A DNA stretch of 35,432 bases, from IMG/VR virus record IMGVR_UViG_3300037991_001660, positions 1-35,432 of that record, one strand, 5' to 3'. Below, piece after piece: positions 1-35,432 of this stretch. The stretch's first letter is position 1, and each line of letters starts with the position of its first letter. Made by a program: the position numbers and the translations under genes. This stretch comes from a virus. Taxonomy: Duplodnaviria; Caudoviricetes. The notes below the pieces were generated by a model. The model saw only the letters and a list, made by a program, of their open reading frames with translations, was not told where the DNA came from and did not search any database.

Positions 1-1
1 A

Positions 2-187
2 TGCTTTAAAGCGGTCTACAGTGTTGTAAGTGTTATTTGCCGCAGTAGCTGACGTTGCTCTTTGCCAACATTGCATTTCGCCATTAGTAATAAAATTTCT
101 GTTACTCAGCGCACCTTCACTATTACTAACCGTATCGAGCCTAGCTGATACTGACCCAAAGTCTGCTATGTCTCTAGCTCTGCTCAT
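2..187 (-). CDS. Partial tail/adsorption protein (3' end outside window), paralog of 32276..33328
   Basis: Read by hand: ATG at 187 overlaps the upstream stop (TAATG); MSRARDIADFGSVSARLDTVSNSEGALSNRNFITNGEMQCWQR...DRFKA is open to the window edge. Confidence 0.85.
   Translation of the reverse strand, partial: MSRARDIADFGSVSARLDTVSNSEGALSNRNFITNGEMQCWQRATSATAANNTYNTVDRFKA
95..187. repeat. 93-nt direct repeat, copy 1 (copy 2 at 33236-33328)
   Basis: Hand alignment: 80/93 identical, no gaps, with perfect 21-nt and 27-nt blocks. Confidence 0.9.
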
Positions 188-1515
188 TATTCTGCCTCCA
201 GTGCTGCTACTTTGGTTTCGAGTGTTTCAATCTTGGCTATCGCTTCTTGCAGTGCAGCGGTAAGAAGTGGTACTAACTTGCTTTGGTCAATGCCTTGATA
301 TTCTGGGTTTCCATCTTCATCGACCTCATCATATGTACCAGTAACAGCTTCTGGTACTACGGTTGCAGCTTCGTGTGCTAAGAAACCATCTACATTTGCA
401 CTATCTTCTTTATCAGAAATCCAACTAAACCGTTTTGGTTTTAATGCTTTGACTCGTGTTATTGCGCTAGAAAGTGTTTCTAAATTTTCTTTTAACCTAT
501 AGTCACTAGAAGTGTTGTAAGCTGTTGCTGAACCACTTAAAGCAATAGTTCCTATTTTACCATTAGGGTTTCTAAATTGTACTATTTGAAAAGAGCTAGT
601 ACCAGACGCAACTGCATTATATTGTGAAGCGGAAAACGTATGTCCTGTTCCTTGTATAGTGCTTGTTCCAATTAATAAATGCCCTGTGTGGTCAATACGC
701 ATACGTTCTGAAGCATCTGCGCTTGCCCCACTTGTACCATCTACTGTTCCAAATACTATGTTGCCACCCCTAATTGTAGTAGGAAAAGAACCATTTGTAT
801 TTACATCAAGAACACGAACAAATGCACCAGTATTTACATTACCATCTCTAGTAACAAACTCAGAATCAAAACCACCAGAAATAACTTCATTAGCGTTTGC
901 CCTTGCAACCCCATGACCATAAGTAATTTTGTTTGCAGTTGTATTATCTGGTGGCACTATATGCACACGAGTTGAAGGAGAACTGGTTCCAATTCCTACG
1001 TTTTGCGCTGAGTCAATAGTCATGGCAGTAGTTGGACTAGAGCCATCAGAACCGTCATTAGTGCGAAAGATTAAATCACCTTTCTCATCATCCGCAGTGC
1101 CATCGTGACTAGCTTGTATCTCAGCCAATGTGCTAATCTCACCACCCGATTGCTCACCCTGATAAATAATCTTAGAAGCCCTGCCACCATCAGTATCTTG
1201 CTCAGTGTCATTCTTTAGCGTAACATTATTTTTTAAAGTAGTAGCACTAAATGTGCCACTCGATGTATCAAAGGTATCAAAGATAACTACATTAAGAACA
1301 TCATTAGCAGCAGCCGCAGTTGTAAGGACTACATCTGAACCATTACTAGCTGTAAAGTCTGTGCCATCTATTAGTTTAACACCATTAAGATATACATCTA
1401 TAAACCCAGCAGTATAGCCAATCGTAGGAAACGATGTTTGACTAGCGGTAGCCGTAAAGCTTTGCCTTGTCTGCGTACCCTGAGGTACTGGTATGTTACC
1501 TACATATCCAGCCAT
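187..1515 (-). CDS. Tail fibre/spike protein with C-terminal intramolecular chaperone (Peptidase S74-like)
   Basis: C-terminus SDYRLKEN...LKPKRFSW...GFLAHE...VPEAV...DQSKLVPLLTAALQE plus coiled coil; likely start MAGYVG at 1515. Confidence 0.85.
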   Translation of the reverse strand: MAGYVGNIPVPQGTQTRQSFTATASQTSFPTIGYTAGFIDVYLNGVKLIDGTDFTASNGSDVVLTTAAAANDVLNVVIFDTFDTSSGTFSATTLKNNVTLKNDTEQDTDGGRASKIIYQGEQSGGEISTLAEIQASHDGTADDEKGDLIFRTNDGSDGSSPTTAMTIDSAQNVGIGTSSPSTRVHIVPPDNTTANKITYGHGVARANANEVISGGFDSEFVTRDGNVNTGAFVRVLDVNTNGSFPTTIRGGNIVFGTVDGTSGASADASERMRIDHTGHLLIGTSTIQGTGHTFSASQYNAVASGTSSFQIVQFRNPNGKIGTIALSGSATAYNTSSDYRLKENLETLSSAITRVKALKPKRFSWISDKEDSANVDGFLAHEAATVVPEAVTGTYDEVDEDGNPEYQGIDQSKLVPLLTAALQEAIAKIETLETKVAALEAE

Positions 1516-1516
1516 G

Positions 1517-1849
1517 TTATTCACTTCCTTTCGGATATTTGTCTTTAATTGTTTTTATGTCAGACTTCCAAGCATCAATTCCTTCGTGATAAATTTTATC
1601 AAGCTGGTCAACTATTGATGGATATTCAGATACTCGCTTATCTACATAGCTAATGTCGGCTTCTATTTCTGACCGTGTTTTCTCACGTTTATTAGGCATT
1701 CCTTCTTCTATTGCCCCGTCACCGTCTGTCATAATGTCATAATCATCACTAACAGCTACAGGATTTGGGTAATCTTCAGCAAGTTTTGGATCTAAAATTT
1801 TAGTTCTTACATGAAGTCTACCGCTTTCTTGAAAGTATAAATACTGCAT
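1517..1849 (-). CDS. Tail fibre-associated (assembly chaperone-like) protein
   Basis: C-terminal YVDKRVSEYPSIVDQLDKIYHEGIDAWK..IK.KYPK motif of the kind seen in marine phage tail cassettes; lies between fibre genes. Confidence 0.6.
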   Translation of the reverse strand: MQYLYFQESGRLHVRTKILDPKLAEDYPNPVAVSDDYDIMTDGDGAIEEGMPNKREKTRSEIEADISYVDKRVSEYPSIVDQLDKIYHEGIDAWKSDIKTIKDKYPKGSE

Positions 1850-1859
1850 TTTATTTTTC

Positions 1860-3083
1860 CTATGTGTCTAACCTAGCCCAAGAACTCCAAGCTGCGTTAA
1901 AAGAGCGAACATAACTGGTCGTTGCTTGTAATTGTACAGCTATTTGAGTAACCACGTTTCCACTATTTCCAAAAATTACCATTGCAAAAAAAGTATTAGT
2001 TGCAGGTAAATTGCTTGCGTTCTGATCAAACCGATAAAAACCAGATGTTTTAAAATCATCAGCATCTCCTGAAGAAGTTACAGAGCCTCTTTCAGATCTA
2101 AAAATACCAGAAGAATGATCGGCAATATCGCTCAGAGCTTGAGTTTGTGCGACCCTAATATAGTTTGCGTGTACATTTATTAAAGGATTACCATCGCCAT
2201 CAGATAAGACAAGATTATTATTTGAAGTGCGAATGTCTAATCCGCCTTGATTACCGTTATAACGTCCAATTACAGTGTTCTTAGAGCCTGTTGACACAGC
2301 GTTACCCGCTTGTTGCCCTATGAAAGTATTATAACCTCCCGAAGTAGCACTAGATCCAGCAGCATCTCCTACAGAAGTACTATAATTAGCTGTATTATCC
2401 ATTCCAGCATAAGAACCAATAAATGTATTTTGTGTTCCAGTTACAGTATCAAATCCAGTTTCAATACCAAGACCTACATTTCTATTTTCAGTTGTAGCAT
2501 TAGCAAAAGAGTTTCTACCTACAGCAGTATTGTATCCACCACTTGTAATAGAACTTAAAGCACCACTTCCTATTGCTGTATTGTCACCAGCAGTATCACT
2601 TGCGTCTAAAGCTTGATGACCAATAGCTGTATTGTTATCTCCTGTCGTTAATGACGTTCCAGCATTTTTACCAATAACAACATTGTTATTTCCACCCGAA
2701 GCAATAGATGCCCCTGCACCTTCGCCTAAGTGTACATTATCTGTGCCTAAAGTAGCGGTAAGAATAGAGCCGTTAGAGTCAATCCTGACACGCTCCGTTG
2801 GGCTAGCACCATCAGAACCGTCATTAGTTCTGAATATCAAATCGCCTTTTTCATCATCAGCCGTACCATCATGGCTACCTTGAATTTCAGCTAATGTACT
2901 TTCTTCACCGCCAGACTGTTGACCTTTGAAAATAACTTTACCTTCACGCCCACCATCAGTGTCTTCATGAGTGTTGTTAATTATTGTTACTTCTGGTGTA
3001 GTATCAGTAGCTGTAACATCTTGAACATTAGCAACAGTAGTTGTTGATAAACTTCCAGCCCTTGCTCCTATATATCCACCCAT
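1860..3083 (-). CDS. Tail fibre protein with G/N/T-rich ~14-aa repeats (YadA-head-like beta-roll)
   Basis: Repeats NTAIGHQAL, NTAIGSGAL, NTAVGRNSF, NTFIGSYAG; C-terminal ...YVRSFNAAWSSWARL. Confidence 0.8.
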   Translation of the reverse strand: MGGYIGARAGSLSTTTVANVQDVTATDTTPEVTIINNTHEDTDGGREGKVIFKGQQSGGEESTLAEIQGSHDGTADDEKGDLIFRTNDGSDGASPTERVRIDSNGSILTATLGTDNVHLGEGAGASIASGGNNNVVIGKNAGTSLTTGDNNTAIGHQALDASDTAGDNTAIGSGALSSITSGGYNTAVGRNSFANATTENRNVGLGIETGFDTVTGTQNTFIGSYAGMDNTANYSTSVGDAAGSSATSGGYNTFIGQQAGNAVSTGSKNTVIGRYNGNQGGLDIRTSNNNLVLSDGDGNPLINVHANYIRVAQTQALSDIADHSSGIFRSERGSVTSSGDADDFKTSGFYRFDQNASNLPATNTFFAMVIFGNSGNVVTQIAVQLQATTSYVRSFNAAWSSWARLDT

Positions 3084-3436
3084 CAGGTTATCTCCATGTA
3101 CGACATTGTAACTGAAAGCTTATCAGCAACGCTACAATCAACCTTTATAATATCGCCAACATTCATATTTATTTTTCCTTCAAGCGGCGAAAGCATTGAG
3201 CCAGAAGGAATAGCAACATCTTTAATTAAATGTGCTGTAGTATTCTGCGTCTGTCCTGTTTGCGTTGTTGTACTTACTAAAGTTACAGATGCTGTAACCT
3301 GAGAGGTATGAACATTAGCTAGTGTTAAACCAAGCATTACAATCGTGCTGCCTGTTTGTACTGTGTATATAGTTTCAGGACTACCAGCAGAGGCTGGCGC
3401 AAGATCCCTTGTAACTAATTTAAACGTATTTGCCAT
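3083..3436 (-). CDS. Small beta-rich tail adaptor-like protein (MANTFK N-terminus)
   Basis: 117 aa, beta-rich, directly follows the ...AIALGG fibre gene. Confidence 0.6.
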   Translation of the reverse strand: MANTFKLVTRDLAPASAGSPETIYTVQTGSTIVMLGLTLANVHTSQVTASVTLVSTTTQTGQTQNTTAHLIKDVAIPSGSMLSPLEGKINMNVGDIIKVDCSVADKLSVTMSYMEIT

Positions 3437-3437
3437 A

Positions 3438-4373
3438 TTAGCCTCCTAAAGCTATCGCTAATGCAGTCGCCTCGTCTACCGTTGCTTTCTGCGAGATTGT
3501 GGAAATGTTAGCTGCTACAATATTTGTGTTAGCAGTATTGTCAGCAACAGCAGTTATGTTAGCAGCAATAGGTGCTAAATCATTCATATCACTAACTATC
3601 TGAGCAGTGCCTAAAGTATTCATATCAGCAATAGCATCAGCAGTGCCAAGCAAACCAATTTGCGTAGCTTTAGCAGCTACTGCACCTATATCCGTAGCGT
3701 CAGCCGCAACAGCATTTATATTTGTTGCGTTACCAGCCACAGCAGTTACGTTACTAGCAATACCAGCTACTGTGGTTACATTGCTGGCAATAGCAGCTAC
3801 TGATTGTATTGCGTCAGTTGCATCTGTACCGTCTTCGATGTCACCCAAGGTAGCAATGTCAGCAGTAACTTGAGCTAGAGTTTCAACGTCAGCAATGAGT
3901 GGCCCATTTTCCATTGCACCAGTAGTTGCATTAAAACCAAGGACTCGGCCTTTCCTCGTTGACAAGCTAGGAAGAGTTAAGGTTGGAGCATTTTCGCTGT
4001 CAGGAACTCGTATGCCTCTTTCAGATCTGTCTTTATTATCGCTAGCAATAGCTGTTAGTGTGTCAAGTTGTGTGTTTAAAGCTGCTCGATTGATTGCTTG
4101 ACCTGCACTAAAGTCTGTAACTCTTTCTATATCTATTCTTCGAGTAATAGTAACTGCATCATTTAGTGTAAGACCAGATCCAAATGTAACAGTGCCAGTT
4201 GAGCCATCACCACCAGAAACAGTATAATGAGTAGTAATAGTTTTCTGTACATCATTTACATACACATCAAGATCTGAATTATCAAAAAACTCAAACGATA
4301 CAGTAAATGCTGTTTGCCCAGCCGTTGCGGTAAAGTGTAACCGACCAGTATTTGCTGAAGAAGCTATAGACAT
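3438..4373 (-). CDS. Proximal tail fibre with T7 gp17-like N-terminal attachment domain
   Basis: FTATAGQTAFTVSFEFFDNSDLDVYVN...DF..G..I....LN..LD; Ala-rich repeat shaft; follows the ejection proteins. Confidence 0.8.
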   Translation of the reverse strand: MSIASSANTGRLHFTATAGQTAFTVSFEFFDNSDLDVYVNDVQKTITTHYTVSGGDGSTGTVTFGSGLTLNDAVTITRRIDIERVTDFSAGQAINRAALNTQLDTLTAIASDNKDRSERGIRVPDSENAPTLTLPSLSTRKGRVLGFNATTGAMENGPLIADVETLAQVTADIATLGDIEDGTDATDAIQSVAAIASNVTTVAGIASNVTAVAGNATNINAVAADATDIGAVAAKATQIGLLGTADAIADMNTLGTAQIVSDMNDLAPIAANITAVADNTANTNIVAANISTISQKATVDEATALAIALGG

Positions 4374-4417
4374 AATTAATCCTTTTTTCTTTTATTGGCT
4401 TAAAATTAAAAAAAGTA

Positions 4418-4428
4418 CAACGCACAAA
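4418..4428 (-). promoter_or_regulatory. Late promoter motif TTTGTGCGTTG (tail fibre operon)
   Basis: Exact 11-mer, intergenic, 45 nt upstream of ATG 4373. Confidence 0.7.
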
Positions 4429-4442
4429 TAAACTAGGACAAA

Positions 4443-7400
4443 TTACTGCGCCCACATTCTTGTAATTGCATTCATGTCGTCTTTCCAAAACCACATTCGA
4501 GCAAACGGTAAGTTACGAACTACCTGTTTTGCACCCTCACCATAATTACCAGAAGCAAAATCAACAACACCTCTACTTATATCAGTAGCTATAGATGGGC
4601 CAGCACCAGCAACATTTGTTATTGCATCCATAGTATTTGGTTCTTGGGGAAACTTAGGGGCAAGAATACCATTAGATATATTTGGCCCACCAAGAGCTAA
4701 TGAAGTATGCATCGACTGATAAAACAAATCACTATACAAAGCGGTAATACCACTAGCATCCCATGCTCGAGCAATCCTATCTTGCGCTGACATATCTTCC
4801 CAAGCAAATTCTGCACCAGATAAAGAGTACCTTAATTTAACTGATAGATAACCAAGACCAAGCATTGTTGTTAAACCAATAGCTCTATTCTTCAATTGAC
4901 CATGAGCCATAGCCCCAACCATTTTATTTACGTTGGCAAATGTATAGCTATAAAATTGAAACGGTAATGCTAACAAACCATTTTCTATTCTAGCATAACC
5001 TTTAACTGTTTTATCTTCTTTGTATCCAAAGTTTTTAGCAATATGATAAGGCACAAAAACAACGCCATCATTTATTATTGGTCTATCTGCTGGGGTTGCA
5101 GCAAGAATAGTATTTAATACACCAGAGTTCATTGCAGATCTAAATGTATCTACTGTTTCCTGTTGAACAACAGACTGTCGTTTGTACTCTTCTAATGCTA
5201 ATTTATTAATTCTATTTTCATATTGTGCAGTAGTCTCTTTAGGTTTTCTTGCAAATCTTGTGTGCATAATTTCATGCAACATTACAAAGTTTGACCAATC
5301 TTTTGGTGACTCAAACATATCAGGTAAAGCTTTAACACCTTTTACTTTAGGAGATAGCCATGCTTTTTCATCAAACTGTGTAGTCTCAATGTATTCTCTA
5401 TCAAATTTAATTGTATTTGTTTTAGCATTGTAAGAAGCAGGGACATATCTTTCACCTCTGCTTATACCTACTGGACTACCATCTTCATTAGATTCAATAA
5501 CTTTAACAGTTTTACCTTCTATTTCAGGTATTAAAAAACTTGTTGACCACTCATCTGTATTAGCAACATACAAACCACCTTGAGTTTCTTGCCAAGGTGC
5601 TCTAGCTATTTCTTTTGCTTTTGCTTGATCAATGCCATATCTAGCTAACCATTCTACTTCAAATGGAGTTGCTTTATTTTTACTTAACTTAATAGATCTT
5701 TCTATAATTGTATGACCTCGAGCAATACCATCAAGCGTTTTACTTAGCTGTGTTATTGGGCCAAGACCATTTAATGTATAAAAAGCATTTCTTGCTTTAT
5801 TCCAAAACTCAGGTGCATCAACATTATTAGCCATATCATCAACTAATCGAGCAAACGCACTACCTTTTAGAATATCAATAGCCTCACCAGAAAGCCTAAC
5901 TTCTTTTGCGCTTTTCATTCTAATGTCTTTATCAAGAATTGCTTGAATTGCTTTGATCATAACATTGCCATCATGTTCCATAATAACACGACCAAACTCA
6001 GGAATAGCAGCTACAAAACCAGATCCCATATAGTTAGTAGCAGCAGCTTCTTTCATAACGTAAGCAATTCTTTGACTCATAGCAGATGGATTTCTTAAAT
6101 CCGAAATAAAATTTTTAGATGGATTTCTAAGAACAGCACCAGCAATACGATCATGCATAATATGAAAATCTCTCATATGCTTTCGCATTTCTTTTTCGCT
6201 TATATTTTTATTAATCATTTCGCGCTCAAGCCTAAATACAACATCTTCAAAATCAGCACCAAACTGTCTTCTAAACTCTAATTTAGGAGCAACCCTAGCT
6301 GTATATGTTTTCATTATTGCAAGCGGATCTTGCATAATAAAATCCCAAACCAATTCATTTGGAATATCTAACTTACGATGTCTAAAATGTTTTGAGCGAC
6401 CATAACCAAAACCAATATTTGCTTCATTAGTTGGGTCTGCTTCATTAAGAATATTATCTATAGTACTCTTAACTCGTTTAGCTATAGAAGTTTCATCTTT
6501 AGGCAATACTTTCTTTTTCCATTTACCTTTTTTAAATTGCCATATTGTATTATTTTTATAATACCAGTTACTAAGTATTTCTTCAAATCTTCTTCTATCT
6601 TTTCTAATTGCATCTTCATTCCAAAAACGCGGCAAAAATTTATCATTAGAAAGTTTTGCAGTATCATCAAATGCAGCTAATGAAAGCTCTAACTCTTCTC
6701 GTTGCCTTCCTAAAAAATTTACCCTACCTTCTAATCGTCTTTTTATTCTGGCATTTTTAGCTTTGCTAATATCATCAGTTAAACTTTCTATAGTTCTTTT
6801 GACATAAGCCAATTCATCAGCAATACCTTTTTTAGTTCCAATTAAACCAGCATCCTCAAGTTCACGTTCAGCTTTTTTAAAAAAGTCATCAATAACACCA
6901 ATAGCTCTTTTCTCTACCTCTGAAAGCTTTTCTGCTCTTGTTGTTCTCTTTTCATTAATGCCCCTTAACCAGCTTCCATAACTATCATCGCGCCTCATAA
7001 CACTTCGATAAGATTGAACAACATCAACATCCATAACAGCAGTATTTGCTAAATTCATATCCTCACGAAATAAATTAATTAATGAGTCATGCGCTCTTAC
7101 CCATTCACCATTACGAGCAGCAGCTCTTTGATAAACAGATAACGGACTAGCAACGCCTAATGTGTTTGCAATAAGTTTAAGACCAGAATCACCACCCAAC
7201 TTAACCATGTATTCTTTTACCAAAGAAGGGGCGGTTGTAGATTGAAGAACCCTTTTCATAGGTGTGCTTACAAATTTATAAAGAACACTATCAGTAAACA
7301 TATTATCAGCAATAGACCAAAGGTTTTCTGGTGTATAACCTTGCTCAAGTAGCTCTCTAATAGCAGCTTCTTTTTTATAACTTGCTAGCTCTTGTTTAAC

Positions 7401-8225
7401 AACTTGAAGCTCTTCATTTAACGCAGAGCCTTGGCCTTTTTTTTGTTGCTGTAACTGAGAATTAAGGTCAGCTTCTTTTGCTGATAGTTTATTTATTCTT
7501 GATGTTATTGTTCTTGGTTTAAAACGCTCATGAGGTCTTGGTACTGTATTAAGATTATTAAGTTCATCTGCTGTAAGCTCAGAAATGTTTTCAATAGTTC
7601 TTACACTCTTACCATAGTTCTCTAAACCATCTCTAACTTTTCTAAGAGCAGAAGCTCTACGAGTTATTGGAATAGATATAGCACCACCAAAAGCAGCACC
7701 AAATAAACCAGCACCTATAATGTTATAAGTACTTTCTGTAGCTGTCTGCATTGGATCAAATGGTTGTATTAACAAACCTTCAGCACCAGTTTGCAAAGCA
7801 GCAGTACCCATACCAACACGAAATGCACTTCGACCAAAACCAACAGTCGGACCACCAAAAGGAAGCGCAACTAAATTTAATGGGTCAAACAAACCAGCAC
7901 CAAGCTGAGAAAGAAAAGATGAATTAGCTAGTATTCTTCTTCTTTCTATTGACTCATCAATACCTCTTTTTAAATGAGCCATATGTGCTGGGCTAGTTGC
8001 ATGACGTAAATTCATAGCAAACAAACGATGATCACCTAGATCTGCAAATGGATCATAACCTTCTTGTCTTTCTCTAGGAAAAGTATGCTGTCCTTTAATA
8101 TGCTCGATTATTGGATCATAAGTATATCCTATTGTGGCTTCGAGCGTTTGCCTAAAAGATGGGCGGTCAGCAGTTTGTCTTGGTGAATAAGGACTAAAGT
8201 CTATTGTGAAAGGATTTGTAACCAT
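4443..8225 (-). CDS. Large internal virion/ejection protein (T7 gp16-like position) containing an HExxH domain
   Basis: 1260 aa; last gene before the tail fibre; C-terminal QFYSY, AGPS, RNLPF motifs; HEIMH at 5262-5276. Confidence 0.7.
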   Translation of the reverse strand: MVTNPFTIDFSPYSPRQTADRPSFRQTLEATIGYTYDPIIEHIKGQHTFPRERQEGYDPFADLGDHRLFAMNLRHATSPAHMAHLKRGIDESIERRRILANSSFLSQLGAGLFDPLNLVALPFGGPTVGFGRSAFRVGMGTAALQTGAEGLLIQPFDPMQTATESTYNIIGAGLFGAAFGGAISIPITRRASALRKVRDGLENYGKSVRTIENISELTADELNNLNTVPRPHERFKPRTITSRINKLSAKEADLNSQLQQQKKGQGSALNEELQVVKQELASYKKEAAIRELLEQGYTPENLWSIADNMFTDSVLYKFVSTPMKRVLQSTTAPSLVKEYMVKLGGDSGLKLIANTLGVASPLSVYQRAAARNGEWVRAHDSLINLFREDMNLANTAVMDVDVVQSYRSVMRRDDSYGSWLRGINEKRTTRAEKLSEVEKRAIGVIDDFFKKAERELEDAGLIGTKKGIADELAYVKRTIESLTDDISKAKNARIKRRLEGRVNFLGRQREELELSLAAFDDTAKLSNDKFLPRFWNEDAIRKDRRRFEEILSNWYYKNNTIWQFKKGKWKKKVLPKDETSIAKRVKSTIDNILNEADPTNEANIGFGYGRSKHFRHRKLDIPNELVWDFIMQDPLAIMKTYTARVAPKLEFRRQFGADFEDVVFRLEREMINKNISEKEMRKHMRDFHIMHDRIAGAVLRNPSKNFISDLRNPSAMSQRIAYVMKEAAATNYMGSGFVAAIPEFGRVIMEHDGNVMIKAIQAILDKDIRMKSAKEVRLSGEAIDILKGSAFARLVDDMANNVDAPEFWNKARNAFYTLNGLGPITQLSKTLDGIARGHTIIERSIKLSKNKATPFEVEWLARYGIDQAKAKEIARAPWQETQGGLYVANTDEWSTSFLIPEIEGKTVKVIESNEDGSPVGISRGERYVPASYNAKTNTIKFDREYIETTQFDEKAWLSPKVKGVKALPDMFESPKDWSNFVMLHEIMHTRFARKPKETTAQYENRINKLALEEYKRQSVVQQETVDTFRSAMNSGVLNTILAATPADRPIINDGVVFVPYHIAKNFGYKEDKTVKGYARIENGLLALPFQFYSYTFANVNKMVGAMAHGQLKNRAIGLTTMLGLGYLSVKLRYSLSGAEFAWEDMSAQDRIARAWDASGITALYSDLFYQSMHTSLALGGPNISNGILAPKFPQEPNTMDAITNVAGAGPSIATDISRGVVDFASGNYGEGAKQVVRNLPFARMWFWKDDMNAITRMWAQ

Positions 8226-11200
8226 TATCTTTGAAACTCTAAGAGCATATCCCTTATTGATTTATATTCTTCATCCATTATATCTTTGTTGTTTCTCTTA
8301 GCTTCTTTTTTAAGTTCAACTAATAATCGACCAGCAAACTTTCTTCTATCTGAATTAGATAATGTTGTTGGGTCTTGTTCAAACAAAGCTTCATAAGCTT
8401 CAATATATTTTTCTTGTTGATATCTTTGAGACTTCTTAACATCAGTATAAACTTCATTTAGTATTGTCTGGAATACAGTTTTAGCTTCTGGTGTTTGCTC
8501 TGATGCTTTTGTTACTCTTGTAATAATTTCTGGTGAAACAGGCTCTTCTTTCTGAGCATTTTTTATACTCTTTTCTCTAGCTTCTCTTTCTGCTTCTTCT
8601 TCTAAAATTTCTTGTTTGTTTGCTAAATACTTTATAAACATAGGGTCTTTTGTAGAAACAAACACAGCATGATTTACAGCCTCACCATCTTCACCAATTG
8701 TTTCCATTTGGTAAGCAACATTATTCTCATCTACTAGAGCATACGCTTGACCCTTTGTTTGAGTATCGTATCCAACAGCAACAAAGTTAACCTGACTAAT
8801 TTCTTTACCTTCAATAAAGCCTTCTGGTGTAACAACACCTTCTCTTTTAAGAACTCTACCTAGCTCCATCCTAGACCATAAAGCAAAATCATCGCCATTA
8901 CCTTCAGTCGTAATGTCTAAAGCAAACGGAGAAAGATCTGAACTTGTGCCAAATGTTCTTACCCTTACATCTTCTTTAGCTGTTGCTTTAAGAACATCTT
9001 GTGAAATTTTTTGCGGATTAAATGTTTCGCCTGTTGCTTGTGCAGTTGCAAAACCAGCGCGTAGACCAGCAGCTACTCTTTCAGCAGTTTCTGTATCAGT
9101 AATTTTTAATTCTCTATAAACATAAGCTATAGCATTAGGAGAGGCTGTACCATCATCAAGAGGAAGTGAACTTAAAAATAAAGACCTAAAGTTATCATCG
9201 GTCATAATTCTTAAAGTATCTTTGGCTACTGTTGTTAGTGCAGCATCTCTTGCTCGATCATCTAGTGCTGGATCTATATCCATCTCAGCAATAACAAGCG
9301 CATCAAGAACAGCTTTTTCTTCTTTAGTTAAAGCAGCATCTAAACCAAAAGAAGGAAAGCTAACTCCAGTCACAGGATTTTTTGGATTACCAATAGCTCT
9401 ATAAAAACGTAATACTCTACTTAAAGATCTATTAGGCTTAGCAAATCCTCCCTGACTAGCTGCTTGTTTTAGTACATTAATAATAGCTTGCGGTGGAACT
9501 TTGTGATACTTCTGAAGCTCCATTGTAAAGTTTTGAATCTTTTCAAAGTTTTCTTCTGTTAACGGTATATTTGGATTAGCAATAAAATCAGCAAGATCTT
9601 TATATCCCTCTGGAATATTTCCTTCAAAATAATCTCCAACTATTAATCTGTTTTTTTCTTTATTTTCTGTAGTACCTGTTACAGCACCTTCAAGAGTAGC
9701 GATTCTTTCAGCTTCTACTTTTGCGGCTTCTAACTGTTCACCAATTGATATTTTTTTAGTATTACTAGCTGTATTAAGAGCAGCCTGACCTAAATGTTTT
9801 CTAGCAGCATCTAGCATACCTTTTTGTGCATCTGATAATGGAGAAGGAACACCAGTATCTGTTGGCCTTTCTTTTCCATTTTTTGCATAAAAATCAAGAG
9901 CAGCTAATAAACCTTCACTATTTACTCCAGAATAAACTTGCCGAACAAAATCATTACCAAACTTTGCATCTAATTGTAATAATAAAGCTCTTTGCTGTTC
10001 ATCATTAATATCAGCAGATCTAATTTCGTCTATTAAATCTTGACCTACATTTGTATAATTATTTCCTTCAGTAAGTATATCTACAGTATTTTTTATCTTA
10101 TCTTCTATTAATACAGAGTTATTATATTGTTCTTTAATCTGATTATGTCTTTTTACATCAGTTATTCCATTCATTGCTGTTACAAGTTTTCCAGTAAAAT
10201 CAGACCCATCCATTCCCAAATCATCCTCAAACTTAAGAAGTGATTGGAGCATATTACCAACACTAGGATTTTGACTTTTTATTTTTGCTAACAGCTCTGG
10301 ATTACGACCAGCAAGATAAGTTTCTATATCTCTAAAATCATCAAAGTCTGCTTCAGCTACTATTTTACCTATTACTGCATCAGCAGCACCTTTAGCAAAT
10401 TTCTCATCTCTTAGTAAATTTGCATTAGCATCTTCTATAGGTATTCCAGTTCCAACAGCATTATTTCTTGCAAACATATTATTTGTATATGAGAGTGAAA
10501 TATTTGCTAAAAGACCAGTAAGCTCTGAATCAGTAGCATTTCTAATTTCAGACTGTAAATATTGAGGACTAATTATTGCTGCTTCTGTTATTTTTTTAAT
10601 TCTTTCAACACTAGATTGAAATAATTGATTTTTTTCTGCTGTTGCAAGAATAGGTAAAGTAAATTCTTGAATTGCATTCATTACAGACGGTCTATCGTCA
10701 TTCATAAAAATAACCCAGACTAGATCTTCTAATTCTTTTTTATCTGGAATTAAATTATGATCCCCTGAAGCAACAGCTAAAGACAACTGTCTTATTTCAT
10801 TAATGGTTAAATTTGAATTTTGAAGAGTTCTTTCTATTATACCTTTAGACTTTGCTATTTCTTTTAGTTTGGGAAGAGGAAGAAGATCAGATGATCTAAT
10901 ATACTCAGCATCTAAATCAGTTTGATTTCTTTCGTTTATCTTAGCTGTTAATTTATCAATAAGTTCTTTTTTATTTACTTTATAAGCATACTGTAAACCT
11001 ATTAAATATTCTTTGTTTGCAAAAGCATTAGCGTTAGCCATGTCTTTGTCATGCTCGGCAAGAGCTTCAAGCTGCAAAGCAGCATAAACATTATTAGCTG
11101 TATTTGTTCCCTTATTTTCTATTGCTTGAGTAAAGATTGAACTTTGTTCAACATTCATCATTTCTGCTGTATAATCCAGCATAGCTTTCTTAAAAGCTTC

Positions 11201-11572
11201 AGGACTATTTCTATACTTTACTCGAAACTCTTTTGCTTTTTCATTTAGCTCAACATCTATTTCTGTTTCAAATCTAGTTGCTAAAGCTTTTCTTCGAGCA
11301 TTACTTGCAATGCGACCAAAACCTTTTGGTGCTTTATATGCTTCAGGTAAACCAGTTGCAGGATCAAGAGCTAAAACTTCTTGATCAGTTAATCTACCTA
11401 CTGACTCAATACCTCTTCTTTCTGCATTTTCAGCAGCACGTTTGTAAAAGATCTTTGACATTACATTAGCACTATCAGCTAATGCCTCACCAACTATAGC
11501 TCCAGCCCTTGAAGATCGAGCAACGCCAATTGTACCAACTTTAAACTGTCTTGTTTCTTTTTTAGGAGCCAT
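8225..11572 (-). CDS. Internal virion/ejection protein (gp15-like position)
   Basis: 1115 aa, helical; synteny between the gp14-like and gp16-like genes. Confidence 0.65.
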   Translation of the reverse strand: MAPKKETRQFKVGTIGVARSSRAGAIVGEALADSANVMSKIFYKRAAENAERRGIESVGRLTDQEVLALDPATGLPEAYKAPKGFGRIASNARRKALATRFETEIDVELNEKAKEFRVKYRNSPEAFKKAMLDYTAEMMNVEQSSIFTQAIENKGTNTANNVYAALQLEALAEHDKDMANANAFANKEYLIGLQYAYKVNKKELIDKLTAKINERNQTDLDAEYIRSSDLLPLPKLKEIAKSKGIIERTLQNSNLTINEIRQLSLAVASGDHNLIPDKKELEDLVWVIFMNDDRPSVMNAIQEFTLPILATAEKNQLFQSSVERIKKITEAAIISPQYLQSEIRNATDSELTGLLANISLSYTNNMFARNNAVGTGIPIEDANANLLRDEKFAKGAADAVIGKIVAEADFDDFRDIETYLAGRNPELLAKIKSQNPSVGNMLQSLLKFEDDLGMDGSDFTGKLVTAMNGITDVKRHNQIKEQYNNSVLIEDKIKNTVDILTEGNNYTNVGQDLIDEIRSADINDEQQRALLLQLDAKFGNDFVRQVYSGVNSEGLLAALDFYAKNGKERPTDTGVPSPLSDAQKGMLDAARKHLGQAALNTASNTKKISIGEQLEAAKVEAERIATLEGAVTGTTENKEKNRLIVGDYFEGNIPEGYKDLADFIANPNIPLTEENFEKIQNFTMELQKYHKVPPQAIINVLKQAASQGGFAKPNRSLSRVLRFYRAIGNPKNPVTGVSFPSFGLDAALTKEEKAVLDALVIAEMDIDPALDDRARDAALTTVAKDTLRIMTDDNFRSLFLSSLPLDDGTASPNAIAYVYRELKITDTETAERVAAGLRAGFATAQATGETFNPQKISQDVLKATAKEDVRVRTFGTSSDLSPFALDITTEGNGDDFALWSRMELGRVLKREGVVTPEGFIEGKEISQVNFVAVGYDTQTKGQAYALVDENNVAYQMETIGEDGEAVNHAVFVSTKDPMFIKYLANKQEILEEEAEREAREKSIKNAQKEEPVSPEIITRVTKASEQTPEAKTVFQTILNEVYTDVKKSQRYQQEKYIEAYEALFEQDPTTLSNSDRRKFAGRLLVELKKEAKRNNKDIMDEEYKSIRDMLLEFQR

Positions 11573-11580
11573 TGATTTAC

Positions 11581-12021
11581 CTACATAGTATCTTGAAATT
11601 CCATCATACCGCTCATTAAAGTAGTAAATGCTTTAATTCTTGCAGCTTTTTCTCTAGCTCTACCTTCAACTCTTATTGTTGTTGCTTGCTGTTGAAGTTT
11701 TGCTTGCTCAAACATACCCATAAGATCTGATCTTGATGTATCTTGCAGTGCTATTTCTTTTTGCCTATCTAAAAAAGCTTTAACAGACGCATCATCCCTA
11801 CCTCTAAATGACGCTAAGTTTGCTGAAAGATTATTACGATATAACTCTAGTCTATCATTGTGTCGCTGCAATGCAGAAACTTTACTGCGTTTTTTTTCAG
11901 TTTCAGTAGCAAAAGCATCTAATTCAGCAGCCTTACGCTGCGCCCGACCAGCACTAGCCATAGCCCCAGCTTGCACAACCTTGCTCCCAAAAGCTAATAA
12001 AGTAAATGGATCTAAAGCCAT
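11581..12021 (-). CDS. Small internal virion protein (gp14-like position)
   Basis: Hydrophobic Ala/Gly N-terminus followed by a coiled coil; synteny after tail tubular B. Confidence 0.6.
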   Translation of the reverse strand: MALDPFTLLAFGSKVVQAGAMASAGRAQRKAAELDAFATETEKKRSKVSALQRHNDRLELYRNNLSANLASFRGRDDASVKAFLDRQKEIALQDTSRSDLMGMFEQAKLQQQATTIRVEGRAREKAARIKAFTTLMSGMMEFQDTM

Positions 12022-14267
12022 TAGATGATTACCTCCGTAATAAATCCATTAACTTGCATAGATAACGGATTGTCTTGTTCTATTGTTACCTTAGGATCTC
12101 TATCGTATCCAATCAATCTAACTTCTTTCTTACCAGTAAATGATGTTTCAATATTTATAGGTTTAGTATTTACCTTTATAGATCTGGTATCTTTTATATC
12201 TACAACAACATTTGTAATTCCTCGAAGACTTCCTGTTAGTGGGCCAGCAGCCCCAGATGCATCTATAGGATTTGATATAATCTTTGATGTAAATTTCTTA
12301 CCAACATATGCGTGCGTATATCCAGCAGTAGAAAAAGCTGACAAATCAACAGCACCAGAAGCTACAGTAAACTCACCAAGATAATCATTCTGACTACCAC
12401 TTGTTGCTACAACATCAACGGTAACACCGTTTGCATATGCAGAACTAACAGTAATAGAGTTAGAAGATATTGCGCCATAGATATAAGAATCTAAACCAAT
12501 ATCAGTCTTAAACTCACAAAGCTTTAGCTTATTGTTTGCATCATAGATATTTGCAAACAGTCTATCATCTATAGCAACGACAGAATCAAAACGACCATTT
12601 GTTGTAAACTCAGTCCAAGATGCTCTTTTCTCTGCTCGATTAGATGTAAAAACTGCTGCATCACCATCAGTCATACTCATAATTATATAAGAGTCTGCCT
12701 GTTCAAAGCCACTGTGAGCAACAGCCATATACTTAGGAGTATTAATTAAATGAGAAGCAATAGTTGATATTGCAGTAGAAGCATATGCATCTTCATTATC
12801 AGTAAACAAATACTCTCGAACTATTCTTCCACTAGCTTGTGAAAAAACAGTTGCTCCATCTATTAATTGAGGTGTTGCAAATGCACAGCCATATGGAGTT
12901 TGCTCACGGATCTGAGCGTTGGTTGGCGTAATTGCTTGATTAAGATAAGTGGGAACATAAAGCTCACCAGTGCCAGCAAAGACCTGAAGATCACGGCTAG
13001 AAACTAAATGACGTATTTCATGTACATCGCCAGTTGCAGCTGTTAGTTGAATAGCCTCATTATCCTGTGCAGTACCAACATCATGATTAAAATACTCTCC
13101 AATCTTACTCATATAAATAGAATCTGGTTCTGCAATTGTTCCAGCAAATACTAATCTATTTTCATGAAATGATACGGCTGCTGGATAACCTCTCTTAGCA
13201 GACCAAGACTGTTCATCAAAAGTTGTTGTCGGTGCATGAGTTTGAATAAGTGGATTTCCACCACCATCTTCAGATGCATTAGCCGCAGCATCAGCAGTAA
13301 ACGTATAAGTATTGTCATCAATAACACTTAAAACGGCTCTAGTTCCATTTAAGTTAGTCGCTGTTATTCCACCAACAGTATCCATGCCTGAGAATACAAG
13401 AGCCTCACCAACAGTATATCCATGATTAATATGAGTAACTTCTACAGTTGTGCTTCCGTTTCTAGTCCTTAGTGGATTAGCAACATCAAGTCTTAACTGT
13501 AATTCATCTGAAACAGTTCCAATTGCTTGTGTAGAAGACTGAACACTTGTTATCTGAAGTTCATTTCCGTGATATCTTATTATTACACCAACGTGTAATG
13601 AGTTAGGATAATTACCACCGCTTTGACTTCCTGTTGTATCAAAGTAAGCGGAACTTGTTGTTAATGTAACACTACTTCCAGAACCACCAGAAGCCCCAGG
13701 ATTTAACGTGACTCCAACACCATGAAATTTAGAATAAGGTTGATATGTTTTCTTTCCATCTGCTCTTTCGTCAAATGTATAAGTGCTTACTGTAAATGAC
13801 GTTAAACCTGTTCTTGTAAGTATCCTTGGCGCAAACAGTGGGTGACAGATAAACATTACATCACCCATTTGTGCAGCAGTATATTGCTGTAAGTATTCTC
13901 TATCAAAGGGTAAAGATGCACCGCCAGCGTCTGTTGTTAATGTAGCTACTAAACTTACAGTATCAGCATCTACAACTCTAAAACATCTTACCTTTTGATG
14001 CTCAACAGAAATAATATACTGTTCATTATTATCAAAAATAAATGGAAACAAATGAGATTGGTCTGGATAACTAGAGCTATAAGTTATTGAGTAGTCATAT
14101 ATATGCTTTAAACCCTGACGTTTTCTTGCACTACCTTCAGCAGTTACAATCATATTTTCAATCTTTTGGGCTGAACTTGTATAGATACCAGTATCAGTTC
14201 TCATTATGAGAGAGTCGCTTACCTCACCAAATTGAAAGCTGTTTTGCGGAACGCGAATCTTTTGCAT
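12021..14267 (-). CDS. Tail tubular protein B / nozzle (T7 gp12, P22 gp10-like)
   Basis: QNSFQFGEVS N-terminus, AQMGDVMFICHP, GYPAAVSFHENRLVFAG motifs. Confidence 0.9.
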   Translation of the reverse strand: MQKIRVPQNSFQFGEVSDSLIMRTDTGIYTSSAQKIENMIVTAEGSARKRQGLKHIYDYSITYSSSYPDQSHLFPFIFDNNEQYIISVEHQKVRCFRVVDADTVSLVATLTTDAGGASLPFDREYLQQYTAAQMGDVMFICHPLFAPRILTRTGLTSFTVSTYTFDERADGKKTYQPYSKFHGVGVTLNPGASGGSGSSVTLTTSSAYFDTTGSQSGGNYPNSLHVGVIIRYHGNELQITSVQSSTQAIGTVSDELQLRLDVANPLRTRNGSTTVEVTHINHGYTVGEALVFSGMDTVGGITATNLNGTRAVLSVIDDNTYTFTADAAANASEDGGGNPLIQTHAPTTTFDEQSWSAKRGYPAAVSFHENRLVFAGTIAEPDSIYMSKIGEYFNHDVGTAQDNEAIQLTAATGDVHEIRHLVSSRDLQVFAGTGELYVPTYLNQAITPTNAQIREQTPYGCAFATPQLIDGATVFSQASGRIVREYLFTDNEDAYASTAISTIASHLINTPKYMAVAHSGFEQADSYIIMSMTDGDAAVFTSNRAEKRASWTEFTTNGRFDSVVAIDDRLFANIYDANNKLKLCEFKTDIGLDSYIYGAISSNSITVSSAYANGVTVDVVATSGSQNDYLGEFTVASGAVDLSAFSTAGYTHAYVGKKFTSKIISNPIDASGAAGPLTGSLRGITNVVVDIKDTRSIKVNTKPINIETSFTGKKEVRLIGYDRDPKVTIEQDNPLSMQVNGFITEVII

Positions 14268-14851
14268 TAGCTTCGCCTTTCAGAGATAAACCTTTTTGTA
14301 TTAAGCTTCTTAGTTGTCTGAGCTTGAGAGTCTAATCTTCGAGCTTTAATTAACTGTATATTTGCCTGTTGATCCATAGCAGCAGATAAAGATGCATCTC
14401 TTGCTAATGATACTGCAAATACAGAAGCTACAGAAAACTGAACACCAAGCGTAAAGTATGGTGCCCACGTTGATTCACTTGCTCGATAAATATAATCTGC
14501 AATAACTTCATCAGTAGCGTTTGCATTATTATAAACTTTATCTTCATATATATTATATTCAATTGGAAGATCTTGAACAGTCAAAGCGTTAATCATTAGT
14601 GAATCGGCTGGTAATTGATAGGTAGCATCCCATCTTCCTATTGGAGCATCTGCTAACCTATTCAATTGAAATTGTTTAGTTGCAAAACGCCAACGACTGC
14701 TTGTTAAAGCAGCCCTAACAATATCTTCATATACTGCATCAGCTATATCAGACTCTGTAGTTCCGTCTGTAAATGATTGAATAGGATCTCCACCAATCAA
14801 CATTGATGCTCGAGAGCAAATTTTTATTGCTGTGTTTGCAAAATCAGGCAT
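14267..14851 (-). CDS. Tail tubular protein A / adaptor (T7 gp11-like)
   Basis: ICSRA..LIG..PI.SF, WRFATK, YQLPAD motifs; synteny. Confidence 0.85.
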   Translation of the reverse strand: MPDFANTAIKICSRASMLIGGDPIQSFTDGTTESDIADAVYEDIVRAALTSSRWRFATKQFQLNRLADAPIGRWDATYQLPADSLMINALTVQDLPIEYNIYEDKVYNNANATDEVIADYIYRASESTWAPYFTLGVQFSVASVFAVSLARDASLSAAMDQQANIQLIKARRLDSQAQTTKKLNTKRFISERRS

Positions 14852-14852
14852 A

Positions 14853-14876
14853 GAAAGTTGGGGGCCGAAGCCCCCA
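14853..14876 (-). terminator. Intrinsic terminator after the capsid operon (T7 Tphi-like position)
   Basis: Minus strand TGGGGGC-TTCG-GCCCCCA followed by ACTTTCT; cUUCGg tetraloop, weak U-tract. Confidence 0.7.
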
Positions 14877-14880
14877 CCCC

Positions 14881-15144
14881 TTAGTCGCCATCGGTTTCTG
14901 CTACTGCCGTACCATCAGATACGTCAACAACAGTACCAGTGTTGGAAAGAACAGTACAAAAACTTGTTGTTGGTGCATTTGTATCACGAACAATTATTAA
15001 ATCACGAACAGCAAGCATGTTAGCTGCATCGTTGAAGTAACCAGCCGTGTTGACAGCAGCAATTGCATCCGCCGCCGTATACATCCACAAGTTTCCATTA
15101 GTGTCTCCACCAATACGAGTTAGTCCACTTGAAGCAAAAGCCAT
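14881..15144 (-). CDS. Putative capsid decoration/minor structural protein
   Basis: 87 aa, RBS GGAGG, immediately after the capsid gene and before the terminator. Confidence 0.55.
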   Translation of the reverse strand: MAFASSGLTRIGGDTNGNLWMYTAADAIAAVNTAGYFNDAANMLAVRDLIIVRDTNAPTTSFCTVLSNTGTVVDVSDGTAVAETDGD

Positions 15145-15156
15145 ATTCTAACCCTC

Positions 15157-15966
15157 CTAGTTATTATCTAATAGTTCATAGATACCATTGTCATCAATAA
15201 CAACAGCACCCATAGACATCATAGATGTTGCAAGGTGAGATACTTTCTCAGCAACATAGTTGACTTCAGTTTGAACATCAGAGTTGATACCCAAGCCAAC
15301 AGCAGTTGTGTGATAGCACATACTCTTACCAGCAGCCACAGCAGACGTTGAGAAAATCTTAAAGCCTAAGAACTCTTTCATTGTCATGCCACCAGCATAA
15401 GGTAAATTTTGATCACCAACGAAGTCAGATGATGCAAACTCTGTAATTAAGAACAGGTCAGCAAAACCTTTTGGGTGCATAGCGATATAACGCTGTCCAT
15501 CCTCAGGAATATTAGCTGTTCCAAATGTTTCAAATACAGACAGTAGATCTGCTTTTTCAACAGCAGAACTTGTATCGTGGATTTGAGTTGAGTTAGCACC
15601 AGCATCCATAGCTGTAATTAACAAGCTATCAGTCTTACGACCTAGAGCAGCAGCAGCAGATTGTGCTACAGCTTGACGCTCATTGATGTTGATCTTGAGT
15701 TCATCTAACTTGTCGATGTACTCAGCAGCGTAGAAGTCAGCCATTGTTGCTTCTACATTGGTATGTGCAAGTTCCATTGGAGTTACATTACCATTACGAG
15801 ATTTAGTAGTTGCTTCCGCAGTACCAATCTTTTGAAATCTAACAGTTGATCCTGTCACATTAGCAGTCCGCACTGTGTTCCGTAGCTTAGAACCCATACG
15901 CTGATACGCCATGTGAACTTCTGTTTCGAACTGTTTGATAAAGGCTGTGTCGATTGTGTTAGCCAT
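15157..15966 (-). CDS. Major capsid protein
   Basis: AFIKQFETEVHMAYQRMGSKLRNTV, ALGRKTD, SSDFV, FLGF motifs; synteny. Confidence 0.9.
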   Translation of the reverse strand: MANTIDTAFIKQFETEVHMAYQRMGSKLRNTVRTANVTGSTVRFQKIGTAEATTKSRNGNVTPMELAHTNVEATMADFYAAEYIDKLDELKININERQAVAQSAAAALGRKTDSLLITAMDAGANSTQIHDTSSAVEKADLLSVFETFGTANIPEDGQRYIAMHPKGFADLFLITEFASSDFVGDQNLPYAGGMTMKEFLGFKIFSTSAVAAGKSMCYHTTAVGLGINSDVQTEVNYVAEKVSHLATSMMSMGAVVIDDNGIYELLDNN

Positions 15967-16045
15967 TTATTAGTTCCTTATTGAAGTTACGGTTACTAAC
16001 AGGTGTCCGCTTTATCACTTCAGCAAGGGTATCCTTTCGGGCCTT

Positions 16046-16639
16046 TCAGTGTATTACGGGCTGCAATGTGCAATCATAAACATCTTTTTGATTTGGATTG
16101 CAACGCACAAAATCAACATATTCGATTTCATTGTTAGATATTATACCAACCGCTTCAAACCCTAACCATGATGCCCAATCTAAAATAAACTTATATTCTT
16201 TAAGAATTGTCATAGATAAACCGCTATGGAATTGGTCAAAGTAATCAACAAACATTACAGATCCTCTAGCCATAGCAATAAAGTTTTCTCTTATTTTATC
16301 AGAAAACATTGCAAACATCTGAGGCCATTCCTGATCTTCAGTAAACCAAAGACCACCAACCATTATAAATTCTTCATTATTTTTTCTGCAAAGATAGCAC
16401 TCTGAGCTTTTGTGCATATCTACAAGAGCTTCTCGAATATCAGTGTAACCTAGTAAAACAAGCTCTTTTACATTCTCTTTTGTCAGACCTCTGATAACTT
16501 CATCAATATGATCTAAAGTAAAAGGGGTAAGATAATACTCACCCCTCTGTAAAATTTTAGCCTCTGTAGATTCTTTTGAATCCTTCGGCAACTTGCTTGT
16601 GTAAGTGTGGGTCACGATCTTTCCAATACTTTGGATCAT
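16046..16639 (-). CDS. GNAT-fold / T7 gp13-like protein (start uncertain)
   Basis: MVGGLW...WASWLGFEAV pattern; recognisable part starts near 16555, and the only upstream ATG overlaps the scaffold gene by 83 nt. Confidence 0.55.
   Translation of the reverse strand: MIQSIGKIVTHTYTSKLPKDSKESTEAKILQRGEYYLTPFTLDHIDEVIRGLTKENVKELVLLGYTDIREALVDMHKSSECYLCRKNNEEFIMVGGLWFTEDQEWPQMFAMFSDKIRENFIAMARGSVMFVDYFDQFHSGLSMTILKEYKFILDWASWLGFEAVGIISNNEIEYVDFVRCNPNQKDVYDCTLQPVIH
16101..16111 (-). promoter_or_regulatory. Late promoter motif TTTGTGCGTTG (capsid operon)
   Basis: Exact 11-mer upstream of the capsid leader. Confidence 0.7.
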
Positions 16640-17294
16640 CCATCATTTTTCTAAGATCAGCTTCATTAAGCTCAGATGCTGATGCTGTATCTCCAGCAAA
16701 CGATCCATCCTTCATACTCGTCATCATAGTCTCAAGAGCAATAATACCCTCATGACTTTCACACATTTTTTCTATAGCTGGCAATGCTGACTCAGGAAAA
16801 AACTTATTAGCCCATAATGATGCAGCATCTATTCTAGCTTCAGCATTATCGCCAAGCTTAGCAACTTCTTCATCATAGCTAGGTTGAGATCCTAAAACAG
16901 AATCAGCGTATATTTTTATACCTTCTTCAAACTCTTCTTGAGAAAATCCATTGTTAAATGAATGCTCTGACCACCATCTGAGCAACTCATTATCAACAGC
17001 TTCTTCTTCATTAATAATATCTGGAAGCTGATAATCACCAGAAGTTTCTGGTCTATCAGCAAAAGCTTCTGCTTGTATTTCTTCTATAAGCTGATTTCTT
17101 ATATCTTCATCTTTAGATCCAAGTTTTTGAGATAACTCACTATAAGACTTTGCTAGATCTTCTGGTGTATTAAATTTTTCTGGCAACCATTCAGGTCTTT
17201 CAGACTTTTGCTCTACCTTTTCAACATCTTCTTGGGTTACAAAATCACGACCATCTTCGGCTGCTGCTTCTACTGCTGCGTCTTCTTCACTCAT
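16557..17294 (-). CDS. Capsid scaffolding protein
   Basis: Acidic; RPEWLPEKF...LAKSYSEL, MDDPKYW motifs. Confidence 0.85.
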   Translation of the reverse strand: MSEEDAAVEAAAEDGRDFVTQEDVEKVEQKSERPEWLPEKFNTPEDLAKSYSELSQKLGSKDEDIRNQLIEEIQAEAFADRPETSGDYQLPDIINEEEAVDNELLRWWSEHSFNNGFSQEEFEEGIKIYADSVLGSQPSYDEEVAKLGDNAEARIDAASLWANKFFPESALPAIEKMCESHEGIIALETMMTSMKDGSFAGDTASASELNEADLRKMMDDPKYWKDRDPHLHKQVAEGFKRIYRG

Positions 17295-17548
17295 TGTTTA
17301 CTCCTATTTGCATGGGCAATACGGTGTTCAATTAAACCTACTAAGTATCTTTGCCCCTCAATATGTCGAAGTTCTTCTGTAGAAACATTAGGCCCATTAA
17401 CCATTTCAATAGTAATAGATCTAAGATACTTCAGAACTTCCTGACCTGTGGGGCTAGAAAATATCTGTGCAACATTCTTACTAATCTCAACATCACGCTC
17501 AGATTTTCGCTGAATGCCATCTATTCCAATATTAACCTTGTTGCTCAA
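17291..17548 (-). CDS. Bbp19-like small protein
   Basis: FSSPTGQEVLKYL...EGQR motif between portal and scaffold. Confidence 0.7.
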   Translation of the reverse strand: MSNKVNIGIDGIQRKSERDVEISKNVAQIFSSPTGQEVLKYLRSITIEMVNGPNVSTEELRHIEGQRYLVGLIEHRIAHANRSKQ

Positions 17549-19073
17549 CTGGCATCATTCCCTGCTGCATTGCCTGTTGTTCCGCTAATTGTCTTGCGGC
17601 TTCTGCTATCTGTTTACGTTGTTCTTCATCTCGAATCAAGCTTTCTGGAACACCAAACTTCTTAGCTAAGTAAATAGCGGTCTGCTCTCCATCAATTAAA
17701 AGCTGTAACATATCTGGACCAAAACCATTACCAATCATCTCGAGAAAGCGTGATACTACAGAAATATCTTGATTAGATTGAGCTTGAGCCAGTGGAGAGA
17801 CAGACCTAACTTTAATCTCTCTGCCGTTAACTGTTGGAATTTCAATACGCCCTTGTTTCTTTAGAATATAAACTACGCGTTGAAGAAGTGGCTGAACAAG
17901 CTCAGCTTGCAATCTACCAAAAGATGCGCCCATTCTTCTTGATAAGTCAGCCATACGTTCAGCTATTTCTGTAGCTGTAGCTGGTGTTTTATCAGGATTA
18001 CCAAGCATATCATTATACAAAGCACGTTTAATATTTAATCTAAGATCACCTAAAACAAGTTGAGCAACATCAAAACGACCAGCAGCTTGTATAGGTTGCA
18101 ATCCAGCAGATCCCATAGCTTTAGGAATTATAGTCCCTGGAACGAGATTTATTGTGTCAGGGTTTATAACGCCATCATCTTCCATTTGATAAATACCAGA
18201 GATAGACATTTGAGCATTCTCAAGTATTAACTGAATGGTAAGGTTAGTTGTTTTGATAGAACTTAACGCATTGATAAGTGGCCCCCGACCATAAACCTCA
18301 CCAGCACACTTAGACCAACGAAAACAAATAAATGGATTAGAACCAACGCCATTCATTTCTTTTGAGTGTAAAACTGTTTCAGTAGTTAGACATATTGCAT
18401 AGTGATAGTATGCTTCAACATTTGGTTTTGTATAGTTTCTGCATACAAGCTCAAGGACTGTTGTCTCTCTGTTAGATCCCATTTGTGAAGTAACCTTAGA
18501 ATCAAAGGTAGATTTAGGAAACATTAAAGGAAGATGATCAAACTTTACTTTCTTTCTTTCTCGAAAGACATGATCAATTCTATCGTCGGGGCCAGTATCG
18601 AGTACGACATGGGGTAGGGGTATTGCGGAAAAGTTTATCGGGTTTAATGAATCACCTTCCTCAACGCACAAGATACCAGTCCCAACAGCCAAGTCCATAA
18701 AAGATTCATGAACCTCTTGGCTAAAATTAGAGTTTTGTAAAACCTCAAATACATAATTTGTTACTTCATCTAACTGATTATCAACTTCTTCTCTTTCTTG
18801 CGGATCTACTTCACTGCCAGAAACAAAGTCAGCCCATCGAGCAAAGTTTGGAACAATACCTGACTGTAATCTACTTGCAAACTCTTGAGTACCTACTACA
18901 GCAGTTTCATCAAAAATCTTTTCATCTCTACGTTGACCGTGTTCTTCATAGTAAAAAGATTCTCTTTGAGGCAAAGCATACTCATAGCATTCCTCAAAAA
19001 GCGAAACCCATTGCTCACGAAATGCTTTTGCCTTTCGATACTTTTCTATAAAATGCTTTGCTATATTATCCAT
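17532..19073 (-). CDS. Portal (head-tail connector, T7 gp8 family)
   Basis: FASRLQSG..P, DLAVGTG, RWSK..GEVYGRGP, TATEI, GRLQAEL..PL, SPLAQAQ motifs. Confidence 0.95.
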   Translation of the reverse strand: MDNIAKHFIEKYRKAKAFREQWVSLFEECYEYALPQRESFYYEEHGQRRDEKIFDETAVVGTQEFASRLQSGIVPNFARWADFVSGSEVDPQEREEVDNQLDEVTNYVFEVLQNSNFSQEVHESFMDLAVGTGILCVEEGDSLNPINFSAIPLPHVVLDTGPDDRIDHVFRERKKVKFDHLPLMFPKSTFDSKVTSQMGSNRETTVLELVCRNYTKPNVEAYYHYAICLTTETVLHSKEMNGVGSNPFICFRWSKCAGEVYGRGPLINALSSIKTTNLTIQLILENAQMSISGIYQMEDDGVINPDTINLVPGTIIPKAMGSAGLQPIQAAGRFDVAQLVLGDLRLNIKRALYNDMLGNPDKTPATATEIAERMADLSRRMGASFGRLQAELVQPLLQRVVYILKKQGRIEIPTVNGREIKVRSVSPLAQAQSNQDISVVSRFLEMIGNGFGPDMLQLLIDGEQTAIYLAKKFGVPESLIRDEEQRKQIAEAARQLAEQQAMQQGMMPVEQQG

Positions 19074-19333
19074 TAGCTAAACCGATTTAAATATCCAGCA
19101 GCACCGCCACCAGCACCCTGTTGTTGAATTGCTTTAAATAAAGATCTTCTACCAGCACCACCTCTAGCACCAGCATCAGCAACACTTGCAGATAAAGCAT
19201 CAGATATATCTTTACGTTTTTGTTTAGCTCTGCGTTCTATTTCATCTCGCTCAGCTTGTTCGGCTGCTAATCTATCATCAGCAGCAGCTTGCTCTTCTGC
19301 TTGCGTTGGGCCACCGCCTCCACCAAAACACAT
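19073..19333 (-). CDS. Small virion-associated protein with MCFGGG N-terminus (T7 gp6.7/7.3-like position)
   Basis: ATG at 19333 preceded by AAGGAG; immediately upstream of portal. Confidence 0.65.
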   Translation of the reverse strand: MCFGGGGGPTQAEEQAAADDRLAAEQAERDEIERRAKQKRKDISDALSASVADAGARGGAGRRSLFKAIQQQGAGGGAAGYLNRFS

Positions 19334-19378
19334 AATAAAACTCCTTTTTTTCTTCCTAGTCACAAAGTTAAAATAAAA

Positions 19379-20893
19379 TCAACGCACAAATTGAAAAGCT
19401 CTCTTTTTCTTAGGTCTTCCAAATAGATCAAAACTTCTCTTTGCAACAACAGGGCGCAAAGGTTTTTGGTTATTCATCAAAGCCCTACCTTCACCAGCAC
19501 CAAGGAAAAGGTATTGAGCAGCATCGTGAACGTGAGAAAACATATTTTTATCTGGTTTATCTGCGTATCTTTCACCAGATACCTCCATTCTTTTATAAGC
19601 ATATCCACCTTCAAAACCCTTAATAAGTTGAGGGCAACGTCTGTCAATAAGTAGTGCTGGCTTACCTTCGACCATCTTCGTCAACTGGGAGGAAACTGAT
19701 TCTAGTCTTAGGTCAACAGAGTTGGAGGGAGCAGGGAATGCCCTCAAGCCAGCACCGCGCAAAATATGAAAGGGAGTCGATTCATCTGTTTGCGCTCTAA
19801 AGTCTCCAGCAGGGTCTCCGTAAATTATAACCTCGGAAGCTGCGGAGAATCTTGTTGCGAGTTCTTGTCTTAATACTTCTGCAAAACGGACAATCCCCAT
19901 GTCCACCGCAACAATTTCTGACTGAACAAACCAACGCCCTCTTACTTTCTGAGCAAGAACTGCGGCTGGCGTAAGACCAAAGTCTATACCAACATACACA
20001 GGAACATTAGCAGCAACAGGTATTTCCTCTTTAGCTATGTGTACTTCACTAGCAAACATTGGATATACTGGTTTTCCATCCTGAATATGACCCAAGCGGT
20101 TCATAACATACACATCAATCCAGCTTTTAGTCTTACCTCGAATAAGGTTTGAATAATAATTAGCTAAGATGTTTTTTTGGTTTTCCGCTTTGGGGTTTTC
20201 TTTGTAGTCTTGGATTTCACCTTCTTCGTCTTTGGTTTCGAGCATCCCAGAAGGCTGGGTAAAGAAATTCCAATTGTCTGGCTTGACCAGCATCTTAGCT
20301 TGCTCACGAGGAATATGATCTGGGATTGGAACTTCACCAGCCATAATGGGCCACCAATGATCTTCTTCAGGCGCGTTGGTATCGGCAATAACGCCAGACC
20401 AACTAGGGCCACCATCACGCATAGAAGGATAACGGCCAACACGCATCGTACAGGCATCAATAATAGACTTAGGAATCTCTCTCGCTTCGTTGATCCAGAT
20501 ACCCGTAAGTTCGAGCGAAAGAAGTTTTTTAACGTCTTCAGGACGGTCAAGAGCCAAGAATATAACTTCAAGATCTATCTCCCCTTTTTTAATATGATGG
20601 GTATAAGGAACAGACCAATGAAATCTACCCCAATCAGATTCAGGAAACCAGTCAAGCCAAGTCTTAATAGTCGTAGTTCTTAGCTGTGGATTAGTGTTTC
20701 GAATGATAGCCCATCTACTTTTACGCAGTCCGTCTGCACCTTTTTTCTGTTCGAGGGCGCGTCTAAATACTTCAACGCAACAGCTAACAGACTTACCAGA
20801 TCCAACAGGGCCACGAATGCCACGAAAAAAAGTGCTGTCTTTCATAAAAGATTTCAGCACCTCTCCATCAGGTTTATATTTAAAGTTAATCAT
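19379..20893 (-). CDS. terL: Terminase large subunit
   Basis: Walker A GPVGSGKS, Walker B WINEARE, DTNAP, nuclease GIDFG and HVHDA. Confidence 0.95.
   Translation of the reverse strand: MINFKYKPDGEVLKSFMKDSTFFRGIRGPVGSGKSVSCCVEVFRRALEQKKGADGLRKSRWAIIRNTNPQLRTTTIKTWLDWFPESDWGRFHWSVPYTHHIKKGEIDLEVIFLALDRPEDVKKLLSLELTGIWINEAREIPKSIIDACTMRVGRYPSMRDGGPSWSGVIADTNAPEEDHWWPIMAGEVPIPDHIPREQAKMLVKPDNWNFFTQPSGMLETKDEEGEIQDYKENPKAENQKNILANYYSNLIRGKTKSWIDVYVMNRLGHIQDGKPVYPMFASEVHIAKEEIPVAANVPVYVGIDFGLTPAAVLAQKVRGRWFVQSEIVAVDMGIVRFAEVLRQELATRFSAASEVIIYGDPAGDFRAQTDESTPFHILRGAGLRAFPAPSNSVDLRLESVSSQLTKMVEGKPALLIDRRCPQLIKGFEGGYAYKRMEVSGERYADKPDKNMFSHVHDAAQYLFLGAGEGRALMNNQKPLRPVVAKRSFDLFGRPKKKRAFQFVR
19380..19390 (-). 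promoter_or_regulatory. Late promoter motif TTTGTGCGTTG (portal operon)
   Basis: Exact 11-mer at the terL stop, 47 nt upstream of ATG 19333. Confidence 0.7.
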
Positions 20894-21282
20894 TAGTTTT
20901 TTCTAAAAAGAGTTTTCTTTGCATATTCTTGCGGCATTTTTAAACCACCACCTCCACCGCCTCTTCCAGATATATTTCTAAATTTTATTTTACTTGATCT
21001 TGCTTTAGAAGCTGTTTCTGCTTTTTTAAATGCGTCAGTGTTAACAATATTATTTAATGCTTTTAAATTTTTTTGATTATCAGAAAAATTTTGTTTAGTT
21101 AATTTATTCATATAAGAAAAAGAAACGCCTTTGCTTTTTGCATAGTCACCCATTTTCTGTACAGAATTTAACCTTTCTTGCCTTAATGCTTGTTCTTTTT
21201 TTATTTGAGCTATTTGAGTTCTTATTTGCCTAGCGTCAAAAGACTCAGAAGAGTTAACATATTTTACATTAAATTTAGTCAT
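20893..21282 (-). CDS. Basic hypothetical protein, AT-rich
   Basis: 129 aa Lys-rich ORF with poly-Gly near the C-terminus; stop overlaps the terL start. Confidence 0.7.
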   Translation of the reverse strand: MTKFNVKYVNSSESFDARQIRTQIAQIKKEQALRQERLNSVQKMGDYAKSKGVSFSYMNKLTKQNFSDNQKNLKALNNIVNTDAFKKAETASKARSSKIKFRNISGRGGGGGGLKMPQEYAKKTLFRKN

Positions 21283-21288
21283 TATTAT

Positions 21289-21642
21289 TCAACGACCTCT
21301 ATGAACTTTAAGTTGTTCCATTTTTTTCAAATGATCTTGGAGTTTTGCTCTTTTTTTACCAAGGGCTGATGCAAGTGGCTTACCTCTAAGCATTCTAATT
21401 ACTCTTCTTGCCATTACTTTTGCATCATTAAAATTACTCCAAGACTCTGGGATTCTTTTAAGATTTTGCTCTCTAGTTAAATTTTTATCTTTCCAATTTC
21501 TTTTACTTAAATCTTCTCTATATGGGTTTGTGCCAGCAGCCATTTCACCTGTTGTTAATTCCATATTAGATATATCATTATTTAATTTTCTAATAAGTGT
21601 TTTCATTTTTGACTTATGTCTTTGGCTGGGTGCATCTGTCAT
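21289..21642 (-). CDS. Basic hypothetical protein, AT-rich
   Basis: 117 aa, tightly packed in the operon. Confidence 0.7.
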   Translation of the reverse strand: MTDAPSQRHKSKMKTLIRKLNNDISNMELTTGEMAAGTNPYREDLSKRNWKDKNLTREQNLKRIPESWSNFNDAKVMARRVIRMLRGKPLASALGKKRAKLQDHLKKMEQLKVHRGR

Positions 21643-21851
21643 TATCTTAATCCTTTATCAACTCCAAACTTTATCATAGTCTCTGCAACATCAGGGCCGA
21701 TGTTATCTATAACATTATCAAGCATTTTATTAGTAACAAAAGACTTCCCATGCTTTTCATCGAAGTGTTGAAAGTGTACCTTCTTAACTATTCTTCGAAG
21801 CATAGTAAGCTCTTCAGGTTTGAGCATATCTACAAAGCTCACTGTTCCCAA
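21642..21851 (-). CDS. Hypothetical protein
   Basis: 69 aa, TAATG-coupled to the next gene. Confidence 0.7.
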   Translation of the reverse strand: MGTVSFVDMLKPEELTMLRRIVKKVHFQHFDEKHGKSFVTNKMLDNVIDNIGPDVAETMIKFGVDKGLR

Positions 21852-22066
21852 GCCTCATTAACGTCTGGCGTAGAAGGGTCATCAGCTTTTAGTCTGCCTT
21901 TGTTATCTCTAGCACGTTTCTTTTTAGCTGGTTTTTTAGGAACTTCGTTAGTCCACTCTAATCTTTTTGATTCAGAGGTTCTTGTTGAACCTGTCCATGT
22001 TTCACCGCCAAGTTGATGAGTTCCCCCATCCCATAACTCCCCAGTGTTAGAAATCTTCCATCCCAT
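21839..22066 (-). CDS. Hypothetical protein with RARD.KGR..ADDP.TPDVNEAW tail
   Basis: RBS AGGAG; C-terminal motif recalled from marine phage small proteins. Confidence 0.75.
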   Translation of the reverse strand: MGWKISNTGELWDGGTHQLGGETWTGSTRTSESKRLEWTNEVPKKPAKKKRARDNKGRLKADDPSTPDVNEAWEQ

Positions 22067-22068
22067 GA

Positions 22069-22305
22069 TTAACTCCTATATTGTTTTACTTTCCTAGCAA
22101 TCGCTTTCGGTTGAGCCACAAACTGCTTACCCTTAGCCTTACCCTTTCGTTTAGCTCTGGTTGTAGCTGCATATTCAGCAGAACTAAGAGCAGCAATAGC
22201 CTTGCTAGGTAAGTACCGTTCACCTGTCTCACTAGACTTCTTCCCTGACTTAGTGCGCCACTTTTGCTTTCCCCAGTTAAGCAATGATTTTTGTGACTTC
22301 TTCAC
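22069..22305 (-). CDS. DUF5872-like basic protein (C-terminal half)
   Basis: QKSL..W.KQKWRTKSG...GERYLP.KAI..LS..EYAATTRAKR. Confidence 0.7.
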   Translation of the reverse strand: MKKSQKSLLNWGKQKWRTKSGKKSSETGERYLPSKAIAALSSAEYAATTRAKRKGKAKGKQFVAQPKAIARKVKQYRS

Positions 22306-22466
22306 TTTACTTCAAGAGCCTTTTTTAATTTATCAAGCATTTTTCTAGTCTGTCTTAAATTACTATCAGCAATGATTTTATCATCCATTTGCCTAATTCT
22401 TTCTACAGCCTCAAGAAATTCTGATTTTGTCATTTTAGGTATTGGTTTTTTTTTAAATAGAGACAT
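22302..22466 (-). CDS. 54-aa hypothetical protein (not in ORF track)
   Basis: MSLFKKKPIPKMTKSEFLEAVERIRQMDDK...EVK; TAATG and GTGA overlaps with both neighbours. Confidence 0.65.
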   Translation of the reverse strand: MSLFKKKPIPKMTKSEFLEAVERIRQMDDKIIADSNLRQTRKMLDKLKKALEVK

Positions 22467-22633
22467 TATTTATATCCTCCTCCACGCTTTTTATATTCCT
22501 TGGCAAGAAGCTGCGCCTTTCGAGCAGACCACTGACCAGCAGCCGTTCCATGTGTAGCCCTTGCTTTTATTCTGCGAAACAAAGACTTTCTCATATTAGG
22601 TTTGGTATAGTTGCCAGCTTCATTTACAGCCAT
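22466..22633 (-). CDS. 55-aa basic protein, DUF5872-associated N-terminal half (not in ORF track)
   Basis: MAVNEAGNYTKPNMRKSLFRRIKARATHGTAAGQWSARKAQLLAKEYKKRGGGYK. Confidence 0.75.
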   Translation of the reverse strand: MAVNEAGNYTKPNMRKSLFRRIKARATHGTAAGQWSARKAQLLAKEYKKRGGGYK

Positions 22634-22635
22634 AA

Positions 22636-22770
22636 TTATTTGTCTTTCATTTTAGCCTTGAGGATCTTACGCTTTAATGCTGGCGGTAATGTTTTCTGCT
22701 TGCCTTTTAGCATTGTTTTCTTTTTAGGTCTGCCGACCTGACTTCCATAAGTACCTTTACCGTAGGGCAT
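22636..22770 (-). CDS. 44-aa very basic protein (not in ORF track)
   Basis: AGGAGG RBS; MPYGKGTYGSQVGRPKKKTMLKGKQKTLPPALKRKILKAKMKDK. Confidence 0.75.
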   Translation of the reverse strand: MPYGKGTYGSQVGRPKKKTMLKGKQKTLPPALKRKILKAKMKDK

Positions 22771-22779
22771 ATAAACCTC

Positions 22780-22977
22780 CTAATAGTTTACTTTGAGCAA
22801 TGAACGAACAGGCATACCCGATGTACGCATTTCTGGGAGCGGAACATCTGTCATCATTTTGTTTTTCTGAATAGGGTCGCCTATGCTAAGAGAAGGAAGT
22901 GGGCCATAATCAGGCTTCATCTCTTCATAAATTTCTTGAGCGGGCTTTACTTTTTTCTTACCACCACCAAAACACAT
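22780..22977 (-). CDS. 65-aa protein with MCFGGG N-terminus
   Basis: ATG at 22977 directly after the upstream stop. Confidence 0.7.
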   Translation of the reverse strand: MCFGGGKKKVKPAQEIYEEMKPDYGPLPSLSIGDPIQKNKMMTDVPLPEMRTSGMPVRSLLKVNY

Positions 22978-22978
22978 A

Positions 22979-23272
22979 TCACTTCTTCTTTCTATGTCTC
23001 TTTGCAAAGTTTCTAGCAGACTCAACACTTCTAAATCCCCAAGCCCTTAATGCTAAAGCCTTGCGCGTTGGTCTACCCTTCTTATCTTTCATTGGGCCTT
23101 TCATTCCAGCAAACCGAGCAGCAAATGAAACCTTGCGACCCATTCTCTTTGAACCAGCCTTAGGTTTATTCTTTACTGGTGGTTTTAAATTAGCCCCCTC
23201 CTTGCGCTTAAAGTAAGCACGACCAGCAGCATTCAAACCACCCTTAGGATTCTGATACTTCTTCGCTGGCAT
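22979..23272 (-). CDS. DUF6321-like basic protein
   Basis: NPKGGLNAAGRAY...NLKPP...SFAARF.GM...ALRAW; likely ATG at 23272. Confidence 0.65.
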   Translation of the reverse strand: MPAKKYQNPKGGLNAAGRAYFKRKEGANLKPPVKNKPKAGSKRMGRKVSFAARFAGMKGPMKDKKGRPTRKALALRAWGFRSVESARNFAKRHRKKK

Positions 23273-23357
23273 AGCCCTCACTCTTCAATGCAGCTTTCAC
23301 CAAAGACATATCATCCTTCGGTGGGTACTTCTCAGGTTTCTTTTTAAAACGTGCCAT
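23244..23357 (-). CDS. 37-aa hypothetical protein (not in ORF track)
   Basis: MARFKKKPEKYPPKDDMSLVKAALKSEGYASEEVSES; first ORF after the late-promoter motif at 23391. Confidence 0.5.
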   Translation of the reverse strand: MARFKKKPEKYPPKDDMSLVKAALKSEGYASEEVSES

Positions 23358-23390
23358 GATCAAACCCTATAACAATAAAAATATTTATGA

Positions 23391-23401
23391 CAACGCACAA
23401 A
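23391..23401 (-). promoter_or_regulatory. Late promoter motif TTTGTGCGTTG (small-ORF/terL operon)
   Basis: Exact 11-mer, intergenic, 34 nt upstream of ATG 23357. Confidence 0.7.
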
Positions 23402-23501
23402 TTACCTTTTTTAGAAATAATGTGAGGGGAAGAGTTTCTCTGTAATAGCTACAGCAACTTTTCCCCCACCCCCTTGTAGCTACTAGCGCATGAGGAAGAG
23501 T

Positions 23502-23879
23502 TTATCCTAGATCAATCGTAACACGAATATCTCCAGCTACTTGCACTTGGCTTCGATCGATAGGCTTGTAGCCAGCCCTGTCTAGCAGATCTTTCGCTGC
23601 TTCAAGCTGGACATATTCGCTCTTGGCTCCCGTGGCTAGCCGCTTAACCGTACCAGCAGCAAGTGTAGCAGCTACTCCAAACTCTTCGTTCATGCGCTGC
23701 ATCAAGTAGCTTTGCACATGAGCAAGCTTCAACGTCTTAGTTGCTGTAACTCTTCCAGACTCGCCAGAGGCATACCCAGCGGCTTCAGCAGCCTGCCCGA
23801 TACTACAGCCTTTTGCTACTAACGTGTCTACTAAGGCAGTCTGCTTTGCAGTCAGTTTCTTAGCTACGGTAATGTTCAT
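23502..23879 (-). CDS. terS: Terminase small subunit
   Basis: HTH LTAKQ...AAEAAGYA...L...HVQ.Y; V.LEAAKDLLDRAGYK; C-terminal beta strand. Confidence 0.8.
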   Translation of the reverse strand: MNITVAKKLTAKQTALVDTLVAKGCSIGQAAEAAGYASGESGRVTATKTLKLAHVQSYLMQRMNEEFGVAATLAAGTVKRLATGAKSEYVQLEAAKDLLDRAGYKPIDRSQVQVAGDIRVTIDLG

Positions 23880-24023
23880 TACTCATTCCTTTTCTATGGA
23901 TGTAATAGATTACTAGCTAACTACTGCGATTGGAGTCAAGATCATCATCACCTTAGCAATGAGGAATGAGTAAACTTTGTTATCGGCTTGGAAGCCCCCC
24001 CTATCATCCCCCCCATCTACGGA

Positions 24024-24360
24024 CTGACTGCAAGTCCTGTCAATCTGTTACGTCACGTCACTTGTGTCTGCATACTACGGTGAATACTACATGTTGTGGT
24101 TTGCCAAGCTACGGAAGTATTGACAGGATAGTCAGCGAGTTCATCGAGCGCACATTGATGTTTGCTCAACTTAGCATTTGGCTCGTACCCATGTTGAACT
24201 AGCAGCTCGGATTGCACCCTTCGACCACTGATCCAAATCATAGGAGGAAAAAGTTCGCAACCCGCTAAAGGGGTGTGCGAACTTCAAGCGGCAAGTGCCG
24301 TTTCCTCTCTATGATATTGGGTGGTACGAAGGGTTGATCCTTCGCAGCTTAGTTAAACAT
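24024..24360 (+). ncRNA. Candidate structured RNA or ssDNA element (three consecutive stem domains)
   Basis: Hand-identified inverted repeats: TCCTGTCAAT/ATTGACAGGA, ACCCTTCG/CGAAGGGT, ATCATAG/CTATGAT, GAGGAAA/TTTCCTC, AAGTTCGCA/TGCGAACTT; wobble pairs are G-U on the + strand. Confidence 0.6.
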
Positions 24361-24371
24361 AGGAGAACCAA

Positions 24372-24839
24372 ATGGCTAAAGTTGAAAACATAAATGTAAC
24401 GCTAGATAAACTAGCTAACTATACTGTAACTACACATAATGATGTAACTGGACAAGTTGCTAACGACTACTTCATCACTGACGTAGCCAGAACATTAGTA
24501 AATGTTCCGATCTACGCAGCTCGAAACAAAAGATCTTACATCGATAAACTACACGCTGAGATGATGGCTTATGTAACTTGTGATAGTGATGGAACAGTTC
24601 TCGAGAACCAGAGCAAAGAGTACTTTAACGCTAAAGATAAGTACGAACGCTTAGCTCCTCGTATCGAGCTTGAAGCTATCGCTTTCGATCACGTTGCTGA
24701 TCAATACAAAGCTTGGTACAAAGACTATACTGGTCAGGACTATGATGAACCCAAGACACCAAGTACAACTCGAAAGCTTAGCAAGCAAGAACAAGCTGCT
24801 ATGAAAGCTATCGAAGCAAGACGAGTAGCTGCCGCATAG
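24372..24839 (+). CDS. Unknown first early protein (155 aa)
   Basis: RBS AGGAGA; biased codons (6/7 Ile ATC, 7/11 Tyr TAC); followed by a terminator. Confidence 0.85.
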   Translation: MAKVENINVTLDKLANYTVTTHNDVTGQVANDYFITDVARTLVNVPIYAARNKRSYIDKLHAEMMAYVTCDSDGTVLENQSKEYFNAKDKYERLAPRIELEAIAFDHVADQYKAWYKDYTGQDYDEPKTPSTTRKLSKQEQAAMKAIEARRVAAA

Positions 24840-24847
24840 TGGCTACT

Positions 24848-24876
24848 TACACCTAAGCAAGTGTATAAACTGCTTA
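24848..24876 (+). other. H-type pseudoknot
   Basis: Stem 1 TACAC(24848-52)/GTGTA(24861-65); stem 2 TAAGCA(24854-59)/TGCTTA(24871-76). Confidence 0.6.
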
Positions 24877-24903
24877 CTAACATATCAACTAAGGAGAACG
24901 CTG

Positions 24904-24928
24904 GGGGTGGCCTTGTGCCGCCCCTTTT
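24904..24928 (+). terminator. Intrinsic terminator
   Basis: GGGGTGGC-CTTGT-GCCGCCCC-TTTT. Confidence 0.75.
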
Positions 24929-24996
24929 GCGCGGTAGCTACGAGGGTGGGCAGGGATATGTTATGCGACATTGCCCAGACTTTGTAAATTTAATGC

Positions 24997-25041
24997 TTGC
25001 AAAGTTTTTTAATTTAAAATAGTATTGCATATACGCAATAC
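24997..25041 (+). promoter_or_regulatory. Sigma70-like promoter with overlapping palindromic operator
   Basis: TTGCAA-17bp-TAGTAT; GTATTGCATATACGCAATAC at 25022-25041. Confidence 0.65.
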
Positions 25042-25060
25042 ATAAACACGGAGAACTATT

Positions 25061-25270
25061 ATGAAAATTAGAACTACTATTAACTCTGACAGTATACCAG
25101 TGACAATGACATTGCCTGTTAGAGATCTCATCGACCTGTCAAACTTTTTTCAAGATCAAGAAATCAAAAACAGATTAGAAAAAACTGAACACTATTTTGT
25201 TAGAGAGTTTGCAAAGCAGCTACAAGTAGAAGCCTTAAAAATAAATGAAATGGTAAGAGGTGTGCAATGA
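25061..25270 (+). CDS. Hypothetical protein
   Basis: RBS GGAGA; ATGA overlap with the next gene. Confidence 0.75.
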   Translation: MKIRTTINSDSIPVTMTLPVRDLIDLSNFFQDQEIKNRLEKTEHYFVREFAKQLQVEALKINEMVRGVQ

Positions 25271-26127
25271 ACATGATGTCAACAATAAATCCTAATAAGG
25301 TCTGGAACTTTCCAGTTGAAATGATGCCAACACCTAATGCAGTCACTGGCAATCCAGAGCCTGACGCATTTCAGGTTGTTCGAACAGATACCAATACTGT
25401 GCTTGGTCATCATGGCTCACGCTACAAACTTGTACCTCATGACGATGTAGTAAACTCAATCATGGATGCAGTAAAAGAATCAAAGATTACTACTGACTAC
25501 AAAGAACCAACTATTAGTGTCTTTGAGAATGGTCGTAAAATGCGTGGTGAAATATTGTTTCCTGATCTTACAATTGAACCACAAGTTGGTGATATTGTTC
25601 AAGCTAGAATAGTATTTACTAACAGCTACGATCAAAGCTGGAGTTTCTATCAGTCATTCGATGCACTGCGTTTGTGGTGTCTCAATGGTTGCACAACACC
25701 TAATGCTGTAGCTCGTAGTAGATACAAGCACACAACATTTCTTAATGTTGATGGCTCTGCTGCAAAGATACAGAAAGGTGCTGAGCATTTCCATACACGC
25801 AAAGATGAATGGCAAGTATGGATGAAGCGCGAAATATCAGATGATTGGGTTGAGTTATTTTTCAAGAAAACAGTAGCTAAAGGTTTTACTAGACAGTCTG
25901 TTGATACTGTAAACAACAAGCAGATGGAAAACCTATTGCGTATCTGGGACAATGAAAAGAAACAACTCGGCAATAATCAATGGGCGTTATACAATTGCCT
26001 TACTTACTGGGCAACGCATACGCAAGATGCTCGGACACCTCATGTCCAACGCCATAATCGTGAGCAAGAGATTGCTAAAGCAATGACATCAAATCATTGG
26101 AAATCTTTAGTTACTAATTCTGTCTGA
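25267..26127 (+). CDS. DUF932/DUF945-like phage/plasmid protein
   Basis: VRTDT..VLG.HGSRYKLV.H, NSYD.S, RLWCLNG, W.LYN.LT.WATH motifs. Confidence 0.8.
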   Translation: MNMMSTINPNKVWNFPVEMMPTPNAVTGNPEPDAFQVVRTDTNTVLGHHGSRYKLVPHDDVVNSIMDAVKESKITTDYKEPTISVFENGRKMRGEILFPDLTIEPQVGDIVQARIVFTNSYDQSWSFYQSFDALRLWCLNGCTTPNAVARSRYKHTTFLNVDGSAAKIQKGAEHFHTRKDEWQVWMKREISDDWVELFFKKTVAKGFTRQSVDTVNNKQMENLLRIWDNEKKQLGNNQWALYNCLTYWATHTQDARTPHVQRHNREQEIAKAMTSNHWKSLVTNSV

Positions 26128-26320
26128 TTGTGATGCAGTCTCCAAACAGACAGACATTCCAACAAGGGTGTACCTTTCCCCCTAATTGGCATGATCAGAG
26201 AGCGTGTGTTGGGAACTCTCACCGAGGGATTATTTAAACTGATCAATTAAATAATTTTGCTAACCAACAAGGGGCGGTTGGTTCGGGAACAGCCCCACTA
26301 AAATAATAATGGAGAACTAA

Positions 26321-26476
26321 ATGGAATACGAAACGTGCAGCCATTGCGATGGCGAAGGATACTTCACAGGTCGTGAAGAATTTACATTCAAAAAGATAAA
26401 CGTGCCTTGCCCTCATTGCTGTGGTCTCGGCTGGAATATGAAAGATCTTGACACTAAGGAGGATCTGGTTGCATAA
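26321..26476 (+). CDS. 51-aa DnaJ-type zinc-finger protein (not in ORF track)
   Basis: RBS GGAGA; two CxxCxGxG motifs (CSHCDGEG, CPHCCGLG). Confidence 0.75.
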   Translation: MEYETCSHCDGEGYFTGREEFTFKKINVPCPHCCGLGWNMKDLDTKEDLVA

Positions 26477-26482
26477 GTGCAA
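26448..26482 (+). promoter_or_regulatory. Putative promoter and operator in front of the Cro-like gene
   Basis: TTGACA at 26448; TTGCATAAGTGCAA palindrome at 26469-26482; ATG at 26485. Confidence 0.55.
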
Positions 26483-26484
26483 TC

Positions 26485-26769
26485 ATGAAGTCGTATCTAC
26501 AATTAGTAAGTGACAAAGCTTACAAAGCAAACATAAAACTAGAAGACGCCTTTGACAAAGCAGGGGCGTGTCATACTACATATTGGAGAACAAAGAATAA
26601 TAAGACTGAATTGAAATATGATACGGCATTGAGGATCTTCAATGCAATCGAAGAGTTATACCAGATACAACAAGGTCGTGAGTATTCCCAACGACTACGA
26701 GAAACTGATCAAAGAGTTAGTCGTAGCTCGATCAGAAGTAGGTTTAAGCCAAGAATTATTAGCCAATAA
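26485..26769 (+). CDS. Cro/XRE-like HTH protein
   Basis: LEDAFDKAG...TTYWR......L.YDTA.RI. Confidence 0.65.
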   Translation: MKSYLQLVSDKAYKANIKLEDAFDKAGACHTTYWRTKNNKTELKYDTALRIFNAIEELYQIQQGREYSQRLRETDQRVSRSSIRSRFKPRIISQ

Positions 26770-26923
26770 AATTGGATGCACTTCTTCGCTTATACACAAA
26801 TGGGAATGCCACAAGAGAATACCCTCTGGATTTATGTTGATATGCTGGCTTGATGCATTGGGATACCAGATAGATGTCACGAAAAAAAAGCAAACGAATA
26901 ACCTGTCTGTCGTGTCAGAATAA
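26642..26923 (+). CDS. XRE-family HTH regulator (start possibly GTG 26678)
   Basis: AR...GLSQELLA.KIGCTSSLIHKWE..KRIPS......W..ALG. Confidence 0.85.
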   Translation: MQSKSYTRYNKVVSIPNDYEKLIKELVVARSEVGLSQELLANKIGCTSSLIHKWECHKRIPSGFMLICWLDALGYQIDVTKKKQTNNLSVVSE

Positions 26924-27188
26924 AGTAGATTATTTTGTAGCTATACTTAAAGACAATCATGAAGCTACTAACGAAAAATGCTGGTTCATTTGCATACATT
27001 GTTATGAGGGAGACAAATGGCAAACCGTAACAAAAACAAAGGAACTTACCACGAAAAGTGGTTCGTCAACTGGCTCAAAGAACAAGGCATCAAAGCAAAA
27101 AGGCAACCCCTCTCGGGCAGCTTGGGAGGCGAGTATTCGGGCGACATCAAACTCGAACTCAACGGACACGAACTGGTGGGAGAAGTAA
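26874..27188 (+). CDS. Putative zinc-ribbon protein (C-terminal half overlaps the nuclease gene)
   Basis: CLSC...CIHC in the N-terminal ~50 aa; fills the gap between the XRE and nuclease genes. Confidence 0.55.
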   Translation: MSRKKSKRITCLSCQNKVDYFVAILKDNHEATNEKCWFICIHCYEGDKWQTVTKTKELTTKSGSSTGSKNKASKQKGNPSRAAWEASIRATSNSNSTDTNWWEK

Positions 27189-27361
27189 AGTACAGAGATA
27201 AGTCTAACTTCCCTAGTCCATTCGCAGTCCTCGAAGGCAGAGACATTGCCTTCTACAAAAGACGGAGGGGAACTCCGCAAACGCTAGTCATAATGAGTGG
27301 CGAAACATTTGAACAACTAATGGAGAATAAAGATGGCAAAGAAAATAAAGACAGCAGTTGA
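27017..27361 (+). CDS. PD-(D/E)xK nuclease, Holliday junction resolvase-like
   Basis: KG..HE, RQPLSG..GG...GDI, GEVKYR. Confidence 0.8.
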   Translation: MANRNKNKGTYHEKWFVNWLKEQGIKAKRQPLSGSLGGEYSGDIKLELNGHELVGEVKYRDKSNFPSPFAVLEGRDIAFYKRRRGTPQTLVIMSGETFEQLMENKDGKENKDSS

Positions 27362-27581
27362 CGCTGCCGTATGGGAAGCAAACGTAGGTCGGGTTGCACA
27401 ATCGCCAACACTACAACGAGAAGTATTACGCAAAGGATACTTCATAGACAGCGAAGCTATTCATGCTACCAGAATCAAGAATGGCGAAGTTGTTGGTGAG
27501 AACTGGCTCAAAGGTAAGAACAAAGAAATACTTATCAGAGACCACGGTCTTACAGAAAAAGACTTTGAAAAATATACTTGA
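27333..27581 (+). CDS. Hypothetical protein
   Basis: 82 aa with GGAG RBS. Confidence 0.7.
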   Translation: MAKKIKTAVDAAVWEANVGRVAQSPTLQREVLRKGYFIDSEAIHATRIKNGEVVGENWLKGKNKEILIRDHGLTEKDFEKYT

Positions 27582-27606
27582 ACACATTGCGTATATGCAA
27601 TAGACT
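27578..27606 (+). promoter_or_regulatory. Sigma70-like promoter with operator in the spacer
   Basis: TTGAAC-17bp-TAGACT; ATTGCGTATATGCAATA at 27586-27602. Confidence 0.65.
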
Positions 27607-27626
27607 TCAAGAAAAAGGAGAACTAA

Positions 27627-28406
27627 ATGGATCGCAGAGGATTTATTGGCGGCTCGGATTGCGTCAAGATTATGCAAGGCGAGTGGCAAGAACTATGGGA
27701 AATCAAAACTGATCGAAGAAAGCCAGATGATTTGTCAGACAATCTTGCAGTGCAGCTAGGCACATTCACTGAAGACTTCAACCTTCAATGGTTTGAAAAA
27801 CAATACCAATGCACACTTGGTAAACATCAATGGGAGATCGAGCAACAGATTGGCAGAGTGCCAGCTCGAGGAACGATTGATGCGGCTTATGGATTAGTGC
27901 CTGTTGAAGCCAAGCACACCAACGCATTCAATTCAATGAATGATATTATCGAACGCTATATGCCACAGATACAATTGTACGCAAAGCTTGCTGATGCAGA
28001 CAGCGCATACTTGTCTGTAATATTTGGTAATAGCAAATGGGAAGCGCGTAATATCAAGTGCAGCAATGAATACTTCAACAAAATGTGGACTGTTGTTTCT
28101 GACTTCTGGTCATACGTTGAAGCTGACAAGCCACCTGAAGATGTCAACGTACCAACAATTAGTCAAAACAATATTGAAGTAGATCAGATGGTGATGAGAG
28201 ATGCAACACAAGATAATCAATTCGTCGATGCGGCAGTTACATATATACAAGGTTATGAACATAACCGAGTATTCGAGAATGCAAAGAAAGACCTCAAAGC
28301 TATGGTCTTGCCCAGCGAACGTGAAGTTTATTGTGATCAATTGTCAGTCAGAAGAGACAAGCGAGGCGCACTAAGAATAGTAATTACTAATAATGTCAAA
28401 AAATAA
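27627..28406 (+). CDS. YqaJ-like viral recombinase / lambda-type exonuclease
   Basis: R.GFIGGSD, LW..KT, G...E, TID, EAKHT, YMPQIQLY, FW..V. Confidence 0.9.
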   Translation: MDRRGFIGGSDCVKIMQGEWQELWEIKTDRRKPDDLSDNLAVQLGTFTEDFNLQWFEKQYQCTLGKHQWEIEQQIGRVPARGTIDAAYGLVPVEAKHTNAFNSMNDIIERYMPQIQLYAKLADADSAYLSVIFGNSKWEARNIKCSNEYFNKMWTVVSDFWSYVEADKPPEDVNVPTISQNNIEVDQMVMRDATQDNQFVDAAVTYIQGYEHNRVFENAKKDLKAMVLPSEREVYCDQLSVRRDKRGALRIVITNNVKK

Positions 28407-28566
28407 AATCATATTTGCAATAACATCAGATGATGTAGTCACAATGTTTAAAGCAATAAAAAGAGAACTTCAAACCAAACGTAAACGCAGAATGGGAGAT
28501 GCTTCAGTAGTTATTGAACTCTGCAAATTTTACGTCAAACATAATAAGGAGAACAACAATGAGTAA
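28393..28566 (+). CDS. 57-aa hypothetical protein, possibly ribbon-helix-helix (not in ORF track)
   Basis: MSKNKIIFAITSDDVVTMFKAIKRELQTKRKRRMGDASVVIELCKFYVKHNKENNNE; fills the exo-annealase gap and overlaps both. Confidence 0.55.
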   Translation: MSKNKIIFAITSDDVVTMFKAIKRELQTKRKRRMGDASVVIELCKFYVKHNKENNNE

Positions 28567-29014
28567 CTTAGAAATATGGAATGAGTTAGCAGATACAGAT
28601 CCTGAGTACATCAAGCCTGTGTCATTTGGTGCTAGATCATTTACAGCTATTGATCCTCAGTATCAGATTAGAAAAATGACTGAACAGTTTGGGCCTATTG
28701 GTGCTGGCTGGGGTTGGGAAAGTACAACCGAAGTTGTGCAAATGTCTAACGGTGACTCAGCAGTGCTAGCTCATGTTACTGTCTGGCATACAGAACGTCA
28801 TTATTCTTTCGGTGCATTCACTGGCTGTCGAAAGTTCTTTGACTCTTCGAAGGGACGCATTGCTGAAGATGCCCCCAAGATGGCAATAACAGATGGGTTA
28901 ACTAAAGCATTATCGCATATTGGCTGTGATGCTAACATCTTCTTAGGTAAGATGGATGGTAATAAATATGCTCAAGATGCTAACAAATCTAAAGAACCAG
29001 TAGGTAGGTGGTAA
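28559..29014 (+). CDS. Rad52/Sak-like single-strand annealing protein
   Basis: IDPQYQI..MTE.FGP.G.GWG...EDAPKMA.TDGL.KA.S.IG...IF.G; RBS AAGGAG before ATG 28559. Confidence 0.75.
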   Translation: MSNLEIWNELADTDPEYIKPVSFGARSFTAIDPQYQIRKMTEQFGPIGAGWGWESTTEVVQMSNGDSAVLAHVTVWHTERHYSFGAFTGCRKFFDSSKGRIAEDAPKMAITDGLTKALSHIGCDANIFLGKMDGNKYAQDANKSKEPVGRW

Positions 29015-29268
29015 TGCTTACTAAAAAAGTAACCAAACTTTGGAAGGGTGAATACCTTTCCATCCGCACCTATGAGCATCAGGCCGCGATCAAAGCGGAC
29101 GGCCTGAGGCTCATTTACGGAGACAAAACCATGATCCTCTCACGACAACAACTTGAGAACCTCAAACCCTCTTCCAAAATTTTTAAATCAAAAACAGGCG
29201 GCAGAGACTACCAATTAATAGATATTAAATTTGCACCCAATGATCCGCGACAGGATCTACTTTTATAA
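29014..29268 (+). CDS. Hypothetical protein
   Basis: TAATG-coupled ORF of 84 aa. Confidence 0.7.
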   Translation: MLTKKVTKLWKGEYLSIRTYEHQAAIKADGLRLIYGDKTMILSRQQLENLKPSSKIFKSKTGGRDYQLIDIKFAPNDPRQDLLL

Positions 29269-29279
29269 GGAGGCCAACA

Positions 29280-29636
29280 ATGGCAGAAGAATACGACAAT
29301 ACAAACTCAGGCGCAGCCTTTCCACCATTCCCAACGCAGACCATGATCTTGCAGGGTAATTTAGATGTAGATTCTAAAGCACACAAAATTGTATGCGTAC
29401 AGAATGTAACTAAAGATGGCAGAAAAGTTATCGAAGTATATTCAAAGATGGCAATACTATTTGAGAATGACAAGAAAGGTAACGAACAAGCACCAGATTA
29501 TTCTGGCCCACTCGATGATAATGATAAGCTACGCATTGCTGGATGGAGAAAGAAAGCTAAAGACAGTGATAAACATTTTATCAGTCTAAAAATATCCGAA
29601 GGTAAAGCCTTGCCAAATGATGTGATTCCATTCTAA
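29280..29636 (+). CDS. DUF736-like single-stranded DNA-binding protein
   Basis: LFEN.K.GNE.APDYSG, IAGW, FISL.IS; SSB-like C-terminal DVIPF. Confidence 0.7.
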   Translation: MAEEYDNTNSGAAFPPFPTQTMILQGNLDVDSKAHKIVCVQNVTKDGRKVIEVYSKMAILFENDKKGNEQAPDYSGPLDDNDKLRIAGWRKKAKDSDKHFISLKISEGKALPNDVIPF

Positions 29637-29704
29637 TGTGGGATCAGTTCTCCGAGGACGCAGAATTATTGCCTATTACTGCTCACACTGTCCTCGTTCA
29701 CCTT

Positions 29705-29734
29705 GGCGCACCTCTTTAGGTGCGTCTTTTTTTT
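29705..29734 (+). terminator. Intrinsic terminator
   Basis: GGCGCACCT-CTTT-AGGTGCGTC followed by T8. Confidence 0.85.
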
Positions 29735-29744
29735 GAGGTATAAA

Positions 29745-30008
29745 ATGACACCACTTGAAAGAATGAAAGCAGATGCAAAGATCTGCAACTCAAAGCTAAA
29801 AACTAATAGCAAAGTTATTCATACACCAGAACCAACAACGCCAAGAGGTATTACAAGAACTCAAGGCAAAGGCTGGCGCAATGACAAACTCTCAGAACAA
29901 GAGATCGGAGATATTAAATACTTCTTAGGCAGAGGCTGGGATATAAGATCAACAGCAGTTATGTGTGGTGTTAGCTACAGCACTGTACAAAAGATTAAAG
30001 CTTCTTAA
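29745..30008 (+). CDS. HTH DNA-binding protein (candidate late regulator)
   Basis: LSEQEI..I...L..GW..RSTA.MCGVSYSTVQKI; GAGG RBS before ATG 29745. Confidence 0.7.
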   Translation: MTPLERMKADAKICNSKLKTNSKVIHTPEPTTPRGITRTQGKGWRNDKLSEQEIGDIKYFLGRGWDIRSTAVMCGVSYSTVQKIKAS

Positions 30009-30463
30009 ACTCTTAACTCAAAGTGAGGTGCGTCTATAAACGGACGCTTACCTTGCGATCTTCGAAGGTCACAGTAATCATTCAAAGCATCTTCCATTGT
30101 GCCATCATACTCAGCAATATTATTGATGTGCCAAGCTGCTCCCCACCTCACAGGGATACCAAGATCTTTAGCTGCTAACTTCATTGCATCAGCTATTTCA
30201 TCATAAAGCTTTAATTCCCAGCGATCACCAACGCCTTTTAAATAAGCCATCAGATCCACAGCATGACCATCTAAATGCTTTGACTTCATAGTTTTTGAAG
30301 CACCTTTAGCAACCAATGCTCTCTGTTCTTCAATAGTTCTTAAACCACAGATACAAGAAAAGTCCTGTTTGCTAACACCAATTGCATATTTAACTATTGC
30401 AACCATGCGCTCATCAACACCTTCAAGTTTTGCTAAACTTCCTTTGCCTAATTTAAAACTCAT
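30005..30463 (-). CDS. Endolysin, M15-family L-Ala-D-Glu peptidase
   Basis: GLRT.EEQ, SKHL.GHAVD, RWG..W, DAPHFEL. Confidence 0.92.
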   Translation of the reverse strand: MSFKLGKGSLAKLEGVDERMVAIVKYAIGVSKQDFSCICGLRTIEEQRALVAKGASKTMKSKHLDGHAVDLMAYLKGVGDRWELKLYDEIADAMKLAAKDLGIPVRWGAAWHINNIAEYDGTMEDALNDYCDLRRSQGKRPFIDAPHFELRV

Positions 30464-30801
30464 TTCTTTAATCCTTTCATTGTACGGATACCAAAGCTTG
30501 CAGCTATTGAAGCATACATTGCCCAGCTAAACCATTGCGGTGCAGCTTGAAGATTTTCAAATCCCTGTTTCATATAAGGCTGAAGCCAAGGAACAAATGA
30601 TCCTAAAACAATAGCTATAAAACATAGAGTCCAAGCCTCATCTTTCCAGCTATCAGCACTAGCCTCAATTGCCGCTTGCTCCCAACTAATTTCACCTGTT
30701 GCGATTTTCATTTTGGTTTCAGCTTCAGCAGCTTTGACCTTTGCCTTACTATCAATGTAAGTTGTAGCTAAACCAGCAACGCTTTGAAGTATTCCAATCA
30801 T
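30460..30801 (-). CDS. Putative holin
   Basis: SWKDE motif followed by two hydrophobic helices and a basic C-terminus; adjacent to endolysin. Confidence 0.65.
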   Translation of the reverse strand: MIGILQSVAGLATTYIDSKAKVKAAEAETKMKIATGEISWEQAAIEASADSWKDEAWTLCFIAIVLGSFVPWLQPYMKQGFENLQAAPQWFSWAMYASIAASFGIRTMKGLKK

Positions 30802-31022
30802 GATGCACTCCTATCTGTTTTAGCTTCTTTATTCATCCAAATACCAAAACAACCAGTCAATGCCCCCATGCAAACAGATACTAAACCAGCAGCTTGCGTA
30901 ATGTTAGGGAAGTCTGGTGGCAAAGACATATACCAATGCACCGCTTGATAAGTAAGAATTGTAACTACTAACATCATCAACCTAGGAAAAATTTTATAGT
31001 CATCAATTATCGTAGAAGCCAT
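30798..31022 (-). CDS. Small two-TM membrane protein (lysis cassette)
   Basis: IFPRLMMLVV...W....P...QAAGLVSV..GA.TG.FG. Confidence 0.7.
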   Translation of the reverse strand: MASTIIDDYKIFPRLMMLVVTILTYQAVHWYMSLPPDFPNITQAAGLVSVCMGALTGCFGIWMNKEAKTDRSAS

Positions 31023-31125
31023 CACAAAACCTTTTTGCTATTTTACTACTGCTTGTTTGTATAACCAATTTACCATCGTCTGTATACACAACAAACCTAT
31101 TCCTCTTTACCTCGACTATCCTCAT
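31003..31125 (-). CDS. 40-aa hypothetical protein (not in ORF track)
   Basis: MRIVEVKRNRFVVYTDDGKLVIQTSSSKIAKRFCDGFYDN; fills the operon gap. Confidence 0.5.
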   Translation of the reverse strand: MRIVEVKRNRFVVYTDDGKLVIQTSSSKIAKRFCDGFYDN

Positions 31126-31285
31126 CTAATAAAATACATTCTAAAATCATATCATTCGAGGTAACTAACACTCCAGCCTTATCTCTTTCAACTAAACAAA
31201 TCTCTTTATCAGTGTAAGTATCTAACAAATAATACTGCAAATGATCTGTTCGAACAAAGTGAAACCAAACTAATGCATACATCAT
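31097..31285 (-). CDS. Hypothetical protein
   Basis: 62 aa, ATGA-coupled, two Cys. Confidence 0.65.
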   Translation of the reverse strand: MMYALVWFHFVRTDHLQYYLLDTYTDKEICLVERDKAGVLVTSNDMILECILLDEDSRGKEE

Positions 31286-31740
31286 GGCAGATAATCCCTA
31301 ACATCTAACCACCCCATATAATGCAGATAGGCCGTAGCCCCCACAGCAGAGAACAGGAGAAGCACAACGATCCCAGCTATGGTGACCATCATCTCTTGCC
31401 GTTCTATAGCCTCACGCCTCGCCTGAGCCTCTGCCTCACGCTTCTCTGCCAAAACCTCTCTCCTAATCTTTAGAAGTTCCAAGTATTTTGATCTGCCATA
31501 CGTCTGAGTTATCCATTCTTTGAGTTCTTCTTCAGCTTCCGCAGCCTGACGTAGTTTCGCCCAACGATCCAACGCTGTAGCATTTGTACTTTTGCCAGAT
31601 ACACCCTTCTTCTGTAGCGTTTTCTTAGCGTGGTCAGTTGCGTCAAAGAATTGCCCAATCTGTTTACTAAGAGCAGCTACGGATTTGCCAGTTTGAAGAC
31701 CTAACTTGATTCCGCTAAGAATTGTTATGGGGTCGACCAT
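31282..31740 (-). CDS. Coiled-coil protein with C-terminal TM helix
   Basis: MVDPITI N-terminus; hydrophobic C-terminal segment. Confidence 0.75.
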   Translation of the reverse strand: MVDPITILSGIKLGLQTGKSVAALSKQIGQFFDATDHAKKTLQKKGVSGKSTNATALDRWAKLRQAAEAEEELKEWITQTYGRSKYLELLKIRREVLAEKREAEAQARREAIERQEMMVTIAGIVVLLLFSAVGATAYLHYMGWLDVRDYLP

Positions 31741-31742
31741 GT

Positions 31743-32102
31743 TTACATACCATCTTTACGGGTAAACTCTACAGTCTTTTCTAGTATTGCAATACGAGAT
31801 TGTAACTTAATAATCTGCATCATGTGATCAGCCATGCCGCTAAGATCTTCCCAAATCATTTCTGTCTCATCCCAAAGATCACTAAGGTCCTCATCAATAT
31901 CATCAAGACGCATTGAGTTGGCAAGTATGTCGCGCTGCATATTGACTTTATCTTGCACCTCTGACTGTGCTGATAGCTGAGAAACAGTAGATTCAAGATT
32001 AGATATTGTTGATGCCTGTTGTGCAGTCCACCAAATAAAGCCACCAATCTGAAGTATCACTACCCCGATTATGCCTATGCTTACTTTTGGTAGACCATCC
32101 AT
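31743..32102 (-). CDS. N-terminal TM plus coiled-coil protein (possible spanin-like)
   Basis: IGIIGVVILQIGGFIWW followed by heptads. Confidence 0.7.
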   Translation of the reverse strand: MDGLPKVSIGIIGVVILQIGGFIWWTAQQASTISNLESTVSQLSAQSEVQDKVNMQRDILANSMRLDDIDEDLSDLWDETEMIWEDLSGMADHMMQIIKLQSRIAILEKTVEFTRKDGM

Positions 32103-32275
32103 TACTCAGCCGCTTGAATCTCGTTGCCGTCTTCTTCTGCCCACGCAAGGATGGCTGCGTAGTGTCGATTAGCTGGGTCTTTTGGAACGCTCATTTCAAC
32201 ACCGTCTATAGTTGCTGTAACACAGCCAGTGTCCTGACCGTTAAACTCATTATGTTGTGCGCTTGTAACTAACAT
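32102..32275 (-). CDS. 57-aa tail fibre-associated protein (not in ORF track)
   Basis: MLVTSAQ...SVPKDPANRHYAAILAWAEEDGNEIQAAE; abuts both neighbours. Confidence 0.75.
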   Translation of the reverse strand: MLVTSAQHNEFNGQDTGCVTATIDGVEMSVPKDPANRHYAAILAWAEEDGNEIQAAE

Positions 32276-33328
32276 TTATAACTCCGCATCTGCTTGGTAA
32301 GCTGTTAAATATCGTTGTGTTGCGTCAGTAGGAGCAGAAGAAATATACGATTTAAAATGTTTATTAGTTGAATTGTACTCTGTCTGAGTTCCACCCGCAT
32401 AAGAAACTGTTGAAGTAGGAACTGCTCTCATTGTTGTTGGATGAAATAAATGCACAAATTTGTGACCAGCTTCGTATTGAGTAGCAAACGGTCCAGCCGT
32501 TGTATAATTTTCTTTGTAATAATACCTTTCGCATCGTGCAAGCTCATCCCCAAAGCTTCGATGCTCGAAGTCCGTAGCAGTGTCACCTACTTCTAATTGG
32601 CATCCAGTTAACTGCCACGTTGAATTGTTAGTTGTGTATAAAACATTTGTTGCTTGTCCGTTTGCCCAAAAAGTATCGTTTCCATAATTAGCCCAATCTG
32701 TTAGCGACCCTCCACCAGTAAAACCACTTCCAGCAGCTAAATGCCAATTTACATAAAAGCCAATACCATTGTCATTATTTATAGCGTCATTAGTTGTATT
32801 AGCTGTAAACGTAACTGTTTTATATTCCCAAGTATTAGCACTACTTATTGTGTAGGTTTTATTTGATATTACTGCTTGATTATCTGCTTTATAAATACCT
32901 ACTGCAAAAGTTCCAGTTACACTAGACTTGACATAAAAAGACAAAGTTAAAGGTTTAGCTGAAGAAGTTCCCCAACCTATTCTTTGTAAATTTTGAGCCT
33001 CTATTAATTGAGATAAATGAGAGTATTCATCTGTTGCCCATGCGCTTTCTGCTGTAGTGGTTGTAAGTTTTAAGCTGGTTACAAAACCAGATGGTGCATC
33101 AGCTACCTGAGTAATTGTTCCAGCAGCATTATCTGTGTTAACAAGACCAAATTTCCATCTATCTAAAGCAATATTATTATTGGTGTAAGTTCCAGCCCCT
33201 CGTTGATAAACTTGCATTGCCCCATTAATTAAAAGATTTCTGTTACTCAGCGCACCACTACTACCACCAACCGTATCGAGCCTAGCTGATACTGATGATA
33301 GGTCTGCTATATCTCTCGCTCTGCTCAT
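32276..33328 (-). CDS. Tail/receptor-binding protein with a carbohydrate-binding-like beta-sandwich
   Basis: NRNLLINGAM.V.QR, DRW, Q.IEAQN, TLSFYVKS, QLTGCQLEVG..AT.FEHR...EL.RC.RYY. Confidence 0.75.
   Translation of the reverse strand: MSRARDIADLSSVSARLDTVGGSSGALSNRNLLINGAMQVYQRGAGTYTNNNIALDRWKFGLVNTDNAAGTITQVADAPSGFVTSLKLTTTTAESAWATDEYSHLSQLIEAQNLQRIGWGTSSAKPLTLSFYVKSSVTGTFAVGIYKADNQAVISNKTYTISSANTWEYKTVTFTANTTNDAINNDNGIGFYVNWHLAAGSGFTGGGSLTDWANYGNDTFWANGQATNVLYTTNNSTWQLTGCQLEVGDTATDFEHRSFGDELARCERYYYKENYTTAGPFATQYEAGHKFVHLFHPTTMRAVPTSTVSYAGGTQTEYNSTNKHFKSYISSAPTDATQRYLTAYQADAEL
33236..33328. repeat. 93-nt direct repeat, copy 2
   Basis: Matches 95-187 at constant offset 33141. Confidence 0.9.
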
Positions 33329-33338
33329 TGCTTACTCC

Positions 33339-33731
33339 TTAGGATGGCTTAGTAGGCCAAGTAACATTATCTAATCCAGTGACCCCACTTTGCGCTGGAA
33401 CGTCACGCAAGTTTTGTCTGTATGTTTTCCAAGCATCAGACATTGTAACGTCAGAGTTAGCCATCCAATCTGTTTCAGCTAATCGTCTGTCACGCTCTGC
33501 TCGAAGGTCAGCCATTGGCTTGGCGTTGACTAGCTCTGTTTTCTTAGCTGATGCTTGCGCCCATGTAACACCAAAGTCACTTGGGTTACTGCTTTCTATT
33601 GCAGAGCCATTGTCATCTGAGCCTGTTACCTTTCGGAACATCTCATTAAACTCGTCTTCTGTTGTTGGTTCACCACGAAGAACCCACTCCGTAATACCTA
33701 ATTCATTTAGTGCTGTTGCAATTGTTGTCAT
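33339..33731 (-). CDS. Tail fibre assembly chaperone-like protein
   Basis: LRAERDRRLAETDW...WKTYRQNLRDVP...WPTKP. Confidence 0.8.
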   Translation of the reverse strand: MTTIATALNELGITEWVLRGEPTTEDEFNEMFRKVTGSDDNGSAIESSNPSDFGVTWAQASAKKTELVNAKPMADLRAERDRRLAETDWMANSDVTMSDAWKTYRQNLRDVPAQSGVTGLDNVTWPTKPS

Positions 33732-33735
33732 TTAT

Positions 33736-34242
33736 CTATCCTATCATTACCATTTGACAATTTGTGTGATTAGACCCACCATAGATGTCTCCGCTACAAC
33801 TAAAACTAATGTAATCATTAGCATCTAATTTAACGATTTCACTCATACATAAGGTATGGTCTGTTCTACCACCATCACCAAGGCCATCAAAATCAGTAAA
33901 ATATTCTTGAAAAGTTGTACCGTTTTTTTGAACCATAACACCATGAGAAGACACATTATTTATCCAAAGATAAAATTTAGCAGCAATCAAATAAATACCA
34001 TCTACTGGAACAGTTATTCTACCATTGCTACTATTCCATGTCATACCACCTAAAGCAGAACCTTCTACTGCCCAATCAGTATAAGTTTCAACAGTACCAT
34101 GAGCAGTTGCTTCCCCTGCAACAGTACCACGCAAATATATGTAGGGCGTAACACTTCTACTAATTCTACCACTACTGTCTATGGTTAAACCAGAAGTACC
34201 ACTAGTATTCTGTATTGTATCTACTTTTAATACTGAACTCAT
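33736..34242 (-). CDS. Short fibre protein with C1q/TNF-like head
   Basis: Start MSSVLKVDTIQ at 34242 (ATGA overlap); GRITVPVDGIY...L..NDYI. Confidence 0.7.
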   Translation of the reverse strand: MSSVLKVDTIQNTSGTSGLTIDSSGRISRSVTPYIYLRGTVAGEATAHGTVETYTDWAVEGSALGGMTWNSSNGRITVPVDGIYLIAAKFYLWINNVSSHGVMVQKNGTTFQEYFTDFDGLGDGGRTDHTLCMSEIVKLDANDYISFSCSGDIYGGSNHTNCQMVMIG

Positions 34243-34727
34243 GGTGCTATCTCCGTTATTAATAAACTCCCACAAGGAGATGTAGCTTCACCAAACCTTA
34301 CACTAGTAGCAGAACTAGAGGAAGATTGAGCTACTTGTAATTTCCAAGTTATTTGAGAGCCATTTGTATTGCTGTATTCAGTTGTTTCAGAAAATGAAAC
34401 TTTTTGCCAAGAACCACTATTACCATAATCATACTCACCAAAGTAATTAATTGAGTAAGCTGATGAACCGTTGTGTAAAATTTGAATATTACCTCGGTTA
34501 TCATAACCTCCATTACGGTCAAGTCTAATGCTAGTACTAAGTTGAAACATAACAGTGCTAGTTGTAAGCTTTGGTGTATAGTTTACTGTCCATACATCTG
34601 TATAAGAAGTTGATGTAACATTTACATCTGTTGATGTTGTTTGTCTTTCACTGTGAACAACATGACCAGCAGAAGAAACCCTAGTTCCTGTTGCTGGCTG
34701 GAGAGTATCGACTTTGAGTATGCTCAT
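34239..34727 (-). CDS. Short fibre/receptor-binding-like protein
   Basis: MSILKVDTLQ...GHVV...TP..T.S.V...ITEIA. Confidence 0.7.
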   Translation of the reverse strand: MSILKVDTLQPATGTRVSSAGHVVHSERQTTSTDVNVTSTSYTDVWTVNYTPKLTTSTVMFQLSTSIRLDRNGGYDNRGNIQILHNGSSAYSINYFGEYDYGNSGSWQKVSFSETTEYSNTNGSQITWKLQVAQSSSSSATSVRFGEATSPCGSLLITEIAP

Positions 34728-35260
34728 TACGCTATCTCCATTGCTGTTATAACCTGTCTACAGTTTTGTGAGCAAAACTCTACAGAACCACCAGTAGTCT
34801 TAAAATAAACTTCATAGTGTAACTGAGAGGTTGATGAAGGAGAATCTAAAAACTGAATAGTATGCCCTGAAATTTGCCTGTCACCAGCATCATAAGTATT
34901 AGTAAGCCCAAGACTTCCTGAATCTCCAATAGTAGAAAGTTCTGTTGAGTCTCTATAAAGAGTTGCGTAAGCCTGTCTAGATGCTGCTGATGTATCCATA
35001 TCAAATGCAGCAATTATTAAAACCTTACTACTAGTAGAGCTAGGAGTAAAATCTATGTCTAATCCAGTTAATACATAAGAAGTGCTAGATGTAGTAATAG
35101 TGCCTCTAGCATAGTTTTGAGCAGTTTGAATTACATAATCTGCTGGTGTAAGTAATCCGTTACTAGCATCAAGCGTGTGTCCACTAGGTATGATAACCTT
35201 GTTTGCATCAGATCCGCTAGACGGACCTTCAATATTCTGTACTGTTAATGTCCCTGCCAT
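34727..35260 (-). CDS. Short fibre/receptor-binding-like protein
   Basis: VIQT...TPSSTSSKVLI...LDSPSSTSQL.Y...ITAMEIA. Confidence 0.7.
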   Translation of the reverse strand: MAGTLTVQNIEGPSSGSDANKVIIPSGHTLDASNGLLTPADYVIQTAQNYARGTITTSSTSYVLTGLDIDFTPSSTSSKVLIIAAFDMDTSAASRQAYATLYRDSTELSTIGDSGSLGLTNTYDAGDRQISGHTIQFLDSPSSTSQLHYEVYFKTTGGSVEFCSQNCRQVITAMEIA

Positions 35261-35431
35261 CTATATCACCGTCAAGTTGCCATTGACAGTAAGGGTCTTC
35301 CCACTCGCCACCGTAAGAGGGCCAGTGCAAGAAGCGTTCTCTGTACTGTCAATTGTTATATCTGAATTGAGCGTTTGCTCGTTAATACGAAAGATATCAC
35401 CAGCCGCGTTGCTCTGTCCAATCTCGCCACG
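35261..35431 (-). CDS. Partial tail protein (5' end outside window)
   Basis: ...GDIFRINEQTLNSDITIDSTENASCTGPLTVASGKTLTVNGNLTVI then TAG abutting the next ATG. Confidence 0.75.
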   Translation of the reverse strand, partial: RGEIGQSNAAGDIFRINEQTLNSDITIDSTENASCTGPLTVASGKTLTVNGNLTVI

Positions 35432-35432
35432 C

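Follow-up and report, generated by a model that had tools for sequence, protein, structure and literature searches.

What is the long, almost fully base-paired element in the divergent control region of this marine phage, and which molecule folds there? The window, i.e. the whole stretch of 35,432 nucleotides that was analyzed, is a near-complete marine podovirus-type genome. Its late genes lie on the minus strand and run leftwards from terS (23502–23879; PHROG 2538, E 1.5e-11; Pfam Terminase_2 just below the cut-off), the first gene of the late operon and the constant left neighbor of the element. The early arm lies on the plus strand (24372 to 30008). The two window ends gave no in-frame join, hence a small piece may be missing. 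A first-pass annotation of 24024–24360 had described three abutting stem domains there, and had offered two readings: an RNA (a non-coding RNA or leader), or a folded single strand of DNA recognized by RNA polymerase.

PHROG and Pfam scans assigned a DUF932 protein, two HTH proteins, a RusA-like resolvase, a YqaJ exonuclease, an exonuclease/annealing-type protein and an SSB-like protein to the early arm; a DUF736 match was weak, and ArdC and a DnaT-like domain are present in the early arms of relatives. The same scans of the 58 window ORFs, many of which have no assignment, returned no primase, helicase, polymerase or initiator, and no rolling-circle nicking Rep with its double-strand origin. 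No relaxase or transfer gene was found among these ORFs, nor did an RNA polymerase gene match in the window, where the assignment of two large virion proteins (1,260 and 1,115 aa) is poor or lacking. Among isolates, Pelagibacter phage EXVC031P Hodr (OQ414635) is the closest, with 45% identity in terS and 53% in the capsid protein. DNA similarity to cultured phages was limited to one 30-nt match near 24850. The stretch (24850–24879) is palindromic and lies 3' of the gene-1 stop; its counterparts in Roseobacter phage CRP-6, in unrelated phages and in an RNA contig from a different organism probably reflect a small repeat or a chance match.

A rod that runs through the start of gene 1

Aligning the sequence with its own reverse complement, which is neutral as to strand, revealed a fold-back at 24117–24433 that is the strongest in the window (score 35, next 16). 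The third domain of the first-pass annotation was said to end just before the RBS; the rod instead continues through the RBS, the start codon and ~62 nt of coding sequence (~20 codons). Its mirror arm (24117–24250, minus strand) copies the leader, the RBS and the first ~62 nt of gene 1 imperfectly and in inverted orientation; it is non-coding and has a 4-nt bulge at 24229–24232 in the window alignment. The gene-side arm (24301–24433, minus, i.e. the template strand), delimited by folding and alignment, holds the leader, the RBS AGGAGAAC (24361–24368), the start codon and the first ~20 codons. Between the arms lies a Y-shaped apex (24251–24300, minus) made of a AGTTCGCAA/TGCGAACT stem, a variable tip, a conserved CAAGC junction and a side hairpin. 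The motif pair recurs in 30/97 loci, whose junction letters are 93–100% conserved, and the side hairpin and flanking stem show changes on both sides among relatives. The pairing of RBS-to-ATG with the mirror is seen in 27/30 loci. In the window itself, the rod has 105 Watson-Crick pairs, with indels in 15/141 alignment columns.

All 15 stem pairs listed by the first-pass annotation were found where it had placed them, and RNA folding of 24024–24360 was far above chance on both strands when compared to shuffles (z –6.8 plus, –7.5 minus). The minus strand of 24100–24445 gave a stronger value with DNA folding, z –13.2. The proposed partition did not survive, however. 'Domain II' folds at chance level alone (RNA z –0.12 plus, –1.20 minus) and is seen only when the sequence is cut at 24360; 'domain I' is weak as a fold of its own (RNA z –2.45 plus, –1.73 minus; DNA z –1.53 minus), and its right part is an arm of the long rod. 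In line with the annotation, which did not recognize a known family, covariance-model searches of the window and 20 relatives yielded no Rfam match at the gathering score (best chance matches E 1.8 and 5). No ribozyme matched, and no tRNA or tmRNA was found at the window. An ocean DNA run that is not flagged as a possible source of the record carries 23241–24100 and 24082–24664 with zero differing letters, which argues that the rod region is not an assembly artefact. RNA contigs were present in two of three RNA runs, one of 151 nt at 24337–24487 and two at 24630–24896; such contigs give no strand, start or level.

Gene 1 (24372–24839, plus) encodes a 155-aa protein that is predicted to form a long helical hairpin with a basic tail (model pLDDT 90.5). 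The protein has 190 relatives at E ≤ 0.001 and no PHROG or Pfam family. Structure searches with the model returned no Foldseek match at E ≤ 0.001, a best VIA-align Z of 7.9 (generic hairpins) and a top Atlas score of 0.80. A role as a strong DNA mimic is unsupported, the net charge being mild (mean –2).

Distribution of the fold-back and co-evolution of its arms

Loci were collected via gene 1, three terS queries and the apex motif. The 286 terS loci were narrowed to 235 whose early side spans 900 nt or more, and to 132 after dereplication; a fold-back was counted when it exceeded the best of 102 late-side control stretches. On this basis, 91/132 loci carry a fold-back beyond all controls and 41/132 fail to pass, with scores of at least 30 in 50 loci and arms of at least 400 nt in 10. 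In L035, L042, L070, L090 and L098 the mirror arm copies the whole gene in inverted orientation and stops 23–41 nt past the stop codon, within the terminator in both alignments inspected; five further loci (L168, L249, L250, L323 and L371) resemble these whole-gene mirrors. Many other rods extend 36–62 nt into the ORF, that of Hodr 147 nt. Arms of up to 600 nt are held at one position across terS identities of 42–100%.

Gene-1 relatives were detected by profile search in 101/132 loci, and their presence was not significantly associated with a high rod score (p=0.18). Locus L076 has kept the promoter region with ArdC as its first gene and has no rod. No rod of this kind was found in MEP301 and HTVC034P. 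The apex pattern had no match in 185,579 bacterial and archaeal genomes; a shorter version matched 119 loci in viral contigs, 34 of them with the full junction and all of this family where inspected, the others being unrelated palindromes. The terS probe matched ~1,500 stored IMG/VR stretches, hence the family is common. Among genome contigs, terS matched a few marine MAG contigs and distant terminases, which do not indicate the host.

Several side observations came out of the survey. ArdC anti-restriction proteins are encoded at L076:1880–2773 and, in Hodr, at L100:4074–4958; an HTH protein of Hodr (L100:5932–6459) contains the DnaT-like domain (E 4e-6). In six loci (L097, L099, L083, L095, L034 and L046), terS is separated from the gene-1 relative by a further gene or by a long structured stretch, with no long fold-back scored; these inserts are possible alternative modules. 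Contigs of this phage family (L380–L388) have been binned into marine MAGs of archaea, Gammaproteobacteria, Rhodobacterales and Rhodospirillales, likely as mis-binned phage DNA.

The mirror co-evolves with its own gene. Of 2,135 divergent columns in 43 pairs drawn from 25 loci, 1,488 had each mirror agreeing with its own gene, 251 had equal mirrors and 5 were swapped; this count leans on own-gene alignments, and cross scores agree with it. For example, the mirror of L042 reaches a score of 123 against the L042 gene and of 25 against the gene of L098, while the two genes score 187 against each other. Among 12 close relatives, both sides had changed at 8/115 pairs, and 13 pairs varied one-sidedly to G·T on the minus strand. 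The likeness of mirror and gene is 75–85%, with a strong wobble bias. Changes fell on the three codon positions 136, 165 and 145 times, i.e. without a third-codon excess; substitutions affected all four bases (253/545 at A) and indels were many. A>G and C>T prevail (143 and 90 versus 20 and 8). Among transversion mismatches on the minus strand, G·A outnumber C·T (103 versus 53) and T·T outnumber A·A (72 versus 14); in DNA, G·A and T·T mismatches are stabler than C·T and A·A. A mirror tied to codons in this way raises the question of how its arms stay in step without turning into a perfect, unstable palindrome.

Two other origins of the inverted copy were considered and rejected. The mirror is not a second ORF, its longest stop-free stretch being 47–75 codons with many indels; nor is it the template repeat of a diversity-generating retroelement (DGR), as changes are not limited to adenines and no reverse transcriptase matched. 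We also noted that the L098 mirror arm is missing blocks of mostly 6 nt relative to the gene, at fairly regular intervals, which would give periodic bulges on the template side.

The folding strand and the signals around it

Wobble pairs had been thought to favor the plus strand. They favor the minus strand instead: mismatches read on the plus strand are A·C rather than G·T by 6 to 1 in the window and by 332 to 49 in 43 dereplicated loci (expected share 0.59; 35 loci for, 2 against, 6 tied), a set from which 7 of 77 loci with doubtful first-gene calls had been removed before dereplication. In a larger set from the window's clade the ratio was 582:90 (59 loci); in the Hodr/Pelagibacter clade the bias was weak (96:67; 20 loci for, 7 against). 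The minus strand also folded better than the plus strand beyond shuffles in 82/97 loci with DNA parameters and in 72/97 with RNA parameters. Since the loci share kinship, such counts are not independent events and p-values overstate the significance.

Loop types point the same way. Hairpins of at least four pairs closed by a GNA triloop numbered 53 on the minus strand (null 14.2, maximum 25 in 30 shuffles) versus 14 on the plus strand (null 11.0), and those with a tandem G·A 22 (null 1.1) versus 1 (null 0.6). CTTG loops on the minus strand numbered 18 (null 0.9), and neither GNRA nor UNCG loops were enriched on either strand. GNA loops of the Hodr clade still favor the minus strand (16:4). GCGNAGC mini-hairpins are described as DNA-specific in their stability, melting at 70–76°C as DNA and at 39°C as a related RNA, and as occurring at phage single-stranded DNA origins and at G4, RSF1010 and N4 sites (PMC13037366). 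The element of the window has no GNA loop of its own on the minus strand, hence its strand call relies on the 6:1 mismatches together with the family evidence. Collectively, these results suggest that the folding molecule is likely the minus (template) DNA strand. Thus, one of the two readings of the first-pass annotation, a folded single strand read by RNA polymerase, stands after correction of its strand and extent; the other, a non-coding RNA or leader, is disfavored by the template-strand mismatches and the DNA-type loops.

The annotation had further relied on a TTGACA inside the stem. On the plus strand, this hexamer has no conserved –10 in 48 loci; the inverted, minus-strand TTGACA is part of an ordinary-looking leftward terS promoter. 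This predicted sigma70-type late promoter (24014–24043, minus) comprises TTGACA at 24043–24038 and a –10-like TAGATG at 24019–24014, with a spacer of 18. Such leftward sites scored better than shuffles (7.18 versus 6.30, n=50) and served as a positive control. With a spacer of 18–19 nt and usually no T at –7, the promoter may need an activator. Directly behind its –10, the minus strand carries a double G-tract (23995–24014; C7-TATCAT-C7 as read on plus), present in 88/132 loci and in 81/92 of the window's clade. The minus-strand TTGACA is mostly 29–32 nt from this tract, with a TG-C-TA preference behind (81 loci). The tract could favor an R-loop primer, a G-quadruplex or a packaging site, and there is a mild excess of contig ends in its vicinity. 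Further left, at 23879–23973, the terS RBS pairs ~80 nt upstream in the predicted late leader through a perfect 12-bp inverted repeat (z ~–2.5); similar hairpins are visible in several relatives, and the repeat is a possible translational brake on terS.

The rest of 'domain I' (24044–24125) contains an operator-like ACGTCAC (24050–24056) and an inverted TTGACA (24120–24125) without a –10, and folds weakly. Spacings from GTCAA to TTGAC cluster near 45, 55, 66, 76 and 88 nt, in steps of roughly one helical turn, which suits sites on duplex DNA; we therefore regard this segment as likely protein sites on duplex DNA rather than a stem. Palindromes of the TGACGTNNCGTCA type lie between both TTGACA sites (24044–24060 and in relatives), often twice, and are a candidate operator for one of the HTH proteins encoded at 26485–26923.

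We found no rightward promoter upstream of the mirror. In a consensus search with our own crude weighting, a sigma70-like site scoring at least 8 was found upstream of gene 1 in 0/85 loci, versus 14 downstream. A terminator-like hairpin with a T-run (24903–24928, plus) closes gene 1 as its own unit, and a terminator-like site follows gene 1 in 46/85 loci. The rest of the early arm has a predicted ordinary promoter, TTGCAA-17-TAGTAT (24997–25025; with its palindrome 24997–25041, plus); the perfect 20-bp palindrome (25022–25041) overlaps the –10 of this predicted main early operon promoter. Given the lack of a strong upstream site, the terminator of its own and the separate next promoter, gene 1 appears to stand alone as a unit that has no duplex promoter, and it is not necessarily 'early'.

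Nor does the fold rebuild an ordinary promoter: TAnnnT at a spacer of 15–19 was present in 0/30 mirrors, and promoter scores of the mirrors equaled those of shuffles (6.20 versus 6.16, n=67), with 7 mirrors versus 1 gene side reaching 7.5 under the same crude weighting. On the mirror, a paired TTGCGA (4/6 of the –35 box) is invariant in 30/97 loci, which were those chosen for the apex motif. Counting from TTGCGA, the paired fraction is 0.78 at positions 12–24, 0.41 at 26–38 and 0.70 at 39–51, and is lowest in the middle in 26/30 loci; the 'bubble' of the window itself is a one-sided 4-nt bulge. The three-way junction falls inside the would-be promoter spacer. At the predicted 5' end of the transcript, a small leader hairpin (24327–24344, plus), whose core lies 35–44 nt before the ATG in 22/30 loci, forms in a short transcript; the overall transcript fold is weak (z –1.56).

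Possible functions and known single-strand elements

The reading that we prefer, to which we give an even chance, is that the element is a single-strand-activated transcription unit that works like Frpo/ssi. Once without its partner, the minus strand would fold back, making the start of gene 1 double-stranded again, and host RNA polymerase would then transcribe this gene, which shows no ordinary duplex promoter. The polymerase would bind beneath the apex, at the paired TTGCGA, and initiate 26–38 nt on, in the zone of weak pairing; –10 to +3 would fall in this zone, pre-melting would replace the –10 box, and +1 would lie near 24324. Transcription of a single-stranded template is described for the N4 virion RNA polymerase as leaving RNA:DNA hybrids unless the RNA is displaced (PMC4496689). 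A mirror over the RBS or the whole gene could act as a surrogate non-template strand, freeing the RNA from the template for translation, and the bulges and the G·T wobbles, which are A·C when read on the opposite strand, might keep the fold off the mRNA strand and off duplex DNA. Candidate sources of the single strand are 5'–3' resection from a nearby end and strand-displacement replication.

A broader proposal, which we hold more tentatively and at somewhat below even chance, is that the control region passes through a programmed single-stranded state and houses a 'self-duplexing gene', in which a co-evolving shadow strand makes one DNA strand a complete transcription unit. If so, the shadow strand, up to a whole gene in length, would supply the start bubble, the non-template strand and the terminator, and resection or strand displacement would turn on gene 1 as a sensor-output.

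Instead of driving a gene, the folded minus strand might prime plus-strand synthesis through host RNA polymerase, primase or PriA, with gene-1 expression secondary. We consider such a single-strand origin unlikely as the main function; it can coexist with the transcription unit, as Frpo does both jobs. It draws on the same strand bias and loops, on the conserved CAAGC junction, and on the 58 ORFs among which no primase, helicase, polymerase or initiator was found; the rod would also be the part of the minus strand displaced last, reading from the G-tract promoter, and sso/ssi elements are described as relying on host enzymes only (PMC5714925). Nevertheless, an origin needs neither a mirrored RBS and codons nor an arm ending at a terminator. 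The first gene of L076 is ArdC and its rod is absent even though the promoter region is retained, and no rolling-circle nicking protein was found among the ORFs of the window, whose ends do not join in frame. A decidedly unlikely alternative has a genome end near terS, where 5'–3' resection would expose a minus-strand 3' tail; folding back on itself, this tail would protect the end and serve as a primer for a polymerase. Extension would refresh the mirror from the gene and so explain the concerted evolution directly, and the Y-shaped tip, the phage-encoded YqaJ exonuclease and annealing-type proteins fit as well. Contig ends are somewhat commoner within 250 nt upstream of terS (24, plus 4 in the gene start, versus 5–13 per bin; duplicates kept), but they are scattered with no single base, and G-tracts and conserved sequence break assemblies anyway. 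Moreover, fresh copying predicts near-perfect mirrors, not the observed 75–85% likeness with its wobble bias.

An RNA device seems to us quite unlikely, be it a leader on the plus strand in which RBS and AUG are buried so that translation is timed or released by RNase III, or an antisense RNA rod of the minus strand. It would account for the RBS and AUG lying within the rod in 27/30 loci and for the strong fold of the plus strand (z –8.6), and G·U pairs would suit a minus-strand RNA equally. The plus strand, however, bears A·C and not G·U, a rightward promoter upstream of the mirror was not found, the loops are GNA and CTTG and not GNRA or UNCG, and Rfam and ribozyme searches gave no match. 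It is most improbable, finally, that the rod is a functionless inverted duplication whose likeness is kept by arm-to-arm gene conversion and whose A·C excess comes from strand-biased mutation. The prevalence of A>G and C>T would fit deamination of an exposed strand, and arm length is highly variable. Yet the transversions, too, favor the stabler DNA mismatches on the minus strand, apex, spacing and loops are conserved, and up to 600 nt are kept at one position across terS identities of 42–100%.

The single-strand transcription unit has its nearest parallels in conjugative plasmids, whose DNA arrives as one strand and for which single-strand promoters are documented (PMC11541004, PMC12672017). 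As in Frpo1/2 of F, ssi1–3 of ColIb-P9/pESBL (class 1) and class 2–3 single-stranded DNA promoters, a long bulged rod of the template strand lies directly upstream of a gene, is predicted to be active only as single-stranded DNA, and has leading-region-type neighbors (ArdC, DUF932). The plasmid elements, as described, rebuild –35 and –10 in the stem and sit on the conjugatively transferred strand, whereas the phage rod rebuilds no –10 and belongs to a tailed double-stranded DNA phage in which no relaxase or transfer gene was found. The mirroring of an RBS and of codons, in the extreme of a whole gene, also sets the phage arm apart from the plasmid systems as described in these papers. As both a rebuilt –10 and a conjugatively transferred strand are lacking, we do not file the phage element as a member of Frpo/ssi.

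The sso of pT181-type plasmids, the ssi of phiX174, the G4 origin and RSF1010 ssiA likewise combine folded single-stranded DNA, GNA mini-hairpins and host enzymes (PMC5714925, PMC13037366), and share a strand-specific imperfect hairpin and a replicon without its own primase. These origins are not described as gene mirrors in the cited accounts, and no rolling-circle initiator was found in the window. The early promoters of N4, also a tailed double-stranded DNA phage, are template-strand DNA hairpins with a GNA loop whose RNA must be displaced; they are described as hairpins of a few bp, extruded from supercoiled DNA and read by a virion polymerase (PMC4496689). By contrast, the phage rod is imperfect and 130–600 bp long, and no RNA polymerase gene was found in the window. 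Obelisk and HDV RNAs are rods that enclose an ORF, and the longest relatives here are similar, with a rod of ~1.1–1.4 kb and one ORF for a helical protein. We rejected an RNA of this type, given that the element is fixed in a DNA phage genome, has DNA-type loops and matches no ribozyme.

Neither a DNA nor an RNA polymerase was found in related pelagiphages, whose replication the published account describes only as host-dependent (PMC8477408). A search of the literature, with most subscription papers outside its scope, returned no report of a gene-mirroring fold-back in tailed phages or on Hodr, and the Hodr record (OQ414635) annotates only an RBS at the position of the rod. A strand-specific DNA fold this large in tailed double-stranded DNA phages would imply an unrecognized single-stranded stage at entry or replication. 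Hodr has the same order of terS, rod and short helical gene as the window; unlike the window, it is AT-rich, is without the AGTTCGCAA apex, and shows few mismatches and a weak strand bias. As a cultured member, grown on Pelagibacter HTCC1062, that carries the device, Hodr makes it testable.
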